This document shows positions 1 to 64,000 of a stretch of 64,000 nt of DNA, in pieces (position 1 is the first letter of the stretch; each line of letters starts with the position of its first letter). The position numbers were made by a program, and so were the translations under genes. This DNA comes from an uncultured Candidatus Rokubacteria bacterium (GTDB lineage Bacteria > Methylomirabilota > Methylomirabilia > Rokubacteriales > CSP1-6). The stretch covers positions 256,001-320,000 of the forward strand of contig CAVXJS010000009.1 in NCBI GenBank assembly GCA_963762145.1. Reading direction: 5' to 3'. The notes beneath the pieces are model-generated. The model did no database searches, was not told the origin of the DNA, and saw nothing but the letters and a program-made list of their open reading frames with translations.

Positions 1-1092
1 CAGCCCTACCACGCCCTGATCTCCACGCCCGAGGGCCCGATCCCGATCGGGCAGATCGTGACCAAGAACCAGGTCGGCCTGGAAGTCTACGACGGCCGGG
101 ACGAGGGCATCGGCACGACGCGGGTGGTGGCGGTCAAGGAGAACGGCGAGAAGGCGGTCTTCCGCATCGAGCTCCGCAACGGCGTGGCGGTCGAGGCCAC
201 CGGCGATCACCTGGTCTACGCGATCGCCAACGGCGTGGGCGCCTGGCGCCGGGTGGACGAGGTGGAGCCGGGCGCGGCCCTGCGCCTGTCCACGCGGACC
301 GACGTGCGCCTGGACTCCTACCACACCGAGGTGGACGAGGCGGCCCTGGTCGGGTGGCTGCAGGCCGACGGCTTCGCGGGCCAGGACGGGCTCAGCACCG
401 AGCACAGCCTGGCCGTCGAGTTCACCACCATCGACAAGGACGAGCTCGACTTCATCGTCGAGCGGGTCCACCGCGTGTTCGATGGCGCGCACTACCACGT
501 CCGCTCGATGGAGACGCGCACCCCGGGGCTCGACATCCACCGGATCCGCCTGTACGGCGAGCCGCTACGGCCCTTCGTGGACAAGTACGGCCTGCTCCGC
601 TCGAGCGCCGACCACGTGGTGCCGGCGAACATCTTGCGAAGCGGCCGCGACGCCCAGGCCGCGTACCTGCGCGCCCTCTTCCAGGCCCAGGGCACGGTCA
701 GCCTGCGGTCGTACTGGGCCCGCCAGGCCGACGTCACGCTCACCACGATCTCGGCCGCGCTCGCCCACGGGGTGCAGGCCCTCCTGCTCAACATGGGCAT
801 CTACGCGAAGCTGGGGCGGGGCGCCGAGACCCGGGAGAGCCGCCGCACCCCCTTCATCGTCTCGATCGTCCACGCGGAGTCGCGGGCCCGGTTCCGGGAC
901 CTGATCGGCTTCGTCTCCGACGACAAGCGCGAGAAGCTCGACACCGCCTGCTCCGACCAGTTCGCGGGCAAGAAGCTCCCCGCGCTGCGCGACGAGACGG
1001 TGGTACGGGTGGAGTGCGTGGGCGTGCAGCCGGTCTTCGACATCCAGACCGAGAGCGGGCAGTACCTCTCCAACAACGTCATCGTCCACAAC
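1..1092 (+). mobile_element. Intein 1 in NrdJ with LAGLIDADG-type homing endonuclease domain (N-terminal Cys presumably just before the window)
   Basis: Starts [12 protein letters not shown] (block A-like); block B ATGDHLV; endonuclease motifs LVGWLQADG and [10 protein letters not shown]; ends VFDIQT...NNVIVHN followed by extein Cys (CFIQ) at 1093. Confidence 0.92.
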
Positions 1093-4000
1093 TGCTTCAT
1101 CCAGTCCGTCTCCGACGATCTGGTCAACGACGGCGGCATCATGGACCTCTGGACCCGCGAGGCCCGCATCTTCAAGTACGGCTCGGGCAGCGGGACCAAC
1201 TTCTCCAACCTGCGCGGCGAGAACGAGCCGCTCTCGGGCGGGGGCAAGTCCTCCGGGCTGATGTCGTTCCTCCGCATCGGCGACCGCGCGGCGGGGGCCA
1301 TCAAGTCGGGCGGCACGACCCGGCGGGCGGCCAAGATGGTGATCCTCAACCTCGACCATCCGGACATCCTGACCTTCATCCGGTGGAAGGTGGTGGAGGA
1401 GCAGAAGGTCGCGGCGCTGGTCAGCGGCTCGCGCATGACCAAGCGGCGGCTGCAGGCGGTGCTGGCCGCGGTGCGCACCCCGGCGGGCATCGAGGCCGAC
1501 CCGCGCCAGAACCCGGCGCTGCGCTCGGCGGTCCGCGAGGCGCGCGCGGCCCTCGTGCCCGAGGGCTACATCCAGCGCGTGCTGCTCCTGGCCGCCCAGG
1601 GCGTGCGCGAGATCCACTTCCCGGAGTACGACACCGACTGGGACAGCGAGGCCTACTACACGGTCTCCGGCCAGAACTCCAACAACAGCGTGCGCGTGCC
1701 CAACGCCTTCTTCGACGTGCTCGCGCGCCGGGGCCAGTGGGAGCTCAAGCGCCGCACCGACGGCAAGTCGCGCGGGCTCGGTACCCGCCGAGCAGCTCTG
1801 GGACGAGATCGCGCACGCGGCCTGGGCCTGCGCCGATCCCGGCGTCCAGTACGACACCACGATCAACGAGTGGCACACCTGCCCCGAGGACGGGCGCATC
1901 AACGCCAGCAACCCGTGCGTGACCGGCGACACCCTGGTGGCCACCGCGGACGGCTGGCAGCGCATCGACGCCCTCGTGGGCAAGACCGCGCGCATCATCG
2001 GCTCGGACGGCGCGCCGCATCTCGTGACCCGCATCTTCCCGACCGGCCGCAAGCCGGTGTTCGATCTCCGGACGCGCCTCGGGTACCGGGTGCGCATCAC
2101 CGCCGACCACAAGGTCCTGACGGTGGGCCGCGGCGACGTGCCGGTGGCCGACCTCACGGCCGGCAATCGCCTCATGCTGCGCGGGCCCGGGCTTCGGCCG
2201 GCGCGCCCTCGCCACCGAGCTGGCCCTGGGCGTCGGGGTGGCGGCGGCGGAAGGGCTACCTCACCCAGTCGGTCGTCCTCGGGCGCGCGCAGGAGTCGCT
2301 CGTGCTCAGCACCGACGCGGGGGAGTCTCCGATCCTGGCCGCGGTCGCGGAGGCGGTCCACGCCAGCCGCGACCGCGCTCCAGGCGGTGGGCGGCGCTCG
2401 GCCGCCAGGCCGGCTCCGGCGTCATCACCCGGACCGCGGCCACCGCGCGTCTCATGCTCGAGCAACCGCCTCTGCGGTGGCGGTCTTCCGCGAGTTCGCG
2501 ATCCTCGACGAGGGCGCGGCGGCGATCCGCTTCACTCCCGCCGTCTTCGACCTGGACCGGCCGGCCCTGGCCGCGGTGCTCCGCGGTCTCTTCACCGCGG
2601 ACGCCACCGTGGCCAACTACGGCGAGCAGTCGCGCTACGTCTCGCTGGACTCGACGTCGCTCGAGCTGCTGCGCCAGACCCAGCTCCTCCTGCTCGCCTT
2701 CGGCATCAAGGCGCGGCTCTACGAGGACACGCGGCTCGCCGAGGCCACGGCGGCGCGGCCCCATCCGACCCACTCGCTGCGCATCAGCCGCGCGTCCTGC
2801 CCGCTCTTCGAGCAGGCGATCGGCTTCCACGCGGCGAGCCCGAAGGCGCAGGCCCTGGCTCAGCTCAACGGCGACGAGCCGGTGGCGGGCGAGGAGCTGA
2901 CCGACGAGGTGCTCGCCATCGAGCCGGCGGGCGAGGCGGACGTGTTCGACCTCACCGAGGAGGTCACCCACCACTTCGTGGCGGGCGGGCTCGTCGTGCA
3001 CAACTGCTCGGAGTACCTCTTCCTCGACGACACCGCGTGCAACCTGGCGTCCATCAACGTGGTGAAGTTCCTGCAGCGAGGACGGCAGCTTCGACGTGGA
3101 CGGCTTCCGCCACGCCTGCCGCCTGTGGACCTCGGTGCTCGAGATCAGCGTCCTGATGGCGGCCTACCCGAGCCCCTCGATCGCCCAGCGGAGCTGGGAC
3201 TTCCGCACCCTGGGCCTGGGCTACGCCAACATGGGCACGGTGCTCATGCGCCGGGGCATCCCCTACGATTCTCCGGAGGCGACCGCCATCTGCGGCGCGA
3301 TGACCGCGATCATGTGCGGCGAGGCCTACGCGACCTCGGCCGAGATGGCGCGGGACCTCGGGCCCTTCCCCGGCTACCAGAAGAACCACGAGCACATGCT
3401 GCGCGTGATGCGCAACCACCGGCGGGCCGCCTACGGCGTCGCCGCGGTGGAGTACGAGGGGCTCAGCATCACCCCGCTCGGCATCGATCCCGCGCACTGC
3501 CCGGCCCCGCTGCTCCAGGCCGCGCGCGAGACCTGGGACCGGGCGGTCGGGCTCGGCGAGCAACACGGCTACCGCAACGCCCAGGTCACGGTGCTGGCTC
3601 CGACCGGCACCATCGGCCTCGTGATGGATTGCGACACCACCGGCATCGAGCCCGACTTCTCGCTCGTGAAGTTCAAGAAGCTCGCGGGCGGCGGCTACTT
3701 CAAGATCATCAACCAGAGCCTGCCCCTGGCGCTGGAGACGCTCGGCTACACCCCCGTCGAGATCGACGACATCGTGGCCTACTGCGTCGGCCACAAGACC
3801 CTCCGGGGCGCGCCGTTCATCAACCACGACACGCTCCGGGCCAAGGGCTTCGACGACGCGGGGCTGCAGCGGCTGGAAGCTTCGATCGAGACCGCGTTCG
3901 ACATCACCTTCGCCTTCAACGCCTGGACCCTCGGCGAGGGCTACGTGGCGTCGCGGCTCGGCATCAACGACGCGCAGCTCGCCGAGTGGAACGGCAACCT

Positions 4001-5138
4001 GCTCCGCGCGCTGGGCTTCACCCCCGCCGAGATCGAGGCGGCCAACGACTACTGCTGCGGCACCATGACCGTCGAGGGCGCGCCGCTGCTGAAGGCCGCG
4101 CATCTGCCCGTCTTCGACTGCGCCAACCGCTGCGGCAAGCGGGGCACGCGCTTCATCGCCACCGAGGCGCACATCCGGATGATGGCGGCGGCCCAGCCAT
4201 TCATCTCGGGCGCCATCAGCAAGACCATCAACATGCCGATGGACGCCACCATCGAGGACGTGAAGTGGGCCTACGACCTCTCCTGGCGCGGCATGCTCAA
4301 GGCGGTGGCCCTCTACCGCGACGGGTCCAAGCTCTCGCAGCCGCTCAACTCCACGACGGACGAGGAGGAAGAGCAGGCGGCGGCCGCGGACGTGGAGGCG
4401 GTGGCCGAGAAGATGACCGAGCGGGTGGTCACCCAGTACCTCCGCGAGCGGCATCGCCTGCCCGACCGGCGCTCCGGCTACACCCAGAAGGCGGTGGTGG
4501 GCGGCCACAAGGTCTACCTGCGCACCGGCGAGTACCAGGACGGGACGGTCGGCGAGATCTTCCTCGACATGCACAAGGAAGGGGCGGCCTTCCGCTCCCT
4601 GATGAACTGCTTCGCGATCGCGATCTCCCTCGGCCTGCAGCACGGCGTGCCGCTCGACGAGTTCGTGGACGCGTTCGTGTTCACCCGGTTCGAGCCGAAC
4701 GGGATGGTGAAGGGCAACGATCGCATCAAGATGTCCACCTCGGTCATCGACTACGTCTTCCGCGAGCTCGCCATCACCTATCTCGGGCGCACCGATCTCT
4801 CGCACGTGCCCGAGGAGGATCTGCGCGCGGACGCCATCGGCAGCCGGCCCGGCGAGGGCCCGGTGTCCAGCGCCCCGTCCATTCCGCTGGCGATGGAGGT
4901 GACCGCGCCGGAGCCCGCACCCCGTCCGGCTCCCGCGCCGGTGACCGCCCGCGCCGCCGCCCCGGTGAGCGGGGGCAGCGGTCCCCTGGCCGAGATGAAG
5001 CTGCTCTCTGCGTCCGAGATGGCCCGACTCAAGGGCTACGAAGGCGACCCGTGCGGCGACTGCGGGCAGTTCACCATGGTGCGCAACGGCACCTGCCTCA
5101 AGTGCATCACCTGCGGCACCACCACCGGCTGCTCATAG
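1..5138 (+). CDS. nrdJ: Adenosylcobalamin-dependent (class II) ribonucleotide reductase, 5'-truncated by the window edge; two inteins, C-terminal TSCPD-like and Zn-ribbon region; several apparent frameshifts (~1770, ~2190-2460, ~3075)
   Basis: Motifs [72 protein letters not shown] and C-terminal CxxC...[11 protein letters not shown], assembled across ORFs 58..3156, 1919..5266 and 3096..5138. Confidence 0.93.
1916..3004 (+). mobile_element. Intein 2 in NrdJ with degenerate endonuclease domain
   Basis: NP|[13 protein letters not shown] start, ITADHKV block [11 protein letters not shown] motif, ends VFDLTE...GGLVVHN|CSEY. Confidence 0.92.
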
Positions 5139-5150
5139 CCCTGGCGACCG

Positions 5151-5240
5151 GCCCCTCACCCTGCCCTCTCCCCCTCCCGGGGGAGAGGGTTCTTGATTCT
5201 TCCCCCTCTCCTCTCCGGGGAGAGGGTAAGGGTGAGGGGC
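5151..5240. repeat. REP-like composite palindrome (CCCTCACCCTGCCCTCTCCC...GGGAGAGGG...AGGGTGAGGGG)
   Basis: Nested inverted repeats right after the nrdJ stop; related half-copy at 6889-6940. Confidence 0.75.
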
Positions 5241-5262
5241 TCCGAACACAGGGGCGCTGGGC

Positions 5263-6885
5263 GTGACCACCCGCTGGCCCGAGGCCCGCGCCCCGCGCGG
5301 CATGGTGGCCACCCCGCACCTGCTGGCGACCCAGTCCGGCCTGGCCGCGCTGCGCGCGGGCGGCAATGCGCTCGACGCGGCGATCGCGGCGGCGGCCACC
5401 ATCGCGGTGGTCTACCCGCACATGAACGGCCTCGGCGGCGACAACGTGTGGCTCATCTACGACGCCCGCCAGCAGCGGCTTCGCGCGCTCTGCGCGGTGG
5501 GTCGCGCCGCCCGCGCGGCCAGCATCGACTGGTACGCGGCGCGGGGGATCAGCGGCGCCCTCCCCTCACGCGGCGGGCCCGCCGCGCTGACCGTGCCGGC
5601 GGCGGTGGACGGCTGGTGGCAAGCGCACGAGTACAGCCGGGGCGCGATGGGCTCGCCGGTGGGCTGGAAGGCGCTGCTGGCCGACGCGATCCTCTACGCG
5701 CGCGAGGGATTCCAGGCTTCCGACGGCCAGCGCGTCCCGCCGCCCCGCGAGCCCGATCTCTTCACCGAGCGCGCGCCCACGGAGATTCGCCGCGCGCTCT
5801 GGCCGCTCTACCACCCGGACGCCCTGCGCCGTGGGCCGCTGGTGCAGCGCGATCTGGCCCGCACGCTCGAGGCAGTGCGCGACGGGGGCGCGGAGGGCTT
5901 CTACCACGGCGACGTCGCCCGGCGGCTCGTGGCCGCTGCCGCCGCCGTGGGCAGCCCGCTCGCGGCCGAGGATCTGGCCGAGCATCGCTCGGACTGGATG
6001 GAGCCCCTCCGCATCGCGTACGCGGAGGGGCACGTCGCGAGCTTCCCGCCCCCCACCCAGGGCATCTCGGCCCTCGCGGTGCTCGGCATGACCGAGCGCT
6101 TCGACATGAGCGCCCTGCCCGAGGCCGACTACATCCACGTGCTCGTGGAGGCGACCAAGCTCGCGTTCGACGATCGCGACCGGTACCTCACCGACCCGGC
6201 CCACATGCGCGTGAATCCCGTCGATCTGCTCGCCCCCGAGCGCCTCCAGGCCCGCGCGCGCCTGATCTCGCGCGAGCGCGCGCGCCCGCCCCAGCCCGCC
6301 GCGGCCGCGGGCGGCGACACCATCGCGCTCGTCACCGCCGACCGGGAAGGCAACGCGGTCTCCGTGATCCAGTCGCTCTACTTCACCTTCGGCGCGGCGG
6401 TGCTCGCCGGCGACACCGGCGTGGTGCTGCAGAACCGCGGCGCGTTCTTCTCCCTCGATCCCGGCCACGTCAACGCGCTCGCTCCCGGCAAGCGGACGAT
6501 GCACACGCTGATCCCGTCCATGTACCTCGAGGGCGGGCGGCCGCGCTTCGTCTACGGGACCATGGGCGGCGAGGGCCAGCCCCAGACCCAGGCCGCCATC
6601 CTCACCCGCCGCCTGTTCCGGCGCCTCGGCACGCAGGCCGCGATCGAGGCGCCGCGGTGGCTCTACGGGCGCACCTGGGGAACCGCGTCACGGGCGCTCA
6701 GCCTGGAAGGGCGCTACCCGGCGGAGCTCGCATCGGAGCTGGCCGGCCGCGGGCACGAGGTGACCATCGGGGGGGAGTGGGACGATCTTTTCGGGCACGC
6801 GCACGGCATCTGGGTGGCCCCGGAGAACGGCGGCCTGGTCGGCGCCTCGGACCCGCGGGCCGACGGCGGCGCCCTGGGCTATTGA
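5263..6885 (+). CDS. Gamma-glutamyltransferase family protein
   Basis: GGNALDAAIA, HMNGLGGD, PPPTQG, DT nucleophile, LQNRG, PGKRTMHTL, GTMGGEGQPQ, ASDPRADG. Confidence 0.92.
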   Translation: MTTRWPEARAPRGMVATPHLLATQSGLAALRAGGNALDAAIAAAATIAVVYPHMNGLGGDNVWLIYDARQQRLRALCAVGRAARAASIDWYAARGISGALPSRGGPAALTVPAAVDGWWQAHEYSRGAMGSPVGWKALLADAILYAREGFQASDGQRVPPPREPDLFTERAPTEIRRALWPLYHPDALRRGPLVQRDLARTLEAVRDGGAEGFYHGDVARRLVAAAAAVGSPLAAEDLAEHRSDWMEPLRIAYAEGHVASFPPPTQGISALAVLGMTERFDMSALPEADYIHVLVEATKLAFDDRDRYLTDPAHMRVNPVDLLAPERLQARARLISRERARPPQPAAAAGGDTIALVTADREGNAVSVIQSLYFTFGAAVLAGDTGVVLQNRGAFFSLDPGHVNALAPGKRTMHTLIPSMYLEGGRPRFVYGTMGGEGQPQTQAAILTRRLFRRLGTQAAIEAPRWLYGRTWGTASRALSLEGRYPAELASELAGRGHEVTIGGEWDDLFGHAHGIWVAPENGGLVGASDPRADGGALGY

Positions 6886-6888
6886 GGG

Positions 6889-6940
6889 CCTCTCCTCCCT
6901 ATTTCCCTCTCCCCTCAGGGGAGAGGGCAGGGTGAGGGGT
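6889..6940. repeat. REP-like palindrome, same family as 5151-5240, between convergent genes
   Basis: CCCTCTCCCCTCAGGGGAGAGGGCAGGGTGAGGGG. Confidence 0.7.
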
Positions 6941-6959
6941 GGTCGACGGTGAGGGGCGG

Positions 6960-8591
6960 CTACGCGTTGCCGCCGGCCAGGGCCTTGTAGAGCTCGAGCC
7001 CCACCTGCGACAGATCCGACCGGGTCTCGATCGGCAGTCCGGCAACGGTCCACGCACCGAGGCCGCCCTTCAAGATCCTCACGTCCTTGAAGCCCATCTT
7101 TCTGAGGTCGCGCGCCACCCGGGCGCTGGTCTCTTCGTCGGGTCAGGTACAGTAGGCCACCACGGGCCGCGTCATGTCGAGGTCGAGGCCGGCCAGGCTG
7201 CCGGGCAGGTCCTCGGGCGTCACGCGCACCGAGCCGGGAATCTTGAGCGGGAGCTTCTCGTAGGCGTCGACGTTGCGGGCATCGAGGATGGTCGGCACCT
7301 TGCCGCTCTCCATCATCCGAACCACCTCGAACGGCTGCACCCGGTAGCGGTTCTTGTTCCAGCGATGCAGCCACTGGCCGCCGAATCCACCCGCGCTCAG
7401 GAACGTGACCCCGATCGCCACCCAGAACCACGGGAACGGCTTGGGCGGCGGATTCTTCACGTACTCGCGCGTCTCGACCAGCTTGCGCCGGACATCGGGC
7501 AGGTTCGGGTGGAGCTTGTCGGCCTCCTCGAAGCGCCGCAGGGCGCCGGGGTAGTCCTCGGCGTAGAAGGCGGTCAGGCCCGCATACCAGACGTCGTTGA
7601 ACTTGCTGCTTCCGTTGATCTTCACCGGGGTGCCGCGCACGAAGTCGGTCACCGCCGCCGACGGGATCACGAAGTTGAAGCCCTGGACGATGGCGCCCTC
7701 CGCGCCCGGCGCCAGCGAGACGAAGGTGAGGACGCCCACCACCTTGCCCCGGTCGTCCACCGTCGGACCACCCGAGTTCCCCCACGCGGCCGAGGCATCG
7801 GTCTGGATGAGGGGATTGTTGCTCGCGTCGGCCTGGATCGCGGAGACCGCCCCATTGGTCACCACGGAGTCGACCATGGCGGACTTGCTGAGCAGCTCGT
7901 GGGAGAGCACCACGCCCGGGAACCCCAGGATGTGCACGGGATCGCCGACCTGGACACCGCGAGAGTCGGCCAGGGGCAGCATCGGGAAGGAGTCCCCGTC
8001 GACCTTCAGGAGGGCGAGGTCCTTGGCGGACATCTCGCTCACCGGCGGGCTGTACTTCTTCACGGCGGCGCTGAGCCGGCCCTTGGCGGTGACCACGAAG
8101 ATCTGGGGCTGGAGGTTGACCTTGACGGTCGGCAGCACCGCGTCGAGCAGCCTTCGCTTGGCCGCCTCCTCGCGATCCGGCGCATCCCCCGGCTGCAGCC
8201 CCATCTTCTTGAGCATCTGCGGCAGGCACGCCGAGGTAACCGCCCGCTGGGCCTGCTGGTTCGCCAGCCAGCGGGGCGGCTCGTGGGCCGGCTGGACGAC
8301 GTGGCCGTTGGTGATCAGCCAGCCGTCGGCGTCCAGGAACCAGCCGGTGCCGGTCTCCCGGAAGACGGGCGGGGTGATCTTCTGGGGCCCGGCGCCGGCC
8401 CCGCAGTCGAGGGTGACCTCGGAGGCCACCTCGGCCACCACCAGCACCACCGCCGGCTTGGCGCGCTGAATGGCCTCCTGGACGGTGATGGGCTTCTGGG
8501 CCGAGGCCGCGGAGGGGAACGACGCGGCCGCCAGCACGACGGCCGTCCCGAACAGCGCTGAACGCAGTATCATAGGCCCACTGCGGACCAT
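6960..8591 (-). CDS. Trypsin-like serine protease + TPR-like helices + TM helix + C-terminal rhodanese domain, with in-frame TGA at 7143-7145 (probable selenocysteine, YCT-U-PDEETSARVA)
   Basis: Signal peptide; triad TNGHVV / KDLALL / GNSGGP; TM FPWFWVAIGVTFL; after the TGA the frame continues PDEETSARVARDLRKMGFKDVRILKGGLGAWTVAGLPIE to TAG at 6960-6962, completing the rhodanese fold. Confidence 0.85.
7112..7126 (-). promoter_or_regulatory. Putative bacterial SECIS hairpin
   Basis: GCGCC-CGGGU-GGCGC stem-loop starting 16 nt after the UGA, with G in the apical loop. Confidence 0.55.
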
Positions 8592-8611
8592 TCTACACTG
8601 AGTCAGGAGCC

Positions 8612-9004
8612 ATGAGCCGGCCGATCGGGGAAGTGCCGACGAGAACGTTCCAGCCCGGCGACGTCATCTTTCGCGAGGGTGACGACGCCAAGGGCGAAGC
8701 GTTCATGGTCCACGTGGGCCGCGTGGACATCCGCAAGCAGATCGGCGGCGAGGAGCGTCTGCTGCGCACGCTCGCCAAGGGCGAGCTGCTCGGGCACATC
8801 GCGCTCTTCCGCAACGCGCCCCGCTCCGCGAGCGCGATCGCGGCCGACGCGGTCACCCTGATGGTCATCCCCGCCAACCGGCTCGATCACCTGGTCCGGG
8901 CGAACCCCGCGCTCGCGCTCGCGCTGATCCGCGATCTGGCCGTCAACCTGCTCGCAGCGGAAGATCGGCTGCGCGAAGCCGAGCAGAAGAGGAAACCGGA
9001 GTAG
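8612..9004 (+). CDS. Stand-alone cyclic nucleotide-binding domain protein
   Basis: IFREGD, GELLGHIALF, PRSASAIA cNMP-binding motifs. Confidence 0.88.
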   Translation: MSRPIGEVPTRTFQPGDVIFREGDDAKGEAFMVHVGRVDIRKQIGGEERLLRTLAKGELLGHIALFRNAPRSASAIAADAVTLMVIPANRLDHLVRANPALALALIRDLAVNLLAAEDRLREAEQKRKPE

Positions 9005-9019
9005 GAGCAGCCGTGCCGC

Positions 9020-10241
9020 TCAGGCGGTGGCGACGAGACCGAAGGTCTCGGCCGCGACGCCCGCGACGTGTCGCCCGATGGCCAGCGACGCGGTGGCGCC
9101 CGGGGAGGGCGCGTTGACCACGTGCACGGCGCCCGCCGTCACGCTGATCTTGAAATCGTCGATGAGCGCGCCGTCCGGGGCGACCGCCTGCGCGCGCACT
9201 CCCGCCCCACCCCGCTCGAGATCGGACGCCGCGATGTCGGGGACCAGCTTCTGCAGCGAGCGCACGAAGGCGGTCTTGCTCGCCGAGCGGTACATCTCGA
9301 AGGCGCCCACCCGCCAGTACTTGCGCGCCATGTGCCAGAAGCCCGCGTAGCCGAGCGTGCCGAGGAGCTCGCCGGGCCGCACCGTGCCGAGCGTGTAGCC
9401 CTCGCGCGCGAAGGCCAGCACCGCGTTCGGGCCCGCCTCCACGTCGCCGTGGATGGTGCGGGTGAAGTGGACGCCCAGGAACGGGAACTCGGGATCCGGA
9501 ACCGGGTAGATGAGCCCGCGCACGATCGAGCGGCGCTCCGGGCGCAGCATGTAGTACTCGCCGCGGAACGGGATGATCCGCACCTCCGGGGTCACTCCCA
9601 TCAGGGCGGCGACCCGATCGGAGTGCAGCCCGGCGCAGTTCACGAGGTGCTTCGCCTCCACCGCGCCCTGCGCGGTCTCGAGCACCAGCGCGCTCCCCTG
9701 CCGCCGGATCGCGCTCACGCCGGCCCCCGTGAGGATGCGGACGCCGCGCTGCTGGAGGAGCTCGGCCATCTTGGCCACCACCTCCATGTAGTCGACGATC
9801 CCGGTCTCGGGCACGTGGATCGCGCGCACCGCGCGGCAGTTCGGCTCGTAGGCGCGCACCTCCTCGGCGGTGAGCATCTTGAGGCCGGCGAGCCCGTTGG
9901 CCTGGCCGCGCTCGTAGATCGTCTGCAAGCCGCGGCAGCTCGTTGGCGTCGGTGGCCACGATGATCTTGCCGCAGCCCTCCCACTTGATGCCGTGGGTGT
10001 CGCAGAACTGCTTCATGCGGCGCGCCCCGTCCACGCAGAGCTTCGCCTTGAGCGAGCCGGGCTTGTAGTAGACCCCGGAGTGGATGACCCCGCTGTTGTG
10101 GCCGGTCTGGTGCGAGCCGAGCTGCGGCTCCTTGTCGAGCAGCACGAGCCGCAGGCGCGGGTGGGCCTCGGTCAGGGCCAGGGCGGTGCCGAGGCCCACG
10201 ATGCCGCCGCCGACGACCGCCAGGTCCGTGGTCTGCGTCAC
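9020..10241 (-). CDS. lhgO: L-2-hydroxyglutarate oxidase (frameshift ~9930)
   Basis: VVGGGIVG, HQTGHNSGVIHSG, PFRGEY, IYPVPDP, FLGVHFT, NAPSPGATASL, split over two frames. Confidence 0.88.
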
Positions 10242-10270
10242 GGGCGCCAGAATACCATCACCCTGGCGAC

Positions 10271-11032
10271 CTACTCCAGCGTCAGGGTGATCGGACAGTG
10301 GTCCGAACCCAGCACGTGGGGCAGGATCGTGGCCGCGCGCACGCGGCCCCGCAGCTCGTCGGAGACGAAGAAGTAGTCGATGCGCCAGCCGGTGTTGCGC
10401 GCCCGCGAGCCCGTCTTGAGGTCCCACCACGTGTAGTGGCCGGGCTCGGGGGTGAAGAGCCGGAACGTGTCGTGATAGCCGGCCGCGATGAACCGCGTCA
10501 CCCACTCGCGCTCGGCGGGCAGGAAGCCCGACGTCCGCTCGTGCTCCTTCGGGCGGGCCAGGTCCACCTCGGTGTGCGCGGTGTTGACGTCGCCGCACAC
10601 CACGATGCCCTTGCCCTGCTTGCGCCGCGATTCGGCGAACGCGAGGAAGGCCTCGTAGAAGGCGAGCTTGTGCTGGACCCGCTCGGGACCCATTCCGCCG
10701 TTCGGGAAGTAGACGTTGAAGAGATGGAAGTCGGGCAGCTCGGTGTGCACCAGCCGCCCCTCGCAATCGAGCACCGGCGAGTCGCAGAGCGTGCCGGCCG
10801 CGATCGGCTCGGGCCTCAGATAGGTCGCCACCCCGCTGTAGCCCTTGCGCTCGGCGAAGCTCCAGTAGCTCCGGTAGCCGAGCGGCGTCCGCATCTCGTC
10901 GGTGACCTGCTCGGCCTGCAGCTTGGTCTCCTGCAGGCAGACCACGTCGGCCGCCTCCGCGCCGAGGATCTCGAGCAGCCCCTTCTTCCACGCGGAGCGG
11001 AGCCCGTTGACGTTCCAGGAGAGGAGCTTCAA
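10271..11032 (-). CDS. xth: Exodeoxyribonuclease III / AP endonuclease
   Basis: SWNVNGLR, CLQETK, GYSGVA, VYFPNG, GDVNTAH, GWRIDYF, GSDHCP; TTG start overlapping the upstream stop. Confidence 0.93.
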   Translation of the reverse strand: MKLLSWNVNGLRSAWKKGLLEILGAEAADVVCLQETKLQAEQVTDEMRTPLGYRSYWSFAERKGYSGVATYLRPEPIAAGTLCDSPVLDCEGRLVHTELPDFHLFNVYFPNGGMGPERVQHKLAFYEAFLAFAESRRKQGKGIVVCGDVNTAHTEVDLARPKEHERTSGFLPAEREWVTRFIAAGYHDTFRLFTPEPGHYTWWDLKTGSRARNTGWRIDYFFVSDELRGRVRAATILPHVLGSDHCPITLTLE

Positions 11033-11835
11033 GGCATTCCCGTATCCGCTCGCCTCGTCTTCGGCTGCGGCTCGCCGTGCCGGTAATCCTCGGCGCGGTC
11101 CTCGGGGACGTAGCCCAGCACCGCCCGCGCATGCTCGATGTCGCGGTAGCCCCACTTGTTCGACGAGGTGATGAAGAACACGTCGAAGCGCACCCGGTCC
11201 GGCGCGGCCAGCGCGCGCTCGATCGCCTGGGCGATGTCGCGCCGGCTGCACCAGACCGAGAACTCGCGCGGCTTCACCGGCCGGTCCGCTTCGCTCACGT
11301 GGCCGATCCGCAGGCAGATCATCGACATGGGGGTGGTGTCGGCGAAGTGACGCGCGAGCGCCTCGCCCCAGACCTTGCTGCAGCCGTAGAGGCCGCTCGG
11401 GCGCATCGGCGACTCGTGGGTGAGCATGGGCCACTCCGCGACTTCATCGTAGCGGCCGGCCGCGAGCGCCGCGTAGGGCTCGTCGGTCTCGATGCGGCTC
11501 ACGGTGGCGCCGCTGCTCGCGTAGATCACCCGCTTCACCGAGGCCCGGCGCGCTGCCTCGAAGACGTTGTAGGTGCCGACCACGTTGTCGCGCAGCACCG
11601 CGTCCCACCCCGGCGTGCCCCCGGCGTCGGACACGTTGGCGGCCAGGTGCACGACCGCGTCCACGTCGCGGAAGGCGGGCGCGATGGCGTCGAGGTCGCC
11701 GATATCGGCCCGATGCGTCTCGACGCCCGCGACCGGGCGCCGGTTGAGCGCTCGCAGCGCCCAGCGCCCCTCGAGGCGCGCGCGCACCGCGCTGCCGATG
11801 AGGCCGCTCATGCCCGTGACCAGGACCCGGCGCAT
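11029..11835 (-). CDS. NAD-dependent epimerase/dehydratase (uronate dehydrogenase-like)
   Basis: VLVTGMSGLIG, VVHLAA, YASS, YGCSK, CLRIG. Confidence 0.85.
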   Translation of the reverse strand: MRRVLVTGMSGLIGSAVRARLEGRWALRALNRRPVAGVETHRADIGDLDAIAPAFRDVDAVVHLAANVSDAGGTPGWDAVLRDNVVGTYNVFEAARRASVKRVIYASSGATVSRIETDEPYAALAAGRYDEVAEWPMLTHESPMRPSGLYGCSKVWGEALARHFADTTPMSMICLRIGHVSEADRPVKPREFSVWCSRRDIAQAIERALAAPDRVRFDVFFITSSNKWGYRDIEHARAVLGYVPEDRAEDYRHGEPQPKTRRADTGMP

Positions 11836-11931
11836 GGCGAGCACCATACCATGCCGCCGCGGCCGGAGCCGGGGCGCGCGCTTGACCGCGCCACCGGCCG
11901 CGGCTACAGTCCCGACCGGGAGGACACCGCC

Positions 11932-12705
11932 ATGCTCGATCTGGGTCTCACCGGGAAGGTCGCCATCGTCACCGGAGGCAGCGAGGGCCTCGGCCGCGCC
12001 ACCGCCATGCGGCTCGCCGCCGAGGGCGCGCACGTCGTGATCTGCGCGCGCCGCAAGGACGTGCTGGAGCGCGCCGCCGAGGACGTCCGCCGCCAGACCG
12101 GCGTGCAGGTGCTGGCCCTGCCCGCCGACGTCACCCGCGCCGCCGACGTGGACGCGGTGGTCAGCGCGGCGCTCGGCACCTACGGAGGCGTGGACATCCT
12201 GGTCAACAACGCGGGCACCTCCTCCGCGGCGAGCTTCGAGAAGGTGGACGACGCGACGTGGGAGGCCGACATCCAGGTCAAGCTCATGGCCGCGGTCCGG
12301 TTCTGCCGGCTCGTGATCCCGCAGATGAAGACGCGCGGCGGCGGCCGCATCATCAACGTGACCACCGTGGGCGGCAAGGCCCCCGCGGCCCGCGCTCTGC
12401 CCACCAGCGTGACGCGCGCGGCCGGCATCAACCTGACCAAGTCACTGGCCAACGAGTACGCGCCCGACCGCATCCTGGTGAACACGATCTGCCTGGGCCT
12501 CGTGAAGAGCGCGCAGTGGGAGCGCCGGGCCAAGGGCGCCGATCTGGAAGGTTACTACCGCGAGGCCGCGAAACGCATCCCGATCGGCCGCATGGGGGAA
12601 GCCGAGGAGTTCGCCGACCTGGTGGCGTTTCTCGTCTCCGACCGCGCCGCCTACATCACCGGCACGGCGATCAACTTCGACGGCGGGATGTCGGCCGCGT
12701 TCTAG
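11932..12705 (+). CDS. Short-chain dehydrogenase/reductase
   Basis: VTGGSEGLG, ILVNNAG, ITGTAINFDGG; RBS GGAGG upstream. Confidence 0.9.
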   Translation: MLDLGLTGKVAIVTGGSEGLGRATAMRLAAEGAHVVICARRKDVLERAAEDVRRQTGVQVLALPADVTRAADVDAVVSAALGTYGGVDILVNNAGTSSAASFEKVDDATWEADIQVKLMAAVRFCRLVIPQMKTRGGGRIINVTTVGGKAPAARALPTSVTRAAGINLTKSLANEYAPDRILVNTICLGLVKSAQWERRAKGADLEGYYREAAKRIPIGRMGEAEEFADLVAFLVSDRAAYITGTAINFDGGMSAAF

Positions 12706-12828
12706 AAGGCCGAGAAGGGCCCATCTGCTTCGTTGGGGCCCTCGGTCAGGCGCTCAACGTACAGGGAGTACGCCTCGCGCCTGACCTTCGGGCCCCGCCT
12801 CGCAGCTGGACCCTTCTCGCCCTTCTAG
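12702..12828. repeat. ~127-bp structured intergenic element flanked by CTAG (copy 1)
   Basis: Long imperfect hairpin; homologous to 49017-49142 with compensatory stem changes. Confidence 0.85.
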
Positions 12829-13793
12829 GCCTGCTGGATGGCGGAGAGCTTGAAGGGGCCGGGGCCGACGGGGCGGACGAACGTCCAGTACTCCTCGAAC
12901 TTCACCGGCTCCGTGCGGCTGCCCTCGAGCACGCGGGCTCCGCTCTCGTCGGTGGTGTAGTCGAGCAGGCTCGCCAGGAAGTGCACGGTCACGTAGTCCT
13001 GGCCGGTCTCCTGCCAGGCCTCGGTGACCTCGGCGGTGCGCACCGCGATGTTCTCGAGCCGGTTGATCTTCTGCTCCGCCCGCAGCCGGTCGCAGTCCCG
13101 CTGGAGCTGCGCCTGCATCTCCGGCGTGAGGTGGGCCGAGACGGTCCGGAGGTCGCGCGCCGTCCACGCGCCCTGGATCTTGAAGAAGACGTCGGAGGCG
13201 GCCTCCGCGACCACGCGTGGATCGAAGCTCCCGTCCATCTGGCGAAGATGACCGATCCCGCGCTCGAGATCGGTCGGGCCGGTCGCGGGCTCCACCGTGG
13301 CGGTGCCGCCACCCGAGGCCGCGGCCCCGTAGCGGGCCGCCATCCCGGCGTCATCGCGGGTACCGGGCCCGCCGTAGCCCCCGCCCGCCATCGCATACCC
13401 TGAGGGCGCGGCCGCGGCCTGGCGGCGCCGCATGTAGGAGATCGCGAACCACGCCAGCGCGGCGACGATCAGGATCTCCATCAGCCCGATGCCGCTGCCG
13501 AAGCCGCCGCCGAAGAGCAGCCCACCCAGCAGGCCGCCCAGCAGCAGACCACCCAGCATCCCCCCCATCATGCCGCCCCAGCCCGACCGCGGCTGCGACG
13601 GGGCCATCGCCGGCGAGGAGGGCTGGCTCGGTGAGACCGGGCTCGCGCCCGGCCTGGCCGGAGAGGAGTAGCTGCGGGAGCCGCGGCTTCCGCTCGAGCT
13701 GCCGCCGCCCGCACGAGCCCATGCTTCGGTCACGGAGAGCACGGGCATGATCGCCAGCGCTATCAGAACGGCCAGAGCCAGGGTCCGCTTCAT
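12825..13793 (-). CDS. Tim44-like domain membrane protein
   Basis: Signal peptide, GGGSSSGSRGSRSYS, Gly-rich TM segment, C-terminal FFKIQGAW...FEEYWTF domain. Confidence 0.88.
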   Translation of the reverse strand: MKRTLALAVLIALAIMPVLSVTEAWARAGGGSSSGSRGSRSYSSPARPGASPVSPSQPSSPAMAPSQPRSGWGGMMGGMLGGLLLGGLLGGLLFGGGFGSGIGLMEILIVAALAWFAISYMRRRQAAAAPSGYAMAGGGYGGPGTRDDAGMAARYGAAASGGGTATVEPATGPTDLERGIGHLRQMDGSFDPRVVAEAASDVFFKIQGAWTARDLRTVSAHLTPEMQAQLQRDCDRLRAEQKINRLENIAVRTAEVTEAWQETGQDYVTVHFLASLLDYTTDESGARVLEGSRTEPVKFEEYWTFVRPVGPGPFKLSAIQQA

Positions 13794-13924
13794 CGCGTGC
13801 CTCCTCGGGATAGGGTGTCGGGCTTGGGGATCGCTACGGGCACAGTATACGCGGAACTTTCCTCCCGTGCTCCGGTCTAAGCGGGCAATCCATTGCCCCG
13901 CCCCGAGCGGGCCCGGAGGAGATC

Positions 13925-14968
13925 ATGAACCCAGCTCGACGCTCGTTCCTCACGCTGCTCGCCACCGGCGGCGCGGTCGCCGCCACCCCTGCCCTCGCCC
14001 GGGCCGACCGGCCGCGCGTCCTGCACGGCGCGAGCGGCGACCCCTCCGCCTCGCTCGGCGGGGGCCGCAGCCCCGAGCTCGAACGGGCGCTGGGTGGGCT
14101 GATCCTGGGCCCGGCGGCGGTCCAGGGCGGCCTCGCGGTGCTGTGGCTACTGGCCAGGGATCTCGCGGGCCGGCCGCCGCTCGAGATCCTGACGCTCGAC
14201 GAGAGCCGCGCCCGCGGCGTCCTCACCGTGCTCGAGCGCCCGCAGGCCAGCGTGCCGGACCTGATCGCGGAGAACCGCGGCAAGACCCACGTGCTGCTCC
14301 TGGCCGGCGAGATCCTGATCGGAGGGAAGCAGAACCGCGTGCTGCGCGAGGACCTGCTCCTGCCGCCGCACAGCGGGCCGCGGAACATCGCGGTGTACTG
14401 CGTGGAGCAGGGCCGCTGGAACGAGGGCCGCAAGGACTTCGAGAGCCGGGGCAGCGTGGTACAGCCGAGCGTCCGCTCCCAGGTTCTCCAGAAAGCCGAG
14501 CAATCGCGGATCTGGTCGGGCGTCGCGGCGGCCTCGCGCAGCGTGGCGGCGCCCTCGGCGACGGGCAGCTACCAGGCCATCTACGACAAGCCCGAGGTCA
14601 AGGCGCATCTCGAGCACACGACCCGGAGCTTCGAGCCCGCGGTGGCCCCCACCGCGGTCGGCGCCGCCGTCTTCGTGGGGCCGAACCTGGCCGGCGTGGA
14701 CTGCTTCCACGCGCCCGGCCTCTTCGCGCGCGAGTGGCCCAAGCTGCTGCGCGCCTATGCGCTCGACGCCTACGGGACCGCCGCGGGCGCGTGGGACGAG
14801 GCGGCCGGGCGGGCGCGCGCCGACGGCCTCCTGCGCGCCGCCGCGCGCGTCGACGGCGGTACGCGCGGGAGCGTGGGGGTCGGGCGGCTCTTCGAGTTCG
14901 CCCTGGACGGCCGGCGCGGGGCCGCCCTGCTCTTCGAGGGCCAGGCGATCCATGTCGCGATCCTGTGA
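13925..14968 (+). CDS. Tat-exported ARPP-1/DUF6569-like protein
   Basis: RRSFL Tat motif; LLAGEILIGGKQNRVL and YCVEQGRW motifs. Confidence 0.7.
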   Translation: MNPARRSFLTLLATGGAVAATPALARADRPRVLHGASGDPSASLGGGRSPELERALGGLILGPAAVQGGLAVLWLLARDLAGRPPLEILTLDESRARGVLTVLERPQASVPDLIAENRGKTHVLLLAGEILIGGKQNRVLREDLLLPPHSGPRNIAVYCVEQGRWNEGRKDFESRGSVVQPSVRSQVLQKAEQSRIWSGVAAASRSVAAPSATGSYQAIYDKPEVKAHLEHTTRSFEPAVAPTAVGAAVFVGPNLAGVDCFHAPGLFAREWPKLLRAYALDAYGTAAGAWDEAAGRARADGLLRAAARVDGGTRGSVGVGRLFEFALDGRRGAALLFEGQAIHVAIL

Positions 14969-15083
14969 GCGGCGGGCGACGGCTTGGGCCGTCGCGGCCC
15001 GCCCGCGTATGATGCGGCCACGCACCGAGCCGCGCGCGGGGCCGGGCCCGCCGCGATTCGGGCGGCCAAGGAGGCCACACACG

Positions 15084-15653
15084 ATGGCGGCGAGATTGCC
15101 CTACCTCGATCGGGCGCAGGTCGGGCCCGAGCTGCAGCCGGTCTTCGACACGCTCCAGAAGGCGAGCGGGCGCGTGCTCAACTTCTACCGGCTCATGGCG
15201 CACCACGCGCGGTCGGTGGCGCCGTTCCTCGCCTGGTACCCGCAGCTCCGCGAGGGCGCGCTCGACCTCAAGCTCCGCTATCTGGCCTACGTCCGCGCGT
15301 CGCAGCTCAACCGGTGCCGCTACTGCGTCACCCACAACGGGGCCGCCGCGCGGCGCGTCGGCGTCTCCCGGGAGCAGCTCGACGCGCTCGCCGAATGGCC
15401 GACGAGCCCGCTCTTCTCCGAGCTCGAGCGCCTCGTGCTGGGCTACGCGGAGGAGATGACCCTCCGCGTCCAGGTGAGCCCGACGCTGGTGGAGACGCTC
15501 CGGAAGCACCTCGACCCCGAGGCGCTGGTCCAGCTCACCCTCTCGATCGCCGCGGCGAACTTCACCAACCGCTTCAACGAGGCGCTCGGCACCGAGCTCG
15601 AGGTCGAGGAGGGCCGCTCGGCGCCTTCCGCGGCGCCCCGCCCCGCCGGGTGA
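15084..15653 (+). CDS. Carboxymuconolactone decarboxylase / AhpD-like protein
   Basis: SQLNRCRYCVTHN CxxC-H motif, NFTNRFN; RBS AAGGAGG. Confidence 0.85.
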   Translation: MAARLPYLDRAQVGPELQPVFDTLQKASGRVLNFYRLMAHHARSVAPFLAWYPQLREGALDLKLRYLAYVRASQLNRCRYCVTHNGAAARRVGVSREQLDALAEWPTSPLFSELERLVLGYAEEMTLRVQVSPTLVETLRKHLDPEALVQLTLSIAAANFTNRFNEALGTELEVEEGRSAPSAAPRPAG

Positions 15654-16171
15654 GCGCGCCTCGTCACTGCCAGCGGTGTGGCGGCCGACTGCGGTCCACG
15701 CGCCAGGACGGCTTCCGACGGTGGCGATGCCCGCGCTGCGGCTGGATGTTCTACAACAACCCGGTGCCCGCCACGGTGGCCATCGTGGTCGGGCCGCGAG
15801 GCATCCTCCTGTGCCGACGGGCGGCCGAGCCCTACGCGGGCTACTGGGACCTGGCCGGCGGCTTCCTCGAGGCGGACGAGACGCCGGAGCGCGGGCTGCG
15901 CCGCGAGCTGCGCGAGGAGCTCGGCGCGCGCGTTCAGCGCGCGCGCTTCCGCGGCTTCGTGCCGGATCGGTACGGCCGCGGCGGCTTCCCGGTGCTGGGC
16001 ATCGTCTACGAGGTGCGCGTGGCGGGACGGATCACCCCGGGGAGCGACGTGATCGAGGTGCGCTGGGTGAAGCGCGACGCGATCCCGTGGCGGCGGCTCG
16101 GCTTCGCCTCGATCCGCCGGGCGCTCCGCGACTACTTGCGGGGCGGAGACCAGAAGAGCACGTTGCGGTGA
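15650..16171 (+). CDS. NUDIX hydrolase with N-terminal Zn ribbon
   Basis: HCQRCG...CPRCG, YNNP, GGFLEADETPERGLRRELREELG Nudix box. Confidence 0.88.
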   Translation: MSAPRHCQRCGGRLRSTRQDGFRRWRCPRCGWMFYNNPVPATVAIVVGPRGILLCRRAAEPYAGYWDLAGGFLEADETPERGLRRELREELGARVQRARFRGFVPDRYGRGGFPVLGIVYEVRVAGRITPGSDVIEVRWVKRDAIPWRRLGFASIRRALRDYLRGGDQKSTLR

Positions 16172-16617
16172 GCCGGCTCGTGCGGTAGCACGAGCACCAG
16201 GTTGCGCGTGAGATGGCCGAACGCGGCCACCGCGGCCAGCGCGAGCACGAGACCGCCCACCGGCAGCGGCACGGCGGCGCCGCCCGCGCCCCAGAACCGC
16301 CACGCGAGCCCGGCCAGGACGGCGCCCAGCCCCAGGGTGGACTCGAGACACGCGCGCAGCTCGCCGGGATGCGGATCGGCCGTCGGCTCGCGCGACGCCT
16401 CCAGGGCCAGTCGCGCCAGGTCGCGCGCGAGGCCCGCGCCGAGCAGCACCACGCCCGCGCACACGAGCATCATCGGCCGGGTCAGCGCGATCTGCCGCTC
16501 CGGCCACGCCACGAGCAGGACCACACCCGTCGCGAGCGCGGCCAGATCCAGGACGCGCTCGACCCGTGCGATGCGTGCCTCCATGAGATCCATGAGATCC
16601 ATGCTGGCACAGAGCAA
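16132..16617 (-). CDS. Hypothetical membrane protein (~4 TM)
   Basis: Four hydrophobic segments; start uncertain. Confidence 0.55.
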   Translation of the reverse strand: MLCASMDLMDLMEARIARVERVLDLAALATGVVLLVAWPERQIALTRPMMLVCAGVVLLGAGLARDLARLALEASREPTADPHPGELRACLESTLGLGAVLAGLAWRFWGAGGAAVPLPVGGLVLALAAVAAFGHLTRNLVLVLPHEPAHRNVLFWSPPRK

Positions 16618-16726
16618 CCCTTGCGCTGTCCGAAGTCTGACGGCGCTGCCGTCGCGCTGACGTACCCCGGGACGACGGGGTCGCGTCTATTCCCTGTAAT
16701 TCCAAGTCCTTGCGACGTATCGGGGG

Positions 16727-16741
16727 TGGCATGCCCCATGC
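16727..16741 (+). promoter_or_regulatory. Possible sigma-54 promoter
   Basis: TGGCAT-N5-ATGC upstream of 16804. Confidence 0.35.
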
Positions 16742-16803
16742 GATGAAGGCGGCACCGGAGCACGACGGCGCGAGCCGATCCGAGACGGGCAAAGGAGCAA
16801 CCC

Positions 16804-17025
16804 ATGGCGCAGACCGAGGATGTCCTGGCCGAGTACGTCGAGCGGCTGTTCGAGAAGGCGAGCTTGCTGAGCCTCGCGGTGCTGGGTCACGGCCAGCTGC
16901 TGGAGAATGGCTGCCTGCGTCCAGACGGCAACCGCCTGGATCAGCTCCAGTCGCTGGCCACCGAGCTGGAGTTCGGCCTCGGCATGATCCACGATCGGCT
17001 CACCGAGCGCGGGGAGCTCGCCTGA
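16804..17025 (+). CDS. Small hypothetical protein
   Basis: Good RBS (AAAGGAG), protein-like composition. Confidence 0.6.
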   Translation: MAQTEDVLAEYVERLFEKASLLSLAVLGHGQLLENGCLRPDGNRLDQLQSLATELEFGLGMIHDRLTERGELA

Positions 17026-17039
17026 GCGCCCAGCTCGTC

Positions 17040-17621
17040 ATGCGCTCGCGCGTCGCGCGCGTCCTCGCGCTGACTCTCGCGCTGCTCCCCCTCGGCTGCG
17101 CGCGCCCCATCGAGCCGGCCCGCGTGGCCGCGGTCCCGGTGGCCGCTCCCGCGCCCGTGGCCACCCCACCGCCCGCGCCCACCTGGCCGGACGCGGCGCC
17201 CGCGCCCGACCTCCCCACCTCCGAGGCCGCCAGCGAGACCTTCGCCGCGCGCGCGGAGCTGCCCGACGTGCACTTCGCCTCGGGCGAGATCCACGCGGAC
17301 CGCCGCGACCTCCCGGCGCTCGACGCGGCGGCGGCCTGGCTCAGGGCCAACCCGTCCCAGCTCGTGATCGTGGAGGGCTACACCGACGCGGTCGGGCCGC
17401 GCGCCGCCAACCTGGCGCTGGCCCAGCGTCGCGCGCGGTGGGTGATGGAGTACCTCGTGGCCAAGGGCGTGGCCGCCGGGCGGATCACCGCGGTGGCGCG
17501 CGGGGAGAGCGGCACCGTGTGCGCCGATCGGTCCGCGGGCTGCCAGCACCGCAACCGACGCGTGCACTTCCTGGCCCGCGAGAGCGGACCGCTCCAGCTC
17601 AGCGCGTCGCCCAGCCCCTGA
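17040..17621 (+). CDS. OmpA/Pal-like peptidoglycan-associated lipoprotein
   Basis: Lipobox LPLGC, Pro/Ala linker, VEGYTD..G...N..LAQRRA, NRRVHF. Confidence 0.85.
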   Translation: MRSRVARVLALTLALLPLGCARPIEPARVAAVPVAAPAPVATPPPAPTWPDAAPAPDLPTSEAASETFAARAELPDVHFASGEIHADRRDLPALDAAAAWLRANPSQLVIVEGYTDAVGPRAANLALAQRRARWVMEYLVAKGVAAGRITAVARGESGTVCADRSAGCQHRNRRVHFLARESGPLQLSASPSP

Positions 17622-18555
17622 GGCAGGCGAGCGCGTCCTCGCGGCCGCGCTCGAGCGCCCGCGCGATGCCCGCCTGATCGAAGTCGAGCGGCCGCAGCGC
17701 GAGCGGCGCCGACGGTTGCAGCAGGTGGATCTCCACCCCCGGAAACTTGAGACGCGCCAGCTCCACGTCCCGCCGGATCTGGTGGATCATCCCCATCTCG
17801 AACGCTTCCTCCAGCGCGCGGCGCATGGTGGTGGGCGGCGCGCCGTGCTCATCCGGCGCGTAGCTCATCACCACCACCGCCCGCGCCACCCCCGGCTCCG
17901 CCGCGAGCGCCTCCAGCACCGGCGCGCGGCCGGTCAGGCCGCCGTCCACGAGCAGCGCGCCGCCCACGTCCACCGCGGGGAACGCGCCCGGCACCGCCGC
18001 CGCCGCCATCAGGGCCTCGCGGGTGATGGTCCGGTTGTCGAAGAGGCGCGCCTCGCGGCGGGCCAGGTCGCTCGTGATCACGAGAAGCCGCATGGACGAG
18101 GCGCGGACCCGCTCCAGGTCGAGGGAAGCGTCGATCAGCTCCCGCAGAGGCTGCGGGTCGAAGAGCGAGCCGGCGCCATTCAGCGCGAGCAGGGTGAGCC
18201 AGCCCGGCAGCAGGCCCGCGAAGAGCACCCGGGTGCGGAGCGAGTAGACGCGATCGCGCGAGAGGCCGCGCCACAGCGTCTCCAGACGCTCCATGCGGCC
18301 GTCGGCGATCATGGCCGCATTCAGCGCGCCCGCGGAAGAGCCGGCCACCAGCCGGATCGGCAGGCCACGCTCCACGAAGACGGCCGCGACCCCCGCCTCG
18401 TAGGCGCCCTTGGCGCCCCCGCCCGAGAGCACCAGCACGGTGGGCACGTCGAGCGGCCGCGTGGATGGCGCGCAGGCGGAGGCCGCCCCCGCGCCCAGCA
18501 GGAAGCCGAGGAGCGCGAGGGCGACGCCCCGCGCGGTCGTGGCGCGTGGAAGCAT
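17599..18555 (-). CDS. Patatin-like phospholipase
   Basis: LSGGGAKG, GSSAG, VDGG motifs. Confidence 0.9.
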   Translation of the reverse strand: MLPRATTARGVALALLGFLLGAGAASACAPSTRPLDVPTVLVLSGGGAKGAYEAGVAAVFVERGLPIRLVAGSSAGALNAAMIADGRMERLETLWRGLSRDRVYSLRTRVLFAGLLPGWLTLLALNGAGSLFDPQPLRELIDASLDLERVRASSMRLLVITSDLARREARLFDNRTITREALMAAAAVPGAFPAVDVGGALLVDGGLTGRAPVLEALAAEPGVARAVVVMSYAPDEHGAPPTTMRRALEEAFEMGMIHQIRRDVELARLKFPGVEIHLLQPSAPLALRPLDFDQAGIARALERGREDALACLRGWATR

Positions 18556-18611
18556 GGCCCGGCTCTTACAACGAGCCGGGCCTGCGCGTCAATGACGCGT
18601 CCGACCGCGGG

Positions 18612-18998
18612 CTAGCGGGCGGTCGCGAGCTCGGGCCGGCGATCCAGCGTCATCCGCACGCGCCGGCAGAGATACTCGGGGGTGAACGGCTTGGTGAGGA
18701 CCGGCCCCGCCAGGCTGAGCCCACTCGCGACGAGGTAGTCGCGGTCGTAGGCGGACATGTACACGACTTTCAAGCCGGGCAGGAGCGCGACGAGCCCGGC
18801 CGCGAGATCGCACCCGTTCATCCCGGGCATCACCACGTCGGACAGCAGCAAGTGGATCGGGCCCGGGTGCTCGGCCGCGACGCGGATCGCGTCCTGACCG
18901 TCGGCGGCCTCGAGCACGCGATATCCATCGCTGGCCAGCACGTCGCGGACCAGCACCCGCACCCACGGATCGTCGTCGACCACCAGGATGGTACGCAT
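18612..18998 (-). CDS. Single-domain response regulator
   Basis: ILVVDDD, LLSDVVMPGMNG, MSAY, KPF. Confidence 0.9.
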   Translation of the reverse strand: MRTILVVDDDPWVRVLVRDVLASDGYRVLEAADGQDAIRVAAEHPGPIHLLLSDVVMPGMNGCDLAAGLVALLPGLKVVYMSAYDRDYLVASGLSLAGPVLTKPFTPEYLCRRVRMTLDRRPELATAR

Positions 18999-19339
18999 CA
19001 GCTCGCCCTCCGGCGCCGGACACGGGCCGGCATCTTGGCGGGACCCGCCGCGAGGCGCGCGTCGCTCTCCGCGCGCTTCGCGCGCAGCCGCTCCAGCCAG
19101 AGCGGGCGGGGCATGGCGGCCACGCGCATTGCGCGGTCCACGTTGACGTTGCCGATCACGACGGGAGCCTTGTCCGCGCGCTCGCGGTTGAGCCAGGACT
19201 CGAGTGGATAGAACTCGACGCTGCCGCAGGTCGGGCAGTGCCTGAACATGGCCGAGTCGAACACGGTGTTGCAATCGAGCTCCATGCAAAGCTTCGCGTA
19301 GCGCAGATCCATGCGTGGCAGGTCTCGCTGGGAACTCAT
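18998..19339 (-). CDS. Small Zn-ribbon hypothetical protein coupled to the response regulator
   Basis: C-x4-C...CPTCGS; stop overlaps the response regulator start. Confidence 0.65.
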   Translation of the reverse strand: MSSQRDLPRMDLRYAKLCMELDCNTVFDSAMFRHCPTCGSVEFYPLESWLNRERADKAPVVIGNVNVDRAMRVAAMPRPLWLERLRAKRAESDARLAAGPAKMPARVRRRRAS

Positions 19340-19493
19340 CCGATCCTCCCGTGGTGGCAGTTGGCCCCACTATCTCTGTGACCAGGCAGGCCGGAAAGCT
19401 CGGCGCCGGTACAACCGGCCGGTGGAGAAGGGACCGACAAATTATCCCGGCCACCGCGCTTCCGACCTGCCTGATCCGTACGCGCTCCTAGGG

Positions 19494-19508
19494 GCAAGTC
19501 CTGTACCA
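19494..19508 (-). promoter_or_regulatory. Sigma-54 promoter
   Basis: TGGTAC-AGGAC-TTGC upstream of the Zn-ribbon/response regulator pair. Confidence 0.6.
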
Positions 19509-19697
19509 GAAGGGATGCGTCGTAGAATCAGCGGCTTGCCGACGGCCCACCGGAGCGAGTTCCCCCTCTCTTCCGTGGGTGGGCAAGGAACTACCCTATT
19601 GGTGGGTCGAGGCTTTCTCCGCACATTCTGCGGAGCGAAGAAAGCGCGCGCGGGCCGTCTTGACAGCGCGCGCACGCGCCCCGCATGATCTTCATGC

Positions 19698-20996
19698 ATG
19701 GCTTCGGACGACCTCGCTTCCCTCCCTGCCGGCCGCGCGGCCACGCTCATCGCGGACCGCTCGCTCTCCGCAGTGGATCTCCTCGAGTCGTGCCTCGCGC
19801 GCATCGCGGCGCGCGAGGCGGACGTCCACGCGTGGGTGCGCGTGGACGACGCGGGGGCACGCGCGGTCGCGCGCGAGCGGCACGCGGAGGCGCGCGCGGG
19901 CCGGCTGCGCGGCCCGCTGCACGGCGTGCCGGTGGCCATCAAGGACATCATTCACGTGGCGGGCTTGACCACCACGTGCGGCGCCGCGCCCGCCTTTCAC
20001 GTCGCCGCGACCGAGGACGCCACCGCGGTGGCGCGACTCCGCGCGGCGGGCGCGATCATCCTCGGCAAGGTGCACACCACCGAGTTCGCGTACTTCGAGC
20101 CCGGCCCCACGCGCAACCCGTGGAATACCGCGCACACCCCGGGCGGATCGTCCTCGGGCTCGGCGGCGGCGGTCGCCGCGCAGATGACGCCGCTCGCCCT
20201 CGGCACGCAGACGGTCGGCTCGGTGCTGCGGCCCGCCGCCTACTGCGGCGTGGTGGGCTTCAAGGGCACGCACGGCCTGATCCCCACCGAGGGGGTGGTG
20301 CCGCTCGCGTGGAGCCTCGACCACGTCGGCGTCTTCGCGCGCGCGGTCGCGGACGTGGCCTTGACCGCGGCAGTGCTCGCGGGCCGCGCGCTCGCCGGCG
20401 CCGCATCGCGCCCGCCGCGGCTCGCGCTCGCGGCCGAGCTGGTGGACCGCGCGACCCCGGAGACCGCGGCCGAGGTCCGCGCCGCCGCGGACCGCTTCGC
20501 GCGCGCGGGCGCGACCATCGAGGAGGTGAAGCTGCCCGCGTCGTTCGCGGGCGTGCACGCGGCGGGACGCGAGGTGCTCGAGGTGGAGGCGGCCGCCTAT
20601 CACGAGGATCTCTACCGGGCCCACGCCGCCGCGTACCGGCCGCGCACGCGCGAGCTGATCGCGGGCGGGCTCGCGCGCCCCGCGGTGGCCTACGCCCGGG
20701 CGCAGCGCGCGCGCCTCGCCTTCCGCGAGGAGGTCATGCCGCTGCTCGCGGCCCACGACGCGCTGCTGGCCCCGACCGCGCCGGCCCCCGCGCCGGAAGG
20801 GCTCGCGACCGGCGATCCGTGGTTCTGCGCGCCGTGGAGCTTCGCGGGCGCGCCCGCGTGCTCGCTGCCGAGCGGCGTGTCCGCGGCGGGGCTGCCGCAC
20901 GCGGTGCAGCTCGTCGCGGCGGCGGAGCGCGACGCGGAATTGCTCGTGGTGGCCGCGTGGTGCGAGCACGTGCTAAACTTCAAGCGCTCACCGTAG
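19698..20996 (+). CDS. Amidase signature family protein
   Basis: HGVPVAIKD, TPGGSSSGS, GTQTVGSVLRPA. Confidence 0.92.
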   Translation: MASDDLASLPAGRAATLIADRSLSAVDLLESCLARIAAREADVHAWVRVDDAGARAVARERHAEARAGRLRGPLHGVPVAIKDIIHVAGLTTTCGAAPAFHVAATEDATAVARLRAAGAIILGKVHTTEFAYFEPGPTRNPWNTAHTPGGSSSGSAAAVAAQMTPLALGTQTVGSVLRPAAYCGVVGFKGTHGLIPTEGVVPLAWSLDHVGVFARAVADVALTAAVLAGRALAGAASRPPRLALAAELVDRATPETAAEVRAAADRFARAGATIEEVKLPASFAGVHAAGREVLEVEAAAYHEDLYRAHAAAYRPRTRELIAGGLARPAVAYARAQRARLAFREEVMPLLAAHDALLAPTAPAPAPEGLATGDPWFCAPWSFAGAPACSLPSGVSAAGLPHAVQLVAAAERDAELLVVAAWCEHVLNFKRSP

Positions 20997-21047
20997 GAAT
21001 CGATCGTCGAATGGAACTGGCACGGTAGAAGGGCGGTTGATCAGTCA

Positions 21048-24000
21048 GTGGCAGACTCCGGTCCCCGGTTCGCGCTGAAGCGCATCTTCTCCTTCTCGCG
21101 CTCTGCCTCCCCGCGCGCGCTGACCCCCAGCCAGCCCGCCCTCGCCACCGGCGTGATGAGCGATGACGTGCTCGGGAACGCGTCGCGGCGGTCCTGGATC
21201 GCGCGGATGCGCGAGCTGCTGCATCGGCGCTACGTCCTCTTCCCGCTGCTCGCGGTGGTGGTCGCCCTCGCCGCGCTCGTGGAGATGCGCACCTCGACGG
21301 TGCAGGCGCTCGTGCTCTCGCGCGCGGCCGCCTGGCTGACCTACCGGGTGGACCCGGGCCCGAGCAAGGCCGTCCGCTTTCCCAAGACCGGCCCCTACGA
21401 CGAGCGGCTCGGCTACACCCGGCTCGGCAGCTTCGTCGAGCGGCTCGAGGGCGCGGGCTATCGCGTCGAGCGCCAGGCGCGGCTCTCGCCGGGCCTCGAC
21501 CGGCTCGCCGCGTGGGGCGTCGCGCTCCCCTACCGGGAGAAGACGCGGGCGGGTCTCGCGGTGCTCGACCGCGACGAGAAGCCCCTCTACGCCACCCGCT
21601 ATCCCGAAGAGGTCTACGAGCGCTTCGAGGCGGTGCCGACCCTCCTCGTCAACACCGTGCTCTTCATCGAGAACCGCGAGCTCCTCGACGCGGGCCACCC
21701 CTTCCGCAATCCGGTGGTGGACTGGCGGCGGCTCGCCAAGGCGGTCGGGGTCGAGGCGCTCGGGCGCCTGGGCGCCGAGCGCCACTCGATCGGGGCGAGC
21801 ACGCTGCCCACCCAGCTCGAGAAGCTCCGGCACTCGCCGGACGGGCGGACGCGCTCCCCCGCCGACAAGCTGCACCAGATGATCTCGGCGAGCCTGCGCG
21901 CCTACCAGGGTGGCGTGCAGACGCGGGCCGCGCGCCGGCAGATCCTGGTGGACTATCTCGACTCGCTCCCCCTCGCGGCCGCCCCCGGGCACGGCGAGGT
22001 GCACGGCATGGGCGACGGCCTGCGCGTCTGGTACGGCCTCGACTTCGCGGAGGCCAACGCCCTCCTCGAGGCCAAGCCCGGGATCTCCGAGGCCGCGCGG
22101 GCCCACGCCTTCAAGCGCGCGCTCAGCCTGATCCTGGCGGTGCGGAGGCCGTACCACTACCTGGTCGAGAATCCGCGCGGGCTCGAGGAGTTCACCGACA
22201 GCTACCTGCGCGTGATGGCCCGCGCGGGCGTGATCGACGCGAGCCTGCGCGACGCCGCGCTGGCGCAGCGGCTCGAGCCGCGCGCGGGCAACGGGCCTGC
22301 CACGACCGCCTTCGTGGAGCGCAAGGGCGCGAACCTGGTGCGCAGCCGGCTCACCACCCTGCTGAACGTGCCCGGCCTCTACGACCTCGACCGGCTGGAC
22401 CTCACCGCCTACAGCACGCTGGACGCGCCCGGCCAGGGGGCCGCGACGCGGCTCCTGCGGTCTCTGCGCGAGCCCGCGACCATCGAGCGCCTGGGGCTCG
22501 TCGGCGAGAAGCTCCTGGGCGGGGGCGATCCCGCGCGCGTGATCTACAGCGTCACGATCTACGAGCGCGGGCCCCACGCCAACCGGATCCGCATCCAGAC
22601 CGACAACCTCGACCAGCCGCTCGACATCGCGGGGGGTGCGCGGATCGATCTCGGCTCCACCGCCAAGCTCCGCACCCTGATCTCGTATCTCGAGGCGATC
22701 GCGGTGCTCCACGACCGGTACGCTCGGCTCACGCCGGCGGAGCTGGCCGCGGCCCGGCCGCATCCGAAGGACCGCATGGGCGCGTGGGCGATCGAGTACC
22801 TCACCGCCGCGCGCGGCACCGACAAGACGCTCCGGGCAACGCTGGAGGCCTCGCTCGAGCGCAAGTACTCGGCGAGCCCGGGCGAGGCCTTCTTCACCGG
22901 CGGAGGGCTCCACACCTTCGGCAACTTCGACCGCGAGGACGACCGCAAGGTGATGACGATCCGCGAGGCTTTCCAGAACTCGGTCAACCTGGTCTTCATC
23001 CGCCTGATGCGCGACGTGGTCACCAACCACCTCTACGGCTCCGAGACCTCGCTCGCGGTGCGCCTGGCCGATCCCCTCGACCCGCGCCGCGATCGCTACC
23101 TGACCCGGTTCGCGGATCGAGAGGGCAGCGAGTTCGTCCGGCGCTTCTACCGCAAGTACCAGGGCCTGGCCCTCGACGCGCAGCTCGAGCTGGTGCTGAG
23201 CGGCGCGCGCGCCACCCCCAACGGCCTGTCCACCGCGCTGCGCTCGGTCTACCCGGAGGTGAGCCTCGAGATCTTCCGCGAGCTGCTCACCGCGCGGCTG
23301 CCCGGCCGCGGACTGTCCGACAAGATGGTCGCGGAGCTCTACGAGCGGGCGGACCCGCAGACGATGCCGCTCGCCGACCGCGGCTACGTGGCCGGCGTGC
23401 ATCCCCTCGAGCTCTGGCTGGCGGGCTACCTCCGCCGGCATCCGGGCGCGGGCATCACGCAGGTGGTGCGGGCCAGCAGCGCCGAGCGGCAGGCCGTCTA
23501 CGGCTGGCTCTTCTTCACGCGCCACCGCAACGCGCAGGACAACCGCATCGCCAGCCTGCTCGAGATCGAGGCGTTCCTCGACCTGCATCGGAACTGGGAG
23601 CGGATGGGTTATCCGTTCGCGTCCCTCACCCCGTCGCTGGCCACCGCCATCGGCAGCTCCGGCGATCGTCCGGCCGCGCTCGCCGAGCTGATGGGGATCA
23701 TCCTGAACGACGGCGTCCGCCTCCCGACCGTGCTGGTGGACGGCGTGGACTTCGGAGTGGGCACGCCCTACGAGACGCACATGGGGCGCGCGGAGGTCCC
23801 GGCGACGCAGGTCCTCGCGCCCGAGGTGGCCGCGGTGGTGCGGGGGATGCTCACCCAGGTCGTCGACCAGGGCACCGCGCGCGGCCTCCGGCCCGCGCTG
23901 GCGCAGCCCGGCGCCACCCCGCACGTCGCGGGAGGCAAGACCGGCACCGGCGATCACCGCTACTTCATCTACGCCAAGAACGGCGCGGTGGTGGAGTCGC

Positions 24001-24209
24001 GCGTGGTGAGCCGGGCGGCCACCTTCGTCTTCATGCTCGACAACCGCTACTTCGGTACCGTCACCGCCTACGTGCCGGGACCCGAGGCCGCGCGCTTCCA
24101 CTTCACGAGCGCGCTACCCGTGCGGGTCACCGGGCTGCTCGTGCCCGCGCTCAACCGCCTCTCCGCGGCGCCGCCGCCGGCTCCCGTCGCCGCGTCCGCT
24201 TCCCCCTAG
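21048..24209 (+). CDS. Large transglycosylase/transpeptidase-like penicillin-binding protein
   Basis: N-terminal TM, FIENR, GASTLPTQL, GSTAK, SVN, GKTGTG. Confidence 0.85.
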   Translation: MADSGPRFALKRIFSFSRSASPRALTPSQPALATGVMSDDVLGNASRRSWIARMRELLHRRYVLFPLLAVVVALAALVEMRTSTVQALVLSRAAAWLTYRVDPGPSKAVRFPKTGPYDERLGYTRLGSFVERLEGAGYRVERQARLSPGLDRLAAWGVALPYREKTRAGLAVLDRDEKPLYATRYPEEVYERFEAVPTLLVNTVLFIENRELLDAGHPFRNPVVDWRRLAKAVGVEALGRLGAERHSIGASTLPTQLEKLRHSPDGRTRSPADKLHQMISASLRAYQGGVQTRAARRQILVDYLDSLPLAAAPGHGEVHGMGDGLRVWYGLDFAEANALLEAKPGISEAARAHAFKRALSLILAVRRPYHYLVENPRGLEEFTDSYLRVMARAGVIDASLRDAALAQRLEPRAGNGPATTAFVERKGANLVRSRLTTLLNVPGLYDLDRLDLTAYSTLDAPGQGAATRLLRSLREPATIERLGLVGEKLLGGGDPARVIYSVTIYERGPHANRIRIQTDNLDQPLDIAGGARIDLGSTAKLRTLISYLEAIAVLHDRYARLTPAELAAARPHPKDRMGAWAIEYLTAARGTDKTLRATLEASLERKYSASPGEAFFTGGGLHTFGNFDREDDRKVMTIREAFQNSVNLVFIRLMRDVVTNHLYGSETSLAVRLADPLDPRRDRYLTRFADREGSEFVRRFYRKYQGLALDAQLELVLSGARATPNGLSTALRSVYPEVSLEIFRELLTARLPGRGLSDKMVAELYERADPQTMPLADRGYVAGVHPLELWLAGYLRRHPGAGITQVVRASSAERQAVYGWLFFTRHRNAQDNRIASLLEIEAFLDLHRNWERMGYPFASLTPSLATAIGSSGDRPAALAELMGIILNDGVRLPTVLVDGVDFGVGTPYETHMGRAEVPATQVLAPEVAAVVRGMLTQVVDQGTARGLRPALAQPGATPHVAGGKTGTGDHRYFIYAKNGAVVESRVVSRAATFVFMLDNRYFGTVTAYVPGPEAARFHFTSALPVRVTGLLVPALNRLSAAPPPAPVAASASP

Positions 24210-24237
24210 CCTCGCGGTCGCGTTTCGTCATACCGTC

Positions 24238-24394
24238 GGGCGGGACGCCGGGGGGCGGGGGCCCTCCCGGGAACACGCTGAGTCGCATTGCCGCGGGGCC
24301 ACTCTCACGAGCCACGAGACAGGACGCGTCTCGCTTCGCTTGCGCGCAGAAGACACGGTTCCCGGGAGGGCCCCCGCCCCCCGACGCCCCGCCC
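24238..24394. repeat. MITE-like element with ~37-bp terminal inverted repeats
   Basis: GGGGGGCGGGGGCCCTCCCGGGAAC (24250-24274) is the reverse complement of 24358-24382, with imperfect outward extension. Confidence 0.65.
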
Positions 24395-24548
24395 TATGCG
24401 CCATCTACCGACAGCGATCTGTGGTGCGCGCTCCGAGCGCGGGCTTCGCCCGCGCATCCTGTTCCTTGATTCTGCTGTGCTAGGGGGGAGGCAGGGAGGA
24501 GCGCGCCGTCCGGCGCGCGACGACCGTCGGAAGCGACTGTCTTGCCGG

Positions 24549-25481
24549 TCAAGCGGGTTGCCATGGGCGGCGGTCCCGGAGCATGGCGTTGAGGATCGTG
24601 AGCAGCTTGCGCATGGCCGCGATGACGGCGACCTTCTTGGGGCGGCCCGCGGCCGTGAGCCGCCGGTAGACCTCCCGGATCACCGGGTTGTGGTGAATCG
24701 CCACGATGGTGGGCATGTACAGCGCGCGGCGGACGGCGGCCCGGCCCCCGCCGATCATGCGCCGCCCCCGCCAGCGGCCGCTGTCGCGATTCCACGGCGC
24801 CAGGCCGACGAGCGCGGCAATCCGACGCCGATCCAGCTGACCCAGTTCCGGGAGGTCGGCGATCAGCGCGTGCGCGGTGAGGTCGCCAATCCCGGGCGCC
24901 GAGGTCAGCAGATCCTCCGTCTCCCGCCACACGGAGCTCGTGCGAATGAGCCGGGCGATCGCCGCGTCGACCTCCGCGATCGCCCGCGTGAGCCACGTGA
25001 CGTGCGCCCGGATGCGCTGTTGCAGCCCGCGGACCCGCGCTTGGCGATGCCGGTTCTGCTCGGCCCCCAGCATATCGACGAGCTGGCGCCGCCGGGCCAC
25101 GAGTTCCCCCAGCCCCTGCGCCTGCTCCGTGGCCAGCGGCCGCGCCGCCGGCTGCACCAACTCCGCAAAGCGCGCATTGGCCCGCGCATCGAGCCGATCC
25201 GTCTTCGCCAGCTGCCCCGTGGCCAGCGCAAACTGCCGGACCTGCCGGGGATTGACCACCGCCACCGGTAACCCGGCGTGTGCCAGCGCGGCGGCGACGG
25301 CGCTCTCATACCCGCCGGTCGCTTCCAGCACAATCAGCATCGGCCGCAGGTCGACCAGCCGGTGCACCAGCGTGGCCACCCCCGCCTCTTCGTACGCCAC
25401 CGCGAACTCCTCATCCGTGGGGCGTACATGCACGTCCAGCCGATCCTTCGAGACATCCAGCCCCACGAAGATCCGTTCCAT
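24549..25481 (-). CDS. IS110 family transposase / bridge recombinase (310 aa)
   Basis: DEDD motifs GLDVSK, LEATG, KTDRLDA; Tnp-domain serine in APWNRDSG; intact frame. Confidence 0.95.
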   Translation of the reverse strand: MERIFVGLDVSKDRLDVHVRPTDEEFAVAYEEAGVATLVHRLVDLRPMLIVLEATGGYESAVAAALAHAGLPVAVVNPRQVRQFALATGQLAKTDRLDARANARFAELVQPAARPLATEQAQGLGELVARRRQLVDMLGAEQNRHRQARVRGLQQRIRAHVTWLTRAIAEVDAAIARLIRTSSVWRETEDLLTSAPGIGDLTAHALIADLPELGQLDRRRIAALVGLAPWNRDSGRWRGRRMIGGGRAAVRRALYMPTIVAIHHNPVIREVYRRLTAAGRPKKVAVIAAMRKLLTILNAMLRDRRPWQPA

Positions 25482-25484
25482 GTC

Positions 25485-25650
25485 CCGTCCTTGTCGATGC
25501 GGGCTCGCCGAGCGGCCCAAGCGACTGTTCGGGTTCACGGCACGTGAAGCGGCAGGCAGGGCCCCAGGCTTCCGAACGGTCTTGGTAGACCCAGGGGGGC
25601 GCGGGCTCCCGCCCGCCTTCACTCCGGCTACGCTATCCGCCGGAGTTCCT
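25485..25650 (-). ncRNA. Predicted bridge RNA (5' hairpin, target-binding loop, donor-binding loop)
   Basis: 5' stem ACTCCGGC/GCCGGAGT; guides GCGCCCCCCT and TCGGAAG match the target flanks; ACAGTCGCTTG and ACAAG match the donor junction. Confidence 0.85.
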
Positions 25651-25682
25651 AAGATACAAGGGGGGCGCAGCCCCCCTCCGAG

Positions 25683-26522
25683 TCAATACACTTCGTCGCG
25701 CTCGCCGAATTCGAACTGGTAGGTCGTCTCGTCGAGCTCGGTGTTGGTGACGAGCTGCTTGCGGGCGAGGAGGGCTTCGAAGGTCTGGAGCCAGATCTCG
25801 TAGTAGACGAAGGGGGCGGGGCGCGTCTCGGCGGCGGCGATCTGGGCGATGAGCGCCTGGCGGAACTCTTCCCAGTCGTACACGCCGCGCTCGTGCAGGG
25901 CGACGGCCATACCGAAGACGCGACCCTGCCAGGGCTCCTCGAAGACCAGCTCGCCGTTCTTGCGCGGCAGCGCGGCCTGGCCTCCCATGACCGCGACCAC
26001 GCGGTCCACCGTGAGGTCCTGGCCCTGCGCGGTCACCCCCGACGGCAGCGACTCGCAGGCGTGGGCCTGGCGCCCGCGCCAGAGGCGGGCGTCGTCCACC
26101 GGCTGGCCGTCGGGACGCGGCTGCCAGGCGGAGGCGGTGAACTGGTACGGGGCGAGGGCCGACGGCGAAGGCAGGCAGGCGTCGGCGTCCAGCATGGCCT
26201 CGACGTGATCGTAGAGGGCGACCGCAAGCGCGTCCGAGTCGATCGAGTGGAACCACTGAGCCTGGCCGTCGAAGAGCAGGAGCGCCACGTTGGCGAGGGC
26301 GCACGGTCCGAGGCAGCCGCCGATCGTCAGGTGGATGATGTTACGGAGCCGCCGCCGCTCCCACTCGCGGTGGAAGGTCTCGGTCGGGACCGGCGCGAAG
26401 CCGTCCTCGGTGCGGCCGCAGCAGCAACCGGTGGCGCAGATGAAGAGCTGACCCCGGAAGCGCGCCACGTTGACCCGCCGCCCGTCGCGGCGCACCACGA
26501 TGTTACGCCGGCGCTCGTACAC
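25683..26522 (-). CDS. Nitrile hydratase accessory/activator protein fused to an N-terminal Cys-rich thioredoxin-like ferredoxin (CbiW-like) domain
   Basis: N-term FICATGCCCG...GGCLGPC; C-term LPRKNGELVFEEPWQGRVFGMAVAL...WEEFRQALI...YYEIW. Confidence 0.8.
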   Translation of the reverse strand: MYERRRNIVVRRDGRRVNVARFRGQLFICATGCCCGRTEDGFAPVPTETFHREWERRRLRNIIHLTIGGCLGPCALANVALLLFDGQAQWFHSIDSDALAVALYDHVEAMLDADACLPSPSALAPYQFTASAWQPRPDGQPVDDARLWRGRQAHACESLPSGVTAQGQDLTVDRVVAVMGGQAALPRKNGELVFEEPWQGRVFGMAVALHERGVYDWEEFRQALIAQIAAAETRPAPFVYYEIWLQTFEALLARKQLVTNTELDETTYQFEFGERDEVY

Positions 26523-26536
26523 GGGGCCGGCGCCGC

Positions 26537-27130
26537 TCAGGAGGCGGTCACGCGCGGCTCGGCCACGCCGATGAGCGCGTCGCGGGTGATCAGCGGCACC
26601 AGCTCCGCTTCGCTCATGGCCTCGGTGCCGGCCGGCCTGATCGGCAGGACCATGTAACGCATCTCGGCGCTCGAGTCCCACACGCGGATCTCGCGCTCCG
26701 CCGGCACCTCGAGCCCCATCTCCCGCAGGATCGTCCGCGGCTCGCTGACCGCGCGCGAGCGGTAGGCCGGCATCTTGTACCAGGTGGGGGGCAGCCCCAG
26801 CACCGGCCACGGGTAGCAGGAGCAGAGCGTGCACACCACCAGGTTGTGCACCGCCTCCGTGTTCTCGACCACCATCAGCATCTCGTAATCGAGATCGAGC
26901 TGCCCGAGCGCGGCCCTCGGGTCCTCCAGGAGCAGGCGCCGGTAGTCGGGATCGGTCCACGCCTTCGCCACCGCGCGAGCGCCCGTCATCGGGCCGGTGT
27001 CCGCCTCGTAGCGCTGGATCACCCGATCCACCGCGTCGGGGGCCAGGATGCCCTTCTCGAGCAGCAGCGACTCGAGCGCCCGCACGCGGGACACGATGTA
27101 GGGATCGACGTTGGGGTGGTTCTTGCCCAT
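26537..27130 (-). CDS. nthA: Cobalt-type nitrile hydratase alpha subunit
   Basis: [10 protein letters not shown] metal motif (Thr/Tyr = Co type), [18 protein letters not shown]. Confidence 0.95.
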
Positions 27131-27135
27131 CCGCG

Positions 27136-27816
27136 TTACCTCCCGGGTAGGAGATAGCTCTCCCAGAGATCGATGTGCACGGCCTGGTTCGCCTCCGCCG
27201 ACTCGCCCCACAGCTCGCGCGCGTCGAAGCGCACGCTGTAGAGCGGCTGCGGCTGCTCGCCCTGCCCGTGGGCGTTGGTGTCGGGAAACACGTGGATACC
27301 GTGGCAGCAGTGGATGACGCCGCGCTTGCCGCGCGCGTAGCGCGGCAGCCGCGTGTGGCCGTGCGGGTGCATGTCCCGCGTGAGGACGGCCTCGCCCGGC
27401 GCGAACCGCGGCGTGGCTCCGGTCTCGCGGATGAAATCCGTCATCGAGGCCCGCCGGGAGGCGCCCCGCGACGGCGGCGGCCCGGGCAGCGCCGCGGTAG
27501 CCGGCGCGTCGGGCTTCTGCTCGAAGAACGTCCGCCGCGCGATCAGCTCCTGGGGATCCAGCACGCCCTTCTCGAGGAGGACCCGGGTGATCCCCTCGAG
27601 CCACTTCTCGTAGTAGGTCGCGCGCAGGTAGTGGGCCGGAGCCATGCGCTCGATGCCGTGGCGGAACTCGTCGATGTTGTAGAGCAGGCCCTGGCGGCCT
27701 GCGTGCTGGATGGCCAACACCACCGCCTCCCAGTCGGCGTGGAACGTCGGCTCGTTCTCCTCGCGCTCGACCGGCCCGAAGCCCTGCATGCCCCCCAGAT
27801 CGTGCACCCCGTTCAT
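27136..27816 (-). CDS. nthB: Nitrile hydratase beta subunit
   Basis: [39 protein letters not shown]. Confidence 0.95.
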
Positions 27817-27836
27817 ACGCCGTGATTCTATCGACT

Positions 27837-27921
27837 GGGGTCAGGTCTTACAATCCAACATTCCGGGCTCGGCGATGGCGCCACTTCGGCGGCCAAATGT
27901 CGGAATGTAAGACCTGACCCC
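27837..27921. repeat. 85-bp REP/MITE-like element with GGGGTCAGGTCTT...AAGACCTGACCCC arms (copy 1)
   Basis: ~26-bp imperfect inverted repeats; same-length copy at 45478-45562. Confidence 0.85.
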
Positions 27922-27922
27922 G

Positions 27923-28501
27923 TCAGTGGGTGCGAGGGGGGTCGGCGTGGGCCGGCGGGGGCTCACCGGGGACGCCCGCGTGACGGGCGCGCAGATCCAT
28001 CCAGAGATCGAGCCGCGACCAGTCGGGCGTGTCCACGTAGCGGCCACGCGCGGGGTCGATCCACGGGTTCGGCAGGAACACGGTCAGCATCTGCTCGTCG
28101 CGGCCGTTCCAGAGCCGCAGGCCCCAGGCGCTGGGCCGCCCGGACCGGTCGCGGTTCTGGAAGAACGCGGCGCGGGCGCAGCGGCGCCACTCGGCCAGCG
28201 CGGGGGGCGTCGGCAGCGCGGCCGAGCCCTGGTGCGGGCCGATGCACAGGTGGAAGTGCCAGGACTCGCTGCCCTCGACCTGCACCGTGACGTAGCCGTC
28301 GAGCAGGGAGATCCGGGGCCGGCGGCCGAACCGGCCCTCGAACACCGCGCCCTCGATGCACGGGCCGAAGATCACGTGCTCCCAGTGCTCCTCGAAGATC
28401 TCCCGGAGCAGGGCGAGCAATGCCGCCTCGGTGCACTCGACCCCGAAGTACTCGGTGCGGGTGCCGTCCAGATTCTCCTGCACCGTCACGTCAGTGCGCA
28501 C
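27923..28501 (-). CDS. Hypothetical protein
   Basis: Protein-like ORF with FGPCIEG and WHFHLCIG motifs; overlaps the upstream gene end. Confidence 0.7.
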   Translation of the reverse strand: MRTDVTVQENLDGTRTEYFGVECTEAALLALLREIFEEHWEHVIFGPCIEGAVFEGRFGRRPRISLLDGYVTVQVEGSESWHFHLCIGPHQGSAALPTPPALAEWRRCARAAFFQNRDRSGRPSAWGLRLWNGRDEQMLTVFLPNPWIDPARGRYVDTPDWSRLDLWMDLRARHAGVPGEPPPAHADPPRTH

Positions 28502-29120
28502 GCTGGCCCACTCGCGCCGCGGTCAGCGCGCGCCGGTCCACCCGCGAGAGGGCGCGCGCCATGGCCGGCCGCAGCAGCCGCGTGTGCGGGATGTCGAGCA
28601 GGTGCTCGGCGATCCACCAGAGATCCTCCTCCGTCGTCATCCAGCCGGGCCGCCGGCGATCGAAGCGCGCGAGATCGACCGGCCGCGAGTAGGCGCGCAG
28701 GGTGCGGTCACCCCGCAGGTTGATATAGCCGTCGAAGTAGCTCATGACCAGCTCCCGCACGCTCCGGTGCACCGGCTCCCGATAGCGCAGCCCCGAGAAG
28801 TTGGACTTGGCGATGGCGCCCCAGTGCCCGCGGCTCCGGAACACCGCCACCACGTGATCGGTATCCTGCACCGCCTCCAGATCGAGCAGGAGCGGCGGAA
28901 AGCCGAGCACGCGCAGCGCGGCCGCCGCGAACACCGCGCCCTCCAGGCAATGCGCGGTGCGCTCCCGCAGCACCCGGCGCGGCGACCAGGCGGTTCCGGC
29001 CAGGTGATACGGCATGGCGTCGAGCGCCCGCTGGATGCCGATCGGGCTCCGGAGCGCCCGCAGCGCGCGGAGCTCCCGCGGCGTGAAGCCCGGGGCCGGG
29101 GTGGAGCGGGCCGCGCTCAG
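28491..29120 (-). CDS. Hypothetical protein, possible transglutaminase-like fold (start uncertain)
   Basis: AHCLEGA, DTDHVVAVF, WGAIAKSN motifs in the 3' part of ORF 28491..30206. Confidence 0.65.
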   Translation of the reverse strand: MSAARSTPAPGFTPRELRALRALRSPIGIQRALDAMPYHLAGTAWSPRRVLRERTAHCLEGAVFAAAALRVLGFPPLLLDLEAVQDTDHVVAVFRSRGHWGAIAKSNFSGLRYREPVHRSVRELVMSYFDGYINLRGDRTLRAYSRPVDLARFDRRRPGWMTTEEDLWWIAEHLLDIPHTRLLRPAMARALSRVDRRALTAARVGQRAH

Positions 29121-30265
29121 AGCCGGTAGAGCTCCCGGGCATTGTCGCAGAGGATGCGCCGCCGCGTCGCCTCCGGCACCCCGCGGAAGTTCTCCGCGAT
29201 GGCCTGCTGCGAGTCCGGCCACGTCGAGTCGGCGTGGGGGTAGTCGGAGGCCCACATCACCCGCCCCGCCCCGAGCACGTCCACCAGGCGCAGGCCGACC
29301 AGATCGAGCTGGAACGTCGCCCACACCTGGCGCTTCCAGTACTCGCTGGGCGGCATGGTGAGCCGCAGACCCCCGTGGGCGCGCCAGTACTCGGCCGCGT
29401 CCACGAAGCGCTGGTAGGTGTCGTCCATCCGCTCGAGCATGTAGGGCAGCCAGCCGATACCGGTCTCGGCCAGCACGATGCGGAGATTCGGGTGCCGCTC
29501 GAGCGCGCCCGAGAAGATCACCGCGGCGAGCGGCTCGTCCATCTGGAGCGTCGAGCACGCCACCCGCACGCCCATGTTGCCGGGATCCGCGGCCTTGGGC
29601 CCGCTGAAGGTCACGGTGCGCAGCCCGCCGCCCAGGTGGAAGCCGATCGGCAGCCCGGTCTCCGCGGCGGCCTCCCACAGCGGCTCCCACTCCTCGTCCC
29701 AGAGCGGCAGCTCGGCACGGGCCGCGAGGAACATCCCGGTGCGCAAGCCCAGCTGGGCCAGCGAGCGCACCTCGTCGGCGGCGACCTTCGGGTCGTCGAT
29801 CGGGATCAGCCCGGCCCCGATGAGCCGCTCGGGCGCAGTGGCGCAGAACTCGGCGAGCCATTCGTTGTAGGCGTGGTAGCAGACCTGCCGCAGCGCGGGA
29901 TCCTTGATCAGCAGCGGCACGATGGGCCCGTACATCACGGTGGCGTCCACCCCGTCGCGGTCCATGTCGGCCAGGCGCAGCGCGGTGGTGGTCGGGCGCA
30001 GCACCCCGGGCTCGAGCACGCCGCCCTTCTCCAGCGCGAGCCGGCGCCCGCCCATCGAGCCGGCCACGCCCCGGCGCCCGCCCCACGGATCCCAGCGCTC
30101 GTCGCCGCAGACCCAGTAGGGCCCGGCGTCCGTCTCCACCACCCGGGGCGCACGCTCGCGCCACGCCGGCGGGACCCGCGTCTGCCAGAGATCGCGCGGC
30201 AGCCACTGCATGTCGATGTGGTCGTCGGCCGAGATGATCCGGTAGTGCATGCGGGCTCTCTCCAT
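29117..30265 (-). CDS. Amidohydrolase family (Amidohydro_2) protein
   Basis: ISADDH, DMDRDGVD, YNEWLAEF, FHL, AETGIGW, WASDYPH. Confidence 0.9.
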   Translation of the reverse strand: MERARMHYRIISADDHIDMQWLPRDLWQTRVPPAWRERAPRVVETDAGPYWVCGDERWDPWGGRRGVAGSMGGRRLALEKGGVLEPGVLRPTTTALRLADMDRDGVDATVMYGPIVPLLIKDPALRQVCYHAYNEWLAEFCATAPERLIGAGLIPIDDPKVAADEVRSLAQLGLRTGMFLAARAELPLWDEEWEPLWEAAAETGLPIGFHLGGGLRTVTFSGPKAADPGNMGVRVACSTLQMDEPLAAVIFSGALERHPNLRIVLAETGIGWLPYMLERMDDTYQRFVDAAEYWRAHGGLRLTMPPSEYWKRQVWATFQLDLVGLRLVDVLGAGRVMWASDYPHADSTWPDSQQAIAENFRGVPEATRRRILCDNARELYRL

Positions 30266-30290
30266 GTGCGGGCTCGGGGGGTGGCTCGGG

Positions 30291-31568
30291 CTACCAGTCG
30301 AGGCGGGATTCGAGGACCACGCCGCGGCGCAGGTTCAGCCAGCGGGTGAAGCGCACCACCTGGAAGAATCCCCACAGCGAGAAACGCAGGTGCTTCGGGA
30401 GAGACCCGAACGAGCCGCCCGCGAGCACCCCGGTGACCGCGGGGACCATGCCCAGCACGTTGCGCGGACGCAGGAAGACCTCGAGGAAGGCGCGGTCGTA
30501 GAAGGACTCGATGAAGCGCTCGAAGGGCCGCGTCCCCCGGCGAACCGCGCGCTCGTAGGCGCGGAAGCGCCGGGCCTCGAACCGGTCGGAGCGGAAGGCG
30601 CGCAGGATCGCGCCCGCGGCCAGCTCGCCCGACTGCATCGCGATGAACACCCCGGGCGAGAAGATCGGGTCCACGAAGGCCACCGCGTCGCCCACGCACA
30701 GGAATCGGTCGCCCACGACCGGCTCCACCGAGTAGGCGAAGTTCGAGGTGGTGTACAGCTCGGTCACCCGCGAAGCGCCCTGAAGATTGTCGTGAACCGC
30801 GTGGCAGCGCTCGACCATGTCGTCGAACAGCTCCTGGAGCGAGCCGCGCCGAGCCTTCACGACCTTCTGGTGGAGCACGCAGCCCACGCTGGTCTCGTCG
30901 CGCGCGAGCGGGATGTACCAGAACCAGCCCTCGGGGAAGATGTAGATGCGGACGTGGCCTTCCTCGCGGCCCGGGAAGCGGCGGGCGCCCTTGAAGTAGG
31001 CGAAGATCGCGACCTTCCCCAGGCCCGGCCGCGGCTTCCGCTGCCCCTGACGCGCGGCCAGGAAGGCGTCGCGTCCGCTCGCGTCCACCAGGAAGCGTGC
31101 GCGCACCTCGCGCTCCGTCTCGCCCAGGCTGACGCGCGCGGTGACGCCGTCGAGGTCGAAGGCTACCTTCTCGACGGTCGCGGGCTGCAGACGCGTGACC
31201 CCTTGCGCCACCGCGTGATCGAGGAGGATCTGGTCGAACTCGGCGCGGTGCACGTCGAGCGTGAAGGCGGGCCACGGGCGACCGGGCTTGAAGTCGAAGG
31301 TGGACGAGATCCCCAGCTCCTGATCGTGGAAGGTGGCGCCGTACTTCATCTGGAAGCCGTGCGCGAGCACCCGGTCGAGCACGCCCAGACGCCGGCAGAT
31401 GTCCATGCACGTGGGGATCAGCGACTCGCCGACCTTGAAGCGCGGGAAGGCTTCCCGCTCCACCAGGGTGACCCGGAGCCCGCCGCGGGCGAGAAAGGTC
31501 GCGGCGGTGCTGCCGCCCGGGCCGCCTCCCACCACCAGCACGTCGATCTCGCGCGAAGAGCCGGTCAC
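30291..31568 (-). CDS. FAD-dependent oxidoreductase, flavin-dependent halogenase-like
   Basis: GGGPGG, FPRFKVGES, DASGR, GWFWYIPL (WxWxIP), GDA..FVDPIFSPG. Confidence 0.82.
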   Translation of the reverse strand: MTGSSREIDVLVVGGGPGGSTAATFLARGGLRVTLVEREAFPRFKVGESLIPTCMDICRRLGVLDRVLAHGFQMKYGATFHDQELGISSTFDFKPGRPWPAFTLDVHRAEFDQILLDHAVAQGVTRLQPATVEKVAFDLDGVTARVSLGETEREVRARFLVDASGRDAFLAARQGQRKPRPGLGKVAIFAYFKGARRFPGREEGHVRIYIFPEGWFWYIPLARDETSVGCVLHQKVVKARRGSLQELFDDMVERCHAVHDNLQGASRVTELYTTSNFAYSVEPVVGDRFLCVGDAVAFVDPIFSPGVFIAMQSGELAAGAILRAFRSDRFEARRFRAYERAVRRGTRPFERFIESFYDRAFLEVFLRPRNVLGMVPAVTGVLAGGSFGSLPKHLRFSLWGFFQVVRFTRWLNLRRGVVLESRLDW

Positions 31569-31695
31569 GCGGGCATCTTACCCGATCCTCCCGGCGACCC
31601 GCGAGCCCCGCGCCGGTTTGCCGCTCCCCACCCGGCGTGCTAGCCTCGGCCCTCGTCGGCCCGCGCCACCAGGCCCACGTCATGAGGGAGGTCTC

Positions 31696-32130
31696 ATGGG
31701 CGAGATCCGCATCGTGTCCGACCCGCACGCGTCGGAGAGCCTCAAGCAGTTCGTGACGGACCAGCTGGATCTGTACAACGTCGCGGTCACCGGCTTCTCC
31801 GCGTACTCCCCGGTCAACTTCTTCCTCCGCGACGAGGGCGACGAGGTGATGGGCGGACTCCTCGCCGCGATCTGGGGCGGGAGCCTCTTCATCCGCATCC
31901 TCTGGGTCAGCGAGGTCCTGCGCGGGCGCGGCCTAGGCCGGCGCCTGCTGGAAGCGGCCGAGCGGCGGGCGGTGGAGCGCGGCTGCCGTCACGTCTTCCT
32001 CGATACGTTCAGCTTCCAGGCCCCGGGCTTCTACGAGCGGCTCGGCTACTGGACCTATGCCCGCGCGGAGGACTGGCCGGTCGGCCATACCCATCACTTT
32101 CTCAGGAAGGATCTGCTGCCCGCCCCGTGA
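31696..32130 (+). CDS. GNAT family acetyltransferase
   Basis: LWV...RGRGLGRRLL, LDTFSFQAPGFYERLGY. Confidence 0.9.
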   Translation: MGEIRIVSDPHASESLKQFVTDQLDLYNVAVTGFSAYSPVNFFLRDEGDEVMGGLLAAIWGGSLFIRILWVSEVLRGRGLGRRLLEAAERRAVERGCRHVFLDTFSFQAPGFYERLGYWTYARAEDWPVGHTHHFLRKDLLPAP

Positions 32131-32504
32131 TCAAGCTCGTCTTCTGCCTCCGCCGCCTGCCCCACCTCTCCCGCGAAGAATTTCAGCGCTACTGGCTCGA
32201 TTCCCACGGCCCGCTGGTCCGAGAGCTGGCCCCCGCGCTGGGCATCAAGCGCTACACCCAGGTGCACACCGTGACGTCCGCCTTCAGCGAGGCGATGCGC
32301 CGCCACCGCGGCGCTCCCGACGACTTCGACGGCGTGGCCGAGCTCTGGTGGGACACGGTGGAGGAATTCGCCCGCATGGGCGCGACGCCCGAGGGCCGCG
32401 CGGCGGGGCGGCGGCTGCTCGAGGATGAAAAACGTTTCATCGACCTCGCGCGCTCGCCGATCTGGTTCGGCGAGGAGCACTCGCTGCTCGATGGCACCAG
32501 GTAA
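32127..32504 (+). CDS. EthD domain protein
   Basis: LSREEFQRYWLDSHGP, FDGVAELW, DEKRFID. Confidence 0.88.
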   Translation: MIKLVFCLRRLPHLSREEFQRYWLDSHGPLVRELAPALGIKRYTQVHTVTSAFSEAMRRHRGAPDDFDGVAELWWDTVEEFARMGATPEGRAAGRRLLEDEKRFIDLARSPIWFGEEHSLLDGTR

Positions 32505-32650
32505 ATCCGTGAGGACCGCGTATCGCTTACACGGTAAGTTGTACCCGATGGCTCACCCGCCACGACAGCTAGTAGCCCCGCGTTTCACTGAAAACGCGTC
32601 CGACGTGCATTTGATCGTCGCTATCCCTCCTGCCTCGGCGCGTCGCCGCG

Positions 32651-32665
32651 TGGCACGCAACTTGT
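32651..32665 (+). promoter_or_regulatory. Sigma-54-like promoter upstream of the PEP-CTERM gene
   Basis: TGGCAC-GCAAC-TTGT. Confidence 0.5.
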
Positions 32666-32835
32666 GTCCTACGAGCAACTCGATCGGGGGCAAGATCTTC
32701 GAAACCTGAACAACTATGAAGCGTGACGTACGTAGTGTGCAGGGGAGTTCACATTTGATTCAAGTAGGTGGCAGCCGAACGGGTGGGTTGGGAAACGAGT
32801 CATTGGGTTCCTCTTAGCGTGAAGGGATAAGGAGA

Positions 32836-33762
32836 ATGGAAATGCGCTCATATACTCGGTTCGGGGTTTTCCTCGCCGTGTTCGCCGCCGCCGTGCTCAC
32901 CGGCGCCACCGTGATGGCCGCCCCGATCACATTGCCAACGAGCCCGCTGTTCATCCAGTACACCAACAATGAACAGTTCAGTATCAGCAATTCGATCCAA
33001 AGCACCAATGCCACAACGGGAGCCGTCACGAGTGAGGGCAACTGGGGCATTCTCCAGATCTCGAGCATCGTGAGAGGCACGGCCCTGAACCCGCTCGGCA
33101 GCGATATTCAGGGTGGCGGAGCTAACGTATTCAGCGACGGAGGAGTCGGCGGCCCGCAGATTACCGGTATCTTTTACGGGACACAGGTCAATCCAGGTGG
33201 CCTTAGCGCAACCGGTGGCGCTATTGACCTCTATTGGCGGGATGTCGGAACGGCGAACACCGGCGCTGACCTCGCCGCCGGCTTCGATCCCACGCGGCGT
33301 CTGAACCAGAGGACTTACACGGGCTATGCTGAGCCACTCAACGCGAATTTCATTTTTCTCGCGCAGCTCACGTATGGTCCCGGTTGCGATAGCAACCCCG
33401 CTAACCACGTCTGCACCGGCGTCGCCCCGGGAACTGGAGACGGAACCGCGAAGAGCTACCAGAGTGTCAACTTGGCGGCGGGCGGGCTTTGGGCGAGCCA
33501 GCTCGACAGCAACTTCTTCACTCTCGATGCCAACGGGAACCCGCAGACGACCCCGCAAGATGTCCGGTCAGACAGCAACTTCACCCGCAACGGAGCTTCA
33601 GCGTGGGATGGTGCCGGCGACATCATCGGCCTTCGCAGCAATGACCCGGTTCGTGTGGACAATCTCGAACCCGTTCCCGAACCCGGAACCCTGGGTCTTT
33701 TCGGATTGGCGATGGTCGGAGTGGGCTACATGCGCCGGCGCATGAACATGAAGAAGAAATAA
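32836..33762 (+). CDS. PEP-CTERM sorting domain surface protein
   Basis: Signal peptide; Gly/Ser/Thr/Asn-rich body; VPEPGTLGLFGLAMVGVGYMRRR tail; RBS AAGGAG. Confidence 0.93.
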   Translation: MEMRSYTRFGVFLAVFAAAVLTGATVMAAPITLPTSPLFIQYTNNEQFSISNSIQSTNATTGAVTSEGNWGILQISSIVRGTALNPLGSDIQGGGANVFSDGGVGGPQITGIFYGTQVNPGGLSATGGAIDLYWRDVGTANTGADLAAGFDPTRRLNQRTYTGYAEPLNANFIFLAQLTYGPGCDSNPANHVCTGVAPGTGDGTAKSYQSVNLAAGGLWASQLDSNFFTLDANGNPQTTPQDVRSDSNFTRNGASAWDGAGDIIGLRSNDPVRVDNLEPVPEPGTLGLFGLAMVGVGYMRRRMNMKKK

Positions 33763-33793
33763 TCCGCGGCTCACAGTCTACGTGTTTCGGCGC

Positions 33794-33815
33794 AAAGGGG
33801 GCAACTGCCCCCTTT
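33794..33815. terminator. Intrinsic (possibly bidirectional) terminator
   Basis: AAAGGGGGCA-AC-TGCCCCCTTT hairpin after the PEP-CTERM gene. Confidence 0.6.
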
Positions 33816-34099
33816 GTCGTTTACGGAGCCCGGTGGCCGTCTGAAGGATGCGGCGTCTGAACCGTCTCTACGGCTCGCGTCCGCATATTTCGCGGAGGCT
33901 GAGCTCGACCGCTGAGCCAAGTGATGGGAGAAGATCCGGGATCGCGCTCCCCACCGCCAGCCCGGGCGGTACGGCGGACGAGGCACTGTGCGAGCACATC
34001 GTTCGCAGGCCGTGGTACGGTGGCGCCCCTGATGACCGCTCCAGCCGGCTTGGCGGTTCTTGAGCGTAGCATTGCTATCCTCATACTGGTGTTCGACTC

Positions 34100-34759
34100 G
34101 TGACAGCCCAACGAATCCGCCTGGGACTGCAATTGCTCGGGACGATCGCGATTCTGGCGTGGGTACCCGGGAATGCGGCGAAACTCGTGGCAATGCTGGT
34201 GATCTGGGCACTTGGCTTCGGAAGATTATCCCGCTCCGATGTGGTGTTCATGATCGGTGTCAACCTGTTGTTCATCTGTATGAACCTTGGCGCCCTGCGC
34301 AAGGGAGCCTTCCGGTTCACCAGCCCCGACGCCCTGGGCATGCCCATGTATGAGTTCGCCATGTGGGGGTTCTATACCCTCCATACCATCCGCTTCCTTG
34401 ACGGGATGGCCCCTGGGGGGAGCCGATGGACGGCCTTGATCATGGCAGCTGCGCTTGCAGTTCCCTTCTCTATGGTTAGCGACCCGGGCGTCTTGACCCT
34501 GCTGTCGGGAATAGTCCTAGGCACCAGCCTCGCGTTGTACAGGGAGCCCATGGATTTTGCGTATGCCGCGTACATGGTCATGATGGGTACCTTGATCGAG
34601 TACGTCGGTGTGTGGACAGGGCAATGGAGCTACCCGGGCAATCCGCCGGGTGGGGTGCCGTCGTGGTTCATCCCCATGTGGGGAGGAGTCGGGTTATTCA
34701 CCCGCAGATTGCTTCTGCCCTTACTGCGCCAAGGCGCCGGATCACCGGTACCCGGCTGA
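34100..34759 (+). CDS. Integral membrane protein (DUF2878-like)
   Basis: Multiple TM segments; duplicated W/F-x-Y...G(M/V)P.(Y/W)...MWG motif. Confidence 0.65.
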   Translation: MTAQRIRLGLQLLGTIAILAWVPGNAAKLVAMLVIWALGFGRLSRSDVVFMIGVNLLFICMNLGALRKGAFRFTSPDALGMPMYEFAMWGFYTLHTIRFLDGMAPGGSRWTALIMAAALAVPFSMVSDPGVLTLLSGIVLGTSLALYREPMDFAYAAYMVMMGTLIEYVGVWTGQWSYPGNPPGGVPSWFIPMWGGVGLFTRRLLLPLLRQGAGSPVPG

Positions 34760-34780
34760 TGCGCGCCCGCCGTCGGGCTC

Positions 34781-36397
34781 GTGTCAGGAGGAATTCCGGT
34801 GGAGCTCCCTAGGGCCCTGCTGGATTGGAGCGCGCTTCTCGGCCAATCGCGTGTTCTCGATGCCGGGGCGGCACAAGCCGACTATGGGCGCTGTACCACC
34901 GGGATACGGCGCCGGCTTGCGGGGGCCCTGAGGCCGTGTGAACGCTCGCAGATCCCGCCGATCGTCGAGATCGCCGCCCGCTTCAAGGTCCCGCTCTATC
35001 CCATCAGCACCGGCCACAATTGGGGGTATGGAACGGCCTTGCCGCCTACGGACGACTGCATGATTCTGGATCTTTCCGGACTCGACCGGATTCTGGAATT
35101 CGACGCGGAAACCGGCCTGGTAACTGTCGAGCCGGGGGTCACGCAGCGGCAACTCGCCGAGTTCCTTGACCGTGGGGACCATCAATACCTGGTGCCGGTT
35201 ACCGGGGCGGGACCGACGTGCAGCATTGTCGGCAATGCCCTCGAGCGCGGCTATGGGATTACGCCCCAGGCTGACCACTTCGGCGCCGTGATGGCGCTCG
35301 AAGCGGTGTTACCGGATGGTCGTGTGTACCGCTCCGCCCTGTCCGAGCTCGATGGACAGCAGCTTGATCGTGCCTTCAAGTGGGGAATCGGCCCCTATCT
35401 GGACGGGATCTTTTCGCAGAGTGGCTTTGGCGTCGTGACGCAGATGACTATCGCTCTCTCCCGTCGTCCCGCTGCCATCAAGATCTTTCTCTTCGGTTTG
35501 AAGAGGTCAGAACAGCTCGGGAGCTTGGTGGAACGGGTGCGCGAGGTGATTGCCCGATTCCCCGGGATCGTCGGCGGCATCAACCTGATGAATGCGCATC
35601 GGGTGCTGGCCATGGCGGTGCCCTATCCCCGCGAGCGATTGGGTTCTGATGGTCTCATCTCTCCGGAACTGCTGGCCGAGCTCAGCCGCGAGAATCAGGT
35701 GATGCCCTGGACGGGCTTCGGCACTCTCTATGGCTCCAAGGGAGTGGTGAGAGCCGCGCAGCGTGAGGTACGCGATCTTTTGGGACCCCTGGTGTCTCGG
35801 CTGGTATTCATCAGCCCGGAGGGCGGACGGACATTGGCTCGAGCTGGAAGTATGTTGCCGAGCTATTTTCGTTCGAAGTTCGCCCGGAACCTGGAGATGC
35901 TCGAACGGTCCCTGCAGCTCGTAGCGGGGCGGCCGAATGAAACCGCTCTGCCCCTGTGCTACTGGAACACTCGCAAGCAACCTCGCGCGGGTGCCGCCAT
36001 GGATCCGGCCCGTGACGGCTGCGGCGTGGCATGGTATTCACCGCTCGTGCCCATGAAGCCGGACGGCGTTGCCGCCTACGTGCGAATGGTCACCGCCATC
36101 ATGCAAGAACATCGGCTGGAGCCGCTGATCACTTTGACCAGCCTGTCCGACAGGTGCTTTGACAGCACCGTGCCATTGCTGTTCGACCTGGATTCAGAGG
36201 AGAGCCGGAGGAATGCCGAGACCTGCTACTGGGCGCTCCTGGAGGCTGGGCGAGGTCAGGGCTTCCTTCCGTACCGGGTGGGCATTCAGACGATGAACTG
36301 GCTGTCCCAGAATGACGCGACGTTCTGGCAGGTTGTCCGGGAGATCAAGAAGACGCTGGATCCCCACGCGATCATCTCTCCGGGAAGGTACGTTTGA
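34781..36397 (+). CDS. FAD-binding oxidase, VAO/p-cresol methylhydroxylase flavoprotein family
   Basis: PISTGHNWGYG, VEPGVT, GNALERGYG, GPYLDGIFSQSGFGVVT, PYR, LDPHAIISPG. Confidence 0.88.
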   Translation: MSGGIPVELPRALLDWSALLGQSRVLDAGAAQADYGRCTTGIRRRLAGALRPCERSQIPPIVEIAARFKVPLYPISTGHNWGYGTALPPTDDCMILDLSGLDRILEFDAETGLVTVEPGVTQRQLAEFLDRGDHQYLVPVTGAGPTCSIVGNALERGYGITPQADHFGAVMALEAVLPDGRVYRSALSELDGQQLDRAFKWGIGPYLDGIFSQSGFGVVTQMTIALSRRPAAIKIFLFGLKRSEQLGSLVERVREVIARFPGIVGGINLMNAHRVLAMAVPYPRERLGSDGLISPELLAELSRENQVMPWTGFGTLYGSKGVVRAAQREVRDLLGPLVSRLVFISPEGGRTLARAGSMLPSYFRSKFARNLEMLERSLQLVAGRPNETALPLCYWNTRKQPRAGAAMDPARDGCGVAWYSPLVPMKPDGVAAYVRMVTAIMQEHRLEPLITLTSLSDRCFDSTVPLLFDLDSEESRRNAETCYWALLEAGRGQGFLPYRVGIQTMNWLSQNDATFWQVVREIKKTLDPHAIISPGRYV

Positions 36398-36572
36398 TCT
36401 CAGCCGTCCCCGCGAGTCTCGCCAAGGGTGCGCCGGGCGCCCGCGGGCCAGGCGCCGACGACCCTGGAGGCCGTCGACGCCGAGGCCGGGCTGCCACGTC
36501 AGCTACGCCATGGCGAGACGCAGGGGGTTCCCTCGGTCGACAACGCGAGTGGGTGCGGAGCCTCCGACCCGC

Positions 36573-37436
36573 CTAGGGGTGGCAGCCGGCCAGAATGTAT
36601 GCCCGGTGGGCCTCGGAAGCCTCCGTCAATGCTTCGTGGCGCGAGAAGAAATACTCGACGCGCTCCTGCAGAGGAATGACCCGCCTCAAATCCTGGGCCA
36701 GCCGAGTCATCACCGCCTCGACGTTGGCAGGATGGAAGAGAAACTCATGGACTTCGCTGATCATGCGGCGACCATCGCGCAACTGGCTCATCAAAGACCG
36801 CGCGAGCGCAAGGTCGATCCTGAGGGCAATCGCGGGTGCACCATTGACCTTGCCGTACTGCTTCAGGCCGCCGATGTCCTGAAAGTGAAACGCCTTCCGA
36901 TAGAAGGGGGCGTGATGCGGATTGACGGCGATACAGAGATCGCTTTTCGTCTGGGCCGCATAGATGACCAGCATCCGGATCAATCGCAGGAGGATTGGGA
37001 CTCCTGATGACTGGTACTCAGGATCCATGGCCAGCGCCGAAACCTCCGCCAGATTACACCTCGCGTCCCGAAGCCTCCGGAGCTCATCCGTGTAGATCTC
37101 GTCCATCGGGAGACCGAGCGGAGAATCGGCGATGAGTGTCATCGTCCCTATGACGCGACCGCGGGACCGGGCTACAAACACGCGTGTTGCCGAGAGGGCA
37201 TTGTGAAGGCTCAGGCGCCAGCCGGACGGATGTGCATCCATGTAGCCGTGAGCCACGTATTGGTCGTGTTGTAGACGGAAGGCCTGCTCGAGGGTGCGAC
37301 GATCGGTGGCAAGACCGAAGTCGAGCTCATCTGCGAGCGGGTCGTTCTGGAACCAGACAGCTTTGAGCCGTGAGCGGCTCGTGGTCGGCGATGAAACAGT
37401 CTCCGCGTGCAGGGTCTGAACCGGCGATGCCGACAT
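36573..37436 (-). CDS. FeeM-like long-chain N-acyl amino acid synthase (GNAT fold)
   Basis: AFRLQHDQYVAHGY, GTMTLIADSPLGLPMD, AEVSALA, IAVNPHHAPFY, VNGAPAI. Confidence 0.8.
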   Translation of the reverse strand: MSASPVQTLHAETVSSPTTSRSRLKAVWFQNDPLADELDFGLATDRRTLEQAFRLQHDQYVAHGYMDAHPSGWRLSLHNALSATRVFVARSRGRVIGTMTLIADSPLGLPMDEIYTDELRRLRDARCNLAEVSALAMDPEYQSSGVPILLRLIRMLVIYAAQTKSDLCIAVNPHHAPFYRKAFHFQDIGGLKQYGKVNGAPAIALRIDLALARSLMSQLRDGRRMISEVHEFLFHPANVEAVMTRLAQDLRRVIPLQERVEYFFSRHEALTEASEAHRAYILAGCHP

Positions 37437-37595
37437 CACGTGTCCCTCCCTCGCTGGATGGCCTGCTCTCCGTGGGCGGGACACGCCCTCTTCGGCAGCC
37501 GCGCTCAGGTCCTTTTGGTTCCTGACCTCTGGCTTTACATGCCGGCCTCGCGACCGGTTTGCCTTTATCGGAAGAAGGCTTTTACGGTTCTAGCA

Positions 37596-37610
37596 GCGAA
37601 ACCTGTGCCA
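37596..37610 (-). promoter_or_regulatory. Sigma-54-like promoter upstream of the FeeM-like gene
   Basis: TGGCAC-AGGTT-TCGC. Confidence 0.5.
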
Positions 37611-38059
37611 CTCGATCTGTCGCAGACGACATTGCTTATGTTCCTAAAACCTAAGGGAATAGGCGTCCCTTGCATCGACGGACCAAATTCCAGGCGTCAG
37701 ATTCCTGACAGGCAACCTTCATTTGGTGACACTCGTGTGACATCACTCGACAAATGGCGTTAGGATTTGCGCGACGAACGTTTCAGGCTTTCGAACTCTT
37801 CTGCACGGGCCGCACAAACTCTGCGCGGGGACATCTCCAAGCTGCGTAGATGTCGTAAGACTCTTCGACGTGGCAGAAAGGGCTACGAGAGATTGATTCC
37901 GGTCGAATATTTGCTGTCATTTCTCGGAGACATTTACGGCATCAGCGTGGTCTGAGCAAGTCCTTTCTGGAGGAGGCAGGGCGGACCGCAAGGCCTAGCG
38001 CCTCAACGCGCGACGATGTCGCAGCTAGCCATAGCGGATTCTACCCATGAAGCGGCCGA

Positions 38060-38212
38060 TTGCTGGTTGGCCGCTTGCCCTTCGGCGGGCTCGGGTCACT
38101 GGCTCCGGAGCCGGCCACCCTGCTGCTGCTCGGTAGCTCCTTTGCCACCCTCGGCGTGGCTCTGCGCCGCCACCTGGCCGCGCGGAAGGCCGAGGCGGGC
38201 TACCGCGGGTAG
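38060..38212 (+). pseudogene. Orphan PEP-CTERM sorting tail (gene remnant or mini-protein)
   Basis: Frame reads ...GSLAPEPATLLLLGSSFATLGVALRRHLAARK...; in-frame stop at 38048 just upstream. Confidence 0.7.
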
Positions 38213-40095
38213 CCCAGCGCCTTCAGCGAATCGCTGATCTCACCGAGGATCGCGGGGTCGTCGATGGTGGCGGGCACGGTGTGCTCGACGCCATCGGCGA
38301 TCTTCTTCATCGTCCCGCGCAGGATCTTGCCCGAGCGAGTCTTCGGCAGCCGCTTGACCACCGCCACCGTCTTGAACGCGGCGACCGGCCCGATCTTCTC
38401 GCGTACCAGCTCGACGAGCTCGCGGCAGAGGTCGGCCTCGGCGCGCTCCACGCCGGCCTTGGTGACGACCAGGCCCACCGGCACCTCGCCCTTGATCTCG
38501 TCGGCCACGCCCATGACCGCGCACTCGGCCACGTCCGGGTGCGCGGCGAGCACCTCCTCCATCGCGCCGGTGGAGAGCCGGTGTCCGGCCACGTTGATGA
38601 TGTCGTCCACGCGGCTCATGATGTAGATGTACTCGTCCTCGTCCTTGTAGCCCGCGTCGCCGGTGAGGTAGTAGCCCGGATGCCGCGTGAGGTACGAGCG
38701 CTCGAAGCCCTCGTCGTTGTGCCAGAGAGTGGGCAGACTGCTGGGCGGCATCGGCAGCTTCACCGCGATGGAGCCGATCTGGCCCGCCGGCACCTCGCGG
38801 TTGTCCTCCCCCAGCACGCGGATGTCGTAGCCCGGCACGACCTTGGTCGGGGAGCCCGGCTTGACCGGCAGCATGCCGAGCCCCACGCAGTTGGCCGCCA
38901 TCGGCCAGCCGGTCTCGGTCTGCCACCAGTGGTCCACCACCGGCACCTGGAGCTTCTCGCGCGCCCAGAGCAGGGTGTCGGGATCGCAGCGCTCGCCGGC
39001 CAGGAACAGCGTGCGGAAGCGCGAGAGATCGTACTTGCCGATGTGGGCGCCCTGCGGGTCCTCTTTCTTGATCGCGCGGAACGCGGTGGGCGCGGTGAAC
39101 AGCGCGCTCACTCCGTGCTGGGCGGAGACCCGCCAGAATGCGCCCGGATCGGGCGTGCCCACCGGCTTGCCCTCGTAGAGAATCGTGGTGCAGCCCTTGA
39201 GGAGCGGCGCGTAGACGATGTAGGAGTGGCCGACCACCCAGCCGATGTCCGAGGCCGCCCAGAAGGTCTCGCCCGCGCCCATGCCGTAGACCGCGTCCAT
39301 GCTCCACTTGAGCGCGACCGCGTGGCCGCCGTTGTCGCGTACCACGCCCTTGGGAATGCCGGTGGTCCCGGAGGTGTACAGGATGTAGAGCGGATCCGTG
39401 GCGGCCACCGGCACGCACTCGACCGGGGAGGCCGCCGCGACCGCCTCGCCCCAGTCCACGTCGCGGCCCGGCACGAGCGAGGCCGGCTCCATCGGGCGCT
39501 GCAGGATCACGCAGCGCGAGGGCTTGTGCGAGGCCATCGCGATGGCCTGGTCTAGCAGCGGCTTGTAGGGAATGACCCGGGTGCCCTCGATGCCGCACGA
39601 GGCCGAGAGCATCACCTTGGGCTTGGCGTCGTCGATGCGGGTGGCCAGCTCCTTGGGGGCGAAGCCGCCGAACACCACCGAGTGGATCGCCCCGATGCGC
39701 GCGCACGCGAGCATCGCCATCACCGCTTCGGGCACCGCCGGCATGTAGATGATGACCCGGTCGCCCTTCTCCACGCCCAGCCGTCGCAGGGCCCCCGCGA
39801 AGCGCGCGACCGCGTCGCGGAGCTCGAAGTAGGTGTAGGCGCGGACGATCCCGGTCACCGGGGAGTCGTAGATGAGCGCGGTCTGCTTGCCGCGGCCGCG
39901 GTCCACGTGGAGATCGAGCGCGTTGTAGCAGGTGTTCAGGACGCCGCCCGGGAACCAGCGGTAGTACGGCGGCCGCGAGGCGTCGAGCACCCGGTCCCAG
40001 CGCTTCTCCCAGTGGATGTCCTCGGCGCGCGCGGCCCAGAAGCCCTCCGGGTCATCGTGCGCGCGCCGGTACACCTCGTCGTAGATGGTCGCCAT
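38200..40095 (-). CDS. prpE: Propionyl-CoA synthetase (acetate/propionate-CoA ligase)
   Basis: YTSGTTGIPKG, ASDIGWVVGHSY, DHWWQTETG, NVAGHRLSTG, LPKTRSGKILR. Confidence 0.88.
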   Translation of the reverse strand: MATIYDEVYRRAHDDPEGFWAARAEDIHWEKRWDRVLDASRPPYYRWFPGGVLNTCYNALDLHVDRGRGKQTALIYDSPVTGIVRAYTYFELRDAVARFAGALRRLGVEKGDRVIIYMPAVPEAVMAMLACARIGAIHSVVFGGFAPKELATRIDDAKPKVMLSASCGIEGTRVIPYKPLLDQAIAMASHKPSRCVILQRPMEPASLVPGRDVDWGEAVAAASPVECVPVAATDPLYILYTSGTTGIPKGVVRDNGGHAVALKWSMDAVYGMGAGETFWAASDIGWVVGHSYIVYAPLLKGCTTILYEGKPVGTPDPGAFWRVSAQHGVSALFTAPTAFRAIKKEDPQGAHIGKYDLSRFRTLFLAGERCDPDTLLWAREKLQVPVVDHWWQTETGWPMAANCVGLGMLPVKPGSPTKVVPGYDIRVLGEDNREVPAGQIGSIAVKLPMPPSSLPTLWHNDEGFERSYLTRHPGYYLTGDAGYKDEDEYIYIMSRVDDIINVAGHRLSTGAMEEVLAAHPDVAECAVMGVADEIKGEVPVGLVVTKAGVERAEADLCRELVELVREKIGPVAAFKTVAVVKRLPKTRSGKILRGTMKKIADGVEHTVPATIDDPAILGEISDSLKALGYPR

Positions 40096-40183
40096 GGATC
40101 GCCGCCTCCCTGGCCCCGGACTGTACAACGCGTCGCCCCGCCTTGCCAGGCCCCGGGCCGGCCGCCTATCATGCGGGCAGCTC

Positions 40184-40977
40184 ATGCGCCCGCGCCTCCG
40201 CGTCCTCGGCGTCCTGCTCCTGGCGGCCATCCACTCCGCGACCGCCGCGCGGGCCGCCGACGAGGAGGTCCGAACGATCCCGACGCGGCCGGGCGTCACC
40301 GAGTCGTTCCTCCTCCTGCGCCCGGCCGGCGCCCCGGTGGCCAGCGTGATCATCTTCGCGGGGGGCGACGGCAACCTCGCGATGACCGCCACCGGCATCG
40401 CCCAGCTGCAGGGCAACTTCCTCGTGCGGACCCGGATGCGCTGGGTCCGCGAGGGTTCCTGGTCGCGGTGCTGGACCGGCCCTCGGACCGGAAGAACGGG
40501 CTCTGGAACTTCCGCACCACGGCCGAGCACGCGGGGGACGTCAAGCAGGCCATCGCGGCGATGCGCGAGATCGCGCCGGTGCCGGTATGGCTCGTGGGCA
40601 CCAGCATGGGCTCGCTCTCCGCGGCCAACGCGGCGGCGCGCCTCCCCGAGGGCGGGCCCGACGGGATCGTGCTCACCTCCTCGGTCACCGAGACCTCGAA
40701 GATGAGCTACGAGACGACCCGGCACGCCGGGCTCGGCGAGATTCGCGTCCCCACCCTGGTGGTGCACCACAAGGACGACACGTGCCGGGCCTCGTCCTAC
40801 TCGGGCGCGGAGGACATCGTCAAGGCGCTCAAGCAGGCGCCGGTCAAGGAGCTGATCGCCTTCGAGGGCGGGAGCCCGGCCATCTCGGCGCCGTGCGAGG
40901 CGAAGGCGGCCCACGGCTACCTCGGCATCGAGGCGACGGTGGTCTCCGCCATCGGCGCCTGGATTCGCGCCCACTGA
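40184..40977 (+). CDS. Secreted alpha/beta hydrolase (frameshift ~40455)
   Basis: Signal peptide, FAGGDG, GNFLVR, GTSMG nucleophile elbow, HGYLG. Confidence 0.78.
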
Positions 40978-41015
40978 CGGGAGCCGCACCCCGGGCCGCG
41001 GCCGCCTGGCGCGGG

Positions 41016-42395
41016 CTAGACGGTCGCGGAGGCCGACGGGGTCTGGCGCGTGCGGCGGATGCGCGCCTGGACGTCGCGCACCCGGTCCTGCTCGAAGTCG
41101 ATCTGCACCTCGTGGTGCTCGATCTCCCAGTGCTTCACGGTGGCGAACCAGCCGAAGCGCCGGCCGCGGTGGGGCACCAGGAGCTCACCGCGATAGATCA
41201 CCGCCCGGATCTCGCCGGTGGGCAGGCGCTGCTCCTCCTCGGGGGCGCTGCCCACCAGCCGGAGCACGTCCTCGTAGGTGCTCTCTCCGGGCCGGATGCG
41301 CGCGAGCACCTCCTGCGACGGCACCTCTCCGCGGGTGCGCCCGACGGCCTCCCCGCGCCCGAAATGGACCCGCTGGCGCACGGTCCGGACGAGCTTGCGG
41401 AGCAGATTGCCCACGATCGGGCCGGTGAGATTGCCCAGCCCCAGCAGCAGGGCGGAGAGCAGGATGGGCCGCCAGGGCAGCCGTCCCCGGAAGTACACGA
41501 ACTGCACCCTCAGCACCTGCGGCACGATGCCGTCCGCCGCGACGAGGGGAATCGAGAACGTGTCCGTGTTCTCCCGGGTCTCGCTCAGCCGGCGGAGCGC
41601 GGTGGACGGGACCACCTCGTCGATCTTCAGGTGGTTCGCCTCCGCGAAGTTGATCATGAGGCGGGAGAAGTCGGCCGCGAGCGGGATGACCCGGTCGCGG
41701 TTGCCGTAGTAGAGCGGGTACAGCGATGAATAGCCGACGTCGCCGAAGCTCAGCGTGATGATGTTGCGCCGGCCCCAGAACGCCTCCTCCAGCCAGCTGA
41801 CCTTTCGCGGGGTGATGGCGCCCTTGGCCGCGAGATCGAGCCGTGGGACCCAGTCGAGGCTCGCCAGCTCGGGCTTCCACGGGATCCGGATGTAGGTCAC
41901 GGGCTTCGCGCCGCGCGCGAGCCCCTCCGGCCGCGCGAAGGTGACGAAGAAGGCGCTCCCGAGGTCGAGCCGGCCGGCGGCGCCCGCGCCGGTGCCCATC
42001 TGGAGCCGGTTCCGGGCCGAGAACGGGACCCGGCCGTGCACCAGCACCTTGAACCCGGCGGTCTCCACCTGCTGTCTCAGCGCGGGATCGGCGCCGTCGA
42101 CGCCGTCGGTCCCGACCAGCTCGCCCGGCCAGAGGAGGAAGATGTCCTGGGCGAACTCGGCCGGGTCGCGCGCCGGCGGCGGCGCCACGCTGAACGACAC
42201 CTGGATCGTGACCGGGCCGGGACGATCCTCGACGTGCTTGCGCTCGACGTTCGCGGTGATGAGGACCGGCGCGATCCAGAACTCGGGATGGGGCTTGGAC
42301 GCGATGAAGACCTGCGCGGACGCGATGGGGGGGCCCAGGCCCAGGACGAGGAGAGCGACCGGGACCGCGCGCGCCAGGCGCCCGCGCCGCTTCAC
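41016..42395 (-). CDS. Hypothetical membrane-anchored protein
   Basis: Signal peptide ending ASA-Q, TM near the C-terminus, possible BamE/SmpA-like tail (IRPGESTYEDVLRLVG). Confidence 0.7.
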   Translation of the reverse strand: MKRRGRLARAVPVALLVLGLGPPIASAQVFIASKPHPEFWIAPVLITANVERKHVEDRPGPVTIQVSFSVAPPPARDPAEFAQDIFLLWPGELVGTDGVDGADPALRQQVETAGFKVLVHGRVPFSARNRLQMGTGAGAAGRLDLGSAFFVTFARPEGLARGAKPVTYIRIPWKPELASLDWVPRLDLAAKGAITPRKVSWLEEAFWGRRNIITLSFGDVGYSSLYPLYYGNRDRVIPLAADFSRLMINFAEANHLKIDEVVPSTALRRLSETRENTDTFSIPLVAADGIVPQVLRVQFVYFRGRLPWRPILLSALLLGLGNLTGPIVGNLLRKLVRTVRQRVHFGRGEAVGRTRGEVPSQEVLARIRPGESTYEDVLRLVGSAPEEEQRLPTGEIRAVIYRGELLVPHRGRRFGWFATVKHWEIEHHEVQIDFEQDRVRDVQARIRRTRQTPSASATV

Positions 42396-43411
42396 CGGGT
42401 GGGATCCTCCCCCACCCGCACCAGCAGCTTGCCGAAGTTCTTGCCCTGGAGCAGGCCGATGAAGGCCTCGGGCGCCTTCTCGAGGCCGACCACGACGTCC
42501 TCGCGATGCTTGAGGCGGCCCTCGCGCAGCCAGCCGCCGCAGTCCTTCAGGAAATCGGGCAGCCGGGCCAGGTGGTCCGACACGATGAAGCCTTTCACGA
42601 GCACGCGGTTGAAGAGCAGCGGCCGCAGGTTGGGGCCCGGCGTCGATTCGGTCGCGTTGTACTCGGAGATGAGCCCGCAGAGCGGGATGCGCGCGTTCAG
42701 GTTCAGCAGCTGCATCACCGCCCGCAGCACGTCGCCGCCCACGTTCTCGAAGTACACGTCGATTCCGCCCGGGCAGGCGGCCTTGAGCGACGCGGCCAGA
42801 TCGCCCGTCTTGTAGTTCACGCACGCGTCGAAGCCCAGCTCGCGCACCACGTAGTCGCACTTGTCCTGGGATCCCGCGATGCCCACCGCGCGCGCGCCCT
42901 TGATCTTCGCGATCTGCCCCACCGCGGAGCCGACCGCCCCCGAGGCCGCCGAGACCACCACCGTCTCGCCGGGCCGGGGCTGGCCGATGTCGAGCAGGCC
43001 CACGTAGGCGGTCATGCCGGGCATGCCGAGCACGCCCAGCGCGGTGGAGACCGGCGCCTGCCCGGGATCGAGCTTGCGGACCGCCGCGCCCTTGGCCACC
43101 GCGTGGGACTGCCAGCCGTCGTAGGCCAGCACGATGTCGCCCTTCGCGAGCCCCGGGTGCTTCGACTCGAGCACCTCGCCGACGGTCGCGCCCACGATCA
43201 CCTGCCCGAGCTCCACCGACTGGGCGTACGACTTGACGCCGCTGATGCGGCCGCGCATGTACGGATCGAGCGAGAGATAGATGGTCCGGCTCAGGATCTC
43301 GCCGTCCTTCGGCGCCGGGAGCGGCGACTCGACGAGCCCGAAGTCGCCGGGCTTGGGCATGCCGACGGGCCGGGTGCGCAGCACGATCTGGCGATTGACG
43401 GATGGGGGCAT
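42392..43411 (-). CDS. NADP-dependent oxidoreductase (CurA/PTGR-like MDR)
   Basis: LSLDPYMRG, GMPGMTAY, SAASGAVGS, YFENVGG, NFGKL. Confidence 0.92.
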   Translation of the reverse strand: MPPSVNRQIVLRTRPVGMPKPGDFGLVESPLPAPKDGEILSRTIYLSLDPYMRGRISGVKSYAQSVELGQVIVGATVGEVLESKHPGLAKGDIVLAYDGWQSHAVAKGAAVRKLDPGQAPVSTALGVLGMPGMTAYVGLLDIGQPRPGETVVVSAASGAVGSAVGQIAKIKGARAVGIAGSQDKCDYVVRELGFDACVNYKTGDLAASLKAACPGGIDVYFENVGGDVLRAVMQLLNLNARIPLCGLISEYNATESTPGPNLRPLLFNRVLVKGFIVSDHLARLPDFLKDCGGWLREGRLKHREDVVVGLEKAPEAFIGLLQGKNFGKLLVRVGEDPTR

Positions 43412-43426
43412 AACGGGCTCCTCGGA

Positions 43427-44419
43427 TCAGCGTGGATCATCGCCCCAGCGGTACTCCCGGGTCATCTCGTCGAGGCGCGCCTTGAGCGCGGCGTCGAGCG
43501 GCTTCTCGGTGGCGGGCAGCACGTCGTCGAGCTGGTCGGGGCGGCTCGCCCCCACGATCGGCGACGTGATCACCGGCTCGGCCAGCATCCACGCCACCGC
43601 GAGCCGCGCGAGCGGCATGCCGGCCTCGGCGGCCAGCGGTCGGAGCGCCTCCACCGTCTCGAACTCGCGCTCGTGCCAGTAGCGGTCCTGGTAGCGCTCC
43701 GCCGCGTTGCCGAGCGTGAAGCGGGTGCCCGCGGTGGGTCCGGCGTCGCGGCGGTGCTTGCCGGAGAGGAAGCCGCCGGCCAGCGGGTTGTACGGGATCA
43801 CCCCGAGCCCCTCCTCGCGGCAGAGCGGCAGGAGCTCGCGCTCGGGCTGACGGAAGAGCAGGTTGTAGCGCGGCTGGACCGAATCGAAGCGCGTGAGGCT
43901 GAGCGCCTCGCTCTTGCCGAGCGCGCGGGCCACCTGGTAGGCGTGGAAGTTCGAGCAGCCGACGTAGCGCGCCTTGCCCGCCCGTACCACGTCGTCGAGC
44001 GCGCGCAGGGTCTCGTCGATCGGCGTGTGGGGATCCCAGTGGTGGAGCTGGTAGAGATCCACGTAATCGGTGCGCAGCCGGCGCAGCGAGCCGTCGATGG
44101 CGTCCAGCACGTGCTTGCGCGAGGCGCCGCGGTCCCACGGCCGCGGGCTCATCGCGCCGACGCACTTGGTGGCCACCACGAAGTCCTGGCGGCGGCCCTC
44201 GAGCCAGCGCCCGACGATCTCCTCGGTGCGGCCCACCGTCTCGAGACCGCCGCCCACCGGGTAGACGTCGGCGGTGTCGAGGAAGGTGATCCCGCCCGCC
44301 GCCGCGCGATCGAGGATGGCGCGAGAGGCCGCCTCGTCGCACTGCAGGCCGAAGGTCATGGTGCCCAGGCACAAGCGCGAGACGGAGAGACCGGTGCGGC
44401 CGAGACGCGTGTGGCGCAT
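43427..44419 (-). CDS. Aldo/keto reductase
   Basis: CLGTMTFG, DTADVY, ATK, DLYQLH, GCSN, YNPLAGG. Confidence 0.92.
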   Translation of the reverse strand: MRHTRLGRTGLSVSRLCLGTMTFGLQCDEAASRAILDRAAAGGITFLDTADVYPVGGGLETVGRTEEIVGRWLEGRRQDFVVATKCVGAMSPRPWDRGASRKHVLDAIDGSLRRLRTDYVDLYQLHHWDPHTPIDETLRALDDVVRAGKARYVGCSNFHAYQVARALGKSEALSLTRFDSVQPRYNLLFRQPERELLPLCREEGLGVIPYNPLAGGFLSGKHRRDAGPTAGTRFTLGNAAERYQDRYWHEREFETVEALRPLAAEAGMPLARLAVAWMLAEPVITSPIVGASRPDQLDDVLPATEKPLDAALKARLDEMTREYRWGDDPR

Positions 44420-44493
44420 AGAGCTCAGAGAGTAAACGACCCTCCGACGGCGGGCAAGCGAGCGGCGCACGGACCGTGGTATAACCAGCGGCC

Positions 44494-45477
44494 ATGGAAT
44501 ACCGAACGCTGGGACGAGCCGGGTTGAAGATCTCCGCGCTGGGCTTCGGCTGCGGGGACGTGGGCGGGCTGATGGTGAGGGGCACGCCGGCCGAGCGGGA
44601 GCGCGGCGTGGCGCGCGCGCTGGAGCACGGGATCAACTACCTCGACACCGCGCCGTCGTACGGGTCGGGCGAGTCGGAGAAGAACCTGGGCCAGGTGCTG
44701 CGCGCGCTCAAGCCCACCGTGATCGTCGGGACCAAGTGGCGGCTCGGGGCCGCCGATCTGGCCGACGTGCCGGGCGCGGTCACGCGCTCCGTGGAGACGA
44801 GCCTCGCGCGGCTCGGACTCCCGCGGGTGGACCTGCTGCACCTGCACAACCTGATCGGGCGCGTGGGCGAGGAGCGGCCGCTCGGCGTCGCGCGCGTGCT
44901 GGAGGCGGTGGTGCCGGCGGTGCGACGGCTGCAGGAGCAGGGCAAGGTTCGGTTCTTCGGGGTCACCGCCTCGGGGGAGACCGGCGCGCTCCATCGTGCG
45001 CTCGCCAGCGGGGCAATCGACACCGCGCAGGTGGTCTTCAACCTGCTGAACCCGACCGGAGCCTACGCGCTGCCGGTGGGCTACCCCGCGCAGGACTACG
45101 ATCGGCTGCTGGTTCTCGCGCGCGAGCAGGGCGTGGGGACGATCGGCATCCGCGTGCTGGCGGGGGGCGCGCTGAGCGGCCAGGTCGCGCGCCATCCGAC
45201 CGCGATCCCGAGCGTGGCCCCGATCGCGTCGGGTCCGGACTACGCCACCGACGTGGCCCGCGCCCGGGCCCTCGAGCCGCTGGTGGCCCAGGGCCACGCG
45301 GCCAGCGTGGTCGAGGCCGCGCTGCGCTTCGCCATCACCGGCGACGCGCTCTCGACCGTGCTCATCGGCTGCTCCGACCTCGCCCAGCTCGACTTCGCCG
45401 CCGCCGCGGTCGCCAAGGGCCCCCTCTCCCCCGCCGCCCTCGCCAGTCTCAACGCTATCTGGAAGGGCCTGCAGTAA
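44494..45477 (+). CDS. Aldo/keto reductase
   Basis: LGFGCG, DTAPSYG, GTK, DLLHLHN. Confidence 0.9.
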   Translation: MEYRTLGRAGLKISALGFGCGDVGGLMVRGTPAERERGVARALEHGINYLDTAPSYGSGESEKNLGQVLRALKPTVIVGTKWRLGAADLADVPGAVTRSVETSLARLGLPRVDLLHLHNLIGRVGEERPLGVARVLEAVVPAVRRLQEQGKVRFFGVTASGETGALHRALASGAIDTAQVVFNLLNPTGAYALPVGYPAQDYDRLLVLAREQGVGTIGIRVLAGGALSGQVARHPTAIPSVAPIASGPDYATDVARARALEPLVAQGHAASVVEAALRFAITGDALSTVLIGCSDLAQLDFAAAAVAKGPLSPAALASLNAIWKGLQ

Positions 45478-45562
45478 GGGGTCAGGTCTTACATTCCAAC
45501 ATTTCCTGGCGAGGTGCCCTCGGCAACCGTGAAGGAAATGTTGGAATGCAAGACCTGACCCC
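45478..45562. repeat. 85-bp REP/MITE-like element (copy 2), between convergent genes
   Basis: GGGGTCAGGTCTTACATTCCAACATT...AATGTTGGAATGCAAGACCTGACCCC. Confidence 0.85.
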
Positions 45563-45566
45563 AGGC

Positions 45567-46637
45567 CTAGCGGTTTGGCCCTCTCCCCATCGGGTAGGGC
45601 TGCCAGCGGATCAGGGATGTCTTGGGAAGGACGCCGGGGTTGACCGCGGAACGCGGCCACTTGCCCTGCAGCACCGTCGCCAGCTCGCGGCCCAGCCTCC
45701 GGCGCGTTTCCGGCGCCATGCGAGCCGTGGCGGAGGCGATGTGCGGGCTCACCAGCACGTTGTCCATGTGCAGCAGCGCGTTGCTCGGATCCACCGGCTC
45801 GACCTCGAACACGTCGAGCGCGGCGCCCGCGATCAGGCCCTGGCGGAGCGCGTCGGCCAGCGCGGCCTCGTTCACCGTCGGCCCCCGCCCGTTGTTGATG
45901 AAGATCGCGCTCTTCTTCATCGCGCGGAACTCGCGCTCGCCCATCATGTGGCGCGTCTCGGAGTTCAGCGGGGCGTGCATGGACAGGAAGTCGGAGCGCT
46001 GGCACAGCTCGGTCAGGCTCGTGACCGGCTCGACGCCGACCGCGGTCATCTCGAGCTCGGCGAGGAACGGATCGTAGGCGATGACCCGCAGGCCGAAGGC
46101 GTGGCAGCGGCGCGCGACCGCCTTGGCCACGTTCCCGAACGAGATCAGGCCGATGGTCTGGCCGTACAGGCGCGGGATGCCCGCGAAGTAGGGCCGGCCC
46201 TCGGTCCACTTGTTGTCGACGGTGAGCTGGTGCATCAGGCGCAGGCGCCGGTGGGCGGCCAGGAACATGGCCATGGTGTGATCGGCCACCTCGTCGATGA
46301 AGACGTCGGGCACGTTGGTGACCACGATCCCGGCCTCGGTGGCCGCGTCCACGTCCACCGTGTCCGCCCCCACGCTGCCGAGCCCGATGACTTTGCAGTT
46401 TCGCAGACCCTTGATGATGGCCGCGGTAATTCGCCGGTTGCGCGCGATGACCGCGTCGGCGTCCTGGGCCGCCGCGATGAACTCCTCCTCGGTCTTGGCC
46501 GGCACCTCGACGATCTCGGCGCCGATGGGATCGAGGGCCTCGCGCTCGATCGAGTAGGCCGAATCGGCCAGGTCATAGGTGATGCCGCCCGACGGCTTCT
46601 GCACGACGATCTTGAACTTCTTGGCTCCGGCTGCCAT
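45567..46637 (-). CDS. D-isomer-specific 2-hydroxyacid dehydrogenase (CtBP-like)
   Basis: VTNVPD, EVADH, ISFGNVA, NNGRG, LDVFEVEP, SPHIA. Confidence 0.9.
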   Translation of the reverse strand: MAAGAKKFKIVVQKPSGGITYDLADSAYSIEREALDPIGAEIVEVPAKTEEEFIAAAQDADAVIARNRRITAAIIKGLRNCKVIGLGSVGADTVDVDAATEAGIVVTNVPDVFIDEVADHTMAMFLAAHRRLRLMHQLTVDNKWTEGRPYFAGIPRLYGQTIGLISFGNVAKAVARRCHAFGLRVIAYDPFLAELEMTAVGVEPVTSLTELCQRSDFLSMHAPLNSETRHMMGEREFRAMKKSAIFINNGRGPTVNEAALADALRQGLIAGAALDVFEVEPVDPSNALLHMDNVLVSPHIASATARMAPETRRRLGRELATVLQGKWPRSAVNPGVLPKTSLIRWQPYPMGRGPNR

Positions 46638-46749
46638 GCCGACGACCTCCTGGATGGTCTGGGGGTAGGTACCGCGGTCCGCGGCCACCAAGCATACGCT
46701 CTCCCCGGCCCTGCCGTCGAGGCCCTCCTGTGCTAGGGTGGGCGCTGTC

Positions 46750-47545
46750 ATGCTCGTCGGCGCGTTCGCGGTCGCGCACACTCCGCAGCTCCTGATCCGC
46801 CCGGAGACCGAGGATCGCGACCTCGTGCTGCGCGTGCACGCGGCGATGGGGCGGGTCAAGCGGCGGCTGCAGGAGCTCCGGCCCGACGCGATCGCGATCG
46901 TCGCGGGCGACCACGTCGAGGCGTTCTTCCTGGACGCGGTCCCCGCGCTCGCGGTCTACGTGGGGCGCGAGTGCGCGGGCACCTTCGGCCCGTACCGCTA
47001 CCGCCTCGACATCCACGAGCCGCTCGCCCGCGCGGTGGTCGAGCAGGGCATCGAGCGCGGCTTCGATCTCCTCTACACCCAGGACGCCAAGCTCGACTAC
47101 GCGTTCTACGTGCCGCTGCACTTCGTGATGCCGGAGCCCGCGCGGCCGATCGTCCCGCTGCACGTCAACGTGTACCTGCCGCCCCAGCCGACGCCCGCGC
47201 CGCTGCCACGCCTGGGGCGCCGCGCTCGGCGACATCCTCCGCGCGCGCCCCGAGCGCGTGGCCCTCATCGCCTCGGGCGGCATGTCGCACTTCCCGGGCA
47301 CCGACCGCTACGCGTCGCCCGAGTTCGACTACGACCGCGGCCTCCTCGACCTGCTCCGCGAGGGGCGCGGTCGCGAGCTCGCGCGGGTCACCGGGGAAGA
47401 GCTCGACAAGCGGGGCAACATCGAGCTGCGCACCTGGATCACCCTGCTGGGCGCGGTGGGCGACGTCCGCGCGGACGTGTACTGCTACGAGCCCTCGTGG
47501 CACCACGGCAACGCGGTGGTGGAATGGCCGCTCCCGCCCGCATGA
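46750..47545 (+). CDS. LigB-type extradiol ring-cleavage dioxygenase, catalytic subunit (frameshift ~47195)
   Basis: AHTPQL, GDHVEAF, LDYAFYVPL, ASGGMSHFPG, GNIELRTW. Confidence 0.8.
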
Positions 47546-47814
47546 CGGCCCACTACCGCTTCCCGCCGTCCGAGGCCTACCCGCTCAATCGCGTCCTCTA
47601 CGCGCTCAAGTCCGATCCTGCCTTCATCGAGCGCTTCCTCGCCGATCCGGTCGCGGCGACCGGCGGGCTGGGCCTGACCGAGGGCGAGCGGGCCGACCTG
47701 CGCCGCATGGATCGCGACGCGCTGGTGGCCCGCGGCGCCCATCCCTACCTGGTCTTCATGGCCGGGCTGCGGCTCAGGATGGCGGCCGAGCCCGGCACGC
47801 TCGAGTACTTCTAG
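47542..47814 (+). CDS. LigA-like small subunit
   Basis: YPLNRVLYAL...FLADP...GLTEGE...GAHPYL; ATGA overlap with the LigB-like gene. Confidence 0.7.
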   Translation: MTAHYRFPPSEAYPLNRVLYALKSDPAFIERFLADPVAATGGLGLTEGERADLRRMDRDALVARGAHPYLVFMAGLRLRMAAEPGTLEYF

Positions 47815-47829
47815 CCGGGGCGATTCCTT

Positions 47830-48208
47830 CTAGCCGGTCGACACCTCGAGTCGCGTGGCGACCAGCTTCGCGCCGCGCTCCTCGTAGAAGGCCTTCACTT
47901 TCGCCCCCTCCTGGAGATCGGCGAACCTCGCCTCGCGGCCGTTCACCTGGATCAGGGTGCTCGGGACCGACCTCGAGGGTCTTGCCGAGCAGGCCCAGAA
48001 AGATCGAGACGTCCACGCTCTCGTTCCGCCCGTCCACCCGCGTGAGGGTTCCCTCGATCATGCCGGGCGCCCGTACGAGGCGGTCGAGGCGGGGCCCCGG
48101 CGGCGGCTGCAGCGGGGGCTGCAACGGCTCGGATTTGACCTGCGCGAAGCCGGGCGGCGACGAGAGCAGCGCCAGCCCCATGGCGAGCATCACGGCGAAT
48201 CGTGTCAT
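47830..48208 (-). CDS. Small secreted protein, DUF5666/OB-like (frameshift ~47960)
   Basis: Signal peptide, IEGTLTRVD..., continues in the shifted frame as TLIQVNGREARFADLQEGAKVKAFYEE. Confidence 0.6.
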
Positions 48209-48259
48209 GACGTGTCCCCCCTCCGCGGGGTGTTGGCCCCGCTTCCGCATAAGGACAGA

Positions 48260-48274
48260 GCAAGGGCGATACCA
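48260..48274 (-). promoter_or_regulatory. Sigma-54 promoter
   Basis: TGGTAT-CGCCC-TTGC ~50 bp upstream of 48208. Confidence 0.55.
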
Positions 48275-48392
48275 GATCCGCCATTCGAGGGGTCGAACGC
48301 CCGATTGGGGAGCCCCGGCCCATCTCAGGATGTAAGGCTTACACGTGCCGGGAACGTAAGATGTTCCAGTGAGCTTCCTGAGAGGAGGCGCG

Positions 48393-48566
48393 ATGCGACG
48401 ACGCTATCGGCGACTGGCCCGGCGCTTCCGGTCCATCGCCTTCATCACGACCGTGTTCCGCACCTACCGGGAGGGCCGCCGACGCGGCCAGACTCACCTC
48501 GCCGCGCTGCGCTTCGGCCGCGCGGTGGCCCGGTGGCGGCGCCACAACGGGGCCGCGCATTCGTAG
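48393..48566 (+). CDS. Small basic hypothetical protein
   Basis: RBS GAGGAGG before ATG; Arg-rich 57 aa. Confidence 0.4.
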   Translation: MRRRYRRLARRFRSIAFITTVFRTYREGRRRGQTHLAALRFGRAVARWRRHNGAAHS

Positions 48567-48603
48567 ACGCGCGCTGCTCCGCCTGGCGCTGGCCGGCCTC
48601 GCG

Positions 48604-49020
48604 GTGGCGATGCCGGCCCAGGTCCGCGCCCAGGCGGCCCCGCCCGGCACCGCCGCGCCGGCCCCGGTGACCCGCGAGCTGCAGCAGGCGCTCGCCACCG
48701 CCACCGAACGCTTCCAGGCCCTGGACTCGCCCGGCGTCCTCGCGTTCGTGTCGGAGCAGTACCGCAACGGGCCGTTCACCAAGACGTCCCTGCGCGAGCA
48801 CCTGCAGGCCATGTTCGCCCTCTACGACACCGTACGCGCCCGTGTGCGCGTGGACGACGTGCGCCTGGTGGACGGCGCGGCGTGGGTCTACTCGACCGGC
48901 GAGATCTCGGGACGCCTCCGCGGCGTCGGGCTCTGGACCTCCGCGCTGACCTGGGAGCGCGAGCCCGACGTCGCCCGCAAGGAGAACGGCACCTGGCGCC
49001 TAGTAGGCCCCGGCCCCTAG
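48604..49020 (+). CDS. NTF2/SnoaL-like secreted protein (start uncertain)
   Basis: FQALDSPGVLAFVSEQY...KENGTWRLV pattern. Confidence 0.6.
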   Translation: MAMPAQVRAQAAPPGTAAPAPVTRELQQALATATERFQALDSPGVLAFVSEQYRNGPFTKTSLREHLQAMFALYDTVRARVRVDDVRLVDGAAWVYSTGEISGRLRGVGLWTSALTWEREPDVARKENGTWRLVGPGP

Positions 49021-49142
49021 GCGTCCGATAAGGGGCCATCTGCTTCGTTGGCGCCCTCGACCGCCCGCTCGACGTACAGAGAGTACGCCTCGCGGGCGGT
49101 CTTCGGGCGCCGCCTCGCAGCTGACCCCTTCTCGACGCCTAG
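49017..49142. repeat. ~126-bp structured intergenic element flanked by CTAG (copy 2)
   Basis: Same loops as 12702-12828 with different but complementary stems. Confidence 0.85.
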
Positions 49143-49156
49143 TCCGTCAGCGCTGA

Positions 49157-49858
49157 CTAGAAGAACGGGGAGTAGTACTGGCGGAAGGCGCGGAAGTACG
49201 GGACCGACACGCCGCAGAGCGGCGCGGCGTGAAAGCGCTCGTCGCGCGGATCGAAGCGGACGATGCCCGGCGCGGTGGGATCGTTGGGATCGTAGACGAT
49301 GAAGTCCACCGCGTCGTCGGCGGCGCGGTAGTCGAAAGCCATCACCGAGTGGTTGAACTTGATCCGCGGGAAGTCGGTCACGAACAGCTGCACCGGCCGC
49401 CCCCCCTGTAGCTCGGCAACCGTCTCGCGGGCCACCCGCTCCTGCTGCCCGCGCAGCGACGGGAACGTCATCCGCCAGTTCGTCCAGTGCACGAGCGTCC
49501 AGAAGCGCCCGCGCAGCCCGTCCTTGACCGCGGCGACCTCGGCGGCGGAGAAGGCGTGGAGCGACGGGTAGCCGGGAATGACGATGCGCTGGGCCGGCGG
49601 CAGCGGCGCCCGCCACGCCCCGCGGCGCGTGACGCGATGGACGAGCTCCGCGTAGGCGGCGGACGGCAGGCGCGGCTCCTCCGGCGCGAAGCAGGCGAAG
49701 CGCTGAAACTGGCCGACCGCCCGCGCCATCAGGAAGCAGCGGTTGCAGTAGATGTCGGGCAGGTCGCGGTGGTAGATGCGGCTGTCGTTCCGGAAGGCGA
49801 AGGTGTCGACGCCGAAATTCAGCACCGGACCCGACGTCGGACGGGGAAGGGCGAGCAT
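49157..49858 (-). CDS. Hypothetical protein (possible papain-like Cys/His/Asp arrangement)
   Basis: DTFAFRN, YCNRCF, NHSV, VYDPN. Confidence 0.6.
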   Translation of the reverse strand: MLALPRPTSGPVLNFGVDTFAFRNDSRIYHRDLPDIYCNRCFLMARAVGQFQRFACFAPEEPRLPSAAYAELVHRVTRRGAWRAPLPPAQRIVIPGYPSLHAFSAAEVAAVKDGLRGRFWTLVHWTNWRMTFPSLRGQQERVARETVAELQGGRPVQLFVTDFPRIKFNHSVMAFDYRAADDAVDFIVYDPNDPTAPGIVRFDPRDERFHAAPLCGVSVPYFRAFRQYYSPFF

Positions 49859-52235
49859 CGCGCCGTCGATTATACGGTATGCTACGGCCGCCGTCCGCGC
49901 GCGGCCACGGGAGGAATCGGATCTGACCGCCGTCCTGCTGCTCTACGCGCTCACGCTCTTCGCGGGCGCCACGCTCCTGTTCATGATGCAGCCGATGGTG
50001 GGCAAGATGATCCTGCCGCTGCTCGGCGGCACGCCCGCGGTGTGGAGCACCTGCATGGTGTTCTTCCAGGCCGCCCTCCTCGGCGGCTACGCCTACGCGC
50101 ACGCGAGCAGCGCGCGCCTGCGGCCTTCGCGCCAGGCGCTCCTGCATCTGATCGTCCTCGCGCTGCCCCTGGCCGTGCTGCCCCTCGGCGTGAACCCGCG
50201 CCTGCTGCGCGGCGGCGAGGCCAATCCGGTGCTCGACGTGCTCACGCTCCTGTCGGTCTCGGTGGGCCTGCCGTTCCTGGTGGTGAGCGCGACCGCGCCG
50301 CTGCTCCAGCAGTGGTTCTCCCGGACCGGGCACCCGGCCGCGCGCGATCCCTACTTCCTCTACGCGGCCAGCAATCTCGGCAGCATGCTCGCGCTGCTCG
50401 GCTACCCCACCCTCGTCGAGCCGCGCCTGCCGCTGCAGGGCCCGAGCTGGCTCACCCAGACCGCCCTGTGGAGCGTGGGCTACGGGATCCTCGCGGTGCT
50501 CATCGCGCTCTGCGCGCTGGCCCTCTGGTGGAAGCCGGCCGCCGCGGGGGCCGGGGCCTCCGTGGCCCTCGACGAGGCGGCCGCCGAGCCGGGGCCTGGG
50601 GCGCGGCGCCGGCTGCACTGGATCGCGCTGGCCTTCGTGCCCTCGAGCCTCCTGCTCGGCGCGACCACCTACATCACCACCGACCTGGCCGCGGTGCCGC
50701 TCCTGTGGGTCCTGCCGCTCGCGATCTACCTGCTCACCTTCATCCTCGCCTTCGGCCGCTGGCCCCGGGTGCTCCAGCGCATCGTCGTCGCGATCACCCT
50801 GCCCCTCGTCCTCGTGGTGATCTTCCTGATGGTCGCGGCGACGCCGGAGCGCATCTGGGTCACGGTGCTCTGGCATTTCGGCGTGCTCTTCGTGATCGCG
50901 CTCGGCTGCCACGGCGCGCTCGCCCTCGACCGACCCGCCCCGCGCCACCTGACCGAGTTCTACCTGCTGATCTCGGTCGGCGGCGTGCTGGGCGGCCTCT
51001 TCAACGCCCTGCTCGCCCCGCTGATCTTCTCCTCGCTGATCGAGTACCCGCTCGTGATGGTGCTGGCCTGCGTGCTCCTCCGCGCCGATCGCGGTGACGC
51101 GGGGCTCGGTCTGGGGACGGGTGCGTGGCGGGCCGCGGTCGCGGTGCTGGTGATCGCGGCCTTCGCCCTCGTGCTCTACTCGGAGACGGCCACGCTCCGG
51201 GTGGACTTCTCGTTCCTCGCCCGAATTTTGAAGTGGAGCGGGGGCCGGGTCGGCGCGTGGCTCGATCCGGTCGAGCGGTCGCTGAACCAAGGCCTGATCT
51301 ACGCGCCGCCGCTGCTGCTCGTGTGGCTCCTGCGCCGCCGGCCGCTCCACCTCGGAGTGACGCTGGCCGCGGTGCTCCTGGTGGCCGGCTTCGTGGACGC
51401 GCGCAAGAACGACCAGATCCGCGAGAGCCGCTCCTTCTTCGGCGTGCTCCGCATCTCGCGCGACCGCGACCCCAAGGGCTACACCGAGCTGCGCCACGGC
51501 ACCACGCTGCACGGGCGGCAGAGCCTCGAGCCCTCGCGGCGCGCGGAGCCGCTCTCCTACTACCAGCGGACCGGCCCCATCGGCCAGCTCTTCACCGAGC
51601 TCGACGGCCGGCCCGGAGCGATCCGGATGGCGGTGATCGGCCTCGGCACCGGCACGCTCGCCGCCTACGCGCGGCCCGGCGATCGGGTGACCTTCTACGA
51701 GATCGATCGCCTCGTGCGCGACGTGGCCTTCGATCCCCGCTACTTCACGTACGCGACGGACGCGCGCGACCGGGCCGCGAGCCTGCGCATGGAGCTGGGC
51801 GACGCGCGCATCCGCATGGAGGCGGTGCGCCGGGAGCGGCCCGAGGAGCGCTACGACGTGATCCTGGTGGACGCCTTCACCTCGGACGCGATCCCGGTGC
51901 ATCTCCTCACCCGGGAAGCCCTGCGGCTCTACTTCGAGATGCTGGGGCCGCGCGGCATCATCGCGCTGCACATCTCTAACCGCTACCTGCGGCTCGAGCC
52001 GGTGGTCGCCAACCTGGCGGAGGACCGCGGCTACGCGCGGCTCCTCCAGCACGGCGACTCCGGCAAGGTGCGCGGCGGGGTGGAGGCGAGCTGGGTAATC
52101 CTGGCCCGGCGGCCGGAAGACTTCGGCGAGCTCGCGTCGGACTCGCGGTGGACGACGGCGTCCCTCGATCCGGAGCCCGCGGTCGGCACCTGGACCGACG
52201 ACTTCCACAACGTGCTGTCGGTCTTCAAGTGGTGA
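49776..52235 (+). CDS. Fused membrane protein / spermidine synthase-like methyltransferase (true start probably ~49920)
   Basis: QPMVGKMILPLLGGTPAVW, many TMs, HGTTLHG, IGLGTG, GDAR, VDAFTSDAIPVH, WTDD. Confidence 0.88.
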   Translation: MRLSFRKAKVSTPKFSTGPDVGRGRASIAPSIIRYATAAVRARPREESDLTAVLLLYALTLFAGATLLFMMQPMVGKMILPLLGGTPAVWSTCMVFFQAALLGGYAYAHASSARLRPSRQALLHLIVLALPLAVLPLGVNPRLLRGGEANPVLDVLTLLSVSVGLPFLVVSATAPLLQQWFSRTGHPAARDPYFLYAASNLGSMLALLGYPTLVEPRLPLQGPSWLTQTALWSVGYGILAVLIALCALALWWKPAAAGAGASVALDEAAAEPGPGARRRLHWIALAFVPSSLLLGATTYITTDLAAVPLLWVLPLAIYLLTFILAFGRWPRVLQRIVVAITLPLVLVVIFLMVAATPERIWVTVLWHFGVLFVIALGCHGALALDRPAPRHLTEFYLLISVGGVLGGLFNALLAPLIFSSLIEYPLVMVLACVLLRADRGDAGLGLGTGAWRAAVAVLVIAAFALVLYSETATLRVDFSFLARILKWSGGRVGAWLDPVERSLNQGLIYAPPLLLVWLLRRRPLHLGVTLAAVLLVAGFVDARKNDQIRESRSFFGVLRISRDRDPKGYTELRHGTTLHGRQSLEPSRRAEPLSYYQRTGPIGQLFTELDGRPGAIRMAVIGLGTGTLAAYARPGDRVTFYEIDRLVRDVAFDPRYFTYATDARDRAASLRMELGDARIRMEAVRRERPEERYDVILVDAFTSDAIPVHLLTREALRLYFEMLGPRGIIALHISNRYLRLEPVVANLAEDRGYARLLQHGDSGKVRGGVEASWVILARRPEDFGELASDSRWTTASLDPEPAVGTWTDDFHNVLSVFKW

Positions 52236-53838
52236 GGATGCGCCGCCGCCGGCGCAGGATCTCGCGCGCCGCGTTCCACCCGGGCGAGCCCATCACCCCG
52301 CCGCCCGGGTGCGCGGCCGCCCCGCACAGGTAGAGACCCGCCACCGGCGTGCGGTAGCCCGCGTGCCCCGGCACCGGGCGCAGCGAGAAGAGCTGGCCCG
52401 GCGTCATCGCGCCCTGGAAGATGTTGCCGCCGGTGAGGCCGAATACCCGCTCGATGTCGAGCGGGGTCAGCACCTGGCGCGCCAGCACCGAGCGGCTGAA
52501 GTTGGGCGCGTACTCGTCGAGCAGCGCGAAGCACCGGTCGGCGAAGGCCTCGCCGATCTGGTCCCAGCTCGTCCCCCGGAGCGCATAGGGCGCGTACTGC
52601 ACGAAGATGGACATGAGGTGGCGGCCGGCCGGCGCCACGGTCTCATCCACCACCGAGGGGATCGTGCACTCGAGCACCGGCCGCTCCGAGGGGCGGCCGT
52701 ACTTCGCGTCGTCGTACGCGCGCTCGATGTAGTCGAGATCGGGGCAGATGTGGATCGTGCCGCGGTGCTGGGGCCCGGGCGCGGTGCCGGGACACGCGGT
52801 GAAGCTCGGCAGCTCGCCGAGCGCCACGTTGATCTTGAGCGAGGCGCTCTCGTAGGAGATGCGCGACACCGCGTCGAGGAAGTCGGACGGCAGCGTGTCG
52901 GGGGCGAGCAGGCGCCGGAAGGTCACGTTGGCGTCGGCATTGCTCGCCACGATCCGGGCGTGGCACTCCTCGCCGCTCTCGAGGACCACGCCGGTCACCC
53001 GCGCGTCGCGCACCGCGATGCGGGCCACCGGCGCCTCGCAGCGGATCTCGACGCCCAGGTCGCGCGCGGCGCGCGCGAGGGCCTGGGTGAGCCCGCCCAT
53101 GCCGCCGCGGACGTACCCCCACACGCCGCGGCGGCCGTCGGTCTCGCCCATGACGTGGTGGAAGAGCACGTAGCCGGTGCCCGGCATGGACGGGCTCGCC
53201 ATCGCGCCGATGATCGCGTCGGTGGCCAGCGTGGACTTGAGCTCGGTGGACTCGAACCAGCGGTCGAGGATCGTTCGCGCGGGCCCGGTGAGCAGCTCGA
53301 CCGCCTCCGAGGCGCCGTCGCCGAGCCGGGCGAACGAGCGGCCGAGCCCCAGGAGCTGCAGGAGCCCGCGCGGGCCGGGCCGCAGCAGATCGGGCGGCGT
53401 CACGTCGAGCGTGGGCTCGACGAGCGCGGCCACCCGCTCGAGCATCGCCTCGTACTCCGGATACCGCGCCGCGTCGCGCGCGCTGAACTTGGCGATCTCC
53501 GCGCGGTTCAGCCCCGCGTCCGGGCCCAGAGTGAGCGAGCGGCCGTCGGGTAGCGGCGTGAACGACGAGGGGCTGCGCGGGAGCACCTCGAAGCCGTAGT
53601 CGCGTAGCCGGAGGTCGCGGACGATCTCCTTGCGGAAGAGGCTGTTGACGTAGGCGGCGGTCGAGACCTTGAAGCCGGGGAAGGTCTCCTCGGTGACGCA
53701 CGCGCCGCCCACCAGGTACCGCCGCTCCAGCACCAGCACGCGCAGCCCGGCGCGCGCCAGGTAGCACGCGGCGACGAGGCCATTGTGCCCCGCCCCGATC
53801 ACGATCGCGTCGTGGGCGCGGCCTCCGGCCCCGGTCAC
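52225..53838 (-). CDS. Phytoene dehydrogenase-like FAD oxidoreductase
   Basis: IGAGHNGL, GGACVTEE, GGMG, GGNIFQG, AHPGGGV. Confidence 0.88.
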   Translation of the reverse strand: MTGAGGRAHDAIVIGAGHNGLVAACYLARAGLRVLVLERRYLVGGACVTEETFPGFKVSTAAYVNSLFRKEIVRDLRLRDYGFEVLPRSPSSFTPLPDGRSLTLGPDAGLNRAEIAKFSARDAARYPEYEAMLERVAALVEPTLDVTPPDLLRPGPRGLLQLLGLGRSFARLGDGASEAVELLTGPARTILDRWFESTELKSTLATDAIIGAMASPSMPGTGYVLFHHVMGETDGRRGVWGYVRGGMGGLTQALARAARDLGVEIRCEAPVARIAVRDARVTGVVLESGEECHARIVASNADANVTFRRLLAPDTLPSDFLDAVSRISYESASLKINVALGELPSFTACPGTAPGPQHRGTIHICPDLDYIERAYDDAKYGRPSERPVLECTIPSVVDETVAPAGRHLMSIFVQYAPYALRGTSWDQIGEAFADRCFALLDEYAPNFSRSVLARQVLTPLDIERVFGLTGGNIFQGAMTPGQLFSLRPVPGHAGYRTPVAGLYLCGAAAHPGGGVMGSPGWNAAREILRRRRRILTT

Positions 53839-54821
53839 TCGACCACCTGATCCGCGCGGAGCACCAGCGTCGGCGGCATCGTCAGACCCAGGGTCTTCGC
53901 GGTCTTGAGGTTGACGACCAGCTCGTACTTGGTCGGCTGCTCGATCGGCAGGTCGCCGGGCTTCGCGCCCTTCAGGATGCGATCCACGTAGACCGGCACC
54001 CGCTGCCCCCAGAGCTCGACGATGTTCGGTCCGTACGCCATGAGGCCCCCCGACTCCGCCACCTCCCGGAAGGGCGCCACCAGGGGAAGCCGGTGCTTGA
54101 TCGCCAGATCCGCGATGCGGCGACGCTCCGAGAAGAAGGTCGAGCTCGAGAGCACGAGGAGCGCGTCGGCGCCGTCTCGCTTCAGGGTCTCGACCGCGCC
54201 GTCGTACTGCGCGGTCTCCTGCACCTCGACCACGTGCGACTGGAGGCCCAGGGAGCGCGCGGCCGCCTCGGCCGCCCGGACCTGGCCCACGCCGCCGGGC
54301 CGAGGCCAGGCGAGCACCCCCACGCGGCGCATCCCGGGGAGCACCTCCCGGAGGAGCTGGAGGCGCTTGCCGGCCAGCTCGGGCGCGTGGAGCGTCATCC
54401 CGGTGAGGTTGCCGCCGGGCCGCGCGAGGCTCGCCACCCAGCCCTCCTCGACCGGATCGTCCACCGCGAACGTCATGATCGTCGGGATCGTGCGCGTGGC
54501 CGCCCGGGCCGCCGGGATCGCGAGGCTGCTCACCAGGATGACGTCGACCTTGAGGCCGACGAGCTCGGCGGCCAGCTCGGGCAGGCGGGAGAGATCACCG
54601 TGCGCGTAGCGCTGCTCGATGATCAGGTTCTGCCCCGGCACCCAGCCCAGGCTGCGGATCGCGGGGACGAACACCGCGGCCCCGGTGCTCGGGCTCCCCG
54701 GGAAGAGCAACCCCGCGCGGTACACCCGCCCCTTGGGCTGGGCCGCGACGATGCGCGCCCGGGCCAGGGCGGTCCCCACGATCGCGCCGATGAAGGCCCG
54801 CCGGTTCATTGCCCGCTTCAT
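53835..54821 (-). CDS. ABC-type substrate-binding protein (ABC_sub_bind), Tat signal
   Basis: NRRAFIG, DPV..G.VASLARPGGNLTG, ILKGAKPGDLPIEQPT. Confidence 0.9.
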   Translation of the reverse strand: MKRAMNRRAFIGAIVGTALARARIVAAQPKGRVYRAGLLFPGSPSTGAAVFVPAIRSLGWVPGQNLIIEQRYAHGDLSRLPELAAELVGLKVDVILVSSLAIPAARAATRTIPTIMTFAVDDPVEEGWVASLARPGGNLTGMTLHAPELAGKRLQLLREVLPGMRRVGVLAWPRPGGVGQVRAAEAAARSLGLQSHVVEVQETAQYDGAVETLKRDGADALLVLSSSTFFSERRRIADLAIKHRLPLVAPFREVAESGGLMAYGPNIVELWGQRVPVYVDRILKGAKPGDLPIEQPTKYELVVNLKTAKTLGLTMPPTLVLRADQVVE

Positions 54822-54859
54822 TGCGTGATCCGCCGCGATCCGCTACTGTCACGGGCGCC

Positions 54860-55330
54860 ATGATCTTCGAGCCGGTGACGCCGCGCCTCGAGCGCCTGTG
54901 CCGCGCAACGGTGGAGATCGCCGCGCCCCTCGTGATCGGCGACACGCCGCCCGGCGTGCGGCGCATCATCCCGATCACCGGCGGGCGGGTCGAGGGCCCG
55001 CGCCTCTCCGGCGAGGTATTGCCCGGGGGCGCGGACTGGCAGATCGTGCGGGCCGACGGCGGCGCGGAGCTCGAGGCGCGCTACACCGTGCGCACGCCCG
55101 ACGGCGCGCTCGTGTACGTGCGGAACGTCGGGCTCCGTTGCGGGCCGCCCGACGTGCTCGCGCGGCTCGGACGCGGGGAGACGGTGGATCCGGCGTCCTA
55201 CTACTTCCGCACCACGCCCCGCTTCGAGACCGGGGCTCCGGCCCACGCCTGGCTCAACGACGTGATCGCGGTGGGCTCGGCGGTGCGGCGGGCCGACGCG
55301 GTGATCCTGGACTTCTACGTGGTCGCCTAG
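54860..55330 (+). CDS. DUF3237 protein
   Basis: GVRRIIPITGG, GGADWQ, YYFRTTPRFET. Confidence 0.85.
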   Translation: MIFEPVTPRLERLCRATVEIAAPLVIGDTPPGVRRIIPITGGRVEGPRLSGEVLPGGADWQIVRADGGAELEARYTVRTPDGALVYVRNVGLRCGPPDVLARLGRGETVDPASYYFRTTPRFETGAPAHAWLNDVIAVGSAVRRADAVILDFYVVA

Positions 55331-55359
55331 CCGGCCGGACACCGCAGCGGCGGCCGCGG

Positions 55360-56370
55360 CTAGCGGATCACGCGCCCCGCGCGGCCCACCATCGCCGACG
55401 GGATGGTGATCCCCAGCGCGGCCGCGGTCTTCAGGTTGACCGCCAGCTCGAATCGGGTGGGCCGCTCGACGGGAAGCTCGGCGGGCTGAGCGCCCTTGAG
55501 GATCTTGTCCACGTACGCGGCGACGCGGGTGTTGACGTCGGCCAGGCTCGGGCCGTAGGAGAGCAGGCCGCCCGCCTCCACGATCTCCGGCCACTCGTAC
55601 ATGGCGGGCAGCCGGTGGGTGGCGGCGAGCTGCAGGATCCGCTCCCGGTTGCTCGAGAGGATCGGATCGGCGGTCACGAAGAGTGCCCGAGCCCCGGCCC
55701 GCGTGACGGTCGCGAAGGCGTCCGGATACTGCTCGGGGAGGCGCGCGTCGGCCACGTGGATCTCCAGGGCCATGGTCCGCGCGGCCATCTCGGTCTCGCG
55801 GGCCTCCGCCGCGCTGCTCGGATTGCGGAGGTTGGCGAGCACCGCGACCCGGCGGAGGCCGGGCAGGCACTCGCGAAGCACCTCGAGCCGCTTCCCGGCG
55901 AGCTCGGGGAGGAAGGTGGTCACGCCGGTCACGTTGCTGCCCGGCCGGGCGAGGCTGGTCACGAACAGGCCCGCGACCGGGTCGGTGCCGCTCACCATCA
56001 CGATGGGAATGGTGGACGTCGCGTTCTCCGCCGCCCGGATCGCGGGCGAGGACACCGCGACGATCAGGTCCACGCCGGTTCGCACCAGGTCGGCGGCGAG
56101 ATCGGGCAGCCGCTCAAAATCCTCGTTGGCCCCGCGAATCTCGAACCGGACGTCACGCCCTTCCACGTAGCCCAGGTCGCGCAGACGCTGCCGCAGCTCG
56201 GTCATGCCTCCGCGGGCCGACACCGACGAGGGGGTGAGATAGCCCACCCGGGCGACGCGCTTGGCCGGGGCCTGAGCGGGCACCGCCCGCGGGAGGAGCA
56301 GGGCCCCGGCGGCGCCCATCGTCACGGTGACGAACGCGCGCCGGTCCGTCGCCCTCGTGGCCATGGTCAT
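55360..56370 (-). CDS. ABC-type substrate-binding protein (ABC_sub_bind), Tat signal
   Basis: DRRAFV, SLARPGSNVTG, GGLLSYG, ILKGAQPAELPVE. Confidence 0.9.
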   Translation of the reverse strand: MTMATRATDRRAFVTVTMGAAGALLLPRAVPAQAPAKRVARVGYLTPSSVSARGGMTELRQRLRDLGYVEGRDVRFEIRGANEDFERLPDLAADLVRTGVDLIVAVSSPAIRAAENATSTIPIVMVSGTDPVAGLFVTSLARPGSNVTGVTTFLPELAGKRLEVLRECLPGLRRVAVLANLRNPSSAAEARETEMAARTMALEIHVADARLPEQYPDAFATVTRAGARALFVTADPILSSNRERILQLAATHRLPAMYEWPEIVEAGGLLSYGPSLADVNTRVAAYVDKILKGAQPAELPVERPTRFELAVNLKTAAALGITIPSAMVGRAGRVIR

Positions 56371-56438
56371 TGGAGTCTCTCGCTCTCCCGTCGTAGAATA
56401 GCTCGATCCGGGACCACGTCAACAGCCGCGGGGGCACC

Positions 56439-56816
56439 ATGGGACGAGCGCGTATCCTGGTCATCGACGACGAGCGCGCGGTGCGAGATCTGATCTCGGA
56501 CGCGCTGAAGATCGAAGGTCACGACGTCCTGACCGCCAGCGACGGGAAGGAAGGTCTCGACCTCATCGGCCAGCACCGCTTCGACCTCGTCTTCTGCGAT
56601 CTGCGCATGCCCGAGATGGACGGCCAGGCGCTCTACGAGGAGGTCCAGCGGGATCACCCGCAGGTGCTCAAGCGGATCGTCTTCGTGACCGCCCAGGCCA
56701 ACTCGTCGGACTACGGGCCCTTCCTGCGCACGACCGGGATCCCGGTCATCGAGAAGCCCTTCACCCTGAGCCAGCTCCGGCAGGCGGTCACCAAGATGGT
56801 GGGGCCGACGCGGTAG
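56439..56816 (+). CDS. Single-domain response regulator
   Basis: ILVIDDE, FCDLRMPEMDG, KPF. Confidence 0.9.
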   Translation: MGRARILVIDDERAVRDLISDALKIEGHDVLTASDGKEGLDLIGQHRFDLVFCDLRMPEMDGQALYEEVQRDHPQVLKRIVFVTAQANSSDYGPFLRTTGIPVIEKPFTLSQLRQAVTKMVGPTR

Positions 56817-56830
56817 CGGCACCCGCGCGG

Positions 56831-57847
56831 TCAGTCCTGGCCGAGCGACTTCAGGAAGTCGGCGTTGGTCGCGGTGAGCTTGAGACGGCCCAGCAGCGCT
56901 TCCATCGCCTCCTGCGGCTTGGTGCCGGACAGCGCGCGCCGCAGCATGTGGATCTTCTTCATGTCTTCCTCGGAGAACAGCAGCTCCTCGCGCCGCGTCC
57001 CCGACCGCATCAGATCGAACGAGGGGAAGATCCGCCGGTCGGCCAGCTCGCGCGAGAGGTAGAGCTCCATGTTGCCGGTGCCCTTGAACTCCTCGAAGAT
57101 GATCTGGTCCATCCGGGAGCCGGTATCCACCAGCACGGTCCCGATGATCGTGAGCGAGCCGCCCTCCTCGATCTTGCGCGCCGCCCCGAAGAACGCGCGC
57201 GGCATCTGGAACGCGCGGCTGTCGATGCCGCCCGACATCGTGCGCCCGCGCGAGGAGAGCTCGTTGTTGTAGGCGCGGGTCATCCGGGTCAGCGAGTCGA
57301 AGAGGATCAGCACGTCCCGCTTCTCCTCGACGATCCGCTTCGCCTTGTCGATGCACTGCTCGGTGACCTCGATGTGCCGCCGGTAGGGATTGTCGTTGCT
57401 CGAGGCGACGATCTCGGCCTGCTTGCCGATCTGCATCTTGAAGTCGGTGACTTCCTCGGGCCGCTCGTCCACCAGGAGCACCATCACCACCACCTCGGGA
57501 TGGTTGGCGAGCACCGACTTGGCGATCTTCTGGAGCAGCATGGTCTTGCCGGTGCGGGGCGGGGCCACGATCAGGCCGCGCTGCCCTCGGCCGATCGGCG
57601 CGATCATGTCCAGCGCGCGCATCGAGAGCTCGTCCCGGGTGAGCTCCAGCTTCATCTTCTCGTACGGCTGGACCGCGGTGAGGCCTTCGAAGATCGACGG
57701 GGTGGGCGGCCGTGGAGCGGAGCGTGGCGGCATCGGGCCACGCGGCCCCTGACCTTGTCCTCCGCCCTGGCCCTGCCCTTGTCCCTGGCCCTGACCCTGC
57801 GGCGGTCGGTTCCCGGAGTGGCGGCGGTGGCGGGATCGCCTACTCAA
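56831..57847 (-). CDS. rho: Short Rho termination factor homolog lacking the N-terminal RNA-binding domain
   Basis: PIGRGQRGLIVAPPRTGKT, DERPEEVTD, DSLTR, EEFKGTGNME, SGTRREELL; N-terminus is an R/QG/P low-complexity segment. Confidence 0.85.
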   Translation of the reverse strand: MSRRSRHRRHSGNRPPQGQGQGQGQGQGGGQGQGPRGPMPPRSAPRPPTPSIFEGLTAVQPYEKMKLELTRDELSMRALDMIAPIGRGQRGLIVAPPRTGKTMLLQKIAKSVLANHPEVVVMVLLVDERPEEVTDFKMQIGKQAEIVASSNDNPYRRHIEVTEQCIDKAKRIVEEKRDVLILFDSLTRMTRAYNNELSSRGRTMSGGIDSRAFQMPRAFFGAARKIEEGGSLTIIGTVLVDTGSRMDQIIFEEFKGTGNMELYLSRELADRRIFPSFDLMRSGTRREELLFSEEDMKKIHMLRRALSGTKPQEAMEALLGRLKLTATNADFLKSLGQD

Positions 57848-58129
57848 GTGGGATGCTCATTGGCGCAAACCCTTTCCGTCACCAACATTAGAGGTGAACC
57901 GTCACGCAAGGTCGCTCGGCGCCGCGGTGCGGGGGCACGCGCGGGGGGCCCCGCTCCCGCGGGCCCATGACTGGCTCCAAGTGTACCGGAACGCGTTCTC
58001 CGCCACCAGAGAATCGGGGCCCCCGCGTTCCGGGGTGTTCTTACCGGGTCGTTCGTTCCAGAACCCGGGGCGGCCAGGCCTCGGGTCCGTCCGCCACTGC
58101 CTGGAGAAGAGGTTGCGGCGCGAGACTCG

Positions 58130-58144
58130 CGGCACGTGGCTTGC
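58130..58144 (+). promoter_or_regulatory. Possible sigma-54 promoter
   Basis: CGGCAC-GTGGC-TTGC just upstream of ATG 58158. Confidence 0.45.
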
Positions 58145-58157
58145 TCCGTCTCGTGAC

Positions 58158-59087
58158 ATGCCCTCGCGCTGGCGGTCGGTCTGCATCGTCATGACACCCG
58201 GCTCCGGCGAGGGCCGGGCGCGCGGCGTCGCGCGGCGGCTCGGCCGCCTTCTCCGCCGCCGGGGTGCAACGGTCAGCGTCCAGGCGTTCGACGACTTGCC
58301 CTCGCTCACGCGCTGGGCCCAGACCTGCGGGCCGGAGTTCGAGGCGATCTGCTGCGTCGGCGGCGACGCCACCCAGAGCGCCGCCGCGGTGCTGGCCCGG
58401 CGTCACCGGATCCCGTTCGTGCCGATCCCGACCGGCTTCGGCAATCTCTTCGCCGGCGTCTTCGGCTACCCGTCCTCGGCCCGCGGGGCGGCGCGGCTCC
58501 TGGACGAGGGCGAGGTCCGGCTGGTGGACGTGGGGCTCGTGGGCGACGAGCTCTTCCTGTCCCACAAGAGCTACGGGTTCCTCGACCAGGTCCAGGAGGC
58601 GGTGGAAGATGGCCGCCGCCAGCCGCGCGATCGCATCTGGCGCCTGCTCGCCTACTACGGCACCGCGGTCCGAGCGGTCTGGAGCACGCCGCTCCCCCCG
58701 CTCGGCGTCGAGGTGGATGGGGCGCTGGTGGCGGACCAGGCCGTGCTCGTCACGGTGGCCAACGTGGAGACCTACCGCGACTTCCTGAGCCTCACCCCCA
58801 CCGCCTCGCCCATCGACGGGCGCCTCGACGTGTTCGTGATCCCGCGGACCTCGAAGTGGGGCCTCGCGTGGCGCCTGATCCGCCTCAAGCTGCGCCTGCC
58901 CGGCCGCTGGACCGGCGTGTCGATCTACCGCGGGCGCGAGGTGGTGGTCGTGAGCGCGGCCGGCCGCGAGACGCTACGGGTGGTGCGAGGGGTGCTTCCC
59001 CTGCTGCTGCCCCGGGGCGCGGTCGAGCAGCTCAAGCAGCGTCAGCGCGAGGGTGAGGAAGAGGTGCCGCTCGACACGGTGGCCTGA
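58158..59087 (+). CDS. Diacylglycerol kinase (DAGK_cat) family protein
   Basis: TPGSG, VGGDAT, PTGFGNL, DGRLDV. Confidence 0.82.
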   Translation: MPSRWRSVCIVMTPGSGEGRARGVARRLGRLLRRRGATVSVQAFDDLPSLTRWAQTCGPEFEAICCVGGDATQSAAAVLARRHRIPFVPIPTGFGNLFAGVFGYPSSARGAARLLDEGEVRLVDVGLVGDELFLSHKSYGFLDQVQEAVEDGRRQPRDRIWRLLAYYGTAVRAVWSTPLPPLGVEVDGALVADQAVLVTVANVETYRDFLSLTPTASPIDGRLDVFVIPRTSKWGLAWRLIRLKLRLPGRWTGVSIYRGREVVVVSAAGRETLRVVRGVLPLLLPRGAVEQLKQRQREGEEEVPLDTVA

Positions 59088-60046
59088 GCGCCGGGGCGCT
59101 TGGTCCACCAGCCCATGGCCGCCAGCACGAGCATGCCGATCGCGATCCACACGAGCTGACGCGCCCGGCGCACGAAGCTGAAGGCGAGACCGGCGCCCGC
59201 TCCGAGCCCCATGGCCTCGAACGCAGCCGCGTTGGCGCTCTCGAAGGCGCCGAGGCTCGCGGGCACCAGGAAAGTGGCGAAGCGTACCCCCGCGCCGAGG
59301 GCCTCGATCACGGTGGCGGTCACGAGATCGGCGGGGATGCCCAGGAAGAAGAGGATCACGAAGGCCTCGACGGCTCCGAGCAGCCAGCCGGCCAGGTGAA
59401 AGGTGGTGGACCACGCGAGCCGCCGCCAGTCGCGCCGGTAATAGTCGCGCAGGGCGACGTCGAGCCGCTGGGCGTAGTCGCCGGGCGTCACCACCCCGAA
59501 CCACTCGAGCAGCCGGCCCGCGCGTCCCACGATCCCCGCGACCTGGACCCCGACGAAGCCGGCCACCGCCGCCACCTCGACGACGAGCAGCCAGAGCATC
59601 GCCCCGATCAGGCGCGAGTCGGTGGCGAGCATGGTCCAGGCGAGCGCGATCCCGATCAGGAGGAAGAGGGCCTGCGCGATGGTGCTGGTGGTCTTGGCGA
59701 TCACCACCGAGGGCACGCTCTGCTCGTACGTGACGTCGCGGCGGATGAGCCATGCCTTCACGGCCTCGCCGCCCATCGAGCCGAGCGCGGTCACCAGGTT
59801 GAGGGCCTCGCCGGCCAGGCGCGCGCCGTAGAGACGGTGAAACGGCGCCGGGGCGCTCGGGAAGGCGAAGCGCCAGCCCAGGGTGTCCACCGCCATGATC
59901 GCCGCATAGGGCAGGCAGACCAGCACGAGCTGCCACCACGTGAGGCGGGCCAGTGCCTCGAGAATCGGGGCCGGGCCGATGTGGTACACCGACGCCGCGA
60001 TCGCCACGATCCCGAGCACCAGCAGGACGGCCTTCAGTCGGCGCAT
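59042..60046 (-). CDS. Lysylphosphatidylglycerol synthase TM / flippase-like membrane protein
   Basis: GEALN, MGGEAVK, VPASLGAFE, multiple TMs. Confidence 0.82.
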   Translation of the reverse strand: MRRLKAVLLVLGIVAIAASVYHIGPAPILEALARLTWWQLVLVCLPYAAIMAVDTLGWRFAFPSAPAPFHRLYGARLAGEALNLVTALGSMGGEAVKAWLIRRDVTYEQSVPSVVIAKTTSTIAQALFLLIGIALAWTMLATDSRLIGAMLWLLVVEVAAVAGFVGVQVAGIVGRAGRLLEWFGVVTPGDYAQRLDVALRDYYRRDWRRLAWSTTFHLAGWLLGAVEAFVILFFLGIPADLVTATVIEALGAGVRFATFLVPASLGAFESANAAAFEAMGLGAGAGLAFSFVRRARQLVWIAIGMLVLAAMGWWTKRPGAQATVSSGTSSSPSR

Positions 60047-60120
60047 GCAGAAGAATGGTACAACTTCCATGCCACCCCGAGCCCCCACCGGAGACTGGAC
60101 CTCTGTGGCATGATCGAGAT

Positions 60121-60786
60121 GTGAAACGCGTCATCCGCTACCGGCTCACCGCGGGCGCGTGTGGGCTCCTGGCCGCCTATCTGGTCCTGGCGCTCGCGGC
60201 CGCCCAGCAGCAGTTCCTGCCCCTCGACCGCACCGTGCGGGAGTGGGTGCAGCCGATGCGGAACGGCTGGCTCGACATTTCGATGCAGGCGGTCTCGTTC
60301 CTGGGCGAGCCGGCCGGAATGATCCCGCTGATCCTCATCACCTCGGCCCTCCTGTGGCGTGCGAACCGGCGCTGGGCGCTGCTCCTGCCCGTGCTCATGG
60401 CCGGCACCGGGGTGCTCCAGCTCGTGGGCAAGTGGGCCGCCGATCGGCCGCGGCCGAACGCGGCCCCGTGGGGCTTCCCGAGCGGCCACGTGCTGAGCCT
60501 GGCCGTCTTCTTCGGCATCATGGCGTTCCTGCTCGTGACGCTCTCCGAGCGCCGCCGGCGCTGGCGGGTCTCGGCCTGTCTCGCGTGCGGCGCCGCGATC
60601 GGTCTGGTCGCGGCGAGCCGCATCTACCTCGACATGCACTGGCTCTCCGACGTGATCGGCGGCTTCACCCTGGGCACCGCCTACCTCCTGATCGCCATCG
60701 GCGCGGCCCAGGCCCTCGCCCGCCGCGCCGAGCGCCCGCCGGCCGTCCCGGTACCCGAGTCGCTGGACGCCGCCCCGCCCGCGTGA
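60121..60786 (+). CDS. PAP2 family phosphatase
   Basis: K...RPRP, FPSGH, SRIYLDMHWLSDV. Confidence 0.9.
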   Translation: MKRVIRYRLTAGACGLLAAYLVLALAAAQQQFLPLDRTVREWVQPMRNGWLDISMQAVSFLGEPAGMIPLILITSALLWRANRRWALLLPVLMAGTGVLQLVGKWAADRPRPNAAPWGFPSGHVLSLAVFFGIMAFLLVTLSERRRRWRVSACLACGAAIGLVAASRIYLDMHWLSDVIGGFTLGTAYLLIAIGAAQALARRAERPPAVPVPESLDAAPPA

Positions 60787-61931
60787 CGACCCCGCGGGCC
60801 GACGTGGTGGGCAGTCTCCTCCGCCCGGCCTATCTGCGCGAGGCGCGCCAGGGTGCGCGCGAGGGGCGCGTGACGGCCGAAGCGCTGCGGGCGGCCGAGG
60901 ACCGCGCGGTCCACGCCGCCATCGCGCTCCAGGAAGCGGCCGGCCTCGACGTGATCACCGACGGCGAGCTGCGCCGCTCCTCCTGGGTCATCACGATCCC
61001 GCTCCGCGAGGAGGGCGCAGCCCGCGCGCCGCTCGCCGGCTTCGAGTTCCTGCCCGCGGATCCGGGCTGGTGGTCGCTCTGGAAGGAGCCGGACGGCCGG
61101 CGCGCCCAGGTCTGGACCAATCCCACGCGGCCCTTCGTCACCCGCCCGATCGAGGTCGTGCGCGACGTGGTCTCCGACGAGTACGCGTTCCTCAAGGCCC
61201 ACGCGCGCGCGCGCACCAAGTTCACGATCCCCTCCCCGAGCTGGCACCGCATCTTCTGGCATCGCGAGTACTCGGGCGCCGCCTACCCGACCCCGGAGGA
61301 TTTCCTGCGCGCGATCGCGCGCTACCTGCGGGAGCGGGTGGTGCCGCGGATCATCGCCCTGGGCGGCGACTACATCCAGATGGACGCGCCCAACTACGCC
61401 CAGTGGCACGTGGATCGCGACAACCGCGCCGCCTTCGAGGGGTGGGGCCACGACATGGCGGCCGAGCTCGTGGCCGACGCGGAGATCGACGACAGCGTCT
61501 TCGAGGGCGTCCGCGGCGTGACCCGGGCGATTCACATCTGCCGCGGCAATGCCCCGGGCGGCCGATGGCTCGCCAACGGCGGCTACGAATCCATCGCGGC
61601 GCAGGTCTTCCCGCGCCTCACGCGGTACGACCGGCTGCTGCTCGAGTACGACACCCCCCGCGCGGGCGACTTCGGCCCGCTCCGCCACGCGCGCCCGGAG
61701 GCCACCGTCGTGCTCGGGCTGCTGACCACCAAGGAGGGCGCACTCGAGGACGCGGCCGCGGTGGAGGCGCGCCTGCGCGAGGCGGCGCGCCACGTGCCGC
61801 TCGAGCGCCTGGCCCTGAGCCCGCAGTGCGGGTTCGCCTCCGGCGAGGCGGGCAATCCCCTCACGCCGGAGCAGCAGGAAGCGAAGCTCCGGCGCGTGGC
61901 GACCATCGCCCGGCGGGTCTGGCCGGGCTAG
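60783..61931 (+). CDS. Cobalamin-independent methionine synthase II family protein
   Basis: VGSLLRP, ITDGELRR, HICRGN, LEYD, SPQCGFAS. Confidence 0.88.
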   Translation: MTTPRADVVGSLLRPAYLREARQGAREGRVTAEALRAAEDRAVHAAIALQEAAGLDVITDGELRRSSWVITIPLREEGAARAPLAGFEFLPADPGWWSLWKEPDGRRAQVWTNPTRPFVTRPIEVVRDVVSDEYAFLKAHARARTKFTIPSPSWHRIFWHREYSGAAYPTPEDFLRAIARYLRERVVPRIIALGGDYIQMDAPNYAQWHVDRDNRAAFEGWGHDMAAELVADAEIDDSVFEGVRGVTRAIHICRGNAPGGRWLANGGYESIAAQVFPRLTRYDRLLLEYDTPRAGDFGPLRHARPEATVVLGLLTTKEGALEDAAAVEARLREAARHVPLERLALSPQCGFASGEAGNPLTPEQQEAKLRRVATIARRVWPG

Positions 61932-61941
61932 CGCGGGCGAG

Positions 61942-63021
61942 TCAGCGCGCCGCGGCGGCGGGCTGGGCGATGCCGCCGCGCACCGCGCCACCCTTGATGC
62001 TGCCCCAGAGCGTCTCGAAGCCGTCGGGGAGCGGGCGACTGTTGGGCGGGGCCAGCCAGAGGCGCATGAGCAGCCGGTCGTGACCGGGCTCGGGAGCGTC
62101 CTCGTAGGCGGTGCGGCCGTGGTAGATCACGTGGTTGTTCAGGAGCTGGATGTCGCCCGGCTCGAGCTCCATCTCGTAGCCCAGCTCGTCGCAGACGGTG
62201 GCCAGCAGGTCGAGCGCCTCGTCCTGGGCGGGGGTCATCCGCGGGACGGTCGCGATCTTCTGCGCCGCCTCCACGAACGTGCGCGAGTACTGGGTCGTGA
62301 ACTTGCCGTCGCGCATCGCGAAGATCGGCATCGCGTAGATCGAGGCTTCCCCGCCCGCTTCCTCGCCCTGGCGGGTGCGGTGGTAGTCGGAGCACAGCAG
62401 CGCGTGCAGATCGGGCCGCCGCTCGAGGATGGCGTTGCTCACCGCGGGCACGCTGACCACCCGGCTGGTGCCGCCGCGGCGGGCCGAGCGCACGCAGAGC
62501 AGCCCGACCACGTCGCAGCGGTCGGTGTGCCAGCGCAGCGGCCCGCTCGAGCGCGCCTTGGCGCGCGAGGTGACGCCCTCGCCCTTCGGGACCGCGGGCT
62601 GCACCACCTCACCGTAGAGCCGGACCTCGTCGCGCACCTCCCCGATGAGCTCGCCGTGCGCGTTCTGATGCACCGCCGTGCCCAGGTGGCAGCCGAGTCC
62701 CCACCAGATCGCGCGCAGCTCATCGTCGCGGTAGCGCTCGACCGGCAGGCCGCGCAGGAGGACGAGACCGCGTCCCCACTCGAGGTCGCGGTTGACCTGG
62801 GCCAGCTCCGCGGAGACGCCGGGCAGCGGGAAGTCCTTCTTCCGGATGTCCCGCCACTCGAGCCCGCGCGCCTGGACCGCCCGCAGGGCCGCGTCGATCT
62901 CCGCCGCCGCGGCGGCGGAGAAGCGGTGAATCCACTCCGTCGAGCGGGCCAGGTCCCGGCCGTGCCAGACCATCGGCCCCGCGATCGGCCGCTCCATCAG
63001 CGTGCGTGCCATCGGGATCAA
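61942..63021 (-). CDS. TauD/TfdA family Fe/2OG dioxygenase
   Basis: WHTD (HxD), GDIQLLNN, HGRT, RLLMRLW. Confidence 0.88.
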   Translation of the reverse strand: MIPMARTLMERPIAGPMVWHGRDLARSTEWIHRFSAAAAAEIDAALRAVQARGLEWRDIRKKDFPLPGVSAELAQVNRDLEWGRGLVLLRGLPVERYRDDELRAIWWGLGCHLGTAVHQNAHGELIGEVRDEVRLYGEVVQPAVPKGEGVTSRAKARSSGPLRWHTDRCDVVGLLCVRSARRGGTSRVVSVPAVSNAILERRPDLHALLCSDYHRTRQGEEAGGEASIYAMPIFAMRDGKFTTQYSRTFVEAAQKIATVPRMTPAQDEALDLLATVCDELGYEMELEPGDIQLLNNHVIYHGRTAYEDAPEPGHDRLLMRLWLAPPNSRPLPDGFETLWGSIKGGAVRGGIAQPAAAAR

Positions 63022-63077
63022 GGCTAGCCGACACGGCCTCGCGTCCGCAAGCCCGGGTAGCTTAGAATCGCGCCATC

Positions 63078-63941
63078 ATGGCCGGGCCGCGCGGCAGGTT
63101 GGTGGTCGGCGTGCTGGCAACACTGCTCGCCGCCTGCGCCGGACCCGTTTCGGACGGGGTCATGACCACCAGCGCGCCCAACGGCGCCCGGGAGCAGATT
63201 CCGGTCGCGATCGAGAAGCCCGACGGCCCGGGGCCCTTCCCCGCGGTGGTCATCCTGCACGACTGCAGCGGTCTGGGACCCCGTTCCAGCGGCGCCCCGG
63301 CGCGCTGGGCCCGGGAGCTGAGCGCCCAGGGCTACGTCATCCTGATCCCCGACAGCTTCACCACCCGGGGCCATCCGGACGGCGTCTGCACCGCCGCCTC
63401 CCCGAGCCGGGGCGAGGTGGCGCCGAGCCGCCGCGTGCGCGACGCGTACGCGGCGCTCGCCCACGCCCGCGCGCTCCCGTACGTGGACGGCCGACGCGTG
63501 GGCCTGATGGGCGGCTCGCACGGCGGGTCGACCACCCTCGCCTCGATGGCCGCGCCCGAGCGCGCGGGCTTCGCGGCGGCGGTGGCGCTCTACCCGGGCT
63601 GCGGGACCACGCTCGGGGCCTGGCGCGCGGACGGGACCGGGATCTACCGCGCGGCGGCGCCGGTGCTGATCCTGATCGGCGAGAAAGATGACTGGACGCC
63701 GGCCGCGCCATGCGTGAAGCTTGCGGCGTCCTCGCAAGGGACGGAGCATCCGGTCACGATCACGGTCTACCCGGGCGCGCATCACTCCTTCGACAGCGAC
63801 CGCCCGGTGCGCTTCGTGGCCGCCCGGGTGAACAGCAATGCGCGCGGCGGGCGAGGCGCCACCACCGGCGGTGACGGCACCGCCTGGGCCGACAGCATTC
63901 GCCGGGTGACCGCATTTTTCGGAGCGCACCTCAAGCCCTGA
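63078..63941 (+). CDS. Dienelactone hydrolase family lipoprotein
   Basis: Lipobox LAAC, HDCSG, GGSHGG, GEKDDW, YPGAHHSFD. Confidence 0.88.
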   Translation: MAGPRGRLVVGVLATLLAACAGPVSDGVMTTSAPNGAREQIPVAIEKPDGPGPFPAVVILHDCSGLGPRSSGAPARWARELSAQGYVILIPDSFTTRGHPDGVCTAASPSRGEVAPSRRVRDAYAALAHARALPYVDGRRVGLMGGSHGGSTTLASMAAPERAGFAAAVALYPGCGTTLGAWRADGTGIYRAAAPVLILIGEKDDWTPAAPCVKLAASSQGTEHPVTITVYPGAHHSFDSDRPVRFVAARVNSNARGGRGATTGGDGTAWADSIRRVTAFFGAHLKP

Positions 63942-64000
63942 CAGGAGGTGTCGGTGGCCGCTTCCGGGTCCGCGCGCTGGGCATGGCTCGCCGCCGTGAC

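What the first reader, a model, noticed from the sequence alone, without database searches (positions are those of the whole stretch)
24527..25668. Complete IS110 bridge-recombinase system with a readable bridge RNA programmed against a REP hairpin
Seen (minus strand): the element runs CT-TGTATCTT...transposase...TTGACCGGCAAGACAGTCG-CT. The non-coding left end has a 5' hairpin (25621-25647) and four guide-like segments. GCGCCCCCCT (25593-25602) is a 10/10 match to the left flank plus core (25659-25668). TCGGAAG (25569-25575) is the reverse complement of core plus right flank CTTCCGA (24527-24533). ACAGTCGCTTG (25518-25528) is identical to the predicted circle junction, and ACAAG (25490-25494) is complementary to the junction CTTGT. 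Established: this is the LTG/RTG/LDG/RDG order of IS621 bridge RNAs. Inference: a compact (310 aa), intact and probably active programmable recombinase from an uncultured lineage, with its own target and donor specificity.
Basis: partly seen in the sequence, partly recalled or inferred. Interest (0 to 1): 0.85.

Follow-up and report, generated by a model that had tools for sequence, protein, structure and literature searches.

The report
Intact IS110 element with bridge RNA
This is an intact small mobile element of the well-known IS110 family that carries its own guide ("bridge") RNA aimed at a repeated hairpin downstream of genes; it is a clean natural example of a known system, not a new kind of system.

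Summary
Window 24534-25658 (minus strand) is a 1125-bp IS110-group insertion sequence flanked by a CT core on each side. It encodes a 310-aa DEDD/serine recombinase: PF01548 + PF02371, NCBIfam "IS110 family RNA-guided transposase" at 210 bits, and E about 1e-34 to the solved IS621 and ISCro4 recombinases, with all five catalytic residues kept. Its 177-nt left end folds into a 5' hairpin plus two internal-loop stem-loops.

New evidence:
- The genome holds three 99%-identical intact copies, all in the same site of a REP-like hairpin.
- The orthologous locus is empty in same-genus relatives, two of which carry the exact 15-nt target.
- In 18 elements, the right target guide matches its own flank 7/7 in 16, through seven different guide sequences.
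- Handshake bases, a split promoter across the circle junction and a short subterminal inverted repeat are conserved.

Transcription, the circular form and recombination are inferred, not shown.

Verdict: a new member of a known kind.

The parts
24534..25658 (-). Whole IS110-group element, 1125 bp, between two copies of the CT core
   Evidence: The boundaries follow from three 99%-identical copies whose identity stops exactly here. Empty orthologous sites in relatives confirm them.
25659..25668 (-). Left target (GCGCCCCC) plus core CT (25660-25659). It is the descending arm of the REP hairpin 25676-25660.
   Evidence: The same flank is present at copies 1 and 2. Copy 3 differs at the two outermost bases.
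25659..25682 (-). 24-nt left arm of the REP-like unit (CTCGGA-GGGGGGC-TGC-GCCCCCC-T), directly after the stop codon of the upstream gene
   Evidence: It recurs in this genome. It also occurs at 100% identity many times in relatives of several families.
25482..25658 (-). Left non-coding end, 177 nt, which encodes the bridge RNA
   Evidence: Fold of -85.1 kcal/mol, z = -2.1. On 15 aligned sequences, 74.5% of cells pair against 65.3% in shuffles, and 25 of 44 pairs have compensatory changes.
25651..25656 (-). -10 box TATCTT of the split promoter
   Evidence: It lies 17 nt from the -35 box once the right and left ends are joined through one CT. Same layout in 13 of the 15 relatives examined; L008's hexamer was picked by eye, not by the script.
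25621..25646 (-). 5' stem-loop of the bridge RNA
   Evidence: Helix 2 has 4 of 6 pairs with compensatory changes.
25552..25617 (-). Target-binding loop: a closing stem, an internal loop and a distal hairpin (25578-25591)
   Evidence: The closing stem has 10 of 14 pairs with changes on both sides and 79.8% of cells paired.
25593..25602 (-). Left target guide (LTG). It is identical to the top strand of left target plus core, so it pairs with the bottom strand.
   Evidence: 10/10 match. The polarity is as published for IS621.
25569..25575 (-). Right target guide (RTG), the reverse complement of core plus right target. Base 25568 (C) is the handshake base and pairs with donor position 7 (G).
   Evidence: 7/7 match. 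16 of 18 elements match their own flank 7/7, and the handshake pair holds in 18 of 18.
25535..25549 (-). Small hairpin between the two binding loops
   Evidence: It is weakly conserved: helix 5 has 54% of cells paired.
25484..25534 (-). Donor-binding loop. Its CCCG/CGGG closing stem overlaps the ribosome-binding region.
   Evidence: The distal hairpin has 92% of cells paired. The sequence is highly conserved.
25518..25528 (-). Left donor guide (LDG), identical to right end plus core plus the first 2 bases of the left end
   Evidence: 11/11 match. The 9-base version is 7-9/9 in all 13 elements.
25490..25494 (-). Right donor guide (RDG), the reverse complement of core plus TGT. Base 25489 (G) is the handshake base and pairs with target position 7 (C).
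   Evidence: A compensatory change is seen in L015/L018, where the left end starts AGT and the RDG reads ACTAG. The handshake pair holds in 18 of 18.
24549..25481 (-). Recombinase gene, 310 aa, with a DEDD RuvC-like domain and a Tnp domain. Catalytic residues are D9, E53, D95, D98 and S234.
24547..24552 (-). -35 box TTGACC, overlapping the TGA stop codon
24534..24548 (-). Right non-coding end, 15 nt. AAGA at 24543-24540 is an inverted repeat of TCTT at 25654-25651.
24527..24533 (-). Second core copy CT (24533-24532) plus right target TCCGA
   Evidence: It is identical at all three copies.
24429..24526 (-). Remainder of the composite REP unit to the right: a GC hairpin, a C-tract, then the hairpin GCGCGGGC-GAA-GCCCGCGC
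   Evidence: Metagenome contigs diverge from the window at 24429 (table 7).

Best explanation
This is an intact, recently mobile insertion sequence of the IS110 group, the group in which the guide RNA lies in the left end.

Inferred mechanism, by homology with IS621:
1. The element excises as a circle.
2. Joining the right and left ends through one CT core brings a -35 box (TTGACC, overlapping the stop codon) to 17 nt from a -10 box (TATCTT).
3. This promoter transcribes a bridge RNA of roughly 160-177 nt, and probably the recombinase mRNA behind it.
4. The RNA's first internal loop pairs with the target GCGCCCCC-CT-TCCGA. The LTG pairs with the bottom strand and the RTG with the top strand.
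5. Its second internal loop pairs with the donor junction ACAGTCG-CT-TGT. One handshake base in each loop is complementary to position 7 of the other DNA.
6. A tetramer of the 310-aa DEDD/serine recombinase then exchanges strands at the CT core.

The target is the descending arm and foot of a GC-rich hairpin that belongs to a repeated extragenic palindrome placed just after stop codons.

Shown here: the anatomy, the matches, the three same-site copies, the empty orthologous sites and the covariation across relatives.

Inferred: transcription, the circular form, catalysis and reprogrammability.
For: **Protein**
- PF01548 at 6.5e-21 and PF02371 at 9.2e-18.
- NF033542 'IS110 family RNA-guided transposase' at 210.4 bits, against a cut-off of 140.
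- phmmer against solved structures: ISCro4 9t56 at 5.4e-36 and IS621 8wt6 at 4.6e-34, aligned end to end.
- D9, E53, D95, D98, S234 and G235 align to IS621 D11, E60, D102, D105, S241 and G242. All are kept in all 3 copies.

**RNA**
- The fold gives a 5' hairpin plus two stem-loops with internal loops. This is the published consensus architecture (passage).
- Structure covariation score is 0.278 against 0.149 in shuffles, with 0 of 500 shuffles reaching it. Slid controls score 0.063-0.121.

**Guides**
- All four matches are present, and chance does not explain them.
- The polarity equals the IS621 model.
- Across 18 elements the RTG matches its own right flank 7/7 in 16, using seven different RTG sequences.
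- The LTG matches exactly or nearly so in the window, L005, L014, L027 and L028. In L032 it matches 8/8 by my reading of the printed sequences; no script computed it.
- Both handshake pairs hold in 18 of 18 elements, with compensatory changes in L017 and L014.

**Mobility**
- The genome holds 3 copies with 8-9 differences in 1125 bp, all in the same site.
- These are the only PF01548 hits in the genome.
- The orthologous locus is empty in same-genus relatives, and L041 and L043 there carry the exact 15-mer.
- The split promoter has the same layout in 13 of the 15 relatives examined as in the window. For L008 this is my reading of the hexamer; the script picked another one there.
- Contigs from three soil-metagenome studies hold the element at 95-99+% identity, with flanks that diverge only outside the REP unit.
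Against: - No direct evidence of transcription exists. One 264-nt contig from an RNA library covers 25352-25613 with 11 differences, but it may derive from DNA and belongs to a relative.
- No circle-junction joint was seen, although only assembled contigs were available.
- No Rfam family matched the left end.
- Copy 3 has two mismatches to the LTG at the outermost left-target bases.
- In 7 of 18 related elements the best LTG match is 5/8 or worse. Left-half pairing is therefore looser than the clean picture in this window suggests.
- The genome has no free exact target left, so further transposition within this genome may be limited.
Confidence: 0.92

Rival explanations
1. Target choice is set mainly by the recombinase recognising the shape of the GC-rich REP stem-loop. 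RNA pairing is then a secondary or partial check, a 'dual-match' or right-half-dominant mode rather than full RNA programming.
For: - The left target is itself the descending arm of a 7-bp GC stem (25676-25660).
- Copy 3 tolerates two LTG mismatches.
- 7 of 18 related elements have an LTG match of 5/8 or worse while their RTG is 7/7.
- A preprint reports a target stem-loop as an extra specificity determinant for ISPpu10 (abstract only).
- Another preprint reports half-match insertion for IS621 (abstract only).
Against: - In this element both halves match perfectly at copies 1 and 2.
- The LTG tracks the flank in relatives with quite different, non-REP-like left flanks: L014, L027 and L028, and L032 by my reading.
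- The LTG scoring is a crude sliding match and may understate pairing.
Confidence: 0.2
2. The three copies are fixed relics that spread by duplication or REP-mediated homologous recombination, not by transposition. The element is no longer mobile.
For: - Copies 1 and 3 share about 50 nt of right flank.
- No free exact target remains in the genome.
- No circle junction was seen.
Against: - The shared flank is only the REP unit. Beyond it the three loci are unrelated.
- All three ORFs are intact with their catalytic residues.
- Identity stops exactly at the CT cores.
- The orthologous site is empty in relatives.
- Metagenome contigs show further flank contexts.
Confidence: 0.06
3. The guide-like matches are chance, or are REP-derived sequence carried along in the left end, without any RNA-guiding role.
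For: The region is very GC-rich, and the target is C-rich and of low complexity.
Against: - 0 of 200,000 Markov replicas gave the three matches together.
- Seven different RTGs each match their own flank.
- Compensatory changes occur in the RDG (L015/L018) and in the handshake bases (L017, L014).
- The guides sit in the internal loops of a covarying structure.
Confidence: 0.02

Closest known systems
IS621 of Escherichia coli (bridge recombinase; PDB 8wt6; PMC11208160, PMC11208158)
   Same: - The same two protein domains and catalytic residues, aligned over the full length.
- The guide RNA lies in the left end, with a 5' hairpin, then a target-binding loop, then a donor-binding loop.
- The same guide order and strand polarity, a CT core and handshake bases.
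- A promoter split across the circle junction, a REP-type target and a left end of the same 177 nt.
   Different: - The proteins are distant homologues (phmmer E = 4.6e-34 over the full length; percent identity was not computed).
- 310 aa here against the 326 aa given in the passage.
- A very short 15-nt right end.
- High-GC guides, a different target and donor, and a host from an uncultured soil lineage.
- Nothing has been tested experimentally here.
ISCro4 recombinase (PDB 9t56)
   Same: It is the best-scoring solved relative (5.4e-36, full length).
   Different: It is 341 aa. Only the protein was compared here; its RNA was not examined.
Related elements in MAGs labelled Methylomirabilia / Rokuibacteriota (L005, L006, L020, L021) and in same-genus genomes (L026-L029)
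   Same: - 58-67% protein identity or 68-72% DNA identity.
- The same 1123-1133-bp layout.
- An almost identical donor-binding loop, right end and split promoter.
   Different: - Different target-binding loops and insertion sites: RTG CCCAGAG, GACTGAG or GTCAGAG instead of TCGGAAG.
- None of the 40 relatives searched holds this element at more than 72% identity.
ISPpu9 / ISPpu10 of Pseudomonas putida (IS110 family, REP or stem-loop targets)
   Same: They insert into repeated intergenic palindromes. For ISPpu10 a GC-rich stem-loop lies on the 5' side of the target (abstract; ISPpu9 abstract start in the listing).
   Different: No sequence comparison was made here. ISPpu9 carries its small RNA gene downstream of the transposase (listing), whereas here the RNA lies upstream.

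Membership tests
IS110 family, IS110 group (bridge recombinase + bridge RNA) | [quoted passage not shown] | tested here: met
   6.5e-21, residues 6-147.
IS110 family, IS110 group (bridge recombinase + bridge RNA) | C-terminal Tnp domain (PF02371) with the conserved serine | tested here: met
   9.2e-18, residues 190-273. S234-G235 align to IS621 S241-G242.
IS110 family, IS110 group (bridge recombinase + bridge RNA) | Catalytic D, E, D, D and S all present | tested here: met
   D9, E53, D95, D98 and S234 are present in all three copies.
IS110 family, IS110 group (bridge recombinase + bridge RNA) | Curated family model scores over its cut-off | tested here: met
   NF033542 at 210.4 bits, cut-off 140.
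IS110 family, IS110 group (bridge recombinase + bridge RNA) | Long left end and short right end, as opposed to IS1111 | tested here: met
   The left end is 177 nt and the right end 15 nt. The criterion is from the passage.
IS110 family, IS110 group (bridge recombinase + bridge RNA) | [quoted passage not shown] | tested here: met
   The criterion is from the passage.
IS110 family, IS110 group (bridge recombinase + bridge RNA) | In the first loop, the 5' side equals the top strand of left target + core, and the 3' side is complementary to core + right target | tested here: met
   10/10 and 7/7. Covariation across relatives supports it.
IS110 family, IS110 group (bridge recombinase + bridge RNA) | The second loop pairs in the same way with the right-end/core/left-end junction | tested here: met
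   11/11 and 5/5. 7-9 of 9 in 13 elements.
IS110 family, IS110 group (bridge recombinase + bridge RNA) | Handshake bases complementary to position 7 of the non-cognate DNA | tested here: met
   18 of 18 for both loops, with compensatory changes in L017 and L014.
IS110 family, IS110 group (bridge recombinase + bridge RNA) | Sigma-70-like promoter reconstituted across the circle junction | tested here: met
   TTGACC / 17 nt / TATCTT by sequence, conserved in relatives. Promoter activity was not tested.
IS110 family, IS110 group (bridge recombinase + bridge RNA) | Short (2-3 bp) subterminal inverted repeat flanking the donor | tested here: met
   AAGA / TCTT. L013 has the covarying AACA / TGTT.
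IS110 family, IS110 group (bridge recombinase + bridge RNA) | Site-specific insertion at a short core, with the core present on both sides and once in the empty site | tested here: met
   3 of 3 copies. Empty sites have a single CT.
IS110 family, IS110 group (bridge recombinase + bridge RNA) | Circular intermediate | tested here: inconclusive
   Only assembled contigs could be laid, and no junction joint was listed.
IS110 family, IS110 group (bridge recombinase + bridge RNA) | RNA is made, binds the recombinase and is required and reprogrammable | not testable with these tools
   This needs RNA-seq and a recombination assay.
IS110 family, IS110 group (bridge recombinase + bridge RNA) | Match to a curated bridge-RNA covariance model | tested here: inconclusive
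   Rfam 15 gave only a chance-level hit (sX15, E = 10, opposite strand). The authors' own model was not available.
IS1111 group | Guide RNA in a long right end, with 7-17-bp subterminal inverted repeats | tested here: not met
   The right end is 15 nt and the inverted repeat is 4 bp.

The most novel reading that the evidence does not exclude
The element has filled every exact copy of its target in this genome. There are 0 free exact 15-mers against 3 occupied sites, while same-genus genomes without the element hold up to 11 free exact sites. The remaining REP units of this genome all differ from the target in the core, the loop or the C-run. On this reading the element is a recent invader that saturates one REP subfamily, and REP sequence drift acts as escape from an RNA-guided transposon.
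Probability: 0.25. Interest if true: 0.45.

Novelty: new member of a known kind. Interest (0 to 1): 0.3.

Why it matters
It adds a cleanly delimited, probably active natural bridge-recombinase system from a high-GC soil lineage. Target, donor, handshake bases and promoter can all be read directly from the sequence. Empty sites and diverged relatives form a natural series of guide/target pairs.

That is useful as an orthologue for tool development. It is also a natural data set on how strictly the left and right target halves are matched in the wild. It does not change what is known about the mechanism.

Tried and rejected
- **Rfam scan of 24300-25900** at E up to 10. It gave only sX15 on the opposite strand at E = 10 and 16 bits against a gathering score of 55. 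I rejected this as chance.
- **First alignment A1**. I gave the wrong strand for copy 2, so I discarded it and remade it as A2.
- **RNAalifold on A2**. It did not call the CCCG/CGGG closing stem of the donor loop, because the 3' ends are misaligned in some rows. I therefore scored the window's own fold on A2, with the intra-guide pairs removed. That structure derives from one of the aligned sequences, which favours it in the slid controls.
- **Column-fixed LTG and RDG scoring**. It was off by one base in several rows, so I replaced it with sliding matches.
- It mislocated the RTG and the donor loop in L007, L021 and L026. It was superseded.
- **Rows dropped.**
  - A2 has 15 rows: window, copy 2 and 13 of the 17 loci. 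L011 and L012 were left out because their left end is the same as L010's, L016 because it is cut, and L019 because its left end is 325 nt.
  - Searches used 13 elements. Copy 2 was dropped, and L018 because its right end is not in the locus.
  - One search used 18 elements. Dropped were L013 (only 10 nt of left flank), L016 and L018, L019, L025 (the same as L021), and L031 and L032 (incomplete).
- **Fuzzy regex search for REP look-alikes**. It timed out and printed nothing. I replaced it with blastn-short using a natural unoccupied site.
- **Read laying**. All four runs were assembled contigs.
  - No joint going back from 24534 to 25658 (the circle junction) was listed, and this says nothing about absence.
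  - The joints that skip about 1194-1201 bases, with 17-27 letters between, have short sides of 22-28 letters. I read them as other REP units without the element, not as excision at this locus.
  - The RNA-library run X16 covers only part of the stretch, at 90-99% identity. I do not count it as expression.
  - Runs with a small share of words are not used for any habitat claim.
- **Supplementary tables** of PMC11208160, which list IS110 orthologues and predicted bridge RNAs, were not opened. They may already include this element or a near relative.
- **Not run,** because they were not needed: structure prediction, complex prediction and the large protein searches.
Full report
**Observation**

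On the minus strand the element reads CT-TGTATCTT ... ACAGTCG-CT.
- GCGCCCCCCT at 25602-25593 equals left flank plus core at 25668-25659.
- TCGGAAG at 25575-25569 is the reverse complement of CTTCCGA at 24533-24527.
- ACAGTCGCTTG at 25528-25518 equals the right end plus CT plus the first two bases of the left end.
- ACAAG at 25494-25490 is the reverse complement of CT plus TGT.

Chance was tested with 200,000 first-order Markov replicas of the 177-nt left end. The 10-mer arose 593 times, the 7-mer 3,439 times and the 9-base donor match 39 times. All three together (counted with the 8-base core of the 10-mer) never arose.

**Protein**

The 310-aa ORF (25481-24549) has PF01548 and PF02371. It scores 210.4 bits on NCBIfam NF033542, 'IS110 family RNA-guided transposase', whose cut-off is 140. 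It aligns over its full length to the solved ISCro4 (9t56, 5.4e-36) and IS621 (8wt6, 4.6e-34) recombinases.

I counted along that alignment. The PDB chain is two residues longer than the native protein: D13 of the chain is D11 of the paper. On that basis D9, E53, D95, D98 and S234-G235 correspond to the IS621 residues D11, E60, D102, D105 and S241-G242. Mutation of those residues abolishes recombination (PMC11208158, passages). All are kept in the three genomic copies, which differ by 3-4 amino acids and have no internal stops.

**RNA**

The left end folds, at -85.1 kcal/mol and z = -2.1, into four parts.
- A 5' hairpin.
- A long stem closing an internal loop with a distal hairpin.
- A small hairpin.
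- A second stem-loop with an internal loop.

The LTG and RTG lie on the 5' and 3' sides of the first internal loop. The LDG and RDG lie on the two sides of the second. This is the architecture and guide polarity described for IS621: the 5' side pairs with the bottom strand, the 3' side pairs with the top strand, and the core is included in each pairing (PMC11208160, passages).

On an alignment of 15 left ends, the structure has 74.5% of cells paired against 65.3% in shuffles. It has 25 of 44 pairs with changes on both sides and a covariation score of 0.278, against 0.149 in shuffles and 0.063-0.121 in slid controls. The closing stem of the target loop has 10 of 14 compensatory pairs. One caveat applies: the structure was taken from the window's own fold. 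Rfam holds no matching family.

**Copies and target**

The assembly is 6.26 Mb in 25 contigs and 88% complete. It holds three copies with 8 and 9 differences in 1125 bp, and these are the only PF01548 hits. Identity stops exactly at the CT cores.
- All three left flanks read CTCGGAGGGGGGCT(GC or AT)GCCCCCC-T.
- All three right flanks read CT-TCCGA.
- Beyond the repeat unit the three loci are unrelated.
- Copy 3 has two mismatches to the LTG at its outermost bases.

The site is the descending arm and foot of a 7-bp GC hairpin that sits directly after a stop codon. It belongs to a composite repeat: hairpin 1, then a C-tract, then a second hairpin GCGCGGGC-GAA-GCCCGCGC.
- About 16 further look-alike units were printed from this genome.
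- 13 of 19 matches to a C-tract motif show the hairpin-1 architecture.
- The 24-nt left arm occurs at 100% identity many times in relatives from several families of the same order.

So 'REP hairpin' is a fair description.

**Empty sites**

The gene upstream of the window copy is conserved in all 20 same-genus genomes searched. At its end, five relatives have the repeat unit without any insertion.
- L041 (G020) and L043 (G005) carry the exact GCGCCCCCCTTCCGA with a single CT.
- L037, L040 and L042 carry near variants.

The exact 15-mer is free 0 times in the window's genome. It is free in 11 of 40 relatives: 11 times in G020, 8 in G014, 5 in G001 and 3 in G005. The reversed control pattern gave no hits in any genome.

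**Relatives and covariation**

Seventeen loci encode relatives at 41-67% protein identity. The closest are in MAGs labelled Methylomirabilia or Rokuibacteriota. Same-genus genomes hold elements at 66-72% DNA identity, and none of the 40 relatives holds this element at more than 72%.

Across 18 elements the following holds.
- The RTG matches its own right flank 7/7 in 16, through seven different RTG sequences. Non-cognate pairs from different groups match 7/7 in only 7%.
- The LTG is looser: the best sliding match is 7/8 or better in 8 elements and 5/8 or worse in 7. It clearly tracks the flank in L005, L014, L027 and L028. In L032 the match is my own reading of the sequences printed.
- The RDG changes to ACTAG where the left end begins AGT (L015/L018).
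- The base 3' of the RTG pairs with donor position 7 in 18 of 18. The base 3' of the RDG pairs with target position 7 in 18 of 18. Compensatory changes occur in L017 and L014. These are the handshake guides of PMC11208158 (passage).
- A -35 box TTGAC(N) in the right end lies 17 nt from TATCT(N) in the left end once the ends are joined through one CT. This holds in the window and in 13 of the 15 relatives examined. L008 is counted by my reading of the hexamer. L014 lacks the box, and L015 has 20-nt spacing.
- A 3-4-bp inverted repeat flanks the donor.

**Environmental data**

The element is held at 54-84% of sampled words by runs from several soil-metagenome studies. I laid contigs from three DNA studies and one RNA library.
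- Pieces at 95-99+% identity were found.
- Loose ends start at 25682 and at 24429, which means other flank contexts outside the repeat unit.
- Some contigs carry the repeat unit without the element.
- All laid contigs carry GG at 25587-25586, where the window copy has TA. The other two genomic copies also carry GG.
- No circle junction and no proof of transcription could be obtained from contigs.

**Comparison and verdict**

Every sequence-level defining feature of an IS110-group bridge system is met. The functional features (RNA made, circle formed, recombination, reprogrammability) are untested. The element differs from IS621 in sequence, in its very short right end and in its GC-rich target and donor. 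It does not differ in kind. Its placement next to a GC stem-loop recalls ISPpu10 (abstract). The loose left-half matches in relatives recall half-match insertion (abstract).

It is a new member of a known kind.

Noticed in passing
window 25683-27604 (minus): Directly upstream of the element lie nitrile hydratase genes. NHase_alpha scores 9e-80 on residues 172-348 of the listed ORF. NHase_beta_N matches only residues 325-416 of a 425-aa listed ORF. The listed ORFs overlap and are probably over-extended at their 5' ends.
   Followed up: partly
window 21048-24209 (+): A 1053-aa protein with transglycosylase and transpeptidase domains, which looks like a class A penicillin-binding protein. Several long antisense and out-of-frame ORFs in this GC-rich stretch are probably not genes.
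   Followed up: partly
genome-wide, e.g. G000 C21:971396, C9:591179, C14:424964, C10:293179; window 24429-24533 and 25659-25682: A composite extragenic repeat sits right after stop codons: GC hairpin, C-tract ACCTCCCCCC, about 10 nt, then a second hairpin GCGCGGGC-GAA-GCCCGCGC. It has subfamilies that differ in loop and stem. One variant carries an extra GC hairpin after TCCGA. The left arm is conserved at 100% identity across several families of the order. It may act as a terminator.
   Followed up: partly
L021/L025, L029, L006, L012: These are related elements whose RTG matches the right flank 7/7 but whose LTG matches the left flank poorly, at 5/8 or worse. They could be natural half-matched insertions, or an artefact of my crude LTG scoring.
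   Followed up: partly
L005, L007, L013 (left donor guide): In these relatives the two LDG positions opposite the core read AC instead of CT, although the element ends in CT. So the core is not paired canonically by the LDG in part of this clade.
   Followed up: no
window 25586-25587: The window copy has TA in the distal hairpin of the target-binding loop. The other two genomic copies and all laid metagenome contigs have GG. TA adds one U-A pair to the hairpin stem.
   Followed up: partly
L019 (1164-1488) and L015 (2419-2748): L019 has a 325-nt left end, about 115 nt longer than its close relative L008. L015 has a right end of about 330 nt, giving a 1485-bp element whose -35/-10 spacing is 20 nt.
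   Followed up: no
G000 C1:6098-6118 (near a contig end): A REP unit reads GGGGGGCTCCGCCCCCC followed by TTGCCTCGCC, and it is followed by a second hairpin of a different subfamily. It is not an insertion of this element.
   Followed up: no
window 25352-25613: A 264-nt contig from a soil metatranscriptome library (X16) covers most of the bridge-RNA region (down from 25613) and the start of the recombinase gene, with 11 differences. It may derive from RNA or from carried-over DNA.
   Followed up: no
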